Source of the DNA: Thermoproteota archaeon
Lineage (GTDB): Archaea; Korarchaeota; Korarchaeia; Korarchaeales; Korarchaeaceae
Length of the DNA stretch: 64,000 bases
Direction of reading: 5' to 3'
NCBI GenBank assembly: GCA_027491395.1
Contig: JAOZFI010000039.1
Coordinates: 32,001-96,000 of the forward strand
The translations under genes and the position numbers were made by a program. This document shows positions 1 through 64,000 of the stretch, piece by piece. The notes below the pieces were generated by a model that saw only the letters and a program-made list of their open reading frames with translations, did not search any database and was not told the origin of the DNA. Position 1 is the first letter of the stretch, and the number at the start of each line of letters is the position of its first letter.

Positions 1-1
1 A

Positions 2-427
2 AGGGCCGGAAAGCATGTTGAGGTGACTTACCTCATAATACCCACCCTAAATGATGGTGAAGAGGAGATCAGGACTTTCGCTAGGTGGATAGTTCAGGAG
101 GTCGGAGACGACACTCCTGTTCACTTCTCACGTTTCTACCCGCATTTCAGGATGAAGAACCTTCCCCCGACTCCGATCGAATACATAAAGAGAGCTATCA
201 GGATAGCTAGGGATGAGGGTGTTAAATTCGTTTACTCAGGGAATGTCCCGGGCGATCCAGACGAGAACACCTATTGTCCAAGGTGCGGCACTCTACTGAT
301 AAGAAGATACGGATTTACCATAGAAAAGTGCAATCTTTCTGAGGACTCGAGGTGCCCCCAATGCGGCGAATCCATAACCATAGTGGGTCCTTGCACTGAA
401 TCCGGGGGCTGGCTGGGTTACTTATGA
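2..427 (+). CDS. Radical SAM enzyme, AmmeMemoRadiSam/PFL-activase-like, C-terminal part (5' end outside window)
   Basis: Frame is open from base 2 (RAGKHVEVTYLIIP). Has PVHFSRFYP, YSGNVPG, ENTYCPRCG and a second CPQCG zinc ribbon typical of this family. Confidence 0.85.
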   Translation, partial: RAGKHVEVTYLIIPTLNDGEEEIRTFARWIVQEVGDDTPVHFSRFYPHFRMKNLPPTPIEYIKRAIRIARDEGVKFVYSGNVPGDPDENTYCPRCGTLLIRRYGFTIEKCNLSEDSRCPQCGESITIVGPCTESGGWLGYL

Positions 428-504
428 TCGGTTGATCATTTTGCCAGTTGACATGGGTTTCACCGAAAACCTTTTTAAGCAATACCCCTAATGTCCGGCG
501 GCCG

Positions 505-2418
505 GTGAGATCCTTGGAGACCATCATAGAAGCCGGCGTCGATATATTGGGGAAGATCCCTTGGAAGGACGCGTCTTTTGAGGAGAAGGTACAGGCTTTG
601 AACGAGATGTGGAAGGAAGGAGAGCAGATTAAAAAGCTACTAGAGGAGAGCACTGATCTAGAGGAGGCAAGGAAGAAAATCTACGACTACTTGGCATCGC
701 TCGAATGGGAGCTCAGGGTAGGCAGGATAAAGCTTCATAGGATCGATTACTGGCTTGCATTGGAAGCCATAAAGAACTTCAGGAACATAATCTCACCGGA
801 AAACGAGAAGATAGCCACCTTCAGCACCCTTGAGTATTTGTGGCGGCTAGCGAAGGAAGGAGAGAGGTTCCTCGACAAGGTAAGCATGGGCTTCATCCTC
901 GAGTTCAAGTACCTGTTCAAGGCGATTCACGGGAACTCTAACTACGCCAAGGGATGGATCCACGATCTCTTGGGCGAGGAAAAGGCCAAGATAGTCCACG
1001 AGTTCCTTAGGATAGGCGGAAGGGAGGGCGCCATTCTCAGGTCCGAGTACCTCGATGAAGTGGCCAAGCTGGTGAAGCAGTATTTCGGCAGGTTCACTTT
1101 CGGCCTAGACCCCAAAGTCATAGAGAAGAGAGAGCAAAACATCCAGAAGATCCTCGATTACTTCGGAGCCACCAGAGACGACTGGATGGACTACAAGTGG
1201 CACTTCAAGCATGTGTTCAAGAGGCTGGAGCACGTGGACATGCTGAAGGAGCTAGTTCCCCTGACGGAGGAGGATGTCGAGAACATAAAGATGGCCATAG
1301 AGAACAGGATACCCTTCGGCATCACTCCATACTACCTGCACCTCTTCGACTTCGAGAGGGCCGACAGGAAGTGGGATCCCCAAGTCAGGGCTCAGGTGAT
1401 CCCGCCAAGGTGGTACCTCGAGGAGATGATCAAGCACAGGCAGGACAGGAACTACGTGTTCGACTTCATGAAGGAGCACGATACCTCCCCGCTGGAGCTC
1501 GTTACTAGGAGGTATCCGATGATAGCCATATTGAAGGTGGCTGACACGTGTCCGCAGATATGCGTCTACTGCCAGAGGAACTGGGAGATAGAGGAGGCCT
1601 TCAGTCCAGTGGGCATACCGCCGAAGGCCCTAATAGACAAGGCCATAGAGTGGTTCGCCAACCATGAGTCCATGATGGATGTGCTACTCACCGGCGGTGA
1701 CCCTGCAATCCTGAACGATAGGTACATGGAGTACATCCTCAGTCGTCTGGCTGAGATAGACCACATCAAGAGCATCAGAATAGGGAGCAGAATAGTCGTA
1801 ACCGTGCCTATGAGAATCACCAAGGAATACGCGGAGATGCTGAGTAGTTTCATCGAACCCAACAAGAGGAACGTGATGTTCGTCACCCACGTTGAGAGCG
1901 CAGAGGAGGTCACCCCCTACATGGCCAAGGCTGTGAAGACCCTAAGAGACCACGACATCTACGTGTACAACCAGCAGGTCTACCAGTTCGCCACCTCTAG
2001 GAGGTTCCAGTATGTCCTCACGAGGATAGCCCTCAAGATAATAGGTATAGATCCGTATTACAACTTCTATCCGAAGGGCAAGTTCGAGCAGAGGGATTTC
2101 CTCGTTCCCGTCGCAAGACTTGCCCAAGAGAGGAAGGAGGAGGCAAGGCTCCTACCCGGTCAGTATAGGACCGACGAGCCGGTGTTTAACGTCCCCGCTC
2201 TTGGAAAGAACCACATAAGGGCTTGGCAGGATCGTGAACTCATAGCCATAATGCCGGAGACTGGAAGCAGGATATATGTGTGGCATCCGTGGGAGAAGGG
2301 CATAGCTCCGGTTGATCCGTGGCCCTACGTGGATGTCCCCATCTACGACTACCTGATGAGGCTTAAGGAGGTCGGGGAGGACATAAAGGAGTACGAGAGC
2401 ATCTGGTACTACTACTGA
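505..2418 (+). CDS. Long-form KamA-family (lysine 2,3-aminomutase-like) radical SAM protein
   Basis: CPQICVYCQR (CxxxCxxC), TRRYP, LLTGGDP, RIGSR, YNQQV, GIDPYY and a GK motif at the PLP-Lys position, with an N-terminal extension of about 230 aa. GTG 505 preferred over the ORF-track start at 448. Confidence 0.85.
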   Translation: MRSLETIIEAGVDILGKIPWKDASFEEKVQALNEMWKEGEQIKKLLEESTDLEEARKKIYDYLASLEWELRVGRIKLHRIDYWLALEAIKNFRNIISPENEKIATFSTLEYLWRLAKEGERFLDKVSMGFILEFKYLFKAIHGNSNYAKGWIHDLLGEEKAKIVHEFLRIGGREGAILRSEYLDEVAKLVKQYFGRFTFGLDPKVIEKREQNIQKILDYFGATRDDWMDYKWHFKHVFKRLEHVDMLKELVPLTEEDVENIKMAIENRIPFGITPYYLHLFDFERADRKWDPQVRAQVIPPRWYLEEMIKHRQDRNYVFDFMKEHDTSPLELVTRRYPMIAILKVADTCPQICVYCQRNWEIEEAFSPVGIPPKALIDKAIEWFANHESMMDVLLTGGDPAILNDRYMEYILSRLAEIDHIKSIRIGSRIVVTVPMRITKEYAEMLSSFIEPNKRNVMFVTHVESAEEVTPYMAKAVKTLRDHDIYVYNQQVYQFATSRRFQYVLTRIALKIIGIDPYYNFYPKGKFEQRDFLVPVARLAQERKEEARLLPGQYRTDEPVFNVPALGKNHIRAWQDRELIAIMPETGSRIYVWHPWEKGIAPVDPWPYVDVPIYDYLMRLKEVGEDIKEYESIWYYY

Positions 2419-2476
2419 TCCTCCCCCCTCCTTATTTTCCCAAACGTTTTTGATGGAATCGCCTCAGGCTAGTGGT

Positions 2477-3415
2477 ATGAGGAAAATCCTAGCCATAGCT
2501 CTAATCCCATTATTTCTGGCTCCCCTCGCCTACACCTTAGCGCAACCCATAGCGATAGCCGAGTTACCCTTAGGATCCAAGCTTACATACAAGTTAGGGG
2601 GAGTTTACGTCGGTAACAAGACCTACGAGGTCTTGGGCTGGTCTTCCTCCCGAGGCAGGAGATGTAAACTGGTCAAAGTTAGTCTCTCCGTTAACGCCTC
2701 CGGTAGCTTCTTCTACAGGGGGATAAATTCCACTTCCGAGTTCTGCTACGACGAGAGGGGAAGACCCCTGAAAGAGGTCCTGTACATTCCACAGGAATTC
2801 AACTCGTCCTACACGAGGGTTGAGATAACCTATTGGTGGGAGGGCGAAGAGGTATTTCCTCACAGATCTTTGATAAGATTGATAGGTGAGAAAATGGAGA
2901 ACTATGATGTGCTGCTCAATGAAGGACTTATGATCAAGGAATCTGGTGGAAAGACTGAGAAGTTCAGGGTAAGCAGCGAGAATCTCTCGAAGGTACTGCC
3001 TTTTGTTCCCGAGAGGCTAACGGAACCATATGTCGACCTGTCATCCATCAGGCTGAAGGAGGGTTACGCGAGGAGGTACGGAGACTTCGAGGTGAAGGTG
3101 CTTTCTCTGGAGAATGTTCAGACCCCAGCTGGTCTGTTCCCTTGTTATAAGGTGCTTCTCTCCGGTTGGACCGAGGACGGCCTTCCATATAACTCAACAG
3201 TTTACGTTACAGTGAAAGAACCTAGGTTCACCACCTACTATATTACCAATATAATTGGGATAAAGCAAACTGGATACGTGGTTGAGGCCAATATCCCCGA
3301 GCCAGGGTTGAATAAGTGGATAATCTATCTCGTAATGGTATTAGTTATGCTCGCTGTACTCGCGTTCTCACTCAAAAAGAGGAGGAAGGCGGGAGAGAAG
3401 CGAGTTACTTCTTAG
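2477..3415 (+). CDS. Exported, C-terminally anchored protein (DUF3108-like motif)
   Basis: Signal peptide MRKILAIALIPLFLAPLAYTLA; VQTPAGLFPCYKV motif; C-terminal TM helix followed by KKRRK. Confidence 0.7.
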   Translation: MRKILAIALIPLFLAPLAYTLAQPIAIAELPLGSKLTYKLGGVYVGNKTYEVLGWSSSRGRRCKLVKVSLSVNASGSFFYRGINSTSEFCYDERGRPLKEVLYIPQEFNSSYTRVEITYWWEGEEVFPHRSLIRLIGEKMENYDVLLNEGLMIKESGGKTEKFRVSSENLSKVLPFVPERLTEPYVDLSSIRLKEGYARRYGDFEVKVLSLENVQTPAGLFPCYKVLLSGWTEDGLPYNSTVYVTVKEPRFTTYYITNIIGIKQTGYVVEANIPEPGLNKWIIYLVMVLVMLAVLAFSLKKRRKAGEKRVTS

Positions 3416-4505
3416 AAGCTTCCTCCTCCATTTTCAGCTCCTCTCCCACATCCCACTCGCTTGATTTGGAGAGCTCTAAGGCTGGTGTCTCTACCGGACC
3501 CTCCGGTATGGCGCCCTGTGGCCTGAACATCAGGACGAGGATTATTATCAGCCCTATTATGATATACTTCATGTAGGTCACGTCGAACTCAACCCTTATT
3601 CCCAAGAGACTCAGGAAAGACGGTGAGATGAACTGGTCCAAGGCGGTCATTATCAAGGTTCCCACGATCACTCCCTTGTTGTTGGCCATGCCACCCAGAA
3701 TCACCATGGTGAGGATCAAGAAGGTTATCAGAGGCTGGAAGTCGTCAGCAACTACTCCCTGTATGTAGAAGGTCCTGAGGACACCAGCTATTGCTGCTAG
3801 GGCGCTTCCTATGATCATCACCTCTCCCCTCACCCTAGGTACCACCTTGCCTAGAGCCATCGCTGCAAGGTCATCGTCCCTTACCGATTTGAGCAGCCTT
3901 CCGAATGGAGATTTGGCCAACCTCTGCACATACACGTACGCCAGGACGGCAAAGGCTACCACGACCACTGTGTACGCGAGGCTCCTCATGTGCACGTCCT
4001 TTATGAATGATAGAGGATTGGCTATCCCGGTGAGGCCGGTAAGGGCGCAAACGATTCCCTCCTCGTTTCTGGCTATGATTCTCCCCATGTCTCCAATGAA
4101 TATGAGGGTTATCGCTAGAAAGTCCTCCTTCAGCCTCAGCGCGGGATAGGATGCGGCATATCCGAACAAACCTCCCACGAAGGCTCCCAGCACGAGAGAG
4201 GCCACAAAGAGACCTATAGCTTCGGCTGGATGAGAGCTAAGGTACTCAGTCCTCAGTACGGATGCTTGCCCTGAACAGTATCCTGCTTTAATCCCAGCTA
4301 TGTAATCAACAACTCTAGCCGTGAGGACGCCAGCCATGTAGGCTCCAACTGATATGAAGAATACGTGGCCGAAATTGGGTATCCCGCCGTAGCCGTACTC
4401 CATGTTCAAGCTTAGCGCAGCTATCAGGTAGATGGCGAACAGCACCACGAAGGATGTGAAGATGGGTATGTACGACAATAGGAACTCTACCTGCACATCA
4501 TTCAC
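3405..4505 (-). CDS. livM: Branched-chain amino acid ABC permease (LivM-like)
   Basis: GYGGIPNFGH, LRLKEDFLAI, SPFGRLLKSVRDD, FRPQG; multi-TM; operon context. Confidence 0.9.
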   Translation of the reverse strand: MNDVQVEFLLSYIPIFTSFVVLFAIYLIAALSLNMEYGYGGIPNFGHVFFISVGAYMAGVLTARVVDYIAGIKAGYCSGQASVLRTEYLSSHPAEAIGLFVASLVLGAFVGGLFGYAASYPALRLKEDFLAITLIFIGDMGRIIARNEEGIVCALTGLTGIANPLSFIKDVHMRSLAYTVVVVAFAVLAYVYVQRLAKSPFGRLLKSVRDDDLAAMALGKVVPRVRGEVMIIGSALAAIAGVLRTFYIQGVVADDFQPLITFLILTMVILGGMANNKGVIVGTLIMTALDQFISPSFLSLLGIRVEFDVTYMKYIIIGLIIILVLMFRPQGAIPEGPVETPALELSKSSEWDVGEELKMEEEASKK

Positions 4506-5427
4506 CTCCCTTGCTCATCTTCTCCTTTATCCACCCGATCACGTCGATACCAGCGAAGCCCGTCGGCTTGAGTAGCAGGACTATGACGAGTATTACGAAG
4601 GATATCAGCGGTCTGTAGGCCGTGCTCACGTGGAAGTACGTGTTCATGAAGGTGATGCCGAAGTTCTCGGCGAAACCGACTATCAGACCTCCTGCTATGG
4701 TCCCCCAGAAGCTGACCAGCCCTCCAAGTATGGAAGCCGCGAATATCCTCAGCAGGGCGTACCATCCTATTTCGGGGGTTATCACGGAGTAGGCTGACCA
4801 GAGTCCGCCAGCTATACCGGTTATCCCACCCGCGATGAACCACATGAGCCTCCTGAGCGTGTATATCTTAACTCCAGAGACCCTAGCAAGGTCCTCATTG
4901 TCGGCCATGGCCCTCAGAGCCTTCCCTGGCTTGGTGTAGTGGAACATGAGGTGCAGGAGCACGACGCTCGCTATGGTGATGGGGAACACCCATAGGTGTA
5001 TGGTTGTTATGCCCGCTCTACCGAACCTCCCTATCAGCTGGACATTCGCCTTCGCTTGTACGGTAATCACCGCATTGAGATCCGCGTAAATGAATAGGAT
5101 GTACCTGACCAGCAGACCTATGCCAATACTGGCGACTAAGAGGAAGAGAGGCTTCGACCCCCTCTTGATCATAGGTTTGAAGACTCCCTCGTCCATCGCA
5201 ACCGCAAGCAAGGCTGAGGCGAAGAAGGCAGCTATCAGAGACTCTCCCAGTCCGTAACCCATCCAGTTCACGAGTAGAGCTGTGACGTAACCTCCGACAG
5301 TGACCAGCTCGGCGTGAGCGAAATTCGCTATCTTCGTGACCGAGAAGGACATGGTGAGGCCCAAGGCCATGAGGGTGTAGAGACTCCCTAGTGTCAGGGA
5401 GTTCATCAAAGGAACAGATAAATCCAT
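4498..5427 (-). CDS. livH: Branched-chain amino acid ABC permease (LivH-like)
   Basis: ALGLTMSF..ANFAHAE, GKALRAMADN, LKPTG. Confidence 0.9.
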   Translation of the reverse strand: MDLSVPLMNSLTLGSLYTLMALGLTMSFSVTKIANFAHAELVTVGGYVTALLVNWMGYGLGESLIAAFFASALLAVAMDEGVFKPMIKRGSKPLFLLVASIGIGLLVRYILFIYADLNAVITVQAKANVQLIGRFGRAGITTIHLWVFPITIASVVLLHLMFHYTKPGKALRAMADNEDLARVSGVKIYTLRRLMWFIAGGITGIAGGLWSAYSVITPEIGWYALLRIFAASILGGLVSFWGTIAGGLIVGFAENFGITFMNTYFHVSTAYRPLISFVILVIVLLLKPTGFAGIDVIGWIKEKMSKGGE

Positions 5428-5442
5428 AACATCACCTCCAAA

Positions 5443-6168
5443 TCACTTTTTACCTAGGAAAGCCTCCACGAACTTCTCGTCCGCTAGAAGATCTTTCCCT
5501 GGGCCTTTCATCACTATCCTACCGCTGGAGAAAACGTAGCCAATGTCGCAGAAGCTCAGCGCCCTCTTTGCATGTTGTTCCACTAGTATGACGGTGACGC
5601 CAGTGTCGACTATGTCCCTTATCTTCATGAAGATCTGAGTCACCACCTTAGGGGCTAATGCCGCGGCTGGCTCATCCAAGAGAAGAAGGGTAGGTCTACC
5701 CATTAAAGCCATAGCCATGGCAAGCATCTGCCTCTCTCCACCGCTCAGGGAGCCAGCTTTCTGCTTCTGCCTTTCTCTAAGGATGGGGAATATGTTGAGG
5801 ATCTCCTCCATATCTTTCTTTATCTCCTCCTTATCCTCTCTAGCGTAAGCGCCCATCTCCAAGTTCTCCTTAACAGTCAGGTTCGGAAATACGTTGTTCA
5901 CCTGGAACACGAACCCCAATCCTTTCCTGGCTCTTACCTCAGGGGGAAGCTTCGTGATCTCCTCTCCGTTGAAGATCACGCTCCCATTGAAGACCCTAGT
6001 TAGGCCGAAGAGGGTCTTGAGGAAGGTAGATTTCCCGGACCCATTAGGTCCTACTATGGCCGTGATCTTGCCCTTTTCCGCTTGAAAATTTACATCTTGA
6101 ATAATTACTGCCTTCCCATATCCCGCAGTTAAGTCTCGAGTCTCCACAATATACTCAACCATCCTCAC
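5443..6168 (-). CDS. livF: ABC ATPase (LivF-like)
   Basis: GPNGSGKST, LSGGERQM, LLLDEP, LVEQH. ATG 6162 is an alternative start. Confidence 0.92.
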   Translation of the reverse strand: MRMVEYIVETRDLTAGYGKAVIIQDVNFQAEKGKITAIVGPNGSGKSTFLKTLFGLTRVFNGSVIFNGEEITKLPPEVRARKGLGFVFQVNNVFPNLTVKENLEMGAYAREDKEEIKKDMEEILNIFPILRERQKQKAGSLSGGERQMLAMAMALMGRPTLLLLDEPAAALAPKVVTQIFMKIRDIVDTGVTVILVEQHAKRALSFCDIGYVFSSGRIVMKGPGKDLLADEKFVEAFLGKK

Positions 6169-6923
6169 TCACCCAAATAGGCGTCTATCACCCTCGGGTC
6201 CTTGTAAACACCCTCAGGATCTCCATCGTATATTAGCTCTCCGTAATTCATTACTAGAACCCTCTCTACGTAGTCGAACAGGATATCCAATCTATGTTCA
6301 ATGATCAGGAAGGTCAGCCCGTACTCATCTCTTATTCTGACTATGTGACTGAAGATCTCCCTAGCCAGCTTAGGAGCTACACCAGCCGCGGGCTCATCTA
6401 ATAGAAGAACCCTAGGCTCGGACATCATGGACCTAGTGATCTCAACGAGCTTCATCTGTCCACCACTCAGCTCTGTGGCCCAATTGTTCCTCACCCTAGA
6501 GAGACCAAACTCCTTTATCGTCTTCAAGGATTTCCTTGCGTACTCTAACTCTTGATCCCTCCAGAGATGGTGCAGAGGGGCAATTAGCGGATTCTCACCC
6601 CTCTGATTTCTGTGGGCTACCATAACATTTTCGACAACGAGCATCTTTTCGAATAACCTCGGTACTTGAAAGCTCCTAACTACCCCTTTATGGTAGATGT
6701 CCCATGGATCCAGCCCTGTTATGTCCTCTCCTCTGAAGAAAATCTTTCCCCTGTTAGGCTTGTAGACCCCCGATATCACGTTGATAAGCGTGGTTTTCCC
6801 GGACCCATTAGGTCCAATCAGACCTACTATCTGACCCTCATTCAAATCAAAAGTTACGCCGTCAACGGCTCTGATACCACCAAAATACTTGGCGACATCT
6901 CTAACCTGTAGGATAGCAGTCAT
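6165..6923 (-). CDS. livG: ABC ATPase (LivG-like)
   Basis: GPNGSGKTT, RSFQ, LSGGQ, LLDEP, IEH, AYLG C-terminus. Confidence 0.92.
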   Translation of the reverse strand: MTAILQVRDVAKYFGGIRAVDGVTFDLNEGQIVGLIGPNGSGKTTLINVISGVYKPNRGKIFFRGEDITGLDPWDIYHKGVVRSFQVPRLFEKMLVVENVMVAHRNQRGENPLIAPLHHLWRDQELEYARKSLKTIKEFGLSRVRNNWATELSGGQMKLVEITRSMMSEPRVLLLDEPAAGVAPKLAREIFSHIVRIRDEYGLTFLIIEHRLDILFDYVERVLVMNYGELIYDGDPEGVYKDPRVIDAYLGE

Positions 6924-6956
6924 ATATTATCACCAAAAAGGGGAGAGGGAGGAAGT

Positions 6957-8294
6957 TCAGGGCTGCTCGTAGAAGGTCGTGGCCTTAGTAGTTCCATCAT
7001 ATTTGCCGATGGTCTTGAAGGTCCACTGACCGTCCACTATCCTTGGGGCCACGATGTCGTAGATAGGTACGGCAGCATCGCCGTACTCATCGAGCAGCTT
7101 CCATCCGGTCACGCCGTAGAAGTGCTTGCTTATGTAAGGAACTAGCTTCTGGAACACCCTGCCATCGTACTTGTGAGCCACGAGCACGGTCAGGCCAGCT
7201 ACCCAGGCAGCATCATAAGCATAGAACGCGTAGGTGCTGGCCTCGGGGGACTCACCGAACCTCTTGGTGTACTTCTCTATGAACTCCTTCACTAATGGGT
7301 TTTCCTTGGATCCCACAGCAGGCGTGGTGGCCATGAAGTGCACGCTCTGCAGGAACTTGGCTATGTCCTCCTTGGCCTTGGGAGGCAGGAAGGTAGCCCT
7401 CTTCATGGAGTCAGGTCCGAACCACCTTACCTTGCTAAGCGTAGGGTCGAGCCTTGCAGCCTCGAGAATCTTTATACCGTCATCGTCGAAGGCTATTATG
7501 ACAACGCCGGTCTCAGCATCGGCTCCGAAGTCGGCCACAGCAGCGCTAGCCCTCTCCACATCGGCGGAGAGGTCGGGCTGAGTGTGGTCATATATTATCT
7601 TAACGACCTGACCTCCGAGCTTCTTGAAGTTCTCCTCTATCAGGTCGGCGAGACCCTTGCCGTAGTCATCGCTCCTAGCCATTATAACAAGCTTCTTTAT
7701 TCCCTGATCCCATATTATCTTGGCCAGAGCGGGACCTTGGTACTTGTCAGGGGACGGCATCCTGAAGCAGTAATCGTTCTTGACCATAGCAGCAGTTCCG
7801 GTGCTGCTCGGACTTATAGCGGTCATGTGGTGGGACTTGGCGTAGTCAAGTATGGCCTTACACTCGCTGGTAGCGAGCGGGCCAACGACCATCTGCACGC
7901 CAGCGGATGCGAGCTTCTCGTAGGCGGCAATAGCACCCTCAGCAGAGGTCTTGGTGTCCTCGTGGATGTATTTGAGTCTGACGGGAGAGCCAACCTCCTC
8001 TAGCATAGCGTTTATCTCCTCTATGGCTAGGATTGCCGCGTTTCTCCTCCTAGGACCGTCCACCGCGTAACCTCCAGTGACGGCGATGGCTAATCCGATT
8101 ACATACTCCTTCTGCTCAGGCGCTGCAGCAGTTCCCGTCACGGTGACTGTCTTGGTGACAGTCTGCGCACCGGCACCGCCCACGGTGACGGTAGTGGTGG
8201 ACACGCTCACCTTACCAGGGGCGGCCACATAGCCCAACAGGATTCCTATGATGAATAAGACAATAGAAACTACTCCCCACGCTTTCGAACTCAT
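6957..8294 (-). CDS. Type I substrate-binding protein (LivK/LivJ-like)
   Basis: N-terminal TM anchor and Thr-rich linker; EDTKT, VVGP, FRMPSPD, DDYGKG, YAYDAA. Confidence 0.9.
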   Translation of the reverse strand: MSSKAWGVVSIVLFIIGILLGYVAAPGKVSVSTTTVTVGGAGAQTVTKTVTVTGTAAAPEQKEYVIGLAIAVTGGYAVDGPRRRNAAILAIEEINAMLEEVGSPVRLKYIHEDTKTSAEGAIAAYEKLASAGVQMVVGPLATSECKAILDYAKSHHMTAISPSSTGTAAMVKNDYCFRMPSPDKYQGPALAKIIWDQGIKKLVIMARSDDYGKGLADLIEENFKKLGGQVVKIIYDHTQPDLSADVERASAAVADFGADAETGVVIIAFDDDGIKILEAARLDPTLSKVRWFGPDSMKRATFLPPKAKEDIAKFLQSVHFMATTPAVGSKENPLVKEFIEKYTKRFGESPEASTYAFYAYDAAWVAGLTVLVAHKYDGRVFQKLVPYISKHFYGVTGWKLLDEYGDAAVPIYDIVAPRIVDGQWTFKTIGKYDGTTKATTFYEQP

Positions 8295-8711
8295 TTACTC
8301 ACCCCTTACAGGGCTTCTTAGGGAGCCTAGCGGTATTCCCCATTCTGATACTCTTAAAATTTACGGTAAAAGTATGAATGAGGCCATAAGCAGGCTCCTC
8401 TTTTGAATGGATTAAAATAAATTGACAAAGGTCACTATCCAAAAATTACGTTGACATTTCCATCAATGACTTGAAGACGACGTCATTAAGTCCTAGAACG
8501 GCCGTTTTTATGGTATGACCTTCAGGATACTATAACACCCACATTCCCCTCTAACTAATGTAATCTGCCCCTGGATACATGTGCCAAGGCGAAATTGGGA
8601 GGGGCTTCAATTTACGACATGTTGACGATCTTTAGGGGTCTGGAAGGATATCCCACCCCCTTAACTAAAAATAGTTTCCCAACATGGAACATAATATTTT
8701 AACACAAAGGA

Positions 8712-9599
8712 TCAAGGACTCTTCGCTTGATCAGAGTGAGATCTGAGCCTTCTGTAACCGATCCAAGCCAAGGACGCGACTAGCAAGGGTATCGCTAGGA
8801 AAGCGGTTCCGACCACCAAGATATATATGGAACCCATCAGAGCCCTGCCCGCATCCTCAATTACCTTATCCCAGAAGCTCTTTTCCGTCGTGCCAGCTCC
8901 TCTCTTCTGGAGATTCACGTTAACGGTGGCGTAGTCCACCCTATTCCTCATGCTCTCCCTTATCGCCTCCAGCCTCTCTATTCTCTCCCTGACAGCTGAA
9001 AGGCGATCCTCTATCTCAAGAATATCTCTCACATTCTCTGCCTTGTTCAGAAGATCCAGTAACCTCTGCTCTTCAGCCCTAGCGTTCCTCAACCTAGCCT
9101 CCAGATCAACGAGAGCATCCGTCAGATCCACCGTGTTTATCTCCTCCAGTTTCACCTCACCCAAGGACCTGAGCTGAGGGAGCGCGTCGTCCAGGTTGCT
9201 CTTGGGTATCTTGATGGTGAGATATCCCCCGTCCTTAGTCACACTGGAGTGCTTAACGTAGCCACCCAGCGAGTAGGTTAGTTGTGCCACCTTATTTGCC
9301 GCATTCCTCACATCCTCTACTTCTAAGGCCATGGAAACCGTGATAGAGATGTCCCTACCGACCTCAAACGTTCCCGGGATGAAATCAGTCCCAGCTGAGG
9401 ACTTGCCGTACTCCCCAGCAATAGCGGTCGTTCTGACGGTCTCTGGTTGGGGAGCCACGGGACCGTAGCCACCCTTCCCCTTCAACATTTCTCTGGTTCT
9501 TCCTCCTTGGAACTCCCTCTCTATTTTCGGATAGTAGATATATCCCGCCACGATCAGCGTGAGAAAGATTAACACCGCCACTAAATACCTCTTATTCAT
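8712..9599 (-). CDS. DUF4349-domain membrane protein
   Basis: LGGYV, DLTDALVDLEARL, IEDRLSAVRERIERLE, RVDYATV; TM helices at both ends. Start moved to ATG 9599 to remove the overlap. Confidence 0.85.
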   Translation of the reverse strand: MNKRYLVAVLIFLTLIVAGYIYYPKIEREFQGGRTREMLKGKGGYGPVAPQPETVRTTAIAGEYGKSSAGTDFIPGTFEVGRDISITVSMALEVEDVRNAANKVAQLTYSLGGYVKHSSVTKDGGYLTIKIPKSNLDDALPQLRSLGEVKLEEINTVDLTDALVDLEARLRNARAEEQRLLDLLNKAENVRDILEIEDRLSAVRERIERLEAIRESMRNRVDYATVNVNLQKRGAGTTEKSFWDKVIEDAGRALMGSIYILVVGTAFLAIPLLVASLAWIGYRRLRSHSDQAKSP

Positions 9600-9672
9600 A
9601 CAGTCCCCGAACATAGGCAACTCATTCAACCTAAAAAGGGAGGGGAAAAGGTTCAATGGAAATTGAACCATT

Positions 9673-10539
9673 CTATTCCAAAATATTTGGATGGAACAAG
9701 AGGTGATCGGCCGCAACGGTCAGGACCTTCCCCCCGCACTCCTTCAACATCTCCTTAGCCACCTTGTAGTGAGCACCCGTTGACATTCCTCCGAGCACCC
9801 CCTTCTCCGCCAACCTCTTTGCCCATGAGATCGCCTCATCGGGACTTACAGCTCTAACTTCATCCACGATGGACAGGTCTAGGTTTTCGGGTATGTGGAA
9901 GGAGTCGTAACCATCGATCTCTCCCTTGAACTCCCCCTCTATCCCGAACTTCTTGGCGATCTCCGAACCTACTGGCGTAACTGCAATTATTCTTGTATCA
10001 TACTCCTCCTTGAGTGTACGGCCGACGCCCGTGATCGTCCCACCCGTCCCCACTCCCATGACGAAGACATCTACCTTTCCAACCTGCTCGATTATCTCGC
10101 GGGCCATGCTCTCCTGTCCCCGAGGATTCGCAGGATTTGAGTCTTGCATGAGGAAGTGAGCATCTCTTTCCCTCTGTATCCTCTCAGCGACGGAGAATAT
10201 ACTTCTAGGATCATCAGGAGGGACGTTGGGGCAGAGAGTGACGTGAGCACCTAGCCTCCTCATCAGAGATATCTTAACGGGACTGGCAGTTTCCTTAGCC
10301 ACTATGTAGACCTCAAATCCCATCAATTTACCGTAAAAGGATAGGGCAACACCTGTACTCCCACTTGTGGCCTCTACTATTGCTCCTCCTATCCCCTTCC
10401 TGTCAATGAGATCTAACAGCATAGACACGGCCATCCTGTCCTTGTGACTGCCTCCCGGATTCAGGTATTCAAGCTTGAATAGGATGCCATCTACCTCAAC
10501 AACCGGAGTGTTCCCGATCTGCTCCCAGAGTTCAGCCAT
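9673..10539 (-). CDS. cysK: PLP-dependent cysteine synthase/cystathionine beta-synthase family protein
   Basis: IGNTP, KLEYLNPGGSHKDR, EATSGSTG, GVGTGGT, GMSTGA. Confidence 0.8.
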   Translation of the reverse strand: MAELWEQIGNTPVVEVDGILFKLEYLNPGGSHKDRMAVSMLLDLIDRKGIGGAIVEATSGSTGVALSFYGKLMGFEVYIVAKETASPVKISLMRRLGAHVTLCPNVPPDDPRSIFSVAERIQRERDAHFLMQDSNPANPRGQESMAREIIEQVGKVDVFVMGVGTGGTITGVGRTLKEEYDTRIIAVTPVGSEIAKKFGIEGEFKGEIDGYDSFHIPENLDLSIVDEVRAVSPDEAISWAKRLAEKGVLGGMSTGAHYKVAKEMLKECGGKVLTVAADHLLFHPNILE

Positions 10540-10591
10540 GACGGATCCATGTAGGTGATACGGGCGAATAAATAAAAGGGGAGGCGAATCT

Positions 10592-10682
10592 TCAGCCAGC
10601 TCTCTTCATGAGTAGTATGGCGGCTGCTACGAAGACAGACAAGATGGGCAATTAGTGGCAACAGAAGACATATCTCCTCCAA
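10592..10682 (-). pseudogene. Probable remnant of the 3' end of a membrane-anchored protein gene
   Basis: Minus strand reads EEICLLLPL, then in a shifted frame LPILSVFVAAAILLMKRAG-stop, followed by a CCTCCCCTTTTATTT terminator-like tract. Confidence 0.4.
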
Positions 10683-10939
10683 CTCTGTGTCTATCGGTTA
10701 TTCTAAAGGCATGAACACATCCTTTTGTCTCACAGCTACTGCAGACCGAGGTAATAAATTAAGGTAGTTCATCGATCTTCACTAAAGGATTTAACCACTG
10801 ATTACGTCTAGCTAGGAAGGATATGAGAGATCACAACTCCTTAAAAAATTCTATAAGCCGACAAAACGGGTTTCGGTCGCGCTCTATCTACATCTCGCTA
10901 CCCCCCGCAAAAAAGATTGAAGGGGGGACTAACGAGGTG

Positions 10940-12628
10940 CTAATGAAGCCTCCTCCTCGTTAAGAATATGGTAATTAACGCTAGGATCACAATGAGCGGA
11001 ACGGCTACGAGTAGAGCATTAACCCCTTCTCCTCCCGTCTCAGTAGTAGTCGTTATTTTAGTGACTGGGATACCGGACGTAGCTGCTCCAGTTTTGGATT
11101 TGGTAGTAGTCGAGGAGCCAGCAGCTCTTGTGGTTTTGGTTGTGGCAGGAGCACTTGAGGTAGCTTTAACCTGTTCACCTTCCAAGACCCTCACTCCCAA
11201 CGACAGATTGGTTTCATATCCCCCACCTTGGGCCATCAGTAGGAGGGTGTGATCCCCTAGGGGTGCGTCAGCAGAAGCCCTGACGGTTACCTCTGTCTTA
11301 AAGGGTGGAACACCATCCTCTGGATCGAAGGAGAGATTTAGGCCTTCGGGCGTTTCCGCTCTCAGATGAACTTTCGACCAGAACTTGCCTCTAGGAATTA
11401 GATTAATTGAAAATGTTGTTGAGCCACCTCTCTTCACGGAGAGCTTGGTTGTCTCAGGCATGAGGAGGAAGTAGTCCTTTAAAACCTCTTTCTTTTCCTC
11501 CACCACTAATTTGACCGAAGCTCCTGAGAGGGAGAAGTACTCTTCGTCGTACCCGACTGGGACTGGAGAGAACTTGAGAGTATATTCACCCAACTCAGCG
11601 TTCTTACCAACCATCACATAAGATTCGAAAAAAGACCCATTGTCCAGAGGATGAACGTCTACGGTCACGCCATCTCCACCGAGTACCTCGCTTTTCACCT
11701 CTAATTTACCTAGGAATGTGCTATCTACAGCGATACGAAAACTGGTGTTCTCACCTGGATGCATGGTTAGAAGTGATTCGGTCATGGCTCTGAGGCTCAC
11801 AGAGGGGCCTGTGAAGTTTATCATGAGGACTGGCGTGTACTCCGGAACATTTCTCTTTTCAGTTAACTCTTTACTATAGAATTTCGCATAATATTGCGCT
11901 TCCTTTCTCAGGAACTCGTAGCTCTTGGCCTCAGCAGCTCCTCCCCCTCTGTAATTCGTGCTAGCTACGACCTCTTCCTCGCGGAAATACCTAGGTGGGT
12001 CTGGAGTTATCAGTATCCCGCAATTGGGCGCCTCTCCCTTCAAAACGCGCCTATAGTAATCAGTGACGTTGAACCTATAATATCCTGTGCTCTTCTGGAA
12101 CTTACCCAAAGTACCTTGATCTAGCAGGGTCTCCTCATGGGTTCCTCCAGCATCCCTCCATCTAGTTCCCTCCAACCTACTGAGCCATGAGACCTCGCTC
12201 TCCCTGAAGCACTCCTCCAGTCCATATATTTTGACGGGTATGCTGTCATAGGGAGTGTAGACATGTAGCTGGAGAATGGCTTCAACTACCTCAGAGCCCG
12301 GGGGTATGCTGCTAAGGTTAAAGTGGAGAAGTATATTCCTCTTATCCTTTACCTTATATATCTGTTTACATTTGATTATTTTATAATTAGGAGGATAACT
12401 GTAATCTATAACTATCTCGCAGTCGTATCTTGAAAGGTACTTGGAAAACCCTATTATCAAATAGTCCTCCAACCCAGCCTTCCAGTTGGATTTATCCTCC
12501 GCAACGTAGGAGTCAGATAGAGCGGGGATCTTCAAGGATGTGTGCTGAGGTTGAGCCGCCAACGGAATCAGGGAAGTGGAGAATACTAGGGAGAACAGCA
12601 GAATGAACCTAAATGAAGGACTGAACAA
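10940..12628 (-). CDS. Surface protein: DNRLRE/CBM96-like domain + Ig-like domains + Thr-rich stalk + C-terminal TM
   Basis: Signal peptide; DSYV, LLHFNLSSIPPGSEVVEAILQL, W..AGG, FNVT, FYSKE; GVPPF Ig-like module; TM followed by RRR. Confidence 0.8.
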   Translation of the reverse strand: MFSPSFRFILLFSLVFSTSLIPLAAQPQHTSLKIPALSDSYVAEDKSNWKAGLEDYLIIGFSKYLSRYDCEIVIDYSYPPNYKIIKCKQIYKVKDKRNILLHFNLSSIPPGSEVVEAILQLHVYTPYDSIPVKIYGLEECFRESEVSWLSRLEGTRWRDAGGTHEETLLDQGTLGKFQKSTGYYRFNVTDYYRRVLKGEAPNCGILITPDPPRYFREEEVVASTNYRGGGAAEAKSYEFLRKEAQYYAKFYSKELTEKRNVPEYTPVLMINFTGPSVSLRAMTESLLTMHPGENTSFRIAVDSTFLGKLEVKSEVLGGDGVTVDVHPLDNGSFFESYVMVGKNAELGEYTLKFSPVPVGYDEEYFSLSGASVKLVVEEKKEVLKDYFLLMPETTKLSVKRGGSTTFSINLIPRGKFWSKVHLRAETPEGLNLSFDPEDGVPPFKTEVTVRASADAPLGDHTLLLMAQGGGYETNLSLGVRVLEGEQVKATSSAPATTKTTRAAGSSTTTKSKTGAATSGIPVTKITTTTETGGEGVNALLVAVPLIVILALITIFLTRRRLH

Positions 12629-12641
12629 ATTACCAGCCCGT

Positions 12642-12660
12642 TTAGTTAACTGTTAACTAA
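12642..12660. promoter_or_regulatory. Perfect palindrome TTAGTTAAC-T-GTTAACTAA (candidate operator)
   Basis: 9-bp inverted repeat with a 1-nt spacer, 14 nt upstream of the 12628 start. Confidence 0.55.
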
Positions 12661-12753
12661 CTTATTAGCATTACCATTGATTGAATTTATCAAGAAAGGA
12701 GCCCTCATTAGGCAGGTGCGATGATCTCACAAAAAATAAAACGTGATTCCTCA

Positions 12754-13374
12754 CTAATTGCTGGCTTCAAGGATAGCTAAGCTGACTGCGAGCGCTGCCA
12801 GCTTAGATTCCGTTTGTGATTTACCTAAACCGATCACTAATAGGTCCCCCTCCGAGGGATGAAACGCTTCCTTGAGGGTAAACTCGTCCGCTGATCTATA
12901 CCTGCCTAATGACTCCATGGTCTCAGGAAAGAGTAGCTGTCCGTCCTTGGTCATAAGGATGATAGCTCCCCTCCCTCCAGCCCTTACCGCCTCATCCCTG
13001 AGCTCAACGACATTGATTTTAGATCCGTAAGGAGGCCTCACCAAAAATGCGATCACCTTACCCTTCACGAGATCTCGGAGATACAACTCCGTTGGGCCCT
13101 TCAGAAACTTTCTCAGTTCCTTGATTATCCTTAGACCCTTTTCCGTTAGGTAACATCCCCCCTTGTCCACTTCCAGATACCCAGATTCCCTGAGCCTCCT
13201 TATGAGGCTTCTCACACTTCCCTCTCCAATATCCATGAGATCAGCGAGCCTCTTCCTCCCAATGGGCCCTTCTTCTAGGAGCAGTAGCATCATTATCGCG
13301 TGTATTAAATTAAAATTGGGAGCTGGACCGGATAATCGCTTGATAGCATCTTTTAGCTCATCTAATACCCCCAA
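12754..13374 (-). CDS. Winged-HTH regulator with DUF4443-like C-terminal domain
   Basis: GPIGRKRLADLMDIGEGSVRSLIRRL HTH; ELRDEAVRAGGRGA and LLFPE motifs. Confidence 0.75.
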   Translation of the reverse strand: MGVLDELKDAIKRLSGPAPNFNLIHAIMMLLLLEEGPIGRKRLADLMDIGEGSVRSLIRRLRESGYLEVDKGGCYLTEKGLRIIKELRKFLKGPTELYLRDLVKGKVIAFLVRPPYGSKINVVELRDEAVRAGGRGAIILMTKDGQLLFPETMESLGRYRSADEFTLKEAFHPSEGDLLVIGLGKSQTESKLAALAVSLAILEASN

Positions 13375-13445
13375 TTTGATCCGAGAAACTCCAGTAAACT
13401 TTATTAAATAACTTTTTGGATGGATAATCCATCCAAGGTGATTGG

Positions 13446-13886
13446 ATGGGAGAGAGGTCTTGGAAGGTCTTATCCCTTCTCCTCCTCGTATGGGCGGTAG
13501 TTGCCACTACACTCTACGTCAGCACAACTATAAGCGCCGAAAAAATGGAGAATCAGCTAATTACCGTGAACATAGGTCTCAAATACAGGGATGGGAGGAT
13601 AGAATGGCACAACTCCACGAAAGTGCCCTCAGGGAGTACCTTGCTTGACGCCACGGAGGTGGTGGCAAATGTCAATTATACGGTCTACCCAGGGATGGGC
13701 GCCTTCATAAACTCAATAAACGGTGTTAGGAACGAGAAACCGTACTACTGGATGTGGTGGACATGGAACCCATCGATGGGATGGACTCTCGGACCGGTGG
13801 CAGCGGACAAGTACGTCCTCTCGAACGGGGAAACCGTACTGTGGTACTATGAGGACACTAGCAAGTACCCTCCAACTAAACCGTAA
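13446..13886 (+). CDS. DUF4430 (transcobalamin C-terminal-like) exported protein
   Basis: N-terminal TM; TLLDAT, GAFINSINGV, YWMWW, AADKYVLSNGETVLWYY. Confidence 0.8.
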   Translation: MGERSWKVLSLLLLVWAVVATTLYVSTTISAEKMENQLITVNIGLKYRDGRIEWHNSTKVPSGSTLLDATEVVANVNYTVYPGMGAFINSINGVRNEKPYYWMWWTWNPSMGWTLGPVAADKYVLSNGETVLWYYEDTSKYPPTKP

Positions 13887-13914
13887 ACCCTTCTTTTCAT
13901 TATTGCCGCAGTTG

Positions 13915-13937
13915 AGCGGCTTCCTTAGGGAGCCGCT
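13915..13937. terminator. GC hairpin between convergent genes
   Basis: AGCGGCT-TCCTTAGGG-AGCCGCT overlaps the stop codon at 13925; a T-tract follows the 13886 stop. Confidence 0.4.
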
Positions 13938-14137
13938 AGGAATGCAATAATCCCGAAGGTAGCTGCCGTTAACCCAGTCATCAAGTGGATCAATCTGATA
14001 TACTGGGAGAACCTCCTGAGCTTCTTTGGTATTACTAGAAGGACCATCCCCGTGATCAGCGTTCCGATGCCGTACCACAAGGCGAGGTAGCCAAGTCCGT
14101 GGTGATCGAACACCAGGCCCTCGAGCACGAACATCAT
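13925..14137 (-). CDS. Small two-TM membrane protein
   Basis: 70 aa with two hydrophobic helices; ATGA overlap with the upstream gene. Confidence 0.7.
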   Translation of the reverse strand: MMFVLEGLVFDHHGLGYLALWYGIGTLITGMVLLVIPKKLRRFSQYIRLIHLMTGLTAATFGIIAFLAAP

Positions 14138-14862
14138 ACCTTCCTCCCAACTGGAAACAGGTATAGAGGGTCTTCAGGACAGCTGACGATGTTCCTGACC
14201 TCTTCATCGTAAAATGCTCCCACAGCAACCGTACCTAGTCCGAGAGAGGTCGCTTGCAGATATATGTTCTGACCCACATGCCCAGCCTCCATGTAAACGT
14301 ATCTGATGCCCCTCTCTCCGTATACCGACACTGTCCTCTCGAAGTCAGCTGCGATGATTATGCATACAGGAGCATCCTCGACCCATCTCTGACCCAACGC
14401 TGCCTTGGCCAGATCCCTCGAGAAATCTCCTGATTTCATTAAGTGGAGAAGGTGTCCGAAGGGTTCGTATCGATAGATCCCCGGGGGCAATCCTTCCACG
14501 CCTCCCTCCTTAACTGATACGTAGATCACAAGAGGATAGGTTGCCCCCGCACTGGGAGCCGCCCTGAAACCCTTCCGGGTGAAGGTGACTCCTTGGGCAG
14601 CCCAAAGCAACTGACCAATCTCCTCCAAGGTGAGTGGCTCCCTTAAGTAACTCCTTACGGACCTCCTCTTGTATATGGCCTCCTCTAAGCTCATCTCACC
14701 GCTCAAATTTGGTTCAGGAAGCGCAATATAGCTCTCCTCAATCCCTACGAACTCCGATGAGGGTCTGTACTTCACTGCACCAGTGTATAGGGCTAAGTAA
14801 ATGCTTATACCGATGAAAAGCAGGGTGAGGGGAATACTCCTATGTGCCGGAGGATATCTCAT
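14134..14862 (-). CDS. SagB/ThcOx-type nitroreductase-family flavoprotein with N-terminal TM
   Basis: RRSVRSY, LLWAAQG, RAAPSAGATYP, MEAGHVGQN, GLGTVAVGAF. Start reset to ATG 14862 to avoid overlapping cysS. Confidence 0.88.
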   Translation of the reverse strand: MRYPPAHRSIPLTLLFIGISIYLALYTGAVKYRPSSEFVGIEESYIALPEPNLSGEMSLEEAIYKRRSVRSYLREPLTLEEIGQLLWAAQGVTFTRKGFRAAPSAGATYPLVIYVSVKEGGVEGLPPGIYRYEPFGHLLHLMKSGDFSRDLAKAALGQRWVEDAPVCIIIAADFERTVSVYGERGIRYVYMEAGHVGQNIYLQATSLGLGTVAVGAFYDEEVRNIVSCPEDPLYLFPVGRKV

Positions 14863-14949
14863 CCCTACTTTCCCCATAAGCTGGGGAAAAATATGTCTAC
14901 CCAAACTTTTTAACTTCTGACCATTCAAAGGGGCCGGTGCTGCCCATGG

Positions 14950-16374
14950 GTGACGGCCTTTGCTGAGATAAGGGTCTATAACACCTTGTCCAAATCGCTC
15001 GAGAAGTTCGTCCCTCTTCACGGTAAAAGGGTTTTCATGTTCGTGTGCGGTCCAACAGTATACGATTACTCACACTTAGGCCACGCAAGGACTTACGTGT
15101 TCTACGATACACTAGCTAGGTTCCTAAGGAAGATGGACTATTCGCTCTTCTATCTCCAGAACATAACCGACGTGGACGATAAGATCGTGAACAGGGCTAG
15201 GGATGAGGGTAGGCATCCATTGGAGCTAGCTAGGGAATTTGAACGATATTACCACGAGGACATGGCCGCGTTGAACGTTACGAGCGTTAATCTTTACGCG
15301 AGGGCCTCAGATTACCTCCCTGAGATCTTCGAGCAAATCAAGGTACTCCTAGAGAAGGGCCACGCCTACTTGACGGGGACCGGCGTGTACTTCGACATAA
15401 CTACCTTCCCCGATTATGGGAAGCTGTCAGGTCAGAGGCCTGAGGAGCTCAGGGTTCACAGGATAGAGCCAGACCCAACCAAGAGGAACCCCGGAGACTT
15501 CGCATTGTGGAGAAATAGGCCGAGGGAAGAGTTCGGGTGGGAGTCGCCATGGGGGTATGGGAGGCCCGGATGGCACATTGAGGACACGGCGATATCGATA
15601 AAGCACTTCGGGAGGCAATATGACATACATGGAGGGGCTATAGAACTGGCTTTTCCCCATCATGAGGCGGAAATAGCTCAAGCCGAGAGTTATACGGGAG
15701 TTAAACCGTTCGTCAAGTACTGGATCCACACGGGTCTGCTTACAGTCGAGGGGGAGAAGATGTCCAAGTCTTTGGGCAATTTCGTGACCATAAGAGAGGC
15801 TCTGAAGGAGTACGATCCCAATGTGCTCAGGATATTTCTCCTATCGAGGCATTACCGCTCTCCCATCGACTTTAGGTGGGAACTCTTGGATCAGGCGAAG
15901 AGCAGCTACGAGAGGATATTGAACGGATACGGAAACCTCATGGACATGGATATCGTGGAGGAGGCGGGTGAACGCGAAGCTATTTTCTTGGAGGAGGTCG
16001 GCAGGATTAGGCGTAGATTCTTCGAGGCGATGATGGACGACCTGAATACAGCTGAAGCTTTGGCTCAGCTCTTCGAGCTGGTGAGGGCCGTGAACTCTTA
16101 CTACGAAGAGGGGGGCCAGATCACAGCTGTGGGCAGGACAGAGGTGATCTCGGCCTTCACAGATATGTTCGATGTGTTGGGGCTGAGAATGGGGAGGGGC
16201 TACGATGAGTCAATGCTCCGCAATCTCGTCAGCATCCTGATAGACGTAAGGGCCGTCCTCAGGAGGAGGAAAGAATACGATCTCGCGGATGAAATAAGGG
16301 CCAGACTTAGGGAGATAGGTATAGAGCTACAGGATACCCCAGAAGGAACGAAGTGGAGGATAAAGAAGAGTTAG
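14950..16374 (+). CDS. cysS: Cysteine--tRNA ligase
   Basis: CGPTVYD, HLGH, DFALW, GRPGWHIE, FPHHE, KMSKS. Confidence 0.97.
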   Translation: MTAFAEIRVYNTLSKSLEKFVPLHGKRVFMFVCGPTVYDYSHLGHARTYVFYDTLARFLRKMDYSLFYLQNITDVDDKIVNRARDEGRHPLELAREFERYYHEDMAALNVTSVNLYARASDYLPEIFEQIKVLLEKGHAYLTGTGVYFDITTFPDYGKLSGQRPEELRVHRIEPDPTKRNPGDFALWRNRPREEFGWESPWGYGRPGWHIEDTAISIKHFGRQYDIHGGAIELAFPHHEAEIAQAESYTGVKPFVKYWIHTGLLTVEGEKMSKSLGNFVTIREALKEYDPNVLRIFLLSRHYRSPIDFRWELLDQAKSSYERILNGYGNLMDMDIVEEAGEREAIFLEEVGRIRRRFFEAMMDDLNTAEALAQLFELVRAVNSYYEEGGQITAVGRTEVISAFTDMFDVLGLRMGRGYDESMLRNLVSILIDVRAVLRRRKEYDLADEIRARLREIGIELQDTPEGTKWRIKKS

Positions 16375-16381
16375 AGTCATG

Positions 16382-18079
16382 TCATCTCAGGAAGAGGGCT
16401 GCCTTCTTCAACTTCCTCTTTTGCTCTAGGAACATAACTATGGCGTCTGCGGAGAGCATTCCCACTACTTTTCCCTTCTTCGGATCTATCACGGGGAGGC
16501 AGCAAACCCCGAACTCGTACATCTTATCCAAGGCGATCATGAGGTTATCATCGGGTTTGAGGAAGTCCACCTTCCTCACTATGTCTATCAGCTTCACCCT
16601 ATCCCACTCAGAGGTGGGAATGTTGTTCACGTCCCTCAACGCGATGACTCCCACGATCCTGTCATCCTTGGCCTTTACTGGGAAGACGAAATGATCTCTG
16701 TACTTGAGGAAGTACCTGTTGAAGAACTCCTTGACTGTCAGGTCGTCCCTTAACACAGGCGGTGGAGAGACCATCAGCTCCTTCACCCTAACCCTCTCCA
16801 ATTCCTCTATCTTGGTGGTCTCTACTATTTTCTGGTTCTTGGGGAGGGAATACTTCCCCGATACTATGTAGGCAACAGCAGAAGCCACTAACCCGGGGAT
16901 CACGTAAGCCTCGGACCCTGTAGTCTCAGCGACGAAGGATACGGCTGCTAGAGGAGTCTTGAACGCGGCGGCAAGGAAGGAGGACATCCCTAATGCTACG
17001 AAGAGGCTCGTGACGCTCGGATCCATGGTACTCATCGCTGACCCGAGGGTGGCGCCTATCACTATGGATGGAATGAAAACGCCGCCGATTCCTGCGCTCC
17101 CTAAGGTTAGGGCTGTGGCGATCATCTTGAGTACCGCCATCCCGAAGAAGAAAGTTGCATTACCCCCCCTGAAGGATAGCCTGACCAGATCGTAGCTCAA
17201 GCCGAATGGGTATAAGGTCTTCGTGGTAATTAGGGTAGCGATTGCAAGCAGCCCGACCGAAGCTCCTCCTACAACTCCCCTGAGTGTGTAACTCCTCCCC
17301 TCCATGATCTTTTCCACTAGAGAGACCGTCCTCACGAAGATAACCGAGAAAAAGCCCATGACTAAACCCTCCAAGAGACCTATACTGATGATGTAAAGAT
17401 CGACCTCGCCGAAGGGCTTGAAGGCCTTGAATATAGGTTCAGCTCCCAGTATTGATATGAGGGTGAGGTAGGAGACCACGGAGGATATGAGCGCGGGGAC
17501 CACTGCCTGATGAGCCATGTCATCCTTGTAAGGAACCTCTAATGCAAACATGAGTCCGGTCAGGGGAGCCTTGAATATGGCGCTCATTCCAGACGCTGCT
17601 CCTGTCAACAGCAGGATTCTTCCGTCTTCCTCTATTCCCAACCTGTCCATTAACCTCTTCACGGCAGCCCCAACTGCCCCTCCTATGTGGATGCTGGGTC
17701 CCTCCAGACCGGCGCTACCTCCCGACCCCACGGTCAGAACGGCTCCCAACGTCTTTACAGGAGCGTCTTTGAGTAACATCTCGCCCTCCCTATAATGATA
17801 AGCTTCCAAGACCTCCTCCGTCCCGTGAAAGTGAGGTAGCTTGGTCAGCTTTTCTCTTAGTATTCCCGTGACTGAGATTCCGACAAAGGGGACTATAGGG
17901 ATGAGCCATAGATACCCACTTTCGGCAATCCTCCTCAGCATGAGCTCGGAGGCATCGAGAACAGATATCTCTAGCAAGGAAACGAGCAGCCCCGTTAGGA
18001 ATCCCACGATGGAGGATACTGTTACCCACTTCACCAACATCTTATAGAGACCAGTGGATGGCCGGCTCACCCTGACCAT
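16382..18079 (-). CDS. ClC chloride channel/antiporter with CBS domains
   Basis: GLEGP, FKAPLTG..FALE, GGVFIP, C-terminal CBS pair. Start at ATG 18079 after GGAGGG. Confidence 0.9.
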   Translation of the reverse strand: MVRVSRPSTGLYKMLVKWVTVSSIVGFLTGLLVSLLEISVLDASELMLRRIAESGYLWLIPIVPFVGISVTGILREKLTKLPHFHGTEEVLEAYHYREGEMLLKDAPVKTLGAVLTVGSGGSAGLEGPSIHIGGAVGAAVKRLMDRLGIEEDGRILLLTGAASGMSAIFKAPLTGLMFALEVPYKDDMAHQAVVPALISSVVSYLTLISILGAEPIFKAFKPFGEVDLYIISIGLLEGLVMGFFSVIFVRTVSLVEKIMEGRSYTLRGVVGGASVGLLAIATLITTKTLYPFGLSYDLVRLSFRGGNATFFFGMAVLKMIATALTLGSAGIGGVFIPSIVIGATLGSAMSTMDPSVTSLFVALGMSSFLAAAFKTPLAAVSFVAETTGSEAYVIPGLVASAVAYIVSGKYSLPKNQKIVETTKIEELERVRVKELMVSPPPVLRDDLTVKEFFNRYFLKYRDHFVFPVKAKDDRIVGVIALRDVNNIPTSEWDRVKLIDIVRKVDFLKPDDNLMIALDKMYEFGVCCLPVIDPKKGKVVGMLSADAIVMFLEQKRKLKKAALFLR

Positions 18080-18201
18080 TTTCCCTCCTCTCGGCCCTCC
18101 ACAGCAAAATAAAAAAAGGAATTTGGACTCGAAGACTTTGAAGTAACCCGTGTGGAATAAGTTAATTAGCAAGAGGCCGGACCTCAACGAGAAGGGGGCG
18201 T

Positions 18202-18591
18202 GTGAGCATGGCGTTGGCTGATTCCCTCTCGTTCATTAAGAGGGATAACTACTTGATCATGTCCTTCCTGATGGGGTTCATCGTTGGTCTTATTCCAGGG
18301 ATAGGGGTTCTGGGGCCCCTAGTTGGAGGTTTCCTTTACTCGTACTTCTCCATATTCTACGGCGAGATACCGAAGGATCAGGGAGAGGTCATAAAGAGAG
18401 GCGCCGTGATGGGAGCCATACTGTCACTGGTGGACTTCGTAGTGGGTCTGCTCTTCTGGGGACCAATCCTCCCCATGGGAATTATGATGACCTTTTCGGC
18501 TCTCGTATTAATAAACACCTTCGTGGTCGGTCTCATAATAGGAGCCATACTGGGAGGGATAGGGGGCTTCCTCTCCCTTCATGTGGAGTAG
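18202..18591 (+). CDS. Small Gly-rich membrane protein (DUF5518-like)
   Basis: Four TM helices; GPLVGGF, LGGIGG. Confidence 0.65.
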   Translation: MSMALADSLSFIKRDNYLIMSFLMGFIVGLIPGIGVLGPLVGGFLYSYFSIFYGEIPKDQGEVIKRGAVMGAILSLVDFVVGLLFWGPILPMGIMMTFSALVLINTFVVGLIIGAILGGIGGFLSLHVE

Positions 18592-18668
18592 TCTCCCCTC
18601 TCTTATCATTTATCACCCTGTAACGGTTTATTTTAATACAGAGGATTCCTGCCTCCTTGGTGTCTTGA

Positions 18669-20039
18669 GTGAGCTGGTCCGTCCTCGAAGCCCTGAGAAC
18701 GAACCCCGACGTCCTCAAAGAAAGCCTGAAGAAGAGATACCTGCCCACGGATCTAGTCGACAGAGCATTGGAGCTCGATGCTAGGTGGAGAGAGGCCGTA
18801 ACCGAACTCAACAGGTTAAGGGAGAGGAGGAACGAGATAAATAGGGCTATCCCCCGTGCTGGTCCTGATGAGAGGCATGAGCTGATAAAGAGATCAAAGG
18901 AGCTCGGAGTCAAGGTCAAAGAACTGGAAGAACTAGTAAAAAAGCTCTCTGAGGAGAGGGACGCCATTCTAATGTCCCTCCCGTCCATAGTGCACGAGTC
19001 CGTGCCAGAGGGACCCGATGATACCTATAACGTCCCTATAAGGTTCTGGGGGGTTCCTAAGGTCCCAAGGAGCAAGCTCGAGAGGTTCAAGGGGGAGACC
19101 TCGGGTTTCAATGTGGAATATGAGCTGGTGGATTGGGAGCCCAAAGGACACGCTGACGAGTTGGAACTGGTGCTTAAGCAGGGAGACACCCTCAAGGCCG
19201 CCCAAGTATCGGGAAGCAGATTCTTCTATCTCTTCAGGGACATAGTCTGGCTGGAGCTGGCCCTAGTCATGTTCGCACTCGATCACATCACTAAGAAAGG
19301 CTTCATTCCCGTGTTACCACCCTACATGATGAGAGAGCAGTACTACTTAGGCGTGACGGACCTGGAGACGTTTAAGGACAGCATTTACAAAATAGAGGGC
19401 GAGGACCTCTACCTCATAGCCACATCTGAGCACCCACTCATAGCCATGCATGCTGGAGACACCTTCACTGAGGACGAACTGCCCCGCCTCTATGTGGGCG
19501 TGAGCCCTTGTTTCAGGAAGGAGGCCGGAACCCACGGCAAGGACACAAAGGGCATATTCAGGGTACACCAGTTCACCAAAGTGGAGCAGATCGTCTATTC
19601 AAAGCCAGAGGAGAGCTGGGAGTGGCACGAGCGTCTCATCAGGAACGCGGAGGAGATATATCAGCAGCTCGAGATCCCCTACAGGATTGTAAATATAGCG
19701 GCTGGCGATTTGGGCGCCTGCGCCGCCAAGAAGTACGACCTCGAAGCTTGGTTCCCTGCTCAGGGTAAGTACAGGGAGCTGGTCAGCTGCAGCAACTGTG
19801 TGGATTGGCAGAGCTACAGGCTCAAGATAAAACTGGATAGAAAGGGGAGAAGGGAATTCGTGCACACGCTAAACAGCACAGCCCTAGCAACTACTAGAAC
19901 CATATGCGCCATACTAGAGAACCACCAACGCGAGGACGGAGTCGTGGAGATACCTAAAGTCCTAAGGAGGTACTTGGAGCCCTTCGAGGCGGCTCCAAAA
20001 GAGGTAATAGAACCAATAAAGAAGCTGTTGAAGGAGTGA
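18669..20039 (+). CDS. serS: Serine--tRNA ligase
   Basis: N-terminal coiled coil; LIATSE, CFRKEAG, RVHQF.KVE, KYDLEAW, ELVSCSNC, HTLNST. Confidence 0.97.
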   Translation: MSWSVLEALRTNPDVLKESLKKRYLPTDLVDRALELDARWREAVTELNRLRERRNEINRAIPRAGPDERHELIKRSKELGVKVKELEELVKKLSEERDAILMSLPSIVHESVPEGPDDTYNVPIRFWGVPKVPRSKLERFKGETSGFNVEYELVDWEPKGHADELELVLKQGDTLKAAQVSGSRFFYLFRDIVWLELALVMFALDHITKKGFIPVLPPYMMREQYYLGVTDLETFKDSIYKIEGEDLYLIATSEHPLIAMHAGDTFTEDELPRLYVGVSPCFRKEAGTHGKDTKGIFRVHQFTKVEQIVYSKPEESWEWHERLIRNAEEIYQQLEIPYRIVNIAAGDLGACAAKKYDLEAWFPAQGKYRELVSCSNCVDWQSYRLKIKLDRKGRREFVHTLNSTALATTRTICAILENHQREDGVVEIPKVLRRYLEPFEAAPKEVIEPIKKLLKE

Positions 20040-20041
20040 GG

Positions 20042-21427
20042 TCAGAACCACAGCTTCCCAGGATTCATTATGCCGTTGGGATCCAGTAGCTCCTTTATCC
20101 TCCTCACGACCTCTAGGTAGCCCTCGCCCCTGACCGCCTTTATCTCCTCTAGGAAGAGCTCCTTCTTCGCCAAGCCTATGCCATGCTCACCGCTTATCGC
20201 ACCTCCCAGCTCTATGGCAAGTCTTCCTATCTTGACGAACATCTCCTTGGCCTTTCTGAGCTGCTCCCCATCCCTTGGGTCGAAGCATATGGTAGGATGG
20301 AGGTTCCCGTCGCCAGCATGACCGAACACAGGCATTCTCAACCCATATTCTTTTCTCAAATTCTCCAGCTCCCTCAGAGCTATCATGAGCTTGCTCAGCG
20401 GCACGGTTATGTCCTCTAGGAGCACGCCCGGATAAGCCCTAGTCACGGCAGCGTAGGCCCCCTGCCTTGCCAAGTAGAGCTGCTGCATCTCCTCCGGATT
20501 ATCGCTAGCTCTAGTTCTACCTCCGCTCTCCTTCATGACCTGCTCCACTTCCCCGGCCATCCTCCAGACCGCCTCCCTCGGCCCATCAACGTCAGCCACG
20601 ACCATGGCCTCGGCCACCTCAACACCATATCCTAAGACCTCGTTTACTATCTCTATTGTCTCCTTGTCCAGCAGCTCCAGCATCATCGGGACGTAGCCCC
20701 TCCTCCTTATCTGGGAGATGGCCCTTCCGGCATCTTCAAGCCTGTCGAAGGTCCCCATGACCCTGACGACCTTCTCCGGGAGAGGATATATCTTGAGCCA
20801 GGCCCTCGTTATCACCCCCAACGTCCCCTCGGACCCGATGAAGAGGGAGAGCAGGTCCGGACCCCACCTCCACTTGTAAACGGGCTCCCCTATCCTCAGC
20901 TTCCTTCCTCCCGCTAGGTAGAGCTCCATTGCGAGGACCCAGTTTTTCATCACCCCGAACTTGGCGCCCCTCAGCCCGCCTGCGTTCTCAGCCAGCGCGC
21001 CACCTATGGTGGCCACCCTAGAGCTCGCTGGATCGGGGGGGAAGAAGAAACCGTACTCCCTGCACGCCTTGTCCACCTCCAGAACCGTAGCTCCTGCCTC
21101 AGCCATCACGTAACCGTCATCCACGTTAACTTCCACCCTGTTCATGGGTGTCAGGTCCAAGACGATGGACTCAGGAGTCGTGGGTACGGGAGCTCCGGTG
21201 AGAGAAGTGCCGCTCCCCCTCGGAACCACGGGAACTCGCTCCCTGTCCGCTACCTCCAGCACGACTTTCACGTCCTCCTCGGAGCTGGCTCTCACCACGG
21301 CGCCGGGAGCCTGCTTGAACTCCGTGCTAGCATCCAATGAATAGGCGTACACATCCTCAGGCTCAGTTAGAACCTTCTCCCTTCCTATCCTCTTGGATAT
21401 CTCGGAGATCGCTTCGGAGAATCCCAT
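20042..21427 (-). CDS. glcD: FAD-linked 2-hydroxyacid oxidase (GlcD/D-lactate dehydrogenase family)
   Basis: PRGSGTSL, FPPDPAS, TIGG, GSEGTLG, GHAGDGNLH, GEHGIG, DPNGIMNPGK. Start ATG 21427 after GGTGGTGA. Confidence 0.9.
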   Translation of the reverse strand: MGFSEAISEISKRIGREKVLTEPEDVYAYSLDASTEFKQAPGAVVRASSEEDVKVVLEVADRERVPVVPRGSGTSLTGAPVPTTPESIVLDLTPMNRVEVNVDDGYVMAEAGATVLEVDKACREYGFFFPPDPASSRVATIGGALAENAGGLRGAKFGVMKNWVLAMELYLAGGRKLRIGEPVYKWRWGPDLLSLFIGSEGTLGVITRAWLKIYPLPEKVVRVMGTFDRLEDAGRAISQIRRRGYVPMMLELLDKETIEIVNEVLGYGVEVAEAMVVADVDGPREAVWRMAGEVEQVMKESGGRTRASDNPEEMQQLYLARQGAYAAVTRAYPGVLLEDITVPLSKLMIALRELENLRKEYGLRMPVFGHAGDGNLHPTICFDPRDGEQLRKAKEMFVKIGRLAIELGGAISGEHGIGLAKKELFLEEIKAVRGEGYLEVVRRIKELLDPNGIMNPGKLWF

Positions 21428-21444
21428 GACATCACCACCCATCA

Positions 21445-22836
21445 TCAGGTTACACCGGCCTTCCCGGAGTATATGGCATAGGCCCTGCCATAAACTATGA
21501 GCTCTTGGACATGGAGCCCCACCGGACAGGCTTGGGAGCACTGTCCGCAGAGAACGCACGAGTAGAGCCTATCCAGAACGGCCTTGGGCCTTACAGGATC
21601 ACCCTTCACGAGGGAATTTATCAAGGTCATCCTACCCCTCGCCGACCTGCTCTCCAGCCTGTCCAATGCTTTGGCCGTGGGACACTCCACATTGCAGAAA
21701 CCGCACTTCTTGCATTTGTCCGTCTCCCACTCGAGCATCTCAGCTAGGTCCTTTAGCTCTAGGCTCTTAGGTCTGGGGCTTGACGGGAATACCTTGTACC
21801 TATTGAAGCTCGGTTCCTCCGGCATCGTCTCCTCGATTCCGTTCCTCATAGCCTCGGCTACCAAGGATGCGAGGTCCTCAACGCTGATGTCCAAGCCAAT
21901 AGCATCGAAGCCCGTTCTAAGCATCATTATGCACGCTGGACAGGAGGTGAAGACCATTTGAGCCCCGGTACCCTTCAACTCCTCTATCCTCGCGTAGGAG
22001 ACCTTCCTAGCCAGGGGAGGTTGAGTGAGCTCCAGCCCCCCGTCACCGCTGCATCCGGTATTCACTCCGTGCCTAGGAGGCTCCACGTACTTCACACCAT
22101 CGATCCTGCTGAGGATGAATCTGACCTCGTCCACCACTCCCAGAGTCCTCGCCAAGTAGCAGGGATCGTGGTAGGTGACCTTAACCTCCCTGCCCAGCCT
22201 CAGGCGCACGCCCTTCTTGGCCATCTCCCTCGCGACGACCTCGACGAAGTGCAGGGCCTCCACATCCCACCCCTCGACGAACTCCGGGTAGTATAACCTG
22301 AAGGCCGTCGCAACTATCGGGTCCAGCGTGATCACCCTCCTCACGCCCAGTTCCCTGAACCTCCGGTGGACCCACTCCGCGTGCTCCTTGAACTCCCTCA
22401 GCAGTCCGTAGGTGTGCAGCGCTACGCCTGAGGGAGGTTCGTTCTCGAAAAGGTAGCCGACCTCGATTCCGAGGTTCTTAAGCACGTAAATCGCGTCTCT
22501 CAAACCCCTCTCATATCTCTCGTTGATTCGACCCCACAATACCTTGGCACCAACGGTGTATATCCCGAGCTTCCTCATGATTGGCCCGACCTTTGCTAGG
22601 GAGTTGATGTCCATGAAACCCTCCAGCCTCTTCAAAGCCCTGAAGGCACCCTCCGCGTATCCCATAACCGGGTACATCTCGCCGGCATAAAACACCGTGC
22701 CGTCCACTGGGCCCTTGGGCAGTAATCCCCTAGCCCACCTCGTCCTCTGATCCGCGCCCAATCCCAAGACATCGCCAACGGAAGTGGTATTTTCAGATGC
22801 GAATTTCACTATCTCCGGGACGGCCGTTCCCTTCAC
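21445..22836 (-). CDS. Fe-S protein, GlcF/HdrD family (CCG domains N-terminal, 2x[4Fe-4S] C-terminal)
   Basis: YHDPCYL, CSGDGG, TSCPAC; C-terminal CKKCGFCNVECP and CVLCGQCSQACP. Confidence 0.88.
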   Translation of the reverse strand: MKGTAVPEIVKFASENTTSVGDVLGLGADQRTRWARGLLPKGPVDGTVFYAGEMYPVMGYAEGAFRALKRLEGFMDINSLAKVGPIMRKLGIYTVGAKVLWGRINERYERGLRDAIYVLKNLGIEVGYLFENEPPSGVALHTYGLLREFKEHAEWVHRRFRELGVRRVITLDPIVATAFRLYYPEFVEGWDVEALHFVEVVAREMAKKGVRLRLGREVKVTYHDPCYLARTLGVVDEVRFILSRIDGVKYVEPPRHGVNTGCSGDGGLELTQPPLARKVSYARIEELKGTGAQMVFTSCPACIMMLRTGFDAIGLDISVEDLASLVAEAMRNGIEETMPEEPSFNRYKVFPSSPRPKSLELKDLAEMLEWETDKCKKCGFCNVECPTAKALDRLESRSARGRMTLINSLVKGDPVRPKAVLDRLYSCVLCGQCSQACPVGLHVQELIVYGRAYAIYSGKAGVT

Positions 22837-22939
22837 CCGGGGACTTACTCCCCCCGCTTACTTATTAGTGGAATGGATCCTACCGGAGAATCGTCCGCTT
22901 CCCCGAGATCTTGGATCTCAGCCGAGGGATCCAGATACC

Positions 22940-22947
22940 TTTATAAA
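22940..22947. promoter_or_regulatory. TATA box TTTATAAA (palindromic, between divergent genes)
   Basis: Only AT-rich box in the GC-rich spacer between the Fe-S gene and thrS. Confidence 0.6.
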
Positions 22948-23104
22948 TTGAAGATCGAGTGAAGGCGGAGAGGTGATCTCGCTGAGGGGGGATCGAGAAA
23001 CTTCTCCCACGCCGTGACCCTCTCCTTGATCTCTCATTACTGGGGAGAGACCACATCACCGATCCCTTGAGGCGGGACCATGTCTCCTTGAGGAGGTGTC
23101 TACT

Positions 23105-25039
23105 ATGGTCAAGCTGAGATTGCCAGATGGGAGGGAGCTGGAGGCCAAAATAGGCGAGAGCATACTTGAGCAGATTCCTCCTGAGTCTGGACTCGTGGCT
23201 AAGGTGGACGGCAGGCTCGTGGATCTCACTTGGATTGTTCACGAGGGAGTGGAGACGATAGAGGTGCTGGACTTCAACTCCCCCGAGGGCAGGGAGACCT
23301 ACTGGCACACCTCTTCCCATATACTGGCTCAGGCGGTGAAGAGGCTCTTCCCAGAGGCGAAGCTAGGAATAGGTCCTGCTATAGAGGAGGGCTTCTTCTA
23401 CGACTTCGATCTCGGAGGAAGATCCTTCTCTCCGGAGGATCTGGAGAGGATAGAGGAGGAGATGAGGAGGATAGTGAGAGAGAACCTCCCAGTGGTCAGG
23501 GAGGAGATGGGGAGGGAGGAAGCCATCAAGCTGTTCAGGAGCATGGGCGAGGTATACAAAGTGGAACTCCTCGAGGAGATGGACGAGGATGTGGTCTCGG
23601 TCTACAGGCAGGGAGAGTTCGTGGACCTGTGCAGGGGACCTCATCTCCCCTACACCGGTTATGTGAAGGCCCTCAAGGTACTCCACGCCTCCTCAGCCTA
23701 CTGGAGGGGTGACGAGAGGAACCCGGTGATGCAGAGGGTCTACGGAATATCCTTCCCCACAGAGGAGGAGCTGAAGCGCTACCTGAAGATGAGGGAGGAA
23801 GCTAGGAAGAGGGATCACAGGATCGTAGGCCCGCAACTCGACCTCTTCTCCATGCCCTCCGAATTGATAGGGCCCGGTTTAGTGATCTGGCACCCCAAGG
23901 GGGCCCGAATAAGAAGGGTGATAGAGGATTTCCTAGTAAGGGTCCATCTGAAGTGGGGTTACGAGCTCGTTTACTCACCCCACATAGCCTACACCAACCT
24001 CTGGAGGACCTCAGGTCACCTCAACTATTACAGGGACTTCATGTACGTCTTCGAGAAGGAGGGGATAGAGCACGCAGTCAAGCCCATGAACTGTCCTTTC
24101 CACATACTCGTGTACAAGTCCAAGAGGAGGAGCTACAGGGAACTCCCAATGAGGCTGTTCGAGCTCGGCACAGTGTACAGGTACGAGAGGTCCGGAGTGT
24201 TACACGGCCTGCTCAGGGCTAGGGGGTTCACCCAAGATGACGCCCACATCTTCACGACCCCGGAGAAGCTGGAGGAGGAGATATTCAGGGTCATAGAGCT
24301 GGACGAGTACCTGATGCGATCCTTCGGCTTCGAGGAGTTCAAGGTGGAGATCTCCACGTGGGACCCGAGGCGTCCCGAAGAATACATGGGGAGCGAGGAG
24401 GACTGGATCAGGGCTCAATCAGCTTTGGAAGAGGCGTTAAGGAATAAAGGCTACGAGTATGAGGTGATGGAGGGTGAGGCCGCCTTCTATGGACCCAAGA
24501 TAGATGTGAAGCTCGTGGACTCCATAGGGAGGGAGTGGCAGCTGAGCACCATACAGCTCGACTTCAACCTCCCCAAGAGGTTCAATGTCACTTACGTAGA
24601 CGCCGACGGGAGTGAGAAGACCGTCATTATGATACATAGAGCCCTTCTAGGATCCATAGAGAGGTTCTTCGGCATACTGCTCGAGCACTACGCCGGGAAC
24701 TTCCCCCTCTGGCTAGCCCCAGTTCAGGCGAGGGTATTGCCCGTAGCTGAGAGGCATCTGGACAGGGCGAGGGAGGTTCTAGATCGCCTGCTCAGTGCCG
24801 GAATCAGGGCTGATCTGGATGACGCCAGAGGGACCCTTGGGTACAGGATAAGGGAGAGCGAGCTGGAGAAGGTACCGATCCTCCTAGTGATAGGTGACAG
24901 GGAGGTAGAGTCTGGTAAGGTGGCGGTGAGGCGCAAGGGCAAGGGGAACCTTGGGTCCATGGATCTGGAGGAGTTCCTCAGGGAGTTCACGGAGGAGTTC
25001 TTGCCGCCGGATCTGAGGGGAGGCTCCTCAACTTTTTAG
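23105..25039 (+). CDS. thrS: Threonine--tRNA ligase, full-length bacterial type
   Basis: TGS domain (LPDG), HTSSH and DLCRGPH editing motifs, RDHR, KPMNCP, FTQDDAH, AFYGPK, HRA..GSIERF. SD AGGAGGTG precedes ATG 23105. Confidence 0.97.
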   Translation: MVKLRLPDGRELEAKIGESILEQIPPESGLVAKVDGRLVDLTWIVHEGVETIEVLDFNSPEGRETYWHTSSHILAQAVKRLFPEAKLGIGPAIEEGFFYDFDLGGRSFSPEDLERIEEEMRRIVRENLPVVREEMGREEAIKLFRSMGEVYKVELLEEMDEDVVSVYRQGEFVDLCRGPHLPYTGYVKALKVLHASSAYWRGDERNPVMQRVYGISFPTEEELKRYLKMREEARKRDHRIVGPQLDLFSMPSELIGPGLVIWHPKGARIRRVIEDFLVRVHLKWGYELVYSPHIAYTNLWRTSGHLNYYRDFMYVFEKEGIEHAVKPMNCPFHILVYKSKRRSYRELPMRLFELGTVYRYERSGVLHGLLRARGFTQDDAHIFTTPEKLEEEIFRVIELDEYLMRSFGFEEFKVEISTWDPRRPEEYMGSEEDWIRAQSALEEALRNKGYEYEVMEGEAAFYGPKIDVKLVDSIGREWQLSTIQLDFNLPKRFNVTYVDADGSEKTVIMIHRALLGSIERFFGILLEHYAGNFPLWLAPVQARVLPVAERHLDRAREVLDRLLSAGIRADLDDARGTLGYRIRESELEKVPILLVIGDREVESGKVAVRRKGKGNLGSMDLEEFLREFTEEFLPPDLRGGSSTF

Positions 25040-25061
25040 CTTCTCCCCGCCCCTTCCGTAT

Positions 25062-25607
25062 ATGAGGTTCAAATCCCTGATCCTAGGAGTAGGGGCATTA
25101 GCGGTTCCACTGTTCCTTGTCTTCCTCTCGATAGCCTTTTCCCCTTGGTTTCGGTGGGAGGCTAACGCCCTCAGCGATCTAGGTCACTCCCTAAAGAGCC
25201 CCGTGGCTCCTCTGTTTAACGTGGGCCTCGTCACGGGAGGACTCTTGATGATTCTCTACTCCGTCCTCTACATGATTAGGAAGTACCCCCATACCTCGAA
25301 GCTCATGGCAGCATCTGGCTACTTCCTGATGCTGGTAGGGACCTTTGACGAGGTATACGGGGGGCTCCACTTCCTAGTATCTCTGTTCTTCTTCTTGGGG
25401 ATCGCTATAGCAGCTATAATTTACAGTTACGAGGGGAGGAAGAACTATCCGGTGATTTCCACCGTAGTAATTGCGGTCTCTTGGGCGCTGCAACTGTCCG
25501 GGGCCTGCCCGTGTGGTGAAGCGGTTCCCGAGATGATCTCGATTCTAGTGACCCTTCCGTGGTACTTGGACTCGTTGAGGAATGTGGAGAGGAGTCTTAA
25601 GTGGTAG
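25062..25607 (+). CDS. DUF998-family membrane protein
   Basis: PWF.W..NALSDLG, FNVGL, LVGTFDE, LHFLVS, AVPE. Confidence 0.8.
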   Translation: MRFKSLILGVGALAVPLFLVFLSIAFSPWFRWEANALSDLGHSLKSPVAPLFNVGLVTGGLLMILYSVLYMIRKYPHTSKLMAASGYFLMLVGTFDEVYGGLHFLVSLFFFLGIAIAAIIYSYEGRKNYPVISTVVIAVSWALQLSGACPCGEAVPEMISILVTLPWYLDSLRNVERSLKW

Positions 25608-25611
25608 TGGG

Positions 25612-26766
25612 GTGGTGGATACGGAACTGCGGCGGAGAGAGGTCTACAAAGCGATTATCTTGTTTGGACTCGTGAGCCTAGTGGGGGATGTGATCTATGA
25701 AGGGGCTAGGGCGGTAGCCCCATCCTATTTGGGAGCTTTAGGTGCTACCGCCCTAGTGGTGGGACTGGTCTTCGGCGTCTCCGAGTTCGTTGGACTGTCC
25801 CTGAGGCTTGTCAGTGGTGTGTTGGCCGACATCACGGGCGCTTACTGGGCCCTCTATCTACTAGGCTACGGCCTGATAGTGTCGATACCCCTCCTCGGCC
25901 TGACCAACCTGTGGCCCGTGGCCGTGGCCCTGATCTTCGCTGAAAGGGTCGCTAAGGGACTCAGATCTCCAGCGAGGGATGTCCTAATCTCTGCAGTGTC
26001 CAAGGGTGTTGGCGCCGGGAAGGCGTTCGGCTTGCACGAACTCATGGATCAGGTAGGTGCCATCGCTGGACCGGCGCTGCTGGGCACGATTTTATTCCTC
26101 CGACCCAACGACTACTCCTCGGCCTTCCTCTCGCTCCTGATCCCTTATCTCGTCCTGTTAACCTCGATCCTCTACATCTACTACAGGTTCAGGGCCGTGA
26201 TCCCCTCGGGGAGGAGGACCAAGTTCAGCCTATCTGACCTCCCGACTAACTTCTGGATATACACGCTGGCGGTCTTCCTGAACACGGCCGGTCTGATTCA
26301 TGTCTCTCTAATTGTGCTTACCTCCAGCGAGGCCTTTTCCCCTTGGATGGCCGCCTACCTCTATGTACTCATGCAGGCGGTGGATGCGATCTCCGCTCCG
26401 CTGGCGGGTCTCGCCTACGACAGGATGGGGAGGAAGGTGCTGTACCTGCCGTTCCTGCTCTCCCCGATACCATCCATAGCCACCCTGATGGGAGGAAGCA
26501 ACGTGATCTTGGCGGTGATCTTCTTCGGAGTGATATACGGGATGCAGGAGTCCATCTACAGAGCAGCAGTATCAGATCTAGTCTCAATGGAGGTGAGAGG
26601 AACGGCTTACGGTATGTTCAACACAGCCTACGGTCTCGGTTTTCTGGTGAGCGGCTCACTCTTCGGGTACTTCCTCTACACCGGGGATGTGCTCTCGGGT
26701 ACACTTTTCTCCGTTGCCGCGCAGATTGTAGCGGTAATCGCCCTCTACAGGTCTCTACTCGATTGA
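25612..26766 (+). CDS. MFS transporter
   Basis: SLVGDVIYEGAR, ERVAKGLRSPARD, GKAFGLHELMDQVGA, RGTAYGMF; about 12 TM helices. Confidence 0.9.
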   Translation: MVDTELRRREVYKAIILFGLVSLVGDVIYEGARAVAPSYLGALGATALVVGLVFGVSEFVGLSLRLVSGVLADITGAYWALYLLGYGLIVSIPLLGLTNLWPVAVALIFAERVAKGLRSPARDVLISAVSKGVGAGKAFGLHELMDQVGAIAGPALLGTILFLRPNDYSSAFLSLLIPYLVLLTSILYIYYRFRAVIPSGRRTKFSLSDLPTNFWIYTLAVFLNTAGLIHVSLIVLTSSEAFSPWMAAYLYVLMQAVDAISAPLAGLAYDRMGRKVLYLPFLLSPIPSIATLMGGSNVILAVIFFGVIYGMQESIYRAAVSDLVSMEVRGTAYGMFNTAYGLGFLVSGSLFGYFLYTGDVLSGTLFSVAAQIVAVIALYRSLLD

Positions 26767-27657
26767 GATCCCCACCCCCTCTAATACCTCTCTTATCTTT
26801 GCCCTAACCTCGGCGGATTCTACCATGAGAGGGGGCCTGCACACCTCCTTCACCGGAGCTCCTAGTATCGACAGGGCAGTCTTTATCGCGGTCGGGAACG
26901 AGGATGCGAAGTCATATATCCTAGCAAGACTCGCGAGCTTTCTGAACCCTTCCACGGCGCCTTTGAGATCTCCTGAGAGCCACGACCGGTGTATCGACAG
27001 GTGGATCTCGGGGGCAACGTTGGCTAGGGCCATGATCCCGCCGTCCCCTCCTAGAGCTAGGGTGTTGAGCAAGTGGTCATCCATCCCGGTCATCACCGAG
27101 AAGTCCGGCCTGACGGATTTTACCCTGACCACGAGATTTCGCATGTATGAGACGCTGTCCTTTGTCACCTTCGCGCCTACCACGTTGGGGAACTCCTCAG
27201 CAAGCCTGACGTAGACGCTCACTGGGATGTCGTTCCCAGTTAGGGACGGTATGTTGTATATGATGAGCGGTAGATCCAAGGAGTTGGCTATCCTGCTGAA
27301 GTGGTGAAGAAGCCAGTCCTCCTTAAGCTTGAAGAAGTAAGGGGGCATCACCACGGCACCGTCTGCTCCTAGATCTTTCATCTCCCTACCGAGCGAAATG
27401 GCCTCCTCTGTATAATTTGAGCTTATTCCAGGAAGTATCTTGGGTCCCTCAACAGCATCCAGACTTATCTTCACTATGTCGAGCATCTCGTCCCTTCTCA
27501 GGTGAACGAATTCCCCTGTAGTCGAGTTGACGAAGATGCCGTCAACTCCTTTCTCACTTAGGAATGAAACGAGCCATCTCAGGGCCTCTTCATCGATGGA
27601 AAGGTCCTCATTGAAGGGGGTTATCATCGGAACTATTACTCCGGAAAATCCCTTCAT
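26755..27657 (-). CDS. DapA/NanA/KDG-aldolase family Schiff-base aldolase
   Basis: ITPF, NSTTGE, PPYF, YNIP, Schiff-base Lys in GAKVT. Confidence 0.9.
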   Translation of the reverse strand: MKGFSGVIVPMITPFNEDLSIDEEALRWLVSFLSEKGVDGIFVNSTTGEFVHLRRDEMLDIVKISLDAVEGPKILPGISSNYTEEAISLGREMKDLGADGAVVMPPYFFKLKEDWLLHHFSRIANSLDLPLIIYNIPSLTGNDIPVSVYVRLAEEFPNVVGAKVTKDSVSYMRNLVVRVKSVRPDFSVMTGMDDHLLNTLALGGDGGIMALANVAPEIHLSIHRSWLSGDLKGAVEGFRKLASLARIYDFASSFPTAIKTALSILGAPVKEVCRPPLMVESAEVRAKIREVLEGVGISIE

Positions 27658-27689
27658 ATGAATGAGAGGGGGAGGAGATCATATAATCC

Positions 27690-27890
27690 CTAGGTGGTGA
27701 GGGACCTCTGCAGTCCCTGAACGTACTTGGCAAGGAGGTAGGCCATGGCCAAGTTAGTGGTGGCCATGAGTATGCCGACCCCTCCGTCGAATCCCATCAG
27801 GGTCAGCACCAGCCCTACATGGTAGGCGAGGGCGTTGCCCACCATCAATCCGAAGGTCCTCAAGGCCACCACCCCAGATCCCTCCATCAA
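27690..27890 (-). CDS. Small membrane protein
   Basis: 65-66 aa with two hydrophobic helices; TTTATAA immediately upstream on the minus strand. Confidence 0.55.
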   Translation of the reverse strand: MMEGSGVVALRTFGLMVGNALAYHVGLVLTLMGFDGGVGILMATTNLAMAYLLAKYVQGLQRSLTT

Positions 27891-28065
27891 CGTTATAAAT
27901 GCAAATCGCTTGATATCGTTTCATAACGTTTCAATAGGATCGTAAGGACCCTTCCAACTATTTCAGTTCGGTAGGAGGGAGAACTATGGGTAATTCCATG
28001 GGAGAAGATCATTTGGTGGAAGGTGAAGACTTTTGAGATCAGGGAGTAAGGTAACTGGAGTTAAC

Positions 28066-29154
28066 ATGAGAGTGTATTTGGACAACGAACTCTCACCTAG
28101 GCCCCCGGACGAGGTCGTAGAGTCCCTCATCCCCTTCTTCAATAAGAAGGCCTACGGATCCCCAAAGGTACCACATGAACCCGGTCTGGAGGCTTATCAG
28201 TTCATCCAAGAGGTGCTGGAGTACCTGAGCTCCCTGCTAGACTCCGATGGCGATTTCACGATTGTAGGGAGCGGGACAGAAGCCAATAATCTAGCCTTGA
28301 GGGGCATCATCAGGTTCCTCAGTAAGAGGGGTAATCTGGTGACTAGTTCGGTTGAGCACAGGAGCGTGCTCGGTCCCCTAGAGGACCTATCCCAAATACT
28401 TGAGGTGAGGATGGCTCCAGTCGATGAGGACGGTCATGTAAGGGTTGAGGAGCTCGAGAGGCTAATTGATAGAGAGACAATTCTGGTCAGCGTCCAGATG
28501 GTGAATCAGGAGACTGGAGCGATCCACGATCTGGATGCGATCTCTGACATAACTAGGGATAAAGGAGTTTTCCTGCACGTGGATGCCTGCGATGCCTTGG
28601 GGAGACTGCACATAGATCTATCCAAGGTGGACCTCCTCTCCTTAAGTGGAAGCAAGATCTACGGCCCCAGAGGAGTCGGTCTCCTTTACGTCAGGGAGGA
28701 CTTGGATCTGGAGCCTATAATGTCGGGAAGCACTGGGATACAACTGCTAACTCCTGTCGATGTAAATATACCTGCTTTGGCGGGTTTCTACAAGGCCTTA
28801 CAGCTGTTCGGATCCCCCGAAAAATGGGGGGAGGTGAAGAGGATGAGGGACAGGATATCTAGGGAGCTGGAGGGTACAGGTGTGGTAATGAATAGTCCAC
28901 CGGACTCGATTGACACTATTAACTTTTCAGTGAGGGAGGGAGCCGGAGCCCTCATACTAGAGGCGAGTACACGCGGACTCTACCTGTCTCAGGGCACCTC
29001 CGAGCCAGTGAGCTACGTGCTCACCGCCATGGGGAGGGCTAGGAAGCTAGCCGCTAACGGCCTCGTGTTAAAGCTTCATCCATATATGAGGTGGGAGGAG
29101 GTCGAATTCACGATTGAAGTATTGAGCGACTTGCTGGGTGAGAAGAAAGCGTGA
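28066..29154 (+). CDS. Class V PLP enzyme, IscS/NifS-like, lacking the catalytic Cys
   Basis: VYLDN, SGTEANN, VEH.SV, VNQETG, HVDA, SGSKIYGPRG; the SxGSAC loop is replaced by SQGTSEP. Confidence 0.85.
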   Translation: MRVYLDNELSPRPPDEVVESLIPFFNKKAYGSPKVPHEPGLEAYQFIQEVLEYLSSLLDSDGDFTIVGSGTEANNLALRGIIRFLSKRGNLVTSSVEHRSVLGPLEDLSQILEVRMAPVDEDGHVRVEELERLIDRETILVSVQMVNQETGAIHDLDAISDITRDKGVFLHVDACDALGRLHIDLSKVDLLSLSGSKIYGPRGVGLLYVREDLDLEPIMSGSTGIQLLTPVDVNIPALAGFYKALQLFGSPEKWGEVKRMRDRISRELEGTGVVMNSPPDSIDTINFSVREGAGALILEASTRGLYLSQGTSEPVSYVLTAMGRARKLAANGLVLKLHPYMRWEEVEFTIEVLSDLLGEKKA

Positions 29155-29203
29155 AGAGGACGAGTTCTCACGGATCATTTCACATATGAAAAAAGGAAAC
29201 TAT

Positions 29204-29220
29204 TTCAAATATACTTTGAA
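29204..29220. promoter_or_regulatory. Inverted repeat TTCAAA-N5-TTTGAA upstream of the malic enzyme gene
   Basis: Read directly from the sequence; a second repeat, TTTCA-N4-TGAAA, lies just upstream. Confidence 0.35.
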
Positions 29221-29239
29221 CTGAACCATGGTGCCCCAT

Positions 29240-30622
29240 ATGTCCGAGCACAAGCCGACTGTTGAGGAGCTTCTTAAGAAGGCTGAAAAGCCTTCCAAGC
29301 TAGCCCTTGCATATCACCCATTTTATGAGGGCAAGGTCCAGGTCATGCCCAAATGTGTCGTCAGGGATGTGGACGACTTTGCCATATGGTATACGCCCGG
29401 AGTTGCAGCCTCGTGCAAGGTGATAAAGGAGGATCCCGAGCAGTCCTTCTACCATACCAACAGGTGGAATTACGTTGCCGTCGTGAGCGACGGCACCAGA
29501 GTTCTGGGCCTCGGCAATATAGGTCCGGAAGCAGGTCTACCCGTGATGGAGGGTAAGGCCCTCCTGTTCAAGTATCTAGGGGGCGTTGATGCCTTTCCAC
29601 TGGTTGTTAGGGCTCACAAGCCAGATGAGATGCTCAAACTCTTGGAATGGATCGAGCCCAACTTTGGTGGGATCAATTTGGAGGATATAGAGAAGCCGAA
29701 ATGCTATTACGTGCTGGAAGAAGCTAGAAAAAGGTTGGAAATTCCCGTATGGCACGATGATCAGCAGGGCACAGCAACTGTAGTCTATGCGGGTCTAAAG
29801 AATGCATTTAAACTAGTTGGTAAGGATATGAAGCAATCTAAAATAGTATTCTATGGAGCGGGGGCTGCTAACCTGAGAAGTGCAATAGTCTTGATAAAGG
29901 CAGGCGTTCCACCTAAGAACATAGTAATGATAGACAGCAAAGGGCCTCTCTACAGGGATAGACCAGACATGGAGAGTATAAAGGAGAAAGATCCATGGAA
30001 ATACGATCTGACCATGAAGACCAACGGAGAAAACGCGAAAACCATAGAAGAGGCATTCAAGGGAGCTGATGCCTTGGTAGCCATGAGCAAGCCTGGGCCG
30101 GGAGTGGTTAAGAAGGAATGGATAAAGTTGATGAATGACGATCCCATAGTATTCGCTTGTGCGAATCCAATACCTGAGATATGGCCATGGGAGGCCAAGG
30201 AGGCCGGAGCTAAGATAGTAGCTACGGGCAGGAGCGACTTCCCGAATCAAGTGAACAATAGCCTCGGATTCCCCGCCATATTCAGAGGGGTCCTAGATGT
30301 CAGAGCTAAAACTATAACAGACGAGATGTGCATAGCCGCTGGAGATGCTTTAGCCAAGTTCGCTGAGGAAAAGGGGATACATGAAGACTATATAATCCCA
30401 ACCATGGACGAGTGGGAGGTCTACCCAATCGAGGCCGTTGCTGCAGCTGAGCAGTCCATCAAACAAGGAGTTGCTAGGAAGATCCTCAGCAGGAACGAGC
30501 TCTACGAGAGGGCGGTGAATATAATCAAGAATGCCAGAGAAGCAACTAAGCTTCTCATGGAGAAGGGCCTGATACCCTCACCGCCTCCCGAGGAGGAGGT
30601 CTTGGAGAGCTACGGCCCGTAA
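29240..30622 (+). CDS. mae: NAD(P)-dependent malic enzyme
   Basis: [56 protein letters not shown]. Confidence 0.95.
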
Positions 30623-30712
30623 TTTCTCTCCTATTTTTCGAGCCCTCTTACTCCGGGGAGCCCCGCCAGCTGCATACAGTTCACTTTTTAACGCTGGGTG
30701 TCCTCCTAGCTT

Positions 30713-32323
30713 ATGCGGCTAAGCTTCGCAGCATTACTGACACTCTTGCTCGCATCACAAGCCCTCCCAATCCAAGCATCCCCGCAGGGTCTTAAGATCC
30801 TAATAATAGCCAACGAGTTCGATTCCAAGGCCGCAGATGTATTGAAGGCGGCCCTCTTGGAGCTTGGCATGAAAGTGGAGAGGTCCACTAAGCCTTCTGA
30901 TGGTTACGAGCTCTATTTCGTCCTAGGTGGGCCGCTTGCTAAGGATGTGGGACACCTCTCTAGGAAGCTGCTACCTCGAGAGGAGTCACAAGCTCTCATG
31001 AATGTTAGGGGGTACTGGACTTTTGTCCTCTCTTCCATTGATGGGAGGGACGCTCTGGTCATCGCGGGTCACACTAGAAAGGAGACCCTACAAGCCGTCA
31101 AGTCCCTCCTAGACAAAGGGATTGTGGACTTCGTGGTTGATAGGGAGGTGAGGATAGCACCCCCTCTCTCTGAAAAAGAGATGAGGAATACTACCTCGCT
31201 TCACTTCAAGTGGAGGTTCCCCCCCAAGGTGGGCAAGGACTACGAGTTCTCTCTAGATGTTCCCTTACCTCTAATAGATTTCTTTAAGGTCAAACCGAGG
31301 ATGAAAGTGGTCGAGTTCAATGAGAGCAAAGAGACCCTGATATTCACGTGGTACCTGATGGTCAGGACGCCCCACGACGATCCTTACATCTCCAAACTAG
31401 TAGAAAAGCTCGAATCCATTGCAGAGAGCGAGGGAATGGACGAGTATAGGAAGCTCTGGTTCGTCGCCTCCTTCGTCCAGAGCCTGAAGTACTCGTTAGC
31501 AAACGAGTTCTCCCCCACCGGGGATTACCCCAGCTACCCGTTAGAGACCCTTTACAGGGGTAACGGCGATTGCGAGGACCTATCAATACTCCTCATATCC
31601 CTCTACGAGCAAATGGGCTACAAGTCAGCCCTTCTGATAATGCCCACCCACGCTGCGGCCGCTGTATCCATGAATCCTGAACTGGTGAGGTGGCCTCGTG
31701 TCAGGGCTGATGTGATAGACTTTGAGGGGACACCAGTTGTTCTCGTTGATCTTCTAGATCTCCAGAGAAAATTGGAGGAGGGACCAGCTTCCTTGGAATT
31801 CGAACTAGGTGGGACGAGCTACTTCTACGTGGAGACCACTAACTTCTTCATGCCAGGCGAGATTCCTGATCTGACGTGGCTGGCCGATCAAATAGGCTGG
31901 TACTACAGGGAATTCCCCCTCTTCGTCGTGAGCACGGAGGGAGTCTCCGTTCCACTCATAGCCAACTACATCATAGCCACTAGGAGGATAGGAGACGGGT
32001 ACGGGGTTACGGTTATAGTCAAGGTAGCCAACGTGGGTGATAGGGAAACGGTTCCCCTCAGACTGGAAGCTCAACTCTACCCCCTAAGCCAGGTGAAGGT
32101 TGGAGGGAACGATCCCCACCTCGTGAGACTCGGGGAAGCTGGCGATAGGTTGACCTTGGACAGGAAGGTCGAGCTGGTGGATGTGGGTTCCTTGAAATCG
32201 GGTACTGTAAAGACGATAGTGATCAACTTCTATACCGTGGTCTCAAAGATGGGCGCAGGCATCACTCTGAAGTACCAAGATTCGGATCTGGATTTCATCA
32301 GGATAAGGCCGTTCAATCCGTGA
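30713..32323 (+). CDS. Exported transglutaminase-like protein with N-terminal S-layer/CWB2-like module
   Basis: Signal peptide; VLGGPLA..IAGHTRKET; FVQSLKY, YPLETL, GDCED, HAA, YVETT; C-terminal Ig-like domain. Confidence 0.8.
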   Translation: MRLSFAALLTLLLASQALPIQASPQGLKILIIANEFDSKAADVLKAALLELGMKVERSTKPSDGYELYFVLGGPLAKDVGHLSRKLLPREESQALMNVRGYWTFVLSSIDGRDALVIAGHTRKETLQAVKSLLDKGIVDFVVDREVRIAPPLSEKEMRNTTSLHFKWRFPPKVGKDYEFSLDVPLPLIDFFKVKPRMKVVEFNESKETLIFTWYLMVRTPHDDPYISKLVEKLESIAESEGMDEYRKLWFVASFVQSLKYSLANEFSPTGDYPSYPLETLYRGNGDCEDLSILLISLYEQMGYKSALLIMPTHAAAAVSMNPELVRWPRVRADVIDFEGTPVVLVDLLDLQRKLEEGPASLEFELGGTSYFYVETTNFFMPGEIPDLTWLADQIGWYYREFPLFVVSTEGVSVPLIANYIIATRRIGDGYGVTVIVKVANVGDRETVPLRLEAQLYPLSQVKVGGNDPHLVRLGEAGDRLTLDRKVELVDVGSLKSGTVKTIVINFYTVVSKMGAGITLKYQDSDLDFIRIRPFNP

Positions 32324-32332
32324 GGTGATCAG

Positions 32333-33427
32333 ATGGCCGGGGACATGCTGGGGAGAGAGCTGCGCTTGATATCTTTCGGAGAGAGCCACGGAGGTGTGGT
32401 GGGAGCCGTTGTGGAGGGAGTCCCCGCTGGGCTCCCACTGGATGAGTCTGATGTGCAGGAGCTGCTCGATCTAAGGAGGCCCGGCCAGTCCGAGTACACC
32501 ACTAGCAGGTCGGAGTCAGATAGGGTGGTGATCCTCAGCGGGGTCTTCAGGGGGAGAACCACAGGTGCTCCGATCGCGATGATAGTGCGGAACGAGGACA
32601 TCGTTTCCTCCTATTACGAGGAGTTCCTGAGGACCCCAAGGCCCGGACATGCTGATTACGTGGCTAGGCTCAAGTACGGGGGCTACAACGATTACAGAGG
32701 TGGGGGTAGGTTCTCAGGTCGAATGACCATCTCGATGTGCATGGGGGGAGCTATAGCGAGGAAGCTCCTTAAGAGTATCGGGACGGAGATTATAGCTTAC
32801 TCGCTGGAGATAGGGGGAGAAAGGGCATCAGACTTCACGCTGGACGAGGCTAAGGAGTACAGGTATAGGAACCCAGTTAGGGCCCCCAACGAGGAGAGCT
32901 ACAAGAGGATGGCCGAAGCCATAGAGAGTGCCAGAAGGGAGGGGGATAGTGTGGGAGGGGTGGTTGAAGCCGTAGCTCTGAATGTGCCACCCGGTTTGGG
33001 CGAACCTCTCTTCGATACCATAGAGGGCGATGTGGCGAAGGCCATGTTCTCCATACCGGCTGTCAAGGGAGTGGAGTTCGGCTCTGGCTTCAAAGCGGCG
33101 AGGATGAAGGGATCGGAGCACAACGATCCGCTGGTAATAAGGGATGGGAAGGTGGCTTACGCCAAGAACGATCACGGTGGTGTCATAGGCGGCATTACCA
33201 CAGGAGAGCCGGTCTTGGTCAGGGTCGCCTTCAAGCCCACCTCGTCCATAGCCAAGCCACAGCGTACTGTGGACCTTGAGGAGATGAGGGATGTGGAGAT
33301 AAGGGTTAAAGGGAGGCACGATCCATGCATTGTGCCGAGGGCTGTAGTGGTGGTCGAGAGCATGCTGGCCTTCGTGCTAGCCGATCACGCGATCAGGGCC
33401 GGCCTCATACCCAAGGTGCTGAGGTGA
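32333..33427 (+). CDS. aroC: Chorismate synthase
   Basis: FGESHG, RRPGQ, PRPGHAD, RGGGRFSGR, FKPTSSI, GRHDPC. Confidence 0.97.
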   Translation: MAGDMLGRELRLISFGESHGGVVGAVVEGVPAGLPLDESDVQELLDLRRPGQSEYTTSRSESDRVVILSGVFRGRTTGAPIAMIVRNEDIVSSYYEEFLRTPRPGHADYVARLKYGGYNDYRGGGRFSGRMTISMCMGGAIARKLLKSIGTEIIAYSLEIGGERASDFTLDEAKEYRYRNPVRAPNEESYKRMAEAIESARREGDSVGGVVEAVALNVPPGLGEPLFDTIEGDVAKAMFSIPAVKGVEFGSGFKAARMKGSEHNDPLVIRDGKVAYAKNDHGGVIGGITTGEPVLVRVAFKPTSSIAKPQRTVDLEEMRDVEIRVKGRHDPCIVPRAVVVVESMLAFVLADHAIRAGLIPKVLR

Positions 33428-33432
33428 AGTTA

Positions 33433-34776
33433 ATGGAGGACCTGAGAGCGAGGGTGAGGGAGGTAACCCTCAGGTTAGTGGAGTTGTATGCCGAGAGAAT
33501 GTCCTTGATCAGGCAGATAGCTGAGTTGAAGAGGGAGAGAGGCCTTCCAGTCAAAGACGAGGCCGTGGAGACCAAGCTTTGGGACGAGGTTTCAGCCAAG
33601 TGTAAGGAGAGGGGGCTGGATCAGCTGGATTGCAGGAGGATCTTCAGCTTCCTGATCTCCTCCTCCATCAGAGCTCAAATCCCGGAGGGCGGCGGAGCAG
33701 GACCGCACGTGGAGGTCTTCAGGAGGGCCAAGGAGATCGAGAGGTCCGGCACGAAGGTGTACCACCTCGAGGTGGGCGAGCCTCCGTGGTCCTTTCCGCC
33801 AGCGGTCTTTGATTCCTTAGTGGAGGCCATAAAGAGGGGGGAGACCAGATACAGCACCCCAACTGGCACCTTCAGGTTCAGGGAAGCTGCCTCCGAGTGG
33901 CTCTCACGCAGGGACGGCATTGACGCCAATCCGGAGGAGGTAATACCCACGCCGGGATCCAAGTACGCGATCTTCTCTATATTGTCCACCTTCCTCAGAC
34001 CGGGTGACAGGGTGGGGGTACTGCTCCCTGCCTGGCCTGCCTACAGGGGAATGGCGTCTCATCTCTCCTTGGAGATGATCGAGATCGATTCGACTGAGGA
34101 GGTCGAGAAGCTTGAGGGCGTCAGAGCCTTCATCCTTTGCTCTCCCAACAATCCCGATGGGAAGGTGTGGTCCAAGAAGGAGCTTGAATCCCTGGCAGAG
34201 GTTTTGAGGGAGACGGGTGCACTTCTAATCAGCGACGACGCGTATGCGGAGTTATCGTTCTCGGAGAGGGTTCCCCCCTCTAGGGTGTACGAGAACACCA
34301 TATCGGTGAACACCCTGTCGAAGGCTTTCGGAATGACCGGCTTCAGGCTGGGATACGTGCATGGGAATGAGGAGAAGGTGAAGAAACTGGCCAAGTTCAT
34401 CGGCCTGACGATCACGAATGTCCCTGAGTTCATCCAAGAGGCTGGAGCTTCGGCCTTGGAGTCAGCTGGCGACTGGATTCCTAGGGTGATGGAGCACCTG
34501 ATCTCCTACCTTGACTTGGCCATGAGGAAACTCGAGGGAGCTCCTCTCAAGATGAACAGACCTGATGGAGCACTATATCTCTTCCCAAGGGTGGAGCTCG
34601 ATGACTTCGACTCGATGTACTTCGCGTTCAGACTGTTGGAGGATAAGAAGATAGCTGTCGCACCCGGATCGGGGTTCGGTCCCTACAAAGACAGGCTGAG
34701 GATCACTTACGCCAGTCCCGATGCAGATAAGGGATTGAGACTCCTAAGGGAGGCCCTACAGTCTTGGAAGTCCTAG
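33433..34776 (+). CDS. Chorismate mutase (AroQ) fused to a class I aminotransferase
   Basis: N-terminal LRARVREVT..ERM..IAELK..PVKDEAVE; then LEVGEP, SPNNPDG, SDDAY, SKAFGMTGFRLG, PGSGFG. ATG 33433 follows GAGGTGA. Confidence 0.88.
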   Translation: MEDLRARVREVTLRLVELYAERMSLIRQIAELKRERGLPVKDEAVETKLWDEVSAKCKERGLDQLDCRRIFSFLISSSIRAQIPEGGGAGPHVEVFRRAKEIERSGTKVYHLEVGEPPWSFPPAVFDSLVEAIKRGETRYSTPTGTFRFREAASEWLSRRDGIDANPEEVIPTPGSKYAIFSILSTFLRPGDRVGVLLPAWPAYRGMASHLSLEMIEIDSTEEVEKLEGVRAFILCSPNNPDGKVWSKKELESLAEVLRETGALLISDDAYAELSFSERVPPSRVYENTISVNTLSKAFGMTGFRLGYVHGNEEKVKKLAKFIGLTITNVPEFIQEAGASALESAGDWIPRVMEHLISYLDLAMRKLEGAPLKMNRPDGALYLFPRVELDDFDSMYFAFRLLEDKKIAVAPGSGFGPYKDRLRITYASPDADKGLRLLREALQSWKS

Positions 34777-35552
34777 TTGTGGGAGCTGGAGCCTTGGGCA
34801 GCGTCTTGGCAGAGTACTTGGTTAGAGAGCATTCGGTCTCAGTGTACGATGTAGATAAAGGGAGATCTTCTCGACTGGCTGATCGGATAGGAGGTAGACC
34901 TATAGAGAGCTTGGGAAGTCCCCTCTTGTACGATGTGGTGGTAATCTCCGTTCCTATCTCTGCGACCCCCTCGGTGATTCGAGATGTATCCTCCAAGATG
35001 AATGGGGGAACGATAGTCGAGGTCTCGTCGGTCAAGTCGCATGTGGTTCCTTCGATGAGGGAGGCCAGTGGAAGGGGCATAGAGACTGTATCCATTCACC
35101 CTCTCTTCGGACCCGGACTAAGTGATCTATCTAGGGGGAGAGCAGCCCTTATCCCTATCGTCAACGCGGAGAGGGAACTAGAGATATCATCCTCCCTCTT
35201 CCCATTTGAACACGTGATTGTGAGCGTCGAGGATCATGATAGGGCCATGGCATGGCTAGCCCTCGTTCATCTCATCCTACACGCCTTCCTCTCATCCTCC
35301 GAAGGTGAGGCCGAGGTAATCAAGTCGCTCGAGACAACGACCCTTAGGTGGTTCCTTAGACTGGGCGCTTCCTCACTACTCCAGAGTGAATCCCTGACGG
35401 AAGACCTCGTTAAGGAGAACCCGTACTTTCAGGAAGTGCTAGATCGCTTCTTAAGCTCGATGAGCCGGGATGTGGGGCAACTCAGGAAAAGGCTGAGGAG
35501 GTGGATAGACCTCCTCGATCTCGAATCGTCCTACAGATCCCTTTACGGATGA
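34764..35552 (+). CDS. tyrA: Prephenate/arogenate dehydrogenase
   Basis: GAGALG, SVPI, EVSSVK, HPLFGP, EDHDRAMA. Confidence 0.88.
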   Translation: MEVLVVGAGALGSVLAEYLVREHSVSVYDVDKGRSSRLADRIGGRPIESLGSPLLYDVVVISVPISATPSVIRDVSSKMNGGTIVEVSSVKSHVVPSMREASGRGIETVSIHPLFGPGLSDLSRGRAALIPIVNAERELEISSSLFPFEHVIVSVEDHDRAMAWLALVHLILHAFLSSSEGEAEVIKSLETTTLRWFLRLGASSLLQSESLTEDLVKENPYFQEVLDRFLSSMSRDVGQLRKRLRRWIDLLDLESSYRSLYG

Positions 35553-35559
35553 GGGTCAC

Positions 35560-36501
35560 TCACTCCTCTATCTCGGCGGGATCATCATCGGTGCTCGGCT
35601 CTACTTCCTCCTCCAGTATTTTCTGAACGAACACAGGATGCTGGAACAGGGAATGATGCATCTCAGGTGAGTAGAACTTCGTCCTCCCCTCCAATCCCCT
35701 CTCCCTGAACCTCCTCGCTAGAATCTCAGTCTCTACATCTGGAGGTACCACGTAGTTAGATCCGAAGGAAAACGTCCAATCGTCGGTGAACGATGGGATA
35801 TAGGCTCTCGCCAAAGCATACTTGGGGAACACCTCCCTTATGGCCCTGTACACCCTTTGGAAAGCCAACCTGTTTATGTGCAGTCCGGTGCTGTGAGTTA
35901 CCATGAGGCCGCCCTCCCTCAGGATATTCCTCACCTTTCCGTAGAACTCCCTAGTGTATAGCCTGGCGGCCTGCCCATAGGGGTCAGTCAGGTCGAGGAT
36001 GACCACATCGAACTTCTCCTCCACACTTTCCACGTAAGCCCTCCCATCACCGATCACAAGCTTCAGCCTGTCGTCATCGAAGGCACCAGCCGGTACCTCT
36101 GGTAGATGCCTCGTCACCAGATCTATGACCGATCTGTCCAGTTCCACCATGGTGACCTCCTCAACGGGATGCTTTAGTACCTCTCTCAGGGCTCCTCCAT
36201 CTCCTCCACCTATTATCAGGACCCTCTCAGGCCTCTCAACAGATAGTAAAGCCGGATGAACGAGGGTCTCGTGATAGATGAACTCATCGTACAGGGAGAG
36301 CATCACTATGTGCTCTATGAAGAGCGACCTCCCGTAGAACGGGAAATCAACTACCTCCACCAGTTGTCCCGCTTTACTCTGCTCTGAGGAGACGACCCTC
36401 TCCACGGGCGTCAGAGTGGCGAGGTTAGGACCAGCGTGCTCCAAGTAAAGAAGGATCCCATCGATGGTGCGCAGCCCGGGCTTCGGCAGCTTGGGGGACA
36501 T
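35560..36501 (-). CDS. speE: Polyamine aminopropyltransferase
   Basis: DEFIYHETLVHP, VLIIGGGDGG, VELD, DVVILDLTDP. Confidence 0.93.
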   Translation of the reverse strand: MSPKLPKPGLRTIDGILLYLEHAGPNLATLTPVERVVSSEQSKAGQLVEVVDFPFYGRSLFIEHIVMLSLYDEFIYHETLVHPALLSVERPERVLIIGGGDGGALREVLKHPVEEVTMVELDRSVIDLVTRHLPEVPAGAFDDDRLKLVIGDGRAYVESVEEKFDVVILDLTDPYGQAARLYTREFYGKVRNILREGGLMVTHSTGLHINRLAFQRVYRAIREVFPKYALARAYIPSFTDDWTFSFGSNYVVPPDVETEILARRFRERGLEGRTKFYSPEMHHSLFQHPVFVQKILEEEVEPSTDDDPAEIEE

Positions 36502-36538
36502 AGGGCTCCTTATCCAGCCGGACTTAAAAATATGGTCA

Positions 36539-37606
36539 CTAGAGGAGGGATTTGGAGAGGAGCTCGGCTATGGAGTCTACATACTCCTCATCTATGAACC
36601 CCTCCTCCTGCAGGATAGCTAGTTCACCGTAAACGATCTCCCTCAGGTCCTCAGACAGGAGGTTACTTCCCCACTCTATCCTGTCCACCCTGATTATTGA
36701 GGAGAATCTCCTGTTCACCTCGGTCTCGTCGAAGAGTGAATCGAACCTCCCAAGGAGGTCCTTGACCCTGTGGGTCAGTCCCGGGGTCTTGAACCTGAGA
36801 TTGGATACTAGAAATCTCCTCCTAGCCTTTCCCTTTGTCTCGACCAGATAGACTGGTAAGAGAATCTCCCCTATGGGGGGCGCGGATCTCAGCGTGCTGA
36901 CCAGTTCCTCATACGCCCTCGCAGCGCCTTCTATCCTCGAAATCAGAGAAGAGCACGCCCCCTCTATTCGGCTCCTCTCGTGCTGATACTCTCTCCTGAG
37001 GCTCGAGTCCGGTGGATACCTCTCAATCCACAAGTCCAGCTCCCTCACCATCTCATCGCAGGAGAACCTCACCTCAGACGCGAGTCGAGTGAGCCTCCTA
37101 AGGGAGGACTCCAGCTCGTCAAGCCTGCCCATCAGGGACCTAACCTCTCTGGAGGAGAGGGGATCGCATTCGCGGCTGACTTGGAAGCACAGGTCAACTT
37201 CGGTCGTCCTACTCAGCAGAGGGAACAGGAAGCTGGGGGCGATTCCCTCTAATCTCACCTCCTCACTTGGGGGCCTGAAGGAAGATAAGGCGGACACTCT
37301 AGATGCGAAAGTCCTGTGATCCAAGGCAGTTCTCAGCGTGGAGAGGGCTGACTCCCAAGCTCTCACATCTTCCAACCTGTAGACAGGTTCTAGGGAGCAG
37401 ACCCTGTCTATCACCACCGAGAGCCCATCCGCTGAGACTCCCTTAAGGGGAACGTACCCCAACCTAATGGAGTCGAGGACCTCCTCTTTCCTGCTGAACA
37501 GACCTTTCTTCTTCCTCTTCTCCTGTATGAAAGAGAGTATGGCCGTCAAGTGAGCCGCCAGATTATGTCTGGGATAATCCAATAGTATGTTCACGACCTC
37601 GGCCAT
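36539..37606 (-). CDS. Hypothetical soluble protein with central coiled coil
   Basis: 355-aa ORF with host-like codon use, overlapping the upstream gene; no motif recognised. Confidence 0.7.
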   Translation of the reverse strand: MAEVVNILLDYPRHNLAAHLTAILSFIQEKRKKKGLFSRKEEVLDSIRLGYVPLKGVSADGLSVVIDRVCSLEPVYRLEDVRAWESALSTLRTALDHRTFASRVSALSSFRPPSEEVRLEGIAPSFLFPLLSRTTEVDLCFQVSRECDPLSSREVRSLMGRLDELESSLRRLTRLASEVRFSCDEMVRELDLWIERYPPDSSLRREYQHERSRIEGACSSLISRIEGAARAYEELVSTLRSAPPIGEILLPVYLVETKGKARRRFLVSNLRFKTPGLTHRVKDLLGRFDSLFDETEVNRRFSSIIRVDRIEWGSNLLSEDLREIVYGELAILQEEGFIDEEYVDSIAELLSKSLL

Positions 37607-38427
37607 CTCGATCTCTCCTCCAGTACACCAAGTTCCCTCACCAGCTCATCTGGTATCCTCCATCCAACCGATCCAGCTAACTCCTCCACATGATCTACGC
37701 GGGATGCCTTCGGAATTGCTACAACCATCGGCTTGGATATGAGCCAGTTTATCGCCACCTGAGCTGGGGTCTTTCCCAGCCTAGCAGCTATCACCTTCAG
37801 CTTCTGGGGTGGTCTCTTCGCCAGTCTCCCCCTGTCTAGAGGGCTGTACGCCATGAGGGTTATTCTCTCCCTCTGACAGTAGGGAAGCAAGTCCTCCTCG
37901 GGTTCCCTCACCCTAAGGCTGTACTCCACCTGATTGGTCACCACGTCATTATGCTCCAGCAGTTCCCTAGCTCTCTTCAACAGATCTAGTGAGAAGTTGC
38001 TCACCCCGATGTATCTCACGATGCCCTCGCTAATCAGCTCCTCCATCGCCCTCAGCGTTTCCTCGAGCGGGTAGGATAGATTCGGCCAGTGGATGAGGTA
38101 TATATCGATGTATGTACCGAGCCTCGCAGCGCTGGCCCTAGCTGCCCTCTTCACCGAATCGTACGCTAGGTTGGTCCCCCATACCTTGGTGACGATGGTG
38201 AGGGACTCCCTGTCGAAAGGTTTTATGGCCTCGCCAACCAGTTCCTCAGCCTTTCCCCACCCGTACATCTCCGCCGTGTCTATGAGCGTCATCCCCAGTT
38301 CAATGCCCCTCCTAAGCGCAGCTATTGCTTCCTCCTTGGGAGCTGCTTCTATCTGGTAAGTGCCGAGGCCCACCTTGGGTATCTTAACATCTGTACCGTC
38401 AAGCTCCTCGTATTCCACGGGGATCAC
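37591..38427 (-). CDS. Aldo/keto reductase
   Basis: GLGTY, IDTAEMYG, TK, YLIHWP, IGVSNF, NQVEYS, AYSPL, IPKAS. Confidence 0.95.
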   Translation of the reverse strand: MIPVEYEELDGTDVKIPKVGLGTYQIEAAPKEEAIAALRRGIELGMTLIDTAEMYGWGKAEELVGEAIKPFDRESLTIVTKVWGTNLAYDSVKRAARASAARLGTYIDIYLIHWPNLSYPLEETLRAMEELISEGIVRYIGVSNFSLDLLKRARELLEHNDVVTNQVEYSLRVREPEEDLLPYCQRERITLMAYSPLDRGRLAKRPPQKLKVIAARLGKTPAQVAINWLISKPMVVAIPKASRVDHVEELAGSVGWRIPDELVRELGVLEERSRWPRS

Positions 38428-40003
38428 CCGCCAAAAGCTCCTGAGCTAAAGGAATACCGTTACCATTGAGGTCAAGTTGAAGGAGTCCGGAGGTTTTATA
38501 CCTATCCGCTCCGGCCACTACGACCACTAGGGTATCGCCTTCCAAGCTCACGTGTACGACCTGCCCTCCCTCTATGAGGGAAGCCTTCTCGGCGCCGGAT
38601 AGCAGAGAGGCGGCGATGTTTGAGGGCATGTTACTGTCGGTCGGAGCCTTGTGACCACCCAGCACGATGACCATATCGTAATTGCCGAACTCATCCGTGG
38701 AATTTATCCTTTGAAGGGTAACTCCTGAGGAGTTCGCAGCAGATATGAGGTCCTCGGACGAGAGGTTCCAGTCTATATCGTTTGAGTAGACGGCCACCCT
38801 CCTGACACGGGTGGTCACATTGATCTCGTAAACCTTGTTCCTAGCTCCAGTGAACACGAGGGAGAGGACGCCTGACGCCTCTATCCCGTGGAGGGATGTA
38901 AGGGAGAGCGTGACATTGAAGGGCGGGATGCCGGACTGGGGAGAGAGGGACACGTTCAGCCATTCGGGAGAACCCAAGACCCCAGCGGATACTTCACCGC
39001 TGAAGTTCCCCGTGGGCACGACCCTCAGGGACACATTCCTCCCCAATCCGCCGACTAGATCTACTCGGGAGGGACCCACCACCGAGAAGCCCTTCCTCTC
39101 GAGGACCGTGAGGTTAACCGGAGCTGAGGCCTCCATGACGCCCTCGGCCCTTATGACCACCGTGTACTCCCCTCCGGGAGCGGTGTCCGGAACCTCCAAG
39201 TTGAGGGTGCTGTTGAACGGGGGAAACCCCTGTTGAGGAAAGAACTCGTAGGAGAGAAAGTCAGGACCCTCCAAAGACAGGTTTATCGGTTTTGAGAGGT
39301 GGCCCGTCACGTACACCCTCATGCTTATGTTCTCTCCTTGAGTGACCACCACCTCGGGGGCCTCGAGAACGATGCTCAGCGAGGCGGCCTCATACTCTAT
39401 CGTAAGAACGGGCCCGTTAGATCCACTTACCTCCGAGTAGAACTCATAGTAGCCCTCTTGTCCCTCAGCTATCTTGACTAGGAGCCAGCCACTGCTCTTC
39501 AACTCATTGTCGACGGCAGCTTGGACATAGGACGTCAGATTTATCTCGGCTTGTGGGAAGGAACCAGCTCCTTCGCCCCACTTCTCTATGAGATCTCCTC
39601 CCGGGTTGCTCCAAGGGAGGCCCGATCTCACACTGTTCCAAGTAGTTCCAAATATGTCTAGTTCTCCTCTCACGTCCCAGACCTCAATAGTGGGATTAGA
39701 CGTGTTATATGTGGTCAGCACTAGACTAGCGTTGAGTATCTTGGAATATTGAGGTATGTGCGATCTTATCTCACCTATATCGAACCTTAAAAGAGCTCTA
39801 GCTTCCACGGTGTCGTTGCCTACTGCGGTTCTGGATACTTTGAGGACTTGAGAGCTGGCGTGAGGGGTATCAGGCTCCCAGCTGGCTATGTAACAGTCGA
39901 CGTAGGACCTGACCGTAAGGGAGATACTCGCCTCCATCAATGAGACGGGAGTGAGCAGGAGGACCATCGAAAGGATAGACAGCGATCTAACAGAGACCCT
40001 CAT
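38399..40003 (-). CDS. Surface protein: DNRLRE-like + two Ig-like domains + C-terminal S-layer/CWB2-like module
   Basis: Signal peptide; DCYI, RALLRFD, W.NPGGD, FYSE; GFPPF and GIPPF repeats; VLGGHKAP..VAGADRYKT. Confidence 0.8.
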   Translation of the reverse strand: MRVSVRSLSILSMVLLLTPVSLMEASISLTVRSYVDCYIASWEPDTPHASSQVLKVSRTAVGNDTVEARALLRFDIGEIRSHIPQYSKILNASLVLTTYNTSNPTIEVWDVRGELDIFGTTWNSVRSGLPWSNPGGDLIEKWGEGAGSFPQAEINLTSYVQAAVDNELKSSGWLLVKIAEGQEGYYEFYSEVSGSNGPVLTIEYEAASLSIVLEAPEVVVTQGENISMRVYVTGHLSKPINLSLEGPDFLSYEFFPQQGFPPFNSTLNLEVPDTAPGGEYTVVIRAEGVMEASAPVNLTVLERKGFSVVGPSRVDLVGGLGRNVSLRVVPTGNFSGEVSAGVLGSPEWLNVSLSPQSGIPPFNVTLSLTSLHGIEASGVLSLVFTGARNKVYEINVTTRVRRVAVYSNDIDWNLSSEDLISAANSSGVTLQRINSTDEFGNYDMVIVLGGHKAPTDSNMPSNIAASLLSGAEKASLIEGGQVVHVSLEGDTLVVVVAGADRYKTSGLLQLDLNGNGIPLAQELLAGDPRGIRGA

Positions 40004-40784
40004 AGAATCTAGGCCTCCTGTCCCCGAAAATATCGTTCAGTTCATTTATCTTCTTGTTATCAGCGAGCTTAGGATCTATCTCCGCCACCATCACGTGCTC
40101 CCCCTCCTTGGGGGCTTGGACAAGTACTTTCATGCTTGGATCCACGATGAGGGATCTACCCTCATACTCGAACCTCTTCCCTCCCCTCTCCTCCACCCCG
40201 CTCCTGTCCGAGAGGATGATGTAAACCCTGTTCTCGACGGCCCTAGCTAGGTCTACTGTGGGTGCGAAGGGGAGCACGAGGTTGGAGGGGTGAGCTATGA
40301 CTTGGGCGCCTTTTAGGGCTAAGGTCCTCGCTGCCTCCGGGAATCGCCAGTCATAGCATATCATTACCCCCACCCTCATACCTGCCACATGGAACACCTG
40401 GAAGCCGGTATCTCCGGGCTCGAAGAACAGCTTCTCCTCGAAGAATAGGTGGGTCTTCCTGTAAACTCCCTTCACATCACCTTTTTCATCGATGACCACT
40501 GCTGAGTTGTAGAATTTGTCGCCATCCCTCTCCGCGAAGCCAGCGACCAAGGCGGTGGATGTCTCCTCGGCGAACTTCCTCAATTCACTCACGGTGTATC
40601 CCTCTAGATCCTCAGCTAGCTTTGAGACTTCTTCCTTACTCAGGAAGAGGTATCCGGTATTGAACAGCTCGGGAAAGACTAGGAGATCGGCCTCCACCTT
40701 GGAGGCGAGCTCTAAGGCCCTCGCCACGTTCCTCTCGACTTCACCAAATAGGGGATCGTTCTGGACGAAACCTACCCTCTTCAT
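39987..40784 (-). CDS. Carbon-nitrogen hydrolase (nitrilase/amidase family)
   Basis: FPEL, YRKTHLF, ICYDWRFPE (E-K-C triad), RAVEN. Confidence 0.93.
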   Translation of the reverse strand: MKRVGFVQNDPLFGEVERNVARALELASKVEADLLVFPELFNTGYLFLSKEEVSKLAEDLEGYTVSELRKFAEETSTALVAGFAERDGDKFYNSAVVIDEKGDVKGVYRKTHLFFEEKLFFEPGDTGFQVFHVAGMRVGVMICYDWRFPEAARTLALKGAQVIAHPSNLVLPFAPTVDLARAVENRVYIILSDRSGVEERGGKRFEYEGRSLIVDPSMKVLVQAPKEGEHVMVAEIDPKLADNKKINELNDIFGDRRPRFYEGLC

Positions 40785-40824
40785 GCGCTATCCTAGCGAG
40801 GCCTACTATCGTGCCTATTAACCT

Positions 40825-41118
40825 TCACGGGATCAGCTCCATGAGGATGAGCAGGATTATACCAGCTAGGATAAGCTTCCTACCTTTATATGTGAATATA
40901 TCGCTCGCCCATAGCACCACTCCCAAGGCGATGAGTGTTCCAGCAAGGACCCTCCCTATAGAGATCGCGGACTCCTTCAACACGTTGAGTATGTTCATAA
41001 TGCTCTGAGTCAACTCATTTATCGCACTCTCGAAGCTTGAAAACGGATCTTGGGCCTTGACCACTAGAGGAGTCATTAAGAGCAATACTACAAGAGCTGA
41101 GTAGACGAGCGCCCTCAT
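40825..41118 (-). CDS. Small protein with VirB2/TrbC/CedA1-like pilin architecture
   Basis: Signal peptide ending VKA|QD, an amphipathic helix, then two TM helices joined by a KGRK loop. Confidence 0.55.
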   Translation of the reverse strand: MRALVYSALVVLLLMTPLVVKAQDPFSSFESAINELTQSIMNILNVLKESAISIGRVLAGTLIALGVVLWASDIFTYKGRKLILAGIILLILMELIP

Positions 41119-41179
41119 CGTTCCAACCGAGGGGTTATGGGATAAGGAGGAGAATAAACGCGCTAACGACTGGAAACTT

Positions 41180-41986
41180 TCACGATCCCCTCACCCTGAT
41201 CCCCCACTCCCTTATGCAGGAGAAACCCCTTCTCAACCCTCCATCTCGTATTATGTTCGCCTCCTCGTCGAAGACAACGGCCTTGAAGGCAATAACGACC
41301 TCCTCTCCCGCGAACTCTGTGGCATAGGTGAGCCTGAGGCTTATCCCCTCATCGGTGAGGTTCCTCCTCAGGTACCTCACGAGGGAGGTCAGTTCCTCCC
41401 TCATCTCTTGGGGGGCTGCGGTGACATTCTCCTCACTCGAAAAAGCTTTCCTGACTATTTCTATGGTCCGGTGTCTTAGACCGGTGAGGACCTCCCTGAT
41501 GAGGAAGTAAGCAGTGGGCTGGCAGGCCCCGACATCGAAGTACCTCCTCGCCTTGATGCCGAGTAAATCATCCCTAATCGTTAGCCTCGACGATGCAGCG
41601 ACTTTTATCCCTCCATCCCTGCAGTAACCTCCGAAGGCCTGATCTGAGGAATCGCCCTCTCTTGACTCGTCTATTGAGTAATGAAGATCCCCCGTCAGGG
41701 AGAAACCCTTACTCATCATGTCCTCCCTCAGGAGTTGAACGAACAGACTACCGTTCGGAGGCGGGGGAAGCTCCTCGCAGGCCGTCGAGTTTACTCCTGC
41801 GAGCCACCTATCCACCCATGACCTAGCAAAGATCAGGGATCGAGCTTTGAGCGTATCGGCTTCCGCACTCATCTCATACATCCTCAACTCCCCCATGTAG
41901 AGGAACCAGTCCTCATCGGAGCGCGGCACGTTGACTAAGAAGGAGGCCGTGAGGAGGGCGATAAGGATGAGGACAAGCTCCTTCAT
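41180..41986 (-). CDS. Hypothetical N-terminally anchored protein (268 aa)
   Basis: N-terminal hydrophobic helix, four Cys; ATGA overlap with the upstream ORF. Confidence 0.75.
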   Translation of the reverse strand: MKELVLILIALLTASFLVNVPRSDEDWFLYMGELRMYEMSAEADTLKARSLIFARSWVDRWLAGVNSTACEELPPPPNGSLFVQLLREDMMSKGFSLTGDLHYSIDESREGDSSDQAFGGYCRDGGIKVAASSRLTIRDDLLGIKARRYFDVGACQPTAYFLIREVLTGLRHRTIEIVRKAFSSEENVTAAPQEMREELTSLVRYLRRNLTDEGISLRLTYATEFAGEEVVIAFKAVVFDEEANIIRDGGLRRGFSCIREWGIRVRGS

Positions 41987-42258
41987 GGTGAACCAACCCT
42001 CATCTTCTTAGATGGCGAGGTTCCGGGTATCAGAACGCAGTAATAGATCCCCTTCTCGCCCCCGCACGTGCTTACGAGCTCTCCCTGCCCCGATTGACCA
42101 AGGAGGATCCTATATCCGAGCTCGTTCACCGTCCTCTTAAGATCGCTGCATGCCCTAGCTTTCCACCTCACCTGCCAGCCGAGATGAACTCTAGTCGGGA
42201 TCACCAAGACGTAGGACACGACGATTATTGAGATTAACGCAGCAAGCATCCATTTCAA
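41983..42258 (-). CDS. Hypothetical N-terminally anchored protein (91 aa)
   Basis: TTG start in a TTGA overlap; N-terminal TM helix; three Cys. Confidence 0.65.
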   Translation of the reverse strand: MKWMLAALISIIVVSYVLVIPTRVHLGWQVRWKARACSDLKRTVNELGYRILLGQSGQGELVSTCGGEKGIYYCVLIPGTSPSKKMRVGSP

Positions 42259-42338
42259 CCTAGAGCACCCGCCAAAGCCATCAAGAGTAGGGCCACTAGG
42301 AACATGGTCAATAATGACTCTAAGAGCTCCTCTAGCAT
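42255..42338 (-). CDS. 27-aa single-helix micro-ORF MLEELLESLLTMFLVALLLMALAGALG
   Basis: Not in the ORF track. Exactly fills the gap: the start overlaps the upstream stop (ATGCTAG) and the stop overlaps the downstream TTG (TTGA). Confidence 0.65.
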   Translation of the reverse strand: MLEELLESLLTMFLVALLLMALAGALG

Positions 42339-42538
42339 CCCACGACCCTCCTCAGATAGTCGGAAGCGTCCAAGTCCAGCGAGTCAGCGAGTTTCCTTAA
42401 CTTCCGCTGAGCCTCGACCATTCTAGTACAATCGCGACTCTTAAGGGCGGGGGTGAGGGAGGACAGGGCAAGTAGCACGATCAATAGAAGAGCGATCAGC
42501 GATATAAAGGAGAAAGAAGCGCTTAATCCCTCCTCCAT
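42332..42538 (-). CDS. Hypothetical N-terminally anchored protein (68 aa)
   Basis: MEEGLSASFSFISLIALLLIVLLAL followed by an amphipathic helix; two Cys; overlaps both neighbours. Confidence 0.65.
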   Translation of the reverse strand: MEEGLSASFSFISLIALLLIVLLALSSLTPALKSRDCTRMVEAQRKLRKLADSLDLDASDYLRRVVGC

Positions 42539-42915
42539 GCTCCCGCCCATCCCAAGGATACGTACTGCTCCCGCCAAACGCTGACGAACCTGCCGAAACC
42601 CACAGCTTCACCGTGACACCTGACTTCGAAGGGATATCTGAGGCTGGCAGAGGCGTTCCCCGAGCTCACCCTGACCAAGTGCCCGCTGCAGGAAAAGCTC
42701 ACCTTACACGGGAGGTACACGTAAGTCTCCGAGAGTCCTCCCCCTAGCGAATTGGTTATGGCCAAATCTATGGATCTGATGGCTGTATTCACACAATTCA
42801 CGGATCTCTTCTCATCTAGCGATTTCATGGCCCTGCTGACCGGTCCATTGACGGAGTAAAGTATGAGGGCCAACCCTGCCGCCATTAGGAGGGCCCTCTC
42901 TAGGGAAGCCCTCAT
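42523..42915 (-). CDS. Minor-pilin-like protein (130 aa)
   Basis: MRASLERALLMAAGLALIL helix, an amphipathic helix, then a beta-rich domain with four Cys; ATGA overlap at 42912-42915. Confidence 0.65.
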   Translation of the reverse strand: MRASLERALLMAAGLALILYSVNGPVSRAMKSLDEKRSVNCVNTAIRSIDLAITNSLGGGLSETYVYLPCKVSFSCSGHLVRVSSGNASASLRYPFEVRCHGEAVGFGRFVSVWREQYVSLGWAGAWRRD

Positions 42916-43040
42916 CTCCTCATCCTCCACCACGCCAGTAGGTACGCTGCTGCGGCTGCTATCGGGTAAAGGGAAGGATCGATCATTAGGGAGGCAGCCA
43001 GAGCGGCAGGAAGCAGGACTAAAAGGAATGCTCCTCTCAT
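42912..43040 (-). CDS. 42-aa two-helix micro-ORF MRGAFLLVLLPAALAASLMIDPSLYPIAAAAAYLLAWWRMRR
   Basis: Not in the ORF track. GGAGGT SD upstream; the stop overlaps the next ATG. Confidence 0.7.
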   Translation of the reverse strand: MRGAFLLVLLPAALAASLMIDPSLYPIAAAAAYLLAWWRMRR

Positions 43041-43108
43041 AGGACCTCCATCATTATAAGAGGGAGGGATAATGAACGATCGAAAATCGCGTTAAAATCG
43101 GAAAAATT

Positions 43109-44527
43109 TCAGGATGCCGGCCACTTCCTCCTCCTGAACTTGGTGAGGGCGAAATAGGCTACGAGAGCGACCACTATTCCGATTACCAGTCCCCAATACG
43201 GTGAAATCCCTTCACTGGGTGTCGAAAAGCTGACGGCGACAGCAGCAGAGGCGACTGCCACCCCGTAGCTCAACACCGTGACGGTGTAGTTTCCCGGGCT
43301 CACTCCTTTGAACACTATTAGTTGACTGGAGCCAGGATCCAGTGTGACGGAGCTGTGGTCGATCTCCTCTCCCTCCCTGAGCAGGACGATATCAAACGTT
43401 CCAAGTACGCCGCCGACGTTAGTTAGGTTGACCTCTATCGTTCCGTCGGAGGGCGAGGCTGACAGGGAGACTGGGAGAGGCATGACTTGGAATGAGAGCG
43501 AGTGATCGTTATTCGCCCTGTTAACATCCACCCCATCTAAGGGTATAAGAGAGACCGTTAACGTGTGATTCCCGACCGCCAGCTCTAAGGTTGGGATCTC
43601 CACATCGGCGAAGCTCTCTCCCTTGGGAGGTAAGGTATCGAGAAGCTGGGAGTCGATCAGCATGTCGTCCACGTACACGGAGACATTTACTCTGGAGGGA
43701 GATGGACCCTCGTTCATCACCCTGATCTTACCAGAGAGGACCTCGCCCCTCTGAACCCTCTTGGGGATCGAGACCTCCTTGACGAGGACATCGCATGATG
43801 GTCTGACTTGCACCTCGGCTGAGGCCTGGCTGTAAGGCCTGTCCCCCTTCGTTATCAGGGCGGTCAATTTGATGGTCCCAGCTGACAGGGGAGCGAAAGG
43901 GAACTCAGCCATAGATATGGATTTGGGGGGAACGTAGACGCCCTGTGCTCCTATCTCCGTATCGTTAACGAACAGCCTCACTCTTAGATCGAGCGCGTCA
44001 CCCGAGGGGTTCGGGATGTGGACCTTCACGAAGTAGTCCCTTCCTTGGATCATCTCCCTCTCTACATCGATAAACGCCTCGACCAGCGGAATTACAGAGA
44101 ACTTCATCTTATAGGTGTTGTCTTCGGGACGCGGGTCCCCGTATTCCTTGGGCTCCACCGTCACCTTCAGGTCATGCACTCCTACGGTGAGGTTAGATGT
44201 TGGGACTCTCGTAGTGACGGTCGTGTATCCCCCGGACGGAATTGGGATGGATCCCTTGGACACATTACCTATTTCCCAAAACTCCACAACCTTAAGATCC
44301 TCATCCACGTAGACGCTCACCTTGACGATCCCGGAGAAGACCTTGGACTCTTTGTTCCTGATGTAGATAGTGAGAGTGAGGGGCTGTCCTTGCTGCACCT
44401 CTCCGTTAAGGGGCAGTACCGTTATCCTGTCTATAGAGAGGTCCCAGTGCTGCTGGGAGGTAGCATGAGCCAGCGACATCATGAGGAGAGGGATGAGCAG
44501 CAGTAGGATCCCTGACTTAGACGACAT
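43109..44527 (-). CDS. CARDB/Ig-like repeat surface protein with C-terminal TM
   Basis: Signal peptide; DLSI..YIRN..PEDNT and DV.V..VMNEG..ANND repeats; TM followed by RRRK. Confidence 0.82.
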   Translation of the reverse strand: MSSKSGILLLLIPLLMMSLAHATSQQHWDLSIDRITVLPLNGEVQQGQPLTLTIYIRNKESKVFSGIVKVSVYVDEDLKVVEFWEIGNVSKGSIPIPSGGYTTVTTRVPTSNLTVGVHDLKVTVEPKEYGDPRPEDNTYKMKFSVIPLVEAFIDVEREMIQGRDYFVKVHIPNPSGDALDLRVRLFVNDTEIGAQGVYVPPKSISMAEFPFAPLSAGTIKLTALITKGDRPYSQASAEVQVRPSCDVLVKEVSIPKRVQRGEVLSGKIRVMNEGPSPSRVNVSVYVDDMLIDSQLLDTLPPKGESFADVEIPTLELAVGNHTLTVSLIPLDGVDVNRANNDHSLSFQVMPLPVSLSASPSDGTIEVNLTNVGGVLGTFDIVLLREGEEIDHSSVTLDPGSSQLIVFKGVSPGNYTVTVLSYGVAVASAAVAVSFSTPSEGISPYWGLVIGIVVALVAYFALTKFRRRKWPAS

Positions 44528-44635
44528 CCCTCACCTCTCCCTCCACCAATTAAATACGTTTGTTCGATCCTAGCCTATCCCCCTCACGACCGACAGGATT
44601 ATGAGTTCAAAGAGGAGCGATGTCCGGGTGCGATC

Positions 44636-45343
44636 ATGTCGGAGCTGCTCTACATGGATGACTCCTACCTGAAGGAATTCGAGGCAGAGGTCGTTGAGGT
44701 ATCGGGGGACAGGGTCGTGCTCGATAGGACGGCTTTCTATCCCGTCGGTGGCGGATTACCCAGCGACACGGGCGTCCTTTTGAAGGGAAGCGAGGAGTAC
44801 CGGGTCGAGGAGGCGAGGAAGGAGGGAGGCAAGGTCTGGCACATAGTCCCCGGACACTCACTCTCGCCGGGAGATGGAGTGAGGGGAGTGATCGACTGGG
44901 ACAGGAGGTACAGGGTGATGAGGATGCACACGGCACTCCACGCCCTCATAGCGGTGATGAATCAGAAGTTCGGGGTACTCGTGACAGGAAACAAGGTGGC
45001 TCCAGATAGGAGCAGGGTGGATGTCAATTTAGAGAAGCCGGATAGGGAGCTAGTGGAGAAAGTAATTGCCGAAACGAACGAGGAGCTGGCCAAGGGACTT
45101 CCGGTCAAGATCTACTACCTTCCTAGGGAGGAAGCCATGAAGATACCCGGCATAGTGAAGCTGGCCAAAGCTCTCCCCCCAAGCGTTCAGAAGCTCAGGA
45201 TAGTCGAGATAGAGGGGCTGGACATCCAGGCGGACGGTGGCCCTCATGTCTCTAATACGAAGGAGGTAGGGAGGATAGTTTTCCTGAAGTTGGAGAACAA
45301 GGGGAAGAACAACAGGAGGATCCACTTCACCCTCGAACCCTGA
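44636..45343 (+). CDS. alaX: Free-standing alanyl-tRNA editing protein AlaX-M
   Basis: LDRTAFYPVGGGLPSDTG, MRMHTALH, ADGGPHV. Confidence 0.93.
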   Translation: MSELLYMDDSYLKEFEAEVVEVSGDRVVLDRTAFYPVGGGLPSDTGVLLKGSEEYRVEEARKEGGKVWHIVPGHSLSPGDGVRGVIDWDRRYRVMRMHTALHALIAVMNQKFGVLVTGNKVAPDRSRVDVNLEKPDRELVEKVIAETNEELAKGLPVKIYYLPREEAMKIPGIVKLAKALPPSVQKLRIVEIEGLDIQADGGPHVSNTKEVGRIVFLKLENKGKNNRRIHFTLEP

Positions 45344-45397
45344 GGAGAACGACAAAAAGCTCAAAGGATTTATCCGTGCTCCGAGGTGTCACCTCTC

Positions 45398-46321
45398 ATG
45401 AAGCTTCTCGGCGAACTACTATCGAGGATCAGAGGGAGCGAGGGAGGAGAGAGGAAAGAAGACATAGAGGACATCCTGAAGAAAGCTCTGAGAGGGGAAG
45501 TTCTAGAGTTCGAGGAAGCCATGTCCTTCCTTGGAGCCGTCGAGGCCAAGCTGTCGAGGGAACCCCAAGTGAAGAGGGTCAGAGGAAAGGTGGTGTTCAT
45601 TGGAGACACCCATGGTGACTTCAACTCATCCAAGGAGGTCCTCAGAAAATTCAAGGACCACAAACTCGTGTTCCTTGGCGATTACGTTGATAGGGGGAAG
45701 AAGCAAATAGAGAACGTTAACTTCCTTCTAGCCCACTACTACATAGATCGGGATAGAGTGATACTGCTCAGGGGAAACCACGAATCTCCTGTGGTCAACC
45801 TGAATTACGGATTCATGGAAACGCTCTATCACACGTACGGCTCGGAGTGGCCCTTCCTGTTCATGAGGTATAATGAGGTGTTCGCCAACCTTCCGTACGC
45901 TGCTGAGGTCTCTGGCCTACTCGCCCTTCACGGCGGGATAGCTGAGGGATTGGAGTCGGTGAAGCAGATAAGGAAGCTACCGAAGAAGGACATGATACCC
46001 AGCGACAAAATAGCATTTCAACTTCTATGGAACGATCCCTATGAAGGGATAGAGGGCTTCGGAGAGAACTACAGCAGGGGAGGTGGCACCAAGTACTACG
46101 GAAGGAAGGCCCTCGAATCCTTCCTTAAATCTAACGGTCTGAAAGGACTGGTTAGAGCTCACGAGGCCTACCCAGAAGGCTACGCCTGGCTCTTTGACGG
46201 TGAAACCGGGATAGAGGGCATGGAGAGCATACTATTATCAGTCTTCACATGTAGGTATTACGGCATCCCGCCCACGGTGGCGGTGTTCGATGGCAAGAAG
46301 GTGGAGGTCGTCAGGCTATGA
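45398..46321 (+). CDS. PPP-family Ser/Thr protein phosphatase
   Basis: GDTHG, GDYVDRG, RGNHE, HGG, LLWNDP, RAHE. Confidence 0.93.
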   Translation: MKLLGELLSRIRGSEGGERKEDIEDILKKALRGEVLEFEEAMSFLGAVEAKLSREPQVKRVRGKVVFIGDTHGDFNSSKEVLRKFKDHKLVFLGDYVDRGKKQIENVNFLLAHYYIDRDRVILLRGNHESPVVNLNYGFMETLYHTYGSEWPFLFMRYNEVFANLPYAAEVSGLLALHGGIAEGLESVKQIRKLPKKDMIPSDKIAFQLLWNDPYEGIEGFGENYSRGGGTKYYGRKALESFLKSNGLKGLVRAHEAYPEGYAWLFDGETGIEGMESILLSVFTCRYYGIPPTVAVFDGKKVEVVRL

Positions 46322-47043
46322 GGCACGCCCTGCCCATCGCGTTGTTGATCCTAGTTATGATTCCCCTCCTAACATCGCTGGCTCTCCCACGGGAGGGAGA
46401 GGAGGCCCCCTATTTCAATGTCTCGACCTATGAGGGAGACAGAGTATCCCCAGAGAGGTTGAAAGGAAAGGTCTTCGTGCTCGTATTCGCAGCGGAATGG
46501 TGTCCCCACTGCAGAGAGGAGCTTCCTGCCCTATCCAGAGCTTGGAAGGATGCTGGTCTGGATAGAGAGGGTACGATGTGCGTCGTGATGATAGTTTCCA
46601 GCTCGCAGGATAAGGCCATAAAGTTCTACAAATCCGTCGAACCCCCATCCAACTGGAGGTTAGTGCCAGATGCCAATTACATCGCCGAGAAGTACGGCGT
46701 GAATGCGGTTCCGACGATGATAGTGGTAGACCAAGAGGGAAAGGTCGCGAAGATCTTCAGAGGAGCGGTTCCTCCCCAGCAAATAACGAATCTGGTCGCT
46801 GACCTTATAGGGGTAACGCCCCAACAGGGTAACTACACCTCTCCCTCGCCCAGTGCAACGCAGACGCATGTGAGCACTACTCCGAGCGAGGAGAACAATG
46901 GTCTGGGTCTGAAGCCGGGTCACATAATCCTGATAGGCTTGGGAGTTGCCCTCGTCGTCATATTCGGCATCTGGTACTACAGAACCCTTAAGAAGTTCGA
47001 AACATCGAAGAAGGGAAAAAAGAAGGGTAAGAGCAAAAAATGA
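46318..47043 (+). CDS. TlpA/ResA-like thiol-disulfide oxidoreductase, exported, C-terminal TM
   Basis: Signal peptide; WCPHC; YGVNAVP; TM followed by a Lys-rich tail. Confidence 0.88.
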   Translation: MRHALPIALLILVMIPLLTSLALPREGEEAPYFNVSTYEGDRVSPERLKGKVFVLVFAAEWCPHCREELPALSRAWKDAGLDREGTMCVVMIVSSSQDKAIKFYKSVEPPSNWRLVPDANYIAEKYGVNAVPTMIVVDQEGKVAKIFRGAVPPQQITNLVADLIGVTPQQGNYTSPSPSATQTHVSTTPSEENNGLGLKPGHIILIGLGVALVVIFGIWYYRTLKKFETSKKGKKKGKSKK

Positions 47044-47753
47044 GGAAGCAGGAGGATGATAATTGGGAGGGGAGGGCCCTCTCCTTCCTGTTGACAGCCA
47101 CCGTCCTCATGATGGCAATCCCAACCCCCTATCTCAGGGCCTTCCTCTCACTCATCATCTTCGCTCTACTGGTTAAGTACCATGGGGAAGACCCTAAGAT
47201 AGGTACCCTGAAGGGATCCGTGACCGCGTCTATCCTTGCGTTTGCAATGACCTTGCCCCTCCTACTATTCTCCCAACTTGAATTCTCAGGTTTCGATCCT
47301 GCATTTCTACTCAGCATGATCCCCTTCCATCTCTCAGTTGCTGTGTGGGAGGAAGTTGTCTACAGGGGATATCCCCTCCTGAGGTTTTCACGCACAAGTC
47401 TCCTAGCATCATCCCTGGCCTTCTCTCTCATCCACGCATTCAACCCGGGATTCGGATTGCAGGCCTTCTTGGGCGTATTCGTAGCCGGTCTAGCTCTAGG
47501 GTTGATGAGGCGAGAGTGGGGTCTCGGACCTGCAATGTCGATGCACTTCTCGTGGAACATATTAATGGAGCACCTCTGGGGATATCCCACGAGTGGATTG
47601 CGGGGACCCAGCGTATTCGTATCAAAACTCGTCGGATCAGATATCTTGACTGGTGGAGATTTCGGACCTGAGGCCTCTATTATAGTGATGATCGAGTTCT
47701 TTTCGCTCTTCTTGGCCTTTCTATCTATATTGCAAAGGGACCGCTTACCTTAA
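47040..47753 (+). CDS. CPBP (Abi/CAAX type II) intramembrane metalloprotease
   Basis: EEVVYRG, FSLIH, HFSWN, TGGDFGPEAS. Confidence 0.88.
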   Translation: MRKQEDDNWEGRALSFLLTATVLMMAIPTPYLRAFLSLIIFALLVKYHGEDPKIGTLKGSVTASILAFAMTLPLLLFSQLEFSGFDPAFLLSMIPFHLSVAVWEEVVYRGYPLLRFSRTSLLASSLAFSLIHAFNPGFGLQAFLGVFVAGLALGLMRREWGLGPAMSMHFSWNILMEHLWGYPTSGLRGPSVFVSKLVGSDILTGGDFGPEASIIVMIEFFSLFLAFLSILQRDRLP

Positions 47754-47778
47754 AGGTTTTCATCCGCATTCAACGCCT

Positions 47779-48615
47779 ATGTGGCTCGATCCCATATCAC
47801 TTCTATGGTGGTTATTCATATTCTACCTGCTCATGGCCCCCCAGCTCCAGCATAGGGCCATCCAGAACGCCAGAAGAAAGGTCATGGAGGCCCTAGCTAG
47901 GAAGAGGGGGAGCAGCGTGATAACTCTCATCCACAGGGAGGAGTCCATCGGCCTGTTCGGGATACCCTTCTACAAGTTCATCGATATCGACGATTCCGAG
48001 AGCGTCCTTAGAGCGATAAGATCCACGCCTCCGGACACCCCCATTGATCTGATAATCCACACACCTGGAGGCCTCGTGCTGGCAGCCTCCCAGATAGCTA
48101 GGGCTCTGAAGAAGCACCCGGCGAAGACAACTGTCATAGTCCCCCACTACGCCATGAGCGGTGGTACCCTCATAGCCTTGGCAGCTGACGAGATAATCAT
48201 GGACGAGAACGCCGTTCTAGGTCCGGTAGACCCTCAACTGGGTCAGTTCCCAGCCCCATCTTTGATAAAGGTCGTTGAGAAGAAGAGCGTGGACAAGGTC
48301 GATGATCAGACCTTGATACTAGCTGACGTAGCCGGAAAGGCGATAAATCAGGTGAGGGAGCTCGTTACATGGCTTCTTGAGGATAAGCTGGGTAGGGAGA
48401 AGGCTGAGGAGGTGGCGAAAACGCTGACAGAGGGAAGATGGACTCACGATTATCCCATAACCGTAGAAGTTGCGAAGGAGCTAGGTCTTCTCGTTTCCAC
48501 TGATGTGCCGTCAGAGGTCTATCAACTCATGGAACTCTTTCCACAACCCTTGAAGACGAGGACTCAGAGTGTTGAATTCTTCCCTGCCCTGCCCAAGGGC
48601 GAGGGCAAGGCATGA
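47779..48615 (+). CDS. SDH_sah/ClpP-class membrane serine protease
   Basis: LIHREE, HTPGG, HYAMSGGT, LGPVDPQ, WTHDYP. Confidence 0.9.
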   Translation: MWLDPISLLWWLFIFYLLMAPQLQHRAIQNARRKVMEALARKRGSSVITLIHREESIGLFGIPFYKFIDIDDSESVLRAIRSTPPDTPIDLIIHTPGGLVLAASQIARALKKHPAKTTVIVPHYAMSGGTLIALAADEIIMDENAVLGPVDPQLGQFPAPSLIKVVEKKSVDKVDDQTLILADVAGKAINQVRELVTWLLEDKLGREKAEEVAKTLTEGRWTHDYPITVEVAKELGLLVSTDVPSEVYQLMELFPQPLKTRTQSVEFFPALPKGEGKA

Positions 48616-48665
48616 CTTTCACCATAGTTATTATTTTTATTTTTCTGTAATGGTCATGTAGGGAG

Positions 48666-49112
48666 ATGCCGATGGATTCCGAGGAGATTAAGGCCAAGAT
48701 CCTTTATGCCCTTAGGTTCGTCACGGATCCCGAAATACCGATAAATGTGGTCGACTTGGGACTGATCAGGAAGCTGGAGGTGGAAGACTCTAAAGTGTAT
48801 CTGAGGGTGGTGATGACCGCCCCTGGCTGCCCGTATTCCTCAATGATAGTTCAGCAGATAGAGGAGAGCATAAGGAGTGCGATACCCGAGCTCGAGGAGG
48901 TCAAGGTGGAGCTCGAGATATTCCCCCCTTGGACCCCATTCGACATGACCGAGAGGGGGAGGGAGCAGTTCAAGAAGATGTACGGTTATGATCTGGCCGA
49001 GGGGTTCCTGAAGAGGTACGGTAGTGTAGAAAACTACTATGAACTAGTGAGAAAGTACTACGGCCTAGACAAGGAGTCCAAAAAAGAGGGTGAGAGGGAT
49101 TCCCAAGCCTGA
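48666..49112 (+). CDS. DUF59/SufT-like Fe-S maturation protein
   Basis: DPEIPINVVDLGLI, TAPGCP, PPW. Confidence 0.9.
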   Translation: MPMDSEEIKAKILYALRFVTDPEIPINVVDLGLIRKLEVEDSKVYLRVVMTAPGCPYSSMIVQQIEESIRSAIPELEEVKVELEIFPPWTPFDMTERGREQFKKMYGYDLAEGFLKRYGSVENYYELVRKYYGLDKESKKEGERDSQA

Positions 49113-49242
49113 AATCACCTGAATTTAGGCATCCTCGTATCTTTCAAAAATTTTTGTCGTTATAATGTCGAAAAGACCTAATGCGATTCCCCAGATCGCC
49201 TTTTTAAGTAATCCCTTCCATTCTAGGAGGGGGTGTCCTCCC

Positions 49243-50406
49243 ATTAGAGCAGCAGTTTTGGGTGCCGGATCAGTTGGTAAGGCCATATCGTATGACCTTT
49301 ACGAAAGGGTGACGGGTTCCGACCTCATCCTCGTCGACAAATGCAGGCCCTGCCTTGAGGAGGCCTCAAAACTTATCGGCAGGTCTGAAGTCAAGCAAGT
49401 GGAGATAAGGGGAGAGGACGACATCTACAGGATAATAAAGGATGTGGATGCGGCTGTCAACGCCCTCCCCGGGCGCTTCGGCAGGGCCTCCTGGATGGCC
49501 GCCATTAAGGCTGGCGTAGACCTAGTGGACGTGAGCTACTCCCCTGATGACCCCACCCAGTACCATGTGCAGGCTAGCGATGCCGGGGTGACGATAATTC
49601 CGGATGCCGGTGTGGCCCCTGGACTCAGCAACATGATGGCTGGAAGGGCCTACGCCCAGCTTGAGGAGGTCAAGGAGCTCAAAATATACGTTGGCGGAAT
49701 TCCCGAAAAGCCGATACCTCCTCTCGGATACCTGGTGACTTGGAGCCCAGAGGACCTGATCGATGAGTACGTTAGGCCCGCTAGGGTCATCAACAAAGGT
49801 AACATCATTGAGAGGCCTGCTGTCAGCGAGATCGAGAAGGTCTTCATACCCGGTGTGGGTGAGCTCGAGGCCTTCCTCACCGACGGACTCAGGACCATGC
49901 TCAAGACCCTCAAGGGAGTGGAGGTCATGGAGGAGAAGACCCTCAGGTGGCCCGGGCACGCAGAGAAGATAGAGCTTCTGAAGGTGCTTGGGTACTTGGA
50001 CAAGGATCCACTCGACCTCAACGGATCGAGTGTGAGCCCCGCTAATGTGACCGCCAAACTGTGGAGGGAGAAGCTCAAGGGGGACACGAAGGATATGGTG
50101 GTCCTCAGGGTAATTGCCAGCGGTAGGACGAGCCTTAACAATGTAGAGATAGAGTACAGGATGGTCGACAGGTACGACGAGAACACGGGATTCTCGGCGG
50201 TGGCTAGGACTACCGCCTTCGTCGCCACCGGTATGCTCAAGCTCATAACCGAGGGATCCATTCCGGGACCGGGAGTGATTCCACCGGAGGTCATAGGGAT
50301 GGATGAGAGCCTCTTCTCATCAGTGGCTGAGTGGCTCTCTTGGAGGGGAATAAATATACTGGAGAGGGTGACCGAGTCTAGGAGGATCCCCTCTATTCCT
50401 TCCTGA
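49243..50406 (+). CDS. Saccharopine dehydrogenase/lysine 6-dehydrogenase family protein (start uncertain, probably ATT)
   Basis: VLGAGSVG, NALPG, DAGVAPGLSN, YVGGIP, WSPEDLIDEY, TDGLRT, KTLRWPGH, ARTT. Confidence 0.88.
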   Translation: MRAAVLGAGSVGKAISYDLYERVTGSDLILVDKCRPCLEEASKLIGRSEVKQVEIRGEDDIYRIIKDVDAAVNALPGRFGRASWMAAIKAGVDLVDVSYSPDDPTQYHVQASDAGVTIIPDAGVAPGLSNMMAGRAYAQLEEVKELKIYVGGIPEKPIPPLGYLVTWSPEDLIDEYVRPARVINKGNIIERPAVSEIEKVFIPGVGELEAFLTDGLRTMLKTLKGVEVMEEKTLRWPGHAEKIELLKVLGYLDKDPLDLNGSSVSPANVTAKLWREKLKGDTKDMVVLRVIASGRTSLNNVEIEYRMVDRYDENTGFSAVARTTAFVATGMLKLITEGSIPGPGVIPPEVIGMDESLFSSVAEWLSWRGINILERVTESRRIPSIPS

Positions 50407-50695
50407 GTTTCTCCTCCACCACCCTCACTTTGTAATCCATCGTTATCGTCTTGTCCCTCCTGTCATCTATCTTTATGACGGTAACCACTCTAGGCGCTCC
50501 CTTGGAGAAGGGAACCTCGTGCATCTCCTTCAACACCTTGAAGAGTTCGTCTAGGTCCCCCTCTATTACCGTAGATGTGGGGGTCAGCTGGTAATTGAGA
50601 CCCGACCGCTTCACCACCTTCAAAGCCTCGGCAACGTAATCGCTGACGCTGGCCCCCACCCCAACGGGGACTATCGTTATTTCCGCCATGGGCAT
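50393..50695 (-). CDS. MTH1187/YkoF-family thiamine-binding protein
   Basis: SVSDYVA, YQLTPTSTVIEG, RVVTVIKIDDRRD. Confidence 0.9.
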   Translation of the reverse strand: MPMAEITIVPVGVGASVSDYVAEALKVVKRSGLNYQLTPTSTVIEGDLDELFKVLKEMHEVPFSKGAPRVVTVIKIDDRRDKTITMDYKVRVVEEKLRKE

Positions 50696-50728
50696 GAGAT
50701 CACCCGCGCTTACCAAGAGCTGAACAGA

Positions 50729-51082
50729 TTAAGTATTACCCTCACCATCGCTTCCATCCTCGTTGGAGCTTCGATCAAATCGCCTGCCTAGGCTGATGAA
50801 GAACTCTCTATTCAGGTGTATATCGAAATCTGCCGTCCTATAATACTTCCTGATGATCGCTCTCTCCTCATCCACCTCAGTTTCCACGGTGAGCAGTCCT
50901 TTCTTAACAAGCTCCTTGAGATGGAGGATAAGAAGGGGCTTAGAAACTCCTAAGAGACTCCTGAGTTCCCGGTTGCTCCTTCTCCTCAAGGAACAGAGGG
51001 CTAGAATTCTAAGTCTTAACGGGTGGGATAAAGCCTTCATTAGAGAGGACAATGATTTTACCTCTTCCTCTGCCTCATTCAA
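50729..51082 (-). CDS. ArsR-family transcriptional regulator
   Basis: KALSHPLRLRIL, ELRSLLGVSKPLLILHLKEL, RKYY. Confidence 0.88.
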   Translation of the reverse strand: MNEAEEEVKSLSSLMKALSHPLRLRILALCSLRRRSNRELRSLLGVSKPLLILHLKELVKKGLLTVETEVDEERAIIRKYYRTADFDIHLNREFFISLGRRFDRSSNEDGSDGEGNT

Positions 51083-51089
51083 TAAACCT

Positions 51090-51497
51090 TCACTCCCTCA
51101 TTTCTTCCCTTAACTCTCTTATCTCCCGTTTTAATCCTCTGATTTCCTCTAGGAGTTCCTTAATGAGCGTGGAAAGCTCCTCTTCAGAGTCCGATCTCGA
51201 GAAACTACTTGAGGGTTTCCCTAACAACTCTTTGAAGAGATAGAAGATCACTAAGATCACTCCTACTACTATAATGATGTTCAACAGAGGACTTAGTACT
51301 GGTCCCCAGTCAGGTCCGGGTGGTAGAGGCGGTAGGGCATCTGGAGAGGAAGGCCCGATTGGTTCTGCTAGAGATTGAGCCTCAGGAGACTTGGGTGGCT
51401 CGATAGGTATAAGCGCAACGGTCTGTGAGAGAACCGCCATCGTGGAAGAAACGCCTATCAGCAGCATCAGAGTGAAGATCACCATATACTTTGTCAT
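51090..51497 (-). CDS. Membrane protein (TM, Pro-rich loop, TM, coiled-coil tail)
   Basis: Two hydrophobic helices; ELLEEIRGLKREIRELRE tail. Confidence 0.75.
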   Translation of the reverse strand: MTKYMVIFTLMLLIGVSSTMAVLSQTVALIPIEPPKSPEAQSLAEPIGPSSPDALPPLPPGPDWGPVLSPLLNIIIVVGVILVIFYLFKELLGKPSSSFSRSDSEEELSTLIKELLEEIRGLKREIRELREEMRE

Positions 51498-51499
51498 AG

Positions 51500-51521
51500 A
51501 TATCTTACCCGGATAAGATAT
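51500..51521. promoter_or_regulatory. Inverted repeat ATATCTTA-N6-TAAGATAT (candidate ArsR operator)
   Basis: 8-bp inverted repeat directly upstream of the start at 51497, the first gene of the ArsR operon. Confidence 0.55.
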
Positions 51522-51602
51522 TACTAACCCTATCTAATAAAGTTTTCTCGAGATCTAGTTCGGAAACATTATACGGGAATAGCTAACACATCTTCGGTGA
51601 AT

Positions 51603-52370
51603 ATGAAGCCAGAAAGGTTCAAATTCGGTGTGGAACCCCTAGATTTCCTCTTGCCCCAGGGCATACTCAGGAGCAGTCTGATAGGCGTCTTCGGGGAAAC
51701 TGGTACTGGAAAGAGTGTCCTGCTAAATGAGATAGCGTATCGAACCCTCAAACGAGGTGACAGGGTCCTCATGGTCCTGCTGGAAGATACACCCGCCTCT
51801 AGACTGATGAACTTCGCCGCTCTGGGCTTTGATGTGATGGGCTACGTGAGGAAGGGCGACCTTGAATTCTTGGACTGCTTCTCCTACAGGCTCAGGGAGA
51901 AGGGTATAGATCTGCCCGAGGACCTCGCCAAGGTCTTGGACGGTGCCAAGGGAATAGTGAACGTCGAGGATCCTAGGAACCTTGACACATTCTGGGATCA
52001 GATTGAAAGGGACGCCAGAAGCATGAGAGGGAGGGGGATCGTCCTGATAGATTCACTGACCGAGTTTCTGACGATAACCCCAGATCCATCCTCGCTCTTG
52101 GACCTGATGAAGGTAGTGAAGGCGGTAGTGAGTAAGCACTACATGGTCCCAGTCATATACACCTTCCACTTCGGGTTCTTCGACGACTTCAGGTACGTAC
52201 TGGAGGTCGCCTCTGACGGGGTCTTGGACCTCAGATTCAACCCAGAGGTGATAAAGGAACTCCTGATAAAACAGATGAGGGTAAGGAGGATGAGCGGGTC
52301 TAGGCACAGGCCTGACTGGGTTACCTTCGATGTGGAACCCGGCAAGGGGCTCGTCATCCTGAGGAAGTGA
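51603..52370 (+). CDS. KaiC/RAD55-like RecA-superfamily ATPase
   Basis: GVEPLD, GETGTGKS, LIDSL, SDGVLDL, RRMSG..H. Confidence 0.88.
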   Translation: MKPERFKFGVEPLDFLLPQGILRSSLIGVFGETGTGKSVLLNEIAYRTLKRGDRVLMVLLEDTPASRLMNFAALGFDVMGYVRKGDLEFLDCFSYRLREKGIDLPEDLAKVLDGAKGIVNVEDPRNLDTFWDQIERDARSMRGRGIVLIDSLTEFLTITPDPSSLLDLMKVVKAVVSKHYMVPVIYTFHFGFFDDFRYVLEVASDGVLDLRFNPEVIKELLIKQMRVRRMSGSRHRPDWVTFDVEPGKGLVILRK

Positions 52371-52388
52371 TCCCGGTTGAGAAGCTCG

Positions 52389-53021
52389 ATGAATGCAGCT
52401 AAGGCGATCCTGAGATCGATGGGTTTCGAGATCGTCGGGGAGAGGATTCCGATCAGGAGGGGAGGCTTCGAGATAAGCGACGTGGACATCATGGCCTCAA
52501 AAGGAGGTGAACTTTACGCAGTGGAGGTCAAGAGCGGCAGGCTGGACGTTGGAGGGGTGAGACAAGCTTATGTAAACTCCCTCCTGGTAAATGCGAAGCC
52601 CTTAGTCGTCTGTAGGGGATTCGCAGATCCTTCAGCTGAGATTCTAGCAAAGGAGCTGGAGATAGAGGTGATTGTGCTTGAGGACCTCCTCTTGTCCGAC
52701 CCTGAGGAGTTGAGATCCATCATAAGGGAAGAGATAAGGAGGGGGATCATGGAAGTACTGCCCGCGGTGATCAATCCCCCTGAACTGGAATCCGTGGACT
52801 TGAATGTGCTTAGGGCGATAGCCTCCACGGAAGGGTTCAAAGAGGCTGCTGAGATCCTCAAGGTCACTGAAGACGATCTGGGTAGGGAACTGGGAAGGAT
52901 GAGGCGTCAGGGGAAGATACCTAGGTGGGTGAGGGATTACTCCGAGCTGAAGGAGTGGGCCATCTCCCTCTTGAAATCCCATGGGGAAACTTTTTCTCGT
53001 AGGTCCACTGATAAGGAGTGA
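52389..53021 (+). CDS. PD-(D/E)xK nuclease-fold protein (YraN/Mrr-like) with C-terminal HTH
   Basis: LRSMGF, DVDIMA, AVEVK, GVRQAY. Confidence 0.75.
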   Translation: MNAAKAILRSMGFEIVGERIPIRRGGFEISDVDIMASKGGELYAVEVKSGRLDVGGVRQAYVNSLLVNAKPLVVCRGFADPSAEILAKELEIEVIVLEDLLLSDPEELRSIIREEIRRGIMEVLPAVINPPELESVDLNVLRAIASTEGFKEAAEILKVTEDDLGRELGRMRRQGKIPRWVRDYSELKEWAISLLKSHGETFSRRSTDKE

Positions 53022-53605
53022 TGAGGGCGATTCTGATAGTCGTTGCGGTGCTGATCATCTTGGGTGCTATCCTTCTCCTTTTAGGAACATCCTTAAGCCC
53101 TCAGAAATCTCCCGAGACCACTTCAAGTGCTGGTGGAGGTGGGAGTTTGTCCTTCACCTTGAAGTCCGTGTTCGCTAATGGTGAGAGGATCCCCATCAAG
53201 TACACCTGCGATGGGGAGGATATATCCCCGCCCCTGAGCTGGGAGGGTCAGCCCGAGGGTGTCGTGAGCTACGTGTTGATAGTGGAGGATCCCGACGCCC
53301 CGATTGGGACGTTCACCCACTGGGTCATGTACAACATACCTGGCAAGCTGACCTCGCTACCAGAGGGTGTCCCCAAACAGAAGGAGACAGAGCTCGGCAT
53401 GCAGGGGATCAACGATTTCAGGAGAGTAGGTTACGGTGGCCCCTGTCCTCCACCCGGGAAGCCCCACAGGTACTTCTTCAAGCTGTACGCCCTTGAATCC
53501 ACCTTGGACCTCCCTCCAGGTGCGAGGAAGAGGGATGTCATCGAGGCCATGGAGGGTCATGTGCTGGCCCAATCCCAGATCATGGGCATCTACGGCAGGG
53601 GTTGA
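53018..53605 (+). CDS. YbhB/YbcL (PEBP/RKIP) family protein
   Basis: YTCDG, SPPL, DPDAP, FTHW, YGGPCPP, HRY. Confidence 0.93.
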   Translation: MMRAILIVVAVLIILGAILLLLGTSLSPQKSPETTSSAGGGGSLSFTLKSVFANGERIPIKYTCDGEDISPPLSWEGQPEGVVSYVLIVEDPDAPIGTFTHWVMYNIPGKLTSLPEGVPKQKETELGMQGINDFRRVGYGGPCPPPGKPHRYFFKLYALESTLDLPPGARKRDVIEAMEGHVLAQSQIMGIYGRG

Positions 53606-53805
53606 CCCTCCTCATCACCCATTTTTGTGGAGCACCGCGATCAGCGAGTCCACTGAACGTTGGCTTGCCGATCAATCTCTTCATAATTGAGCTTTATTGA
53701 ACCAGCGTCAGAAATGTAGGTTCCTATGGAAACTACTCTTGGAAAAATGAGATCATGGGTTAAGGCTTTATTTTATCGATCGGCCGCTAGGCCCAAGTGA
53801 TTCTC

Positions 53806-55113
53806 ATGGGTAGACTCTCTAGAGAGGATGTGATCCGATTTTCCGACCAGTATATGATGACCAACGTGGCTAGGTGGTGGAAGGACGATCCAGTGGTCAT
53901 AGAGTCAGGTAAGGGAGCAATTCTCAGAGATATGGATGGGAGGGAGTACATAGATCTCCATGCCATGCATGCGGTCGCCTCTCAGGGCTACTCTCATCCC
54001 AAGATAATTCAGGCGGTTAAGGAACAGCTTGAGAAGGTTTTTGTGGTAGCGACTGACTTTTATAACGAGCCCCAAGCCCTCCTCGCCAAGAAGCTTGCTG
54101 AGATAACCCCTCCAAAGCTCAAGAGGAGCTTCTTCGTGAATTCGGGGGCCGAAGCGGTTGAGACGGCCACCCTCCTCGCCAAGAGGGCCACCGGAAGGCC
54201 TGGAATTATAGCTCTGTGGGGTGCCTTCCACGGCAGGACCCACATGCCGAGGACCCTGACGGGTTTCTCGAAGTACAAGAAGGGCATGGGTCCCTTCCCT
54301 TATGGGGTGATGCATCTCCCCAACTACTACTGCTACAGGTGTCCCCTCGGCTTGGAGTATCCGAGCTGCAACCTTCAGTGCGCTAGAATGCTCGACGATG
54401 CCTTGAAATACGCTGCTCCTGAGGAAGTAGCGGCCTTCATAGCGGAGCCCATTCAGGGTACAGCCGGGAACATAGTTCCCCCGCCTGATTACTTCAGAAT
54501 AGTCAAGAACATCCTCGATCAGTACGACATACTCTTCATCGCGGACGAGGTGATCACCGGCTTCGGTAGGACCGGGAAGCTCTTCGCTATAGAGCACTTC
54601 GGGGTGGAACCCGACATAATGACCATGGCCAAAGCTCTCGGGGGAGGCTTCCCGGTTTCCGCAGCTATAGCTAGTGAGGAGGTGGGTACGGCCTTCAAGC
54701 CTCTGGACCATTACTCCACCTATGGGGGCAATCCGCTCGCCATGGCAGCGGCCCTCGCAGCCATAGAGGTCATAGAGGAGGAGGATTTGGTGGAGAAGTC
54801 GGCTAAGAACGGGGAATACATGTTAAAGAGGCTCAGGGAGCTCATGGACAAACACGAGTTGATAGGGGAAGTAAACGGCAAGGGATTGCTCATCGGCTTG
54901 GAACTCGTTAAGGACAGGGAAACGAAGGAACCAGCAGTGGAAGAGGCGGCCAAGTTCAGAATAGAACTCAGGAAGAGGGGCGTTATAATAGGCCCGCCGG
55001 GATGGACTGGTTCCAGAATTAGGATAAATCCACCACTCGTGATCACTAAGGAGCAGATAGACCGCGCGATAGAGGCCATCGACGAAGCGCTCACGGTTAT
55101 AGAGAGAGAATGA
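53806..55113 (+). CDS. Class III PLP aminotransferase
   Basis: NSGAEA, FHGRT, EPIQG, DEVITGFGRTG, AKALGGG, STYGGNP. Confidence 0.92.
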   Translation: MGRLSREDVIRFSDQYMMTNVARWWKDDPVVIESGKGAILRDMDGREYIDLHAMHAVASQGYSHPKIIQAVKEQLEKVFVVATDFYNEPQALLAKKLAEITPPKLKRSFFVNSGAEAVETATLLAKRATGRPGIIALWGAFHGRTHMPRTLTGFSKYKKGMGPFPYGVMHLPNYYCYRCPLGLEYPSCNLQCARMLDDALKYAAPEEVAAFIAEPIQGTAGNIVPPPDYFRIVKNILDQYDILFIADEVITGFGRTGKLFAIEHFGVEPDIMTMAKALGGGFPVSAAIASEEVGTAFKPLDHYSTYGGNPLAMAAALAAIEVIEEEDLVEKSAKNGEYMLKRLRELMDKHELIGEVNGKGLLIGLELVKDRETKEPAVEEAAKFRIELRKRGVIIGPPGWTGSRIRINPPLVITKEQIDRAIEAIDEALTVIERE

Positions 55114-55136
55114 TTCTCGTCAGCTTAACACTAACA

Positions 55137-55152
55137 ATTTTTTTACTTTTTA
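55137..55152 (+). terminator. T-tract terminator
   Basis: ATTTTTTTACTTTTT shortly after the 55113 stop. Confidence 0.55.
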
Positions 55153-55402
55153 TCGCTCTTTGTCGATACGAATCTCGGACTTATTTATTGACTTTTTTAC
55201 GACGTAATTTCTCTAGTAAATTTTATTCAATTAAAACTTATATAAGGTAAATTGAGCCAAACATAAGGCCTTTATCCACCTATAAGAAAAACGATTTTCC
55301 CCGTTTTCAGCTCATATTGAGCGCTGACTGGGACCTACTGTAGGAGAGGCTTTATATTTTATCGAATCTCGTCAGGTTAACACCTTAGGGGGTGTTACCC
55401 TA

Positions 55403-56782
55403 ATGGATACGAAGACATGGATCTTGGCTATCGTATTACTGATTGTGGGTCTACTGGTGGGATATTTTGCCGCAGGTCCAAGTCAGGTTAAGACTATCAC
55501 CACCACTAAAATGGTGGAGAAGACCGTTACCGTCACGAAGACGGTGGCTGGCACTACTCCTCAGCCGACCCAGACCACCACTGCCCCTGCTAAGAAGGTT
55601 GAGGTCAAGGTCGGTATTCTGCTTCCCTTGTCGGGAGGTTCCGCTTTCTCTGGTCAGGAGGATCTGAGGGGAATCCAGCTGGCTGCTCTTCACATAAATC
55701 AGAGTAAGTATCCGAATATCAAATTCACCATGAAGCTGGTAATCGCAGATACTCAGACCAAGCAGGATGTGGCCGTTACGGAGCTGAGGAGGCTCGCTCA
55801 GGAGGGAGTGGTAGCGATAATAGGTGCTTATAACTCTGCAGTTACTTACCCGTCCGCTGCTGAGGCTGAGAGGATCGGGCTACCTTACGTCGTGCCCGAG
55901 TCTGTATCAGACAAGATCACTGCTCAGGGATGGAAGTACGTGTTCAGGACCTGCGCCAACGCTAGTAAGTATGCTTACGACACACTCTGGGCCATGGCCG
56001 ACATCGCTAAGGCCAATGGCGTGGAGGTAAAGTCCGTGGCCCTCATATACGAGAACTCCGACTTCGGTGTCACAACCACGGAAGGACTGAAGAAGTATCT
56101 GAACAAATTCTTCCCGAACGCTAAGATCGTGCACGAGGAGAGCTATCCGGCTGAGGAGATAACAAGCATGGACGACATGGTCGCTAAGCTCAAGGCCGAG
56201 AACCCTGACATAGTGTTCCACGTGGCCTATCTGAAGGACGCTGTCCTCTTCGTGCAAACCATGAAGAAGCTCAACTGGTACCCGAAGGCCTATGTGGGTG
56301 CCGGTGCTGGTGGACAAACTAGGGTAGAGTTCATAGAGCAGCTCGGAGCCGACGCCAACTACGCCTACACCCAGACCGAGTGGCAGCCCGACTTCCTGAA
56401 CTCCAAGGCTCTCGCCAAGTGGGCTTGGATAAATGAGGACTTCAAGAAGCTCTATGGTAGGGACATGGTCGGCAGCTCCGCCCTAAACTACGTGGGCACC
56501 TACGTGCTCGCCGTGGCCATTCAGAAGGCTCTTGATTCGGGAGCTAACCCGAGCGACATAAAGGCGTTTAGGAAGGCCGTGAGGGATGCCCTCGAGACAA
56601 TTAAGATACCCGCTGGCGAGCTTCCGCTCATGCCTTGGGGTGTAGATCTAACTGTACCCAACCACCAGAACCCCGAGGCCGCCGTGGCAATGGCCCAGAT
56701 ACTTGAAGGTAGGTTCAGAGTGGTCTGGCCAATAGAGTTCGCTCCAGTGAAGGCCGTGTTCCCAGCGCCCGGCTGGGGCTGA
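55403..56782 (+). CDS. Type I substrate-binding protein (LivK-like)
   Basis: TM anchor and Thr-rich linker; VGILLPLSG, ADTQ, IIGAYNS, YVFRT, ENSDFG. Confidence 0.9.
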   Translation: MDTKTWILAIVLLIVGLLVGYFAAGPSQVKTITTTKMVEKTVTVTKTVAGTTPQPTQTTTAPAKKVEVKVGILLPLSGGSAFSGQEDLRGIQLAALHINQSKYPNIKFTMKLVIADTQTKQDVAVTELRRLAQEGVVAIIGAYNSAVTYPSAAEAERIGLPYVVPESVSDKITAQGWKYVFRTCANASKYAYDTLWAMADIAKANGVEVKSVALIYENSDFGVTTTEGLKKYLNKFFPNAKIVHEESYPAEEITSMDDMVAKLKAENPDIVFHVAYLKDAVLFVQTMKKLNWYPKAYVGAGAGGQTRVEFIEQLGADANYAYTQTEWQPDFLNSKALAKWAWINEDFKKLYGRDMVGSSALNYVGTYVLAVAIQKALDSGANPSDIKAFRKAVRDALETIKIPAGELPLMPWGVDLTVPNHQNPEAAVAMAQILEGRFRVVWPIEFAPVKAVFPAPGWG

Positions 56783-56830
56783 TTCCCATTTCTTCCCATT
56801 TTTCACTTCTTTCTCAGGAGGTGAACCTCC

Positions 56831-57721
56831 ATGGTGGAATTTAGCGCGTATACGCAGCTGTTGGTATCCTATGCCATACTAGGTGGTGTCTACGGGCTCA
56901 CCGCTCTAGGGCTCTCACTGATCTGGGGCGTCATGAAGGCTGTAAACTGGGCCCACGGTGATTTCCTCATGGTGGGTATGTACACAGCTTTCTGGACGGT
57001 CACCCTCTTCGGCATAGACCCCTATATCGCTGCCATAGTGGCATTCATTCTTCTTGGCCTGTTAGGAATGGTAACCCATGTGATAGCTATTGAACCGGTC
57101 GTAGAGAAGCCCGGCGGCCATGAGGCTACCTTACTTACCACATTGGGCATTTCAGTTATACTGGAAAGCTTGGCTCTCATACTCTGGTCTCCTAGCCCTA
57201 GATCGTTCCAGAATGTCTATAAGAGCACCTACATAGAGGTATTCGGTATAAGGACGAGTGTGGCCGAGGCCATAGCTTTCGCAGTCTCCATAGTGGCAAT
57301 AGTGGCTGTTGACCAGTTCCTAAAGAGGGTAAGGATAGGGAAAGCTATAAGGGCCGTGTCTCAGAACCCCGTAGGGGCTAGAGTGGTGGGGATAGATGTT
57401 CCCAGAATAAGGCTTATGACCTTCGGTCTCGGTGTTGCCTTGGCTGGAATGGCAGGTGTGCTTGTGGCCACATTCTACCCGAACATAAGACCTCTGGCCG
57501 GATACGTGTGGGACATAGCCTCTTATGTCGTAGTGATATTCGCTGGATTGGGTACGATATACGGAGTGATATTTGCAGGGATTATTATTGGAGTCACCGA
57601 AGGTCTCGGAACCATAGTGTTCTCAAATGCCTTCAGGCAAATACTGGTCTATGTGGTGTTCTTGACCGTTCTACTCCTGAGACCACAGGGACTCTTCGGA
57701 AAGGCCTTGAGGAGGGTTTAA
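56831..57721 (+). CDS. livH: ABC permease (LivH-like)
   Basis: ALGLSLIWG..VNWAHGD, GKAIRAVSQN, RPQGLFG. Confidence 0.9.
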   Translation: MVEFSAYTQLLVSYAILGGVYGLTALGLSLIWGVMKAVNWAHGDFLMVGMYTAFWTVTLFGIDPYIAAIVAFILLGLLGMVTHVIAIEPVVEKPGGHEATLLTTLGISVILESLALILWSPSPRSFQNVYKSTYIEVFGIRTSVAEAIAFAVSIVAIVAVDQFLKRVRIGKAIRAVSQNPVGARVVGIDVPRIRLMTFGLGVALAGMAGVLVATFYPNIRPLAGYVWDIASYVVVIFAGLGTIYGVIFAGIIIGVTEGLGTIVFSNAFRQILVYVVFLTVLLLRPQGLFGKALRRV

Positions 57722-57722
57722 G

Positions 57723-58691
57723 ATGGAATTTAAGTTAGCATGGAAATGGGTAGTGATAGCGATACTGCTGATCTTGGCTCTCATCTTCCCCCTGTTCGCT
57801 GATGAGTTCTTGGTATCCATCCTCATGCAAGCGTACCTCTGGGCATTCTTGGCGATGAGCTGGGATGTTATCGGAGGATATGGAGGGCAGTTCTCGCTGG
57901 GGCATGCGGCTTTCATTGCTCTCGGAGCGTATACCTCCACGATCCTTCTAGAGAGTTACGGAGTATCTCCTTGGATAGGTATGTGGGCTGCTGGCTTGGT
58001 GGCCGGAGCTGCAGGTGCATTGGTGGGGGTAGCCTCTCTGAGGTTGAGGGGTCCCTTCTTCGCACTGGGTACGATAGCATTTGCCGAATTAGTCAAACTC
58101 CTCCTGCTATACTTCAAAGGCATAACGGGCGGTCCACTGGGAATCCTGATCACTAAGAGTGGCCCGGAATACATGTTGTTCGAAAGCCAAGCCCATTACT
58201 ACTACCTGATGTTCGCGTTAATGATCGCCGGCCTTCTCTTCCTCAAGTGGTTTGAAGCTTCAAAATTCGGTATAGGTTTGGTCGCTATAAGGGAGGATGA
58301 GGAGGCGGCGGAGGGAGTCGGCATAAATGTTTACAGGACAAAGGTAATAGGGGCGGCGATAAGTGCATTTCTCACTGGTATAGGAGGTACTATCTACGCC
58401 CAGTGGATTCACTTCATCAGGCCGGACATAATCGTGAAGCTCGAGTATTCAACGCAGATAGCCGCAATAGACGTTGTCGGAGGGGCGGGAACGCCATACG
58501 GCGGATTAATAGGGGCCTTGATCTTGGTGCCTCTCTCCCTGTACTTGAACGCCATATTCGGAGGGATGATAGCAGGTCTCAGCCTGATACTCTATGGTGT
58601 CGTGCTGCTGGTCGTGGTGGTCATGGTACCCGGAGGAATCTATGGACTTGTCAGGAGGAAGTGGTTAAGTCGCAAAAAGGGAGGTGAGTGA
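57723..58691 (+). CDS. livM: ABC permease (LivM-like)
   Basis: GYGGQFSLGH, RLRGPFFALGT, AIREDEEAA, PGGI. Confidence 0.9.
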   Translation: MEFKLAWKWVVIAILLILALIFPLFADEFLVSILMQAYLWAFLAMSWDVIGGYGGQFSLGHAAFIALGAYTSTILLESYGVSPWIGMWAAGLVAGAAGALVGVASLRLRGPFFALGTIAFAELVKLLLLYFKGITGGPLGILITKSGPEYMLFESQAHYYYLMFALMIAGLLFLKWFEASKFGIGLVAIREDEEAAEGVGINVYRTKVIGAAISAFLTGIGGTIYAQWIHFIRPDIIVKLEYSTQIAAIDVVGGAGTPYGGLIGALILVPLSLYLNAIFGGMIAGLSLILYGVVLLVVVVMVPGGIYGLVRRKWLSRKKGGE

Positions 58692-59418
58692 TGTGCTTGA
58701 GGTAAAGGATGTGGTGAAGAGGTTCGGCGGCCTGGTGGCCCTCAACAAAGTGAGTCTTACTTTGAAGGAGAACGAGCTCCTCGGACTGATAGGACCGAAC
58801 GGATCTGGAAAGACCACGCTATTCAATGTGATAACGGGGTACTATAGACCTGAGGAGGGTAAGGTATTCTACAGAGGAGAGGAGATTACGGGACTCAGAC
58901 CTCACCTAATAGTCAAGAAGGGCATAGCTAGGACTTTTCAGATACCGAAGCCATTCGGCAGGCTCACAGTCTTGGAGAATGTCATGTCAGCGGCAATGTA
59001 TGGTAGAAAGGCTGCATCTAGAAGTGAGGCTAGGGAGATAGCCATGGACTGGCTCGAGTACGTTAGGCTAAAGGACAAGGCTGATGTGGAGGCCAAGGCC
59101 CTCAACATAGTGGAGAGGAAGCTGATGGAGCTGGCGAGAGCATTGTCGACAGGCCCAGACCTCCTGCTGCTTGATGAGCTTGTGGCTGGACTCAACCCCT
59201 CCGAGATGATGGAAGTAGTGAAGCTTGTCAGGAAGCTGGTGGATGAGAGGGGGCTCACAATAATAATGGTAGAGCATGTGATGAAAGCGGTGATGAGCAT
59301 CTCGGACAGGGTTTTCGTCCTTCACAGGGGTGCGAAACTGGCAGAGGGTAGACCCCAGGAGGTCTCAAGGGATCCGAAGGTGATCGAGGCTTACTTGGGA
59401 GAACCGATCCAAGTGTGA
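58684..59418 (+). CDS. livG: ABC ATPase (LivG-like)
   Basis: GPNGSGKTT, RTFQ, LLDE, VEH, AYLG. Confidence 0.92.
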   Translation: MSDVLEVKDVVKRFGGLVALNKVSLTLKENELLGLIGPNGSGKTTLFNVITGYYRPEEGKVFYRGEEITGLRPHLIVKKGIARTFQIPKPFGRLTVLENVMSAAMYGRKAASRSEAREIAMDWLEYVRLKDKADVEAKALNIVERKLMELARALSTGPDLLLLDELVAGLNPSEMMEVVKLVRKLVDERGLTIIMVEHVMKAVMSISDRVFVLHRGAKLAEGRPQEVSRDPKVIEAYLGEPIQV

Positions 59419-59429
59419 GGTGATTTTGT

Positions 59430-60137
59430 ATGCTCCTCGAACTCCAGAAGATAAACGCTGGATATGGTGACCTCCAAGTTCTCTGGGATGTTAACCTCTC
59501 CGTGGACAAGGGAGAGATAGTGAGTCTGCTGGGGAGCAACGGTGCCGGGAAGACCACCACATTAAGGGTGATCTCAGGTCTACTGAAGCCCTTCAGTGGT
59601 AAGGTGGCGTTTAACGGTCGGGACATTACCAAGCTGCCCAGCAACAAGAGGGTGGAGATAGGTCTAGCTCTGGTGCCCGAAGGCAGGCAGCTCTTCCCTG
59701 AGATGACCGTCTTGGACAACTTGGAGATGGGCGCATACACTAAGAGGGCTAGGGACAAGTTCCACGAGACGCTCGAGTGGGTGTTCTCCCTCTTCCCCAA
59801 ATTGAAGGAGAGGAGAGCCCAGCTGGCAGGAACGATGAGCGGAGGAGAGCAACAGATGCTCGCGATAGCTAGAGGACTGATGAGCAGACCAGAGGTCCTC
59901 ATGATGGATGAGCCCTCCATGGGACTCGCGCCTAAGCTTGTCCTAGAGATATTCGGGACGATAAAGAAACTCAGAGAGGAGGGGGTGACCATCCTCCTAG
60001 TGGAGCAGAACGCCAAGGCTGCCTTAGATGTGTCTGATAGAGCCTACATCTTGGAGACCGGGAGGATAGTGCTCCATGGACCGGCGCAGGAGCTCCTCGG
60101 AATGGACGAGGTGAGAAAAGCTTACTTGGGAATTTAA
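59430..60137 (+). CDS. livF: ABC ATPase (LivF-like)
   Basis: GSNGAGKTT, VPEGR, MSGGEQQM, DEPSMGL, VEQN. Confidence 0.93.
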   Translation: MLLELQKINAGYGDLQVLWDVNLSVDKGEIVSLLGSNGAGKTTTLRVISGLLKPFSGKVAFNGRDITKLPSNKRVEIGLALVPEGRQLFPEMTVLDNLEMGAYTKRARDKFHETLEWVFSLFPKLKERRAQLAGTMSGGEQQMLAIARGLMSRPEVLMMDEPSMGLAPKLVLEIFGTIKKLREEGVTILLVEQNAKAALDVSDRAYILETGRIVLHGPAQELLGMDEVRKAYLGI

Positions 60138-60238
60138 GGGTTCCCCTCCCCCTTTTTCGGTAAGAACTCTCCAGCATTCGACTGAGAATCAAGCTTCAGA
60201 CAGATAGCTTATAATCCCCCGCTGCCTAGTCTAACCGT

Positions 60239-60549
60239 ATGCTGACCCTCAAGCCACGCAGTCCTGAGATGGCGAGGGCCCTAGTGAACTTCGCTCAGGG
60301 AGTTCAGAAGTCCTTCGGGGACAGGCTGGTTGCCCTCTACATAGCAGGCACCCGTCCATAGAGGTCGACGGATACAACGCTTTGGTCGTCTTGAAGGAGG
60401 TCAGGCCCGGTGATCAGGAGCTGGCCATCAAGCTAGCAATAGAGTCGTGCAGGGAGCTGGATCCCGAGGATCAGATAGCTCCCTTGGTTGTGGGGGAGGA
60501 TGAACTTGAGAAGGTCGAGATCCCCTCAGAGTTTCGCAGAAAAGTCTAG
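60239..60549 (+). pseudogene. Frameshifted, degenerate minimal nucleotidyltransferase (MNT)-like gene
   Basis: MLTLKP..FGDRLVALYIAGTRP-stop(60361); continues in the -1 frame as IEVDGYNALVVLKE..IAPLVV..RKV-stop(60549). Confidence 0.6.
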
Positions 60550-60861
60550 GCTGCTATTACATCAGGCCGAGCTGGATCTCTTCCACGGTTGCTTTGAGAA
60601 ATCCGCAAGCGCTTCCTACTTTGCGGTAGAGAACGCTCTCAACGCACTTTCCCTAGAGAGACAGGGGAACCTCCCCAAGGGATACAGGAGCAGCTGGCGC
60701 TCATGGGCAGGTGGTTTCCTGAGGAAGCCACAGAGTTCGATCGGATGCATAGGGTACGTGTGAAGGCGGATCACTGGGACGATCTCATCCCTGAGGAGGA
60801 TGCTAGGAAGCAGCTAGAAAGTGCCAAGAGGCTAGTGGAGAAGTTACTCTCCCCGCTCTGA
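60500..60861 (+). pseudogene. Frameshifted HEPN-domain gene
   Basis: EKSRLLLHQAELDL..SASASYFAVENAL, a shift near 60690, then QLALMGRWF..RVKADH..EEDARKQLESAKRLVEKL-stop(60861). Confidence 0.7.
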
Positions 60862-60903
60862 GTAGGCAGATCTGGAACCCTATTTTGACTCTGACCTTCA
60901 CCT

Positions 60904-61920
60904 TCACATACGTTCCAGCACGGCCTCAGCGACCTCGAAGGTTGTGGCATTCCCCCCGAGATCGGGGGTCAGCACACCATCCTTAACGGCCCTCTCCACC
61001 GCTTCGCGCATCTTCCTCCCTATATCATCGAGCCTTCCTTCCCTATACTTGATTCCCAACCATTCGAGCATCATGGAGGCCGCCAATATCGTTCCTAGGG
61101 GATTGGCTATTCCCCTTCCAGCTATGTCCTCCGCGGTCCCATGGATGGGTTCGAAGGCGGCATACTCATCTCCTATTTGCGCCGAGCCGCAGAGTCCCAA
61201 GCTGCCGATCACCCCGGCGGCCACGTCCGAGAGTATATCCCCATATAAATTGGGGAGGAGCATCACGTCGAAGGGACGATCGACCTTCACGAGCCTGTAG
61301 GCAGCGGCATCCACTATGTAATCATCCGCTTCAACGCTGGGATGTTTGGAGGCCACGTGATAGAACTCCTCGAGGAAGAGGCCGTCGCTAACCTTCAAGA
61401 CGTTTTTCTTGTGGATGGCCGTGACCTTGGCCCTGCCCTCCCTCTCAGCGAGTCGGAAGGCGAACTCCGCTATCCTCCTGGCGCCTCTTCGAGTTATCAC
61501 CCTCCTGGTAACAGCCACATCCCCCCGGAGCTCCTCCTCACCTGAGTACAAACCTTCTACGTTCTCTCTTACCATCACAAGATCCATGCGCCTGAGGGAT
61601 ATGCCATCATAACTCTTGAAGGGTCGTATGTTTGCGTATAGATCGAACTCCCTCCTGATTCTCAGGTTAACGCTCGGATAGCTCCTCCCCTTGGTGGGGG
61701 TGGCAATCGGGCCCTTGAGAAGGGCGTCACTCTCCCTCAACTTATCCATCCCGCCCTCCTCCATTGGCAGCCCGGTCTCATTGAAGTAGGCCTTGCCGGC
61801 CCTTACCTCCACGAACTCCGCATCCACGACCCTTTCCAGTAGGGAGAGAGTGGCGTCAATGACCTCGGGTCCCACGCCGTCGCCCCTTATCACCGCTATC
61901 CTGGGCCTCAAGCCCATCAC
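60904..61920 (-). CDS. Isocitrate/isopropylmalate/homoisocitrate dehydrogenase family protein
   Basis: GDGVGPEV, KGP, SVNLRIRR, RENVEGLY, NLYGDILSD, EPIHGTA.DIAG, ANP, TPDLGG. Confidence 0.93.
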   Translation of the reverse strand: MMGLRPRIAVIRGDGVGPEVIDATLSLLERVVDAEFVEVRAGKAYFNETGLPMEEGGMDKLRESDALLKGPIATPTKGRSYPSVNLRIRREFDLYANIRPFKSYDGISLRRMDLVMVRENVEGLYSGEEELRGDVAVTRRVITRRGARRIAEFAFRLAEREGRAKVTAIHKKNVLKVSDGLFLEEFYHVASKHPSVEADDYIVDAAAYRLVKVDRPFDVMLLPNLYGDILSDVAAGVIGSLGLCGSAQIGDEYAAFEPIHGTAEDIAGRGIANPLGTILAASMMLEWLGIKYREGRLDDIGRKMREAVERAVKDGVLTPDLGGNATTFEVAEAVLERM

Positions 61921-62414
61921 TCCCAGGGCAGTTTCCCGTGCCTCTTGTAGTAGGACTCTATTCCTCCCTCCTCGAGCAGCGACATTATCATCGGTGGGAA
62001 CGGCTTGAAGTTCGCCTCCGTTCCCTTGGAGAGGTCCCTGACGGTGCCCTCTCGTAAGTCGACTTCCATCTCGTCACCATCCTCTGCCTCTACCCTCGCC
62101 TCCACTACGGGAAGGCCCACGTTTATCGCGTTCCTGTAGAAGATCCTCGCGAAGCTCTCGGCCACGACAGCACCAACTCCCACGAGCTTGAGGAGTCTAG
62201 CGGCATGCTCCCTACTCGATCCGTATCCGAAATTCCTTCCGGCCACTATAATGTCATTGGGCCTGACCCTCTCGCTGAACCCGGGTATGAGATCATTGAA
62301 CACGTACTGCCTCATCTCCTCTAGGGTCCTGACCTTGTACTTGAGCCTGCCCGGGATTATGTGATCCGTGGTAACGTGATCCCCCAATCTCCAAGCCCTG
62401 CCCCTGATCCTCAT
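61917..62414 (-). CDS. Aconitase-family small subunit (LeuD/HacB-like)
   Basis: TTDHIIPG, NFGYGSSREHA, SFARIFYRNAINVG. True start is ATG 62414 (ATGA overlap). Confidence 0.92.
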   Translation of the reverse strand: MRIRGRAWRLGDHVTTDHIIPGRLKYKVRTLEEMRQYVFNDLIPGFSERVRPNDIIVAGRNFGYGSSREHAARLLKLVGVGAVVAESFARIFYRNAINVGLPVVEARVEAEDGDEMEVDLREGTVRDLSKGTEANFKPFPPMIMSLLEEGGIESYYKRHGKLPWE

Positions 62415-63658
62415 GATAGCAACCTCCTCGGATCGGTAAGCTGTCCCCTCACAGCGGTCGCTGCTGCCGTCACCGGGGAAGCTAGGTATATCTGGCTGGA
62501 CGGGTGACCCATCCTTCCCGGGAAGTTCCTGGTGGAGGTAGAAACCACCACCTCCTCCGGACCGAGCACTCCCATGTGGGCTCCTATGCACGGTCCACAT
62601 GTGGGGGGACCTATCACGCAGCCAGCCTCCGTCAACTCAGCAAGGATGCCCGACTCTATTAGGGTCATGTACACCTCCTTAGACGCCGGGGCCGCGATGC
62701 ACCTCACCCCCTTCTTGACCCTGTTCCCCCTGAGCACCCTGGCCGCCTGCAGGAAGTCCTCGAATCTCCCTCCTGAGCAGCTGCCGATGAACACCTCGTT
62801 GACATCCACTCCCTCCATCTCCTCTACGGGCCTAACATTATCCAAATTTCCGGGGAGCGCCACATTCGGCTGGATTTCCCGGGCATTGAATACGATCTCA
62901 TCCCTGTAGTCAGCATGGGGATCCGGCTGGAGGGGCTCCGCCTCGACACCCCTCTCCCTCAACCATCTGAGGGTCACACCGTCAGCTGGCACCAGCCCTA
63001 CCTTGGCCCCCATCTCGACGCTCATGTTAGAGAGCACCGCCCTTGAATCCACGCTCATCTCCTCCACTACCGATCCTAGAAACTCCACTGCCTTGTAATT
63101 CGCTCCATCGCTTCCCAATCTCCCTATTATCTCGAGAATTACGTCCTTCGCCATGACACCATCCTCCAGTTTCCCCTCTACAGTGATCGCCATCGTCTCG
63201 GGAACCCTCAACCAGATCCTCCCTCTAGCCATGGCTATCGCCGCGTCAGTGCTCCCCACTCCTGTGGCGAAGGCCCCGTAGGCTCCTAAGGTCACTGTGT
63301 GGCTGTCGGCCCCTAGAACCACCATCCCAGGCCTGACTAACCCAGCCTCGGGGATGACTTGGTGGCTTATCCCGTTCCCCACATCGAATATCTTGATACC
63401 GTGCCTTGAAGCGAAGGCCCTCATCTGAATGTGCAGCGCCGCCGCCTCGGCATGCGGAGCTGGAGCCGCGTGATCTATGGTGAACACCACGTTCCCCGAT
63501 ACAGAATCAAATCCTAGGCCCTCGAGCACGTCTATGGCGAGGGGCGCGGTGCCGTCGTGGGCGTACACCAGATCCACATTAACTACCACGTGCTCGCCAG
63601 CCTCCACATCCCTCCCCAGCTTCGAGGAGAGTATCTTCTCGGTCATCGTCCCTCCCAA
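62411..63658 (-). CDS. Aconitase-family large subunit (LeuC/HacA-like)
   Basis: [37 protein letters not shown]. Confidence 0.93.
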
Positions 63659-63999
63659 ACCTCGATCCCCTCCACCAGCTCAGGTACATATCTTCTCAGG
63701 ATCCCCAGCACCTCCTCATCACTCAGAGGCTCGGTCCTCCCACCTTCAAAGGAATTCAGGACCTCTCTATAAGCTATGTCTAAACGAGGATCTCCCTTCA
63801 GGGACATCCAGTCCTTGACCCCAGCCTTCTTCACGAGCCAGTATATCAGACCAGCTCTTCCAGAGTATGGCGTGATCTCCACATCGTAGGGTATTCCGAG
63901 CACCTCCTCGGGATCGAATGGCAGGTAAATGGCAGGATTCTTGAGCAGACCGTCGATGTGTATCCCCGCCTTGGTCCTGAACGCGTTCTCCCCTAATAT
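63643..63999 (-). CDS. DRE-TIM acetyl-CoA condensing enzyme, C-terminal part (Re-citrate synthase-like; 5' end outside window)
   Basis: Frame is open to the window edge: [58 protein letters not shown]. No LeuA regulatory domain. Confidence 0.8.
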
Positions 64000-64000
64000 T

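Follow-up and report, generated by a model that had tools for sequence, protein, structure and literature searches.

A conserved block of small membrane-protein genes as a probable accessory module of an archaeal type IV filament system

A run of small, overlapping genes for putative membrane proteins, found in a 64,000-nucleotide stretch of an archaeal contig (hereafter, the window), raised the question of which envelope machine such proteins might serve. The initial annotation had proposed that they were subunits of a machine whose ATPase and platform genes lay elsewhere, and had read the last of them as a VirB2/CedA1-like pilin. The analysis reported here pointed instead to an accessory module, composed of minor pilins and membrane adaptors, of an archaeal type IV filament system that is specific to the lineage and resembles the Tad and Epd systems, a reading to which a probability of roughly 0.72 was assigned. 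The whole is most likely an archaeal type IV filament system, with its genes split among loci and accessory proteins peculiar to the lineage, and not a conjugation-type pilus. Under this assignment, seven unnamed and lineage-restricted ORFs would be attached to a concrete machine, and three or four scattered loci of the source genome would be linked into one type IV filament system.

Organization and conservation of the gene block

The block, p472-p42-p130-p68-p27-p91-p268-p97, was encoded on the minus strand. Its first gene in the arrangement of the source genome, p472 (43109 to 44527), coded for a surface protein of CARDB/Ig-like repeats with a signal-like N-terminus and a C-terminal TM anchor. 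It was followed by p42 (42912 to 43040), a protein of 42 aa with two hydrophobic segments, and by p130 (42523 to 42915, ATG start), a leaderless type IV pilin-like protein. Next came p68 (42332 to 42538, ATG start), composed of an N-terminal TM helix and a short helical tail, p27 (42255 to 42338), a single-helix peptide of 27 aa with an acidic N-terminus, and p91 (41983 to 42258), which started at a TTG inside the motif TTGA and joined an N-terminal TM helix to a small Cys-containing domain. The largest of these overlapping genes, p268 (41180 to 41986), encoded an N-terminal TM helix beginning M-[K/R]-E and then two tandem α+β modules, and the module ended with p97 (40825 to 41118), in which a signal peptide, an amphipathic helix and two TM helices were recognized.

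Re-reading of the ORFs and their junctions bore out the six overlapping minus-strand ORFs of 42, 130, 68, 27, 91 and 268 aa that had originally been described. The overlaps from p42 to p268 measured, in order, 4, 16, 7, 4 and 4 nt, with the motifs ATGA, ATGCTAG, TTGA and ATGA at the junctions, and a gap of 61 nt separated p268 from p97. A Kyte-Doolittle scan placed a hydrophobic segment at the start of each ORF. The four Cys-bearing ORFs were likewise recovered (four cysteines in p130, two in p68, three in p91 and four in p268), as was the architecture of the 97-aa ORF, with a signal-like hydrophobic segment at its N-terminus and two hydrophobic helices at its C-terminus. A promoter and terminator scan performed no better than on shuffled sequences, the scan being a bacterial one that is not applicable to archaea. 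In the source genome, the block was flanked by housekeeping-looking genes.

The window was compared with 12 relatives, giving 13 loci from three genera, 11 of them from genus g1 and two non-congeneric. The synteny across related genomes to which the initial annotation had looked was found: p130, followed by p68-, p27-, p91- and p268-like ORFs, kept its order in all 13 loci; in the two loci of other genera, position and architecture were the sole basis for recognizing p68, p27 and p91. A p97-like ORF was present in 12 loci, the contig of the thirteenth stopping just after p268, and p42 in 11, all belonging to genus g1. This conservation of gene order is more than chance. A p130 profile was present in 32 of the 40 species genomes of one small class; within genus g1 it was detected in 17 of 20 genomes and the profile of a TadC-like family, described below, in 19 of 20, the four g1 genomes lacking one or the other being all 70-78% complete. 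Database searches returned 16 to 25 matches per family, all seven families being narrow and unnamed, and the source names of some of these relatives were 'Candidatus Korarchaeum sp.' and 'Thermoproteota archaeon'. Pfam and NCBIfam scans of nine ORFs yielded no family for any of the seven small proteins.

The pilin-like protein p130 and the small pilin of the lineage

The protein that most clearly tied the module to type IV filaments was p130. Its predicted model was a confident lollipop, in which a hydrophobic N-terminal helix ran on into a long α1 that packed against the head, an antiparallel β-sheet of six strands. Pilins or pseudopilins made up ten of the best 14 structural matches, and the closest neighbours were the filament or tip subunits PilA5, EpsI and GspI, not PilN/PilO-type folds. 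A Foldseek search of the PDB returned nothing for p130 (best E 0.18), and no Pfam or NCBIfam pilin model matched it. A comparison by hhalign related p130 to the small pilin of the same lineage (89.2%, E 2.2e-6). Thus, p130 has a pilin fold, as judged from its predicted model, and homology to the small pilin.

The initial annotation had extended the notion of a minor pilin, based on an N-terminal helix followed by a head, to the other small ORFs as well. That proposal stood for p130, by fold and by hhalign; in the others, pilin homology was not detectable. The comparison with the small pilin gave the same register for p68 but was not significant (2.7%), and there was no signal for p91 (0.4%) or p268 (0.3%), the latter being negative against p130 too. 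From its sequence, p68 is a possible small pilin-like subunit, and tblastn found it conserved in several g1 loci.

The small pilin was encoded on contig C34 as a Flp-like protein of 77 aa, with a basic class III leader ending in K-G and a conserved Glu12 corresponding to position +6 after K-G. It had no Pfam match. The hhalign comparison paired Met1 of p130 with the first residue predicted for the mature small pilin, and Glu6 with its invariant Glu12. Glu6 was conserved in the 11 sequences of genus g1 and absent from the two sequences of other genera. A genome-wide scan for the N-terminal motif gave just three ORFs, namely p130, the small pilin and one that was unrelated.

What chiefly makes the module unusual is the lack of a leader peptide in p130, the most clearly pilin-like of its proteins. 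A cleavable class III leader is a defining trait of canonical pilins. In nine of the 13 loci, p130 started with M-x-x-[S/T]-x-E and had no in-frame ATG, GTG or TTG farther upstream, and the only possible N-terminal extensions in the window consisted of five or six acidic residues, so that a short basic leader ending in Gly or Ala, of the kind cleaved by an A24 prepilin peptidase, was not found. Because no leader lay upstream, p130 was regarded as pilin-like and not as a canonical prepilin. In every genome in which the start was constrained, p130 began at the residue equivalent to position +1 of the small pilin after cleavage. The small pilin itself started with M-Q-Q-T-I-E or M-I-N-T-M-E in at least four congeneric relatives, leaving no possible leader. 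The idea that genomes with leaderless pilins and one particular gene order (arrangement A) lacked the A24 peptidase was rejected, the peptidase being present in all five of five.

To our knowledge, leader cleavage is generally held to occur throughout the type IV filament superfamily. It is possible, if doubtful, that the type IV filament of this lineage consists, in part or entirely, of pilins for which no prepilin peptidase is required. Were p130 and the leaderless small pilins of some relatives real fibre subunits, membrane extraction and polymerization would not depend on leader cleavage, and the obligatory nature of prepilin processing would come into question. The expression 'leaderless pilin' and its variants were not found in the literature searched by phrase, a kind of search that does not prove absence from print.

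Motor, platform and peptidase genes, and comparison with known systems

The physical linkage of the module to a motor was observed in relatives. In six of them, the module came directly after genes for a T2SSE ATPase (Pfam E 1e-10), a membrane protein of ~303 aa and a divergent small pilin, and coordinates revealed the same linked arrangement in two further genomes, giving eight congeneric genomes. In a genome of another genus, g3, the module abutted a convergent operon encoding a T2SSE ATPase (2e-12), an A24 peptidase (8.5e-11) and a small pilin, together with a weak, below-cut-off match to a CbiA/MinD-like ATPase (E 0.0014); a module-motor proximity of the same kind was seen in two other genomes (G048 and G051).

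In the source genome, contig C62 carried orthologues of both the linked ATPase (56% identical) and the membrane protein (35% identical). In this way, the motor was assigned to the module by orthology with the relatives, module and motor not being physically linked in the source genome itself. The absence of a secretion ATPase or platform gene from the window, noted from the outset, was borne out by genome-wide scans, which put all matches on other contigs: T2SSE on C13, C62, C45, C54 and C43, and DUF87/HerA on C45, C8, C43, C57 and C48. Contig C28, which contains the window, had no T2SSE, DUF87/HerA or T2SSF-like match. Hence the early suggestion of an envelope machine with its ATPase and platform encoded elsewhere found its counterpart on C62. 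The case illustrates how gene arrangements, compared within a genus, can reveal the motor that belongs to an orphan pilin cluster.

The C62 ATPase scored 47.4 bits against T2SSE, above the cut-off, and the closest solved relatives of the ATPase were FlaI (1.6e-14) and A. fulgidus GspE (7.6e-14), followed by VirB11 (4e-7) and CpaF (1e-6). The platform candidate was more diverged. Five of seven members of its family matched T2SSF (best E 7.7e-5), all below the cut-off of 25.2 bits, and the C62 member, at 16.1 bits and likewise below the cut-off, was the sole T2SSF-like match in the genome. A profile of this TadC-like family retrieved nothing real from the PDB sequences. A Peptidase_A24 match above the cut-off (31.5 bits) was located on C31. 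The motor would therefore, by its own domain matches, consist of a FlaI/PilB-family ATPase and a diverged TadC-like platform, preceded on C62 by a gene for a large Ig-like surface protein, and the other parts, namely the Flp-like pilin on C34 and the A24 prepilin peptidase on C31, would come from separate contigs.

A comparable organization has been described for the T4P loci of Thermoproteales, which, according to the main texts of Makarova 2016 and of Sivabalasarma and Albers 2026, are split and encode, besides a divergent ATPase and TadC, numerous small minor pilins rich in Cys, additional membrane proteins and an S-layer-like protein that ends in a TM segment at its C-terminus. The likeness is closest to clade 4 T4P (subclades 4E and 4G; Makarova, Koonin and Albers 2016; reclassified by Sivabalasarma and Albers 2026), which, as portrayed there, share with the present system the pairing of a diverged ATPase with a TadC-like protein, the TM-anchored S-layer-like protein, small Cys-containing putative minor pilins, small membrane proteins and the splitting of machinery and pilin loci. 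Pilin-like proteins devoid of the class III motif are mentioned there for system 2, which recalls p130. In contrast, the seven proteins described here match no Pfam or NCBIfam model and belong to families confined to one small class. The main texts of both papers contain no system for this lineage, 'Korarchae' occurring in them only in tree legends and in a remark on the absence of the archaellum, and their supplements may list orthologues. The present system fits the pattern of fast-evolving archaeal type IV pili, and the picture is refined, not overturned.

With the Epd pilus of Methanococcus maripaludis and with bacterial Tad/Flp pili, the system shares a very small headless pilin, presumably the major one, a Gly-containing leader with a Glu shortly after the cut, separate genes for minor pilins or pseudopilins, a FlaI/CpaF-type ATPase and probably a TadC-type platform. 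It differs from them in that genus g1 has only one platform gene, which is short, in that the Pfam models of Flp and TadE were not seen to match, in the position of the Glu at +6 of the predicted mature pilin, and in the leaderless state of p130 wherever its start is constrained and of the small pilin in at least four relatives.

Proposed roles of the proteins and alternative explanations

For the six proteins other than p130, the roles and the formation of a complex were inferred. Conserved cysteines and N-glycosylation sequons occurred in p130, p91 and p268 and would fit an extracellular location; in p91, Cys65 and Cys74 were conserved in 11 of 13 aligned sequences. The p27 position was occupied in all 13 loci by an ORF of 24-36 aa with a like architecture, and p42 is probably a membrane-resident accessory subunit. 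The predicted model of p268 contained two α+β modules with only weak matches to pilins and GspK, and no upstream start was available for it in 10 of 11 loci. Its look-alikes in the ESM Atlas were unnamed archaeal clusters (0.92-0.93) and a DUF7286 cluster (0.84). Foldseek against the PDB gave only 'pita-bread' peptidase matches for p268, at a TM of about 0.2, and such a relationship was rejected, the resemblance lying in a shared order of secondary structure. The largest subunit, p268, is a candidate tip or adhesin component. The surface protein p472 matched Pfam CARDB (E 1e-13), had hydrophobic segments at residues 1-25 and 414-465, and lay upstream of p42 in three loci (L016, L019 and L024). 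By analogy with the proteins treated in section 14 of Makarova 2016, it may act as an S-layer-like sheath or adhesin.

From these features, the following course may be proposed. The ATPase and the platform would draw the small pilin out of the membrane and polymerize it. Seated in the membrane by their N-terminal helices, p130 and probably p68, p27, p91 and p268 would form a priming or tip complex for filament growth, with p268 outermost, and p42 and p97 would remain in the membrane as adaptors. The anchored p472 would accompany the filament through the envelope or act in adhesion. Such a complex recalls the priming complexes of minor pseudopilins or minor pilins, GspH-I-J-K in T2SS and FimU-PilVWXE in T4aP, from which the present proteins differ in lacking sequence homology, in fold scores that are middling by the scale of the tool, and in that p27 and p68 are essentially devoid of a head domain, the complex itself being putative. 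A complex prediction for p130 (residues 27-130), p91 (28-91) and p268 (24-268), with p268 as the partner, gave 0.82, 0.83 and 0.82; replacing the partner lowered the score to 0.01 and 0.00, but replacing p130 left it at 0.84, which makes the prediction uninformative on binding.

The same observations could be accommodated if the module, anchored in the membrane, were a subcomplex of that type IV filament machine with an assembly, alignment or stator function, lying outside the filament and anchoring the motor to the envelope and to p472, in the manner of the bacterial PilMNOP or GspCLM or of the archaellum stator proteins ArlF/ArlG. ArlF and ArlG combine an N-terminal TM helix with a pilin- or archaellin-like β domain. 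The linkage to the motor would serve this explanation equally well, and the lack of a cleavable leader in p130 and p268 would suit proteins retained in the membrane. In addition, p42 and p97 each have two TM segments, homology to the small pilin was not seen in five of the seven proteins, and a large anchored surface protein heads the block. However, the register of Met1 and Glu6 of p130 with the small pilin is the geometry required for entry into a filament, and the best neighbours of p130 are PilA5, EpsI and GspI rather than PilN/PilO-type folds. A subcomplex of this kind was therefore considered unlikely, and the accessory module of minor pilins and adaptors was preferred.

The reading of p97 as a VirB2/TrbC/CedA1/TedC-like pilin, with the block as a conjugation-like apparatus for DNA transfer or import and a VirB4-like ATPase encoded elsewhere, fared much worse and is very improbable. 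We know of no Pfam model for CedA1 or TedC, so that p97 may still be distantly related to them. The bare architecture of p97, with an optional signal peptide and two hydrophobic helices, is indeed shared with the Ced/Ted and VirB2/TrbC pilins, although a hairpin of two helices would be a poor discriminator, and the existence of orthologues with and without a Sec signal peptide parallels the processed TedC and the unprocessed CedA1, as outlined by Beltran et al. (2023). In the six relatives with arrangement A, where the p97 gene overlapped the end of p268, p97 had no signal peptide and its start aligned with the predicted mature N-terminus. Sub-threshold TrbC matches were obtained for three of the 12 family members (best E 0.015), and a TrbC/VirB2 cluster appeared at rank 15 among the ESM Atlas look-alikes of p97, with a score of 0.84, below unnamed archaeal clusters at 0.87-0.89. 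However, p97 of the window had no TrbC match at E up to 2 and was not among the genome-wide TrbC matches at E up to 10; the one family match inspected (15.7 bits against a cut-off of 27.9) spanned the signal peptide and the first TM helix, and members devoid of a signal peptide had no TrbC match. The p97 profile found no pilin among PDB sequences, only designed helical proteins and transporters, none of its 25 database relatives bore a functional pilin-type name, and hhalign gave no signal against the small pilin (0.3%) or the TadC-like family. The genome does contain a HerA/AAA_10/TraG-like P-loop ATPase of 584 aa with two TM segments on C43, but this ATPase had neither a 7-TM neighbour nor any known link to p97. 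A VirB4-like or a 6-7-TM VirB6/CedA-like gene adjoined the module in none of the 13 loci, whereas T2SSE/TadC-type genes adjoined it in nine, the consistent partner being a T2SSE/TadC machine. Probably, p97 is a membrane-embedded accessory protein.

There is, finally, only a slight chance that the block is an unrelated envelope complex, S-layer-associated or transport-related, which just happens to lie beside type IV filament genes in certain genomes, as the want of a family assignment for six of the seven small proteins and the housekeeping-looking neighbours in the source genome might suggest, but adjacency to the type IV filament machinery recurs in two genera and in differing arrangements, p130 is homologous to the pilin of the system, and the leader types of p130 and the small pilin agree in four arrangement-A loci, where neither can have a leader.

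A conserved operon of small membrane proteins

Eight ORFs, named here by their length in amino acids, were found on the minus strand at 40825-44527: p472 (43109-44527), with CARDB repeats (Pfam), followed by p42 (42912-43040), p130 (42523-42915, four cysteines), p68 (42332-42538, two cysteines), p27 (42255-42338), p91 (41983-42258, with a TTG start and three cysteines), p268 (41180-41986, four cysteines) and p97 (40825-41118), which combined a signal-like segment with two hydrophobic helices in its C-terminal part. The junctions from p42 to p268 overlapped by 4, 16, 7, 4 and 4 nt, p268 and p97 were 61 nt apart, and all small ORFs started with a hydrophobic segment. The initial annotation had described these genes correctly. 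None of the seven small proteins matched any Pfam or NCBIfam model.

A search with p268 revealed matches in 20 of 41 genomes, comprising its own genome, 17 of the 20 other genomes of its genus (g1) and two further genera of the family. Twelve loci around these matches were fetched and their ORFs listed, and in all 13 loci, window included, the order p130, p68-like, p27-like, p91-like and p268-like was identical; for the two loci outside g1, p68, p27 and p91 were identified solely from where they lie and how they are built. The p42 gene was present in 11 of the 13 and a p97-like ORF in 12, the remaining contig stopping 257 nt past p268. The block is a real, conserved operon, and the p130, p268 and p97 families are very narrow: their profiles retrieved 23 proteins among 5.8 billion, 16 representatives among 1.84 billion and 25 database proteins, respectively, with few source names among the database relatives ("Thermoproteota archaeon", "Candidatus Korarchaeum sp."). 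Within the class, p130 occurred in 32 of the 40 species genomes present in the collection. Single in-frame stops were observed in the p130 matches of G043, G044, G045 and G047 (genera g2 and g5; TGA or TAG) and in one small-pilin match (G003:C43:61878-62102; TAG); split ORFs, pseudogenes and assembly errors are all possible causes.

Linkage to type IV filament machinery

Two gene arrangements were found in genus g1. Arrangement A, seen in six fetched loci (L014, L015, L017, L018, L021, L025) and, from match coordinates, in G005 and G007, starts with an Ig/PKD surface protein, a ~228-aa protein, a T2SSE ATPase (Pfam E 1e-10) and a ~303-aa membrane protein, followed by an opposite-strand gene for a small Flp-like pilin, presumably the major subunit, and then by the p42-p130-p68-p27-p91-p268-p97-like series. 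In arrangement B, found in the genome under study and in the fetched loci of G002, G003, G004 and G020, the module is headed by p472 and lies beside unrelated genes, with the motor block elsewhere. Separate contigs carried the p130 and TadC-like matches in G006, G008, G010, G011 and G012. In genus g3 (L023), the module adjoins a convergent operon encoding a T2SSE ATPase, two short membrane proteins, an A24 peptidase (8.5e-11) and a small pilin, together with a CbiA/MinD-type match below cut-off (E 0.0014). The module is thus in physical linkage with type IV filament machinery in two genera whose gene layouts differ.

In the genome under study, contig C62 encodes an 854-aa Ig-like protein, a 264-aa protein, an ATPase and a membrane protein, the last two being 56% and 35% identical, respectively, to their arrangement-A counterparts. 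The nearest solved relatives of the ATPase were FlaI (1.6e-14) and A. fulgidus GspE (7.6e-14), whereas VirB11 (4e-7) and CpaF (1e-6) were weaker matches. A weak T2SSF match was found in five of seven members of the membrane protein family, and the C62 member was the sole T2SSF-like match in its genome. The orthologue of the arrangement-A small pilin was located on contig C34 and an A24 peptidase on C31. Since the small pilin and TadC-like genes lie ~19 kb apart on one contig in three arrangement-B relatives (G002:C6, G008:C132, G020:C51), C34 and C62 may be chromosomal neighbours. A second T2SSE ATPase locus was also observed (G000:C13:268-6164; 524 aa, Pfam 6.5e-21), accompanied by a 133-aa protein with an N-terminal helix, a 924-aa CarboxypepD_reg protein and a 382-aa protein with a Laminin_G_3 match below cut-off (E 4.4e-4).

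Section 14 of Makarova 2016 describes, for the clade-4 systems of Thermoproteales, a diverged ATPase and TadC, an S-layer-like protein with a C-terminal TM anchor, many small Cys-rich putative minor pilins, additional membrane proteins, and loci separated from their ATPase, a pattern with which the present system agrees. No system for this lineage was found in the main texts of Makarova 2016 or of Sivabalasarma and Albers 2026. The best reading of the operon, with a probability of about 0.7, is that it forms the accessory or minor-pilin part of an archaeal type IV filament system that is particular to this lineage and whose loci are split across the genome.

The region 38399-40003 encodes a secreted protein of 534 aa that carries a DNRLRE/CBM96 domain (NCBIfam 7.6e-18). 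Its ORF shares 17 nt with the end of the 265-aa ORF before it, and a distant paralogous stretch was found at 11225-12433 (tblastn, 22-27% identity). This gene follows p97 in arrangement-B relatives and is absent from arrangement A, and for this reason it is probably outside the module.

The small pilin, p130 and leaderless starts

The C34 small pilin (77 aa) presented a basic leader ending in K-G, followed by V-T-G-T-L-E-Q and a hydrophobic helix, with no globular head, and was 50-95% identical to its arrangement-B relatives (72-95% in four of five). Profile-profile comparison aligned its family with that of p130 (89.2% probability, E 2.2e-6, 63 columns), in which p130 Met1 fell on the residue immediately after the K-G and Glu6 on the invariant Glu of the pilin. 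When the whole genome was searched for this N-terminal motif, the sole matches were p130, the small pilin and a single membrane ORF unrelated to them. The high-confidence p130 model (pLDDT 89.3) showed a long N-terminal helix and a six-strand sheet, and a Foldseek search with it returned no match.

The most unusual feature of the system is its leaderless starts. In nine of the 13 loci, p130 cannot carry a leader, since no in-frame start codon exists upstream, and in the window the sole possible extensions comprise 5-6 mostly acidic residues. For p268, M-[K/R]-E was the only possible start in 10 of 11 loci. In four of six arrangement-A loci (L014:5166-5402, L015:8526-8789, L017:4978-5262, L018:5451-5720), the small pilin too begins at the residue corresponding to mature +1, as M-Q-Q-T-I-E or M-I-N-T-M-E and with no upstream in-frame start, whereas its orthologues in the genome under study and in arrangement-B relatives keep a basic leader ending in K-G or R-G. 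The A24 peptidase gene is nonetheless retained in these genomes (five of five arrangement-A genomes).

The confident p268 model (pLDDT 91.5, pTM 0.80) comprised a TM helix and, after it, two α+β modules. Its C70, C122, C155 and C257 were conserved in 11-13 of 13 sequences, together with N66 and N187. Conserved positions in the other proteins were C41 and N87 of p130 and C65 and C74 of p91; these cysteines and N-glycosylation sequons would fit extracellular domains in the three proteins. Profile comparison with the small pilin revealed no similarity for p268, p91, p68 or p97. The main rival reading, in which the proteins of the module would stay in the membrane as an assembly or stator complex instead of entering the fibre, is regarded as rather improbable. 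In a 1340-aa protein (P0033), the p268 profile gave 13 matches, each over profile region 39-88, which corresponds to the long helix that comes after the TM segment; P0033 may share this helix and be of a repeat or coiled-coil type.

The p97 family

It had been proposed that p97 could be a conjugation-type pilin similar to VirB2/CedA1. Sub-threshold TrbC matches in three of 12 family members spoke for this proposal, as did a 584-aa protein encoded on contig C43 (G000:C43:26675-28429), which has two N-terminal TM segments and a P-loop ATPase domain matching HerA/DUF87 (5.9e-17), AAA_10 (33.8 bits) and TraG, a CedB/VirB4-like architecture. However, the one TrbC match inspected reached 15.7 bits, below the cut-off of 27.9, and covered the signal peptide and TM1. 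The window p97 had no TrbC match and was not among the genome-wide TrbC matches even at E up to 10, its profile found no pilin among PDB sequences, and the TrbC cluster appeared only at rank 15 (score 0.84) among its ESM Atlas look-alikes. According to Beltran 2023, Ced and Ted loci are characterised by a VirB2-like pilin that is accompanied by a VirB4-like ATPase and a VirB6-like 7-TM protein. Neither partner was encoded in any of the 13 loci, and the C43 ATPase had no 6-7-TM neighbour within ±5 kb. The proposal is therefore very unlikely to hold. The p97 family keeps its architecture, but its six arrangement-A members lack the signal peptide and begin where the mature N-terminus is predicted to lie, their gene overlapping the end of p268.
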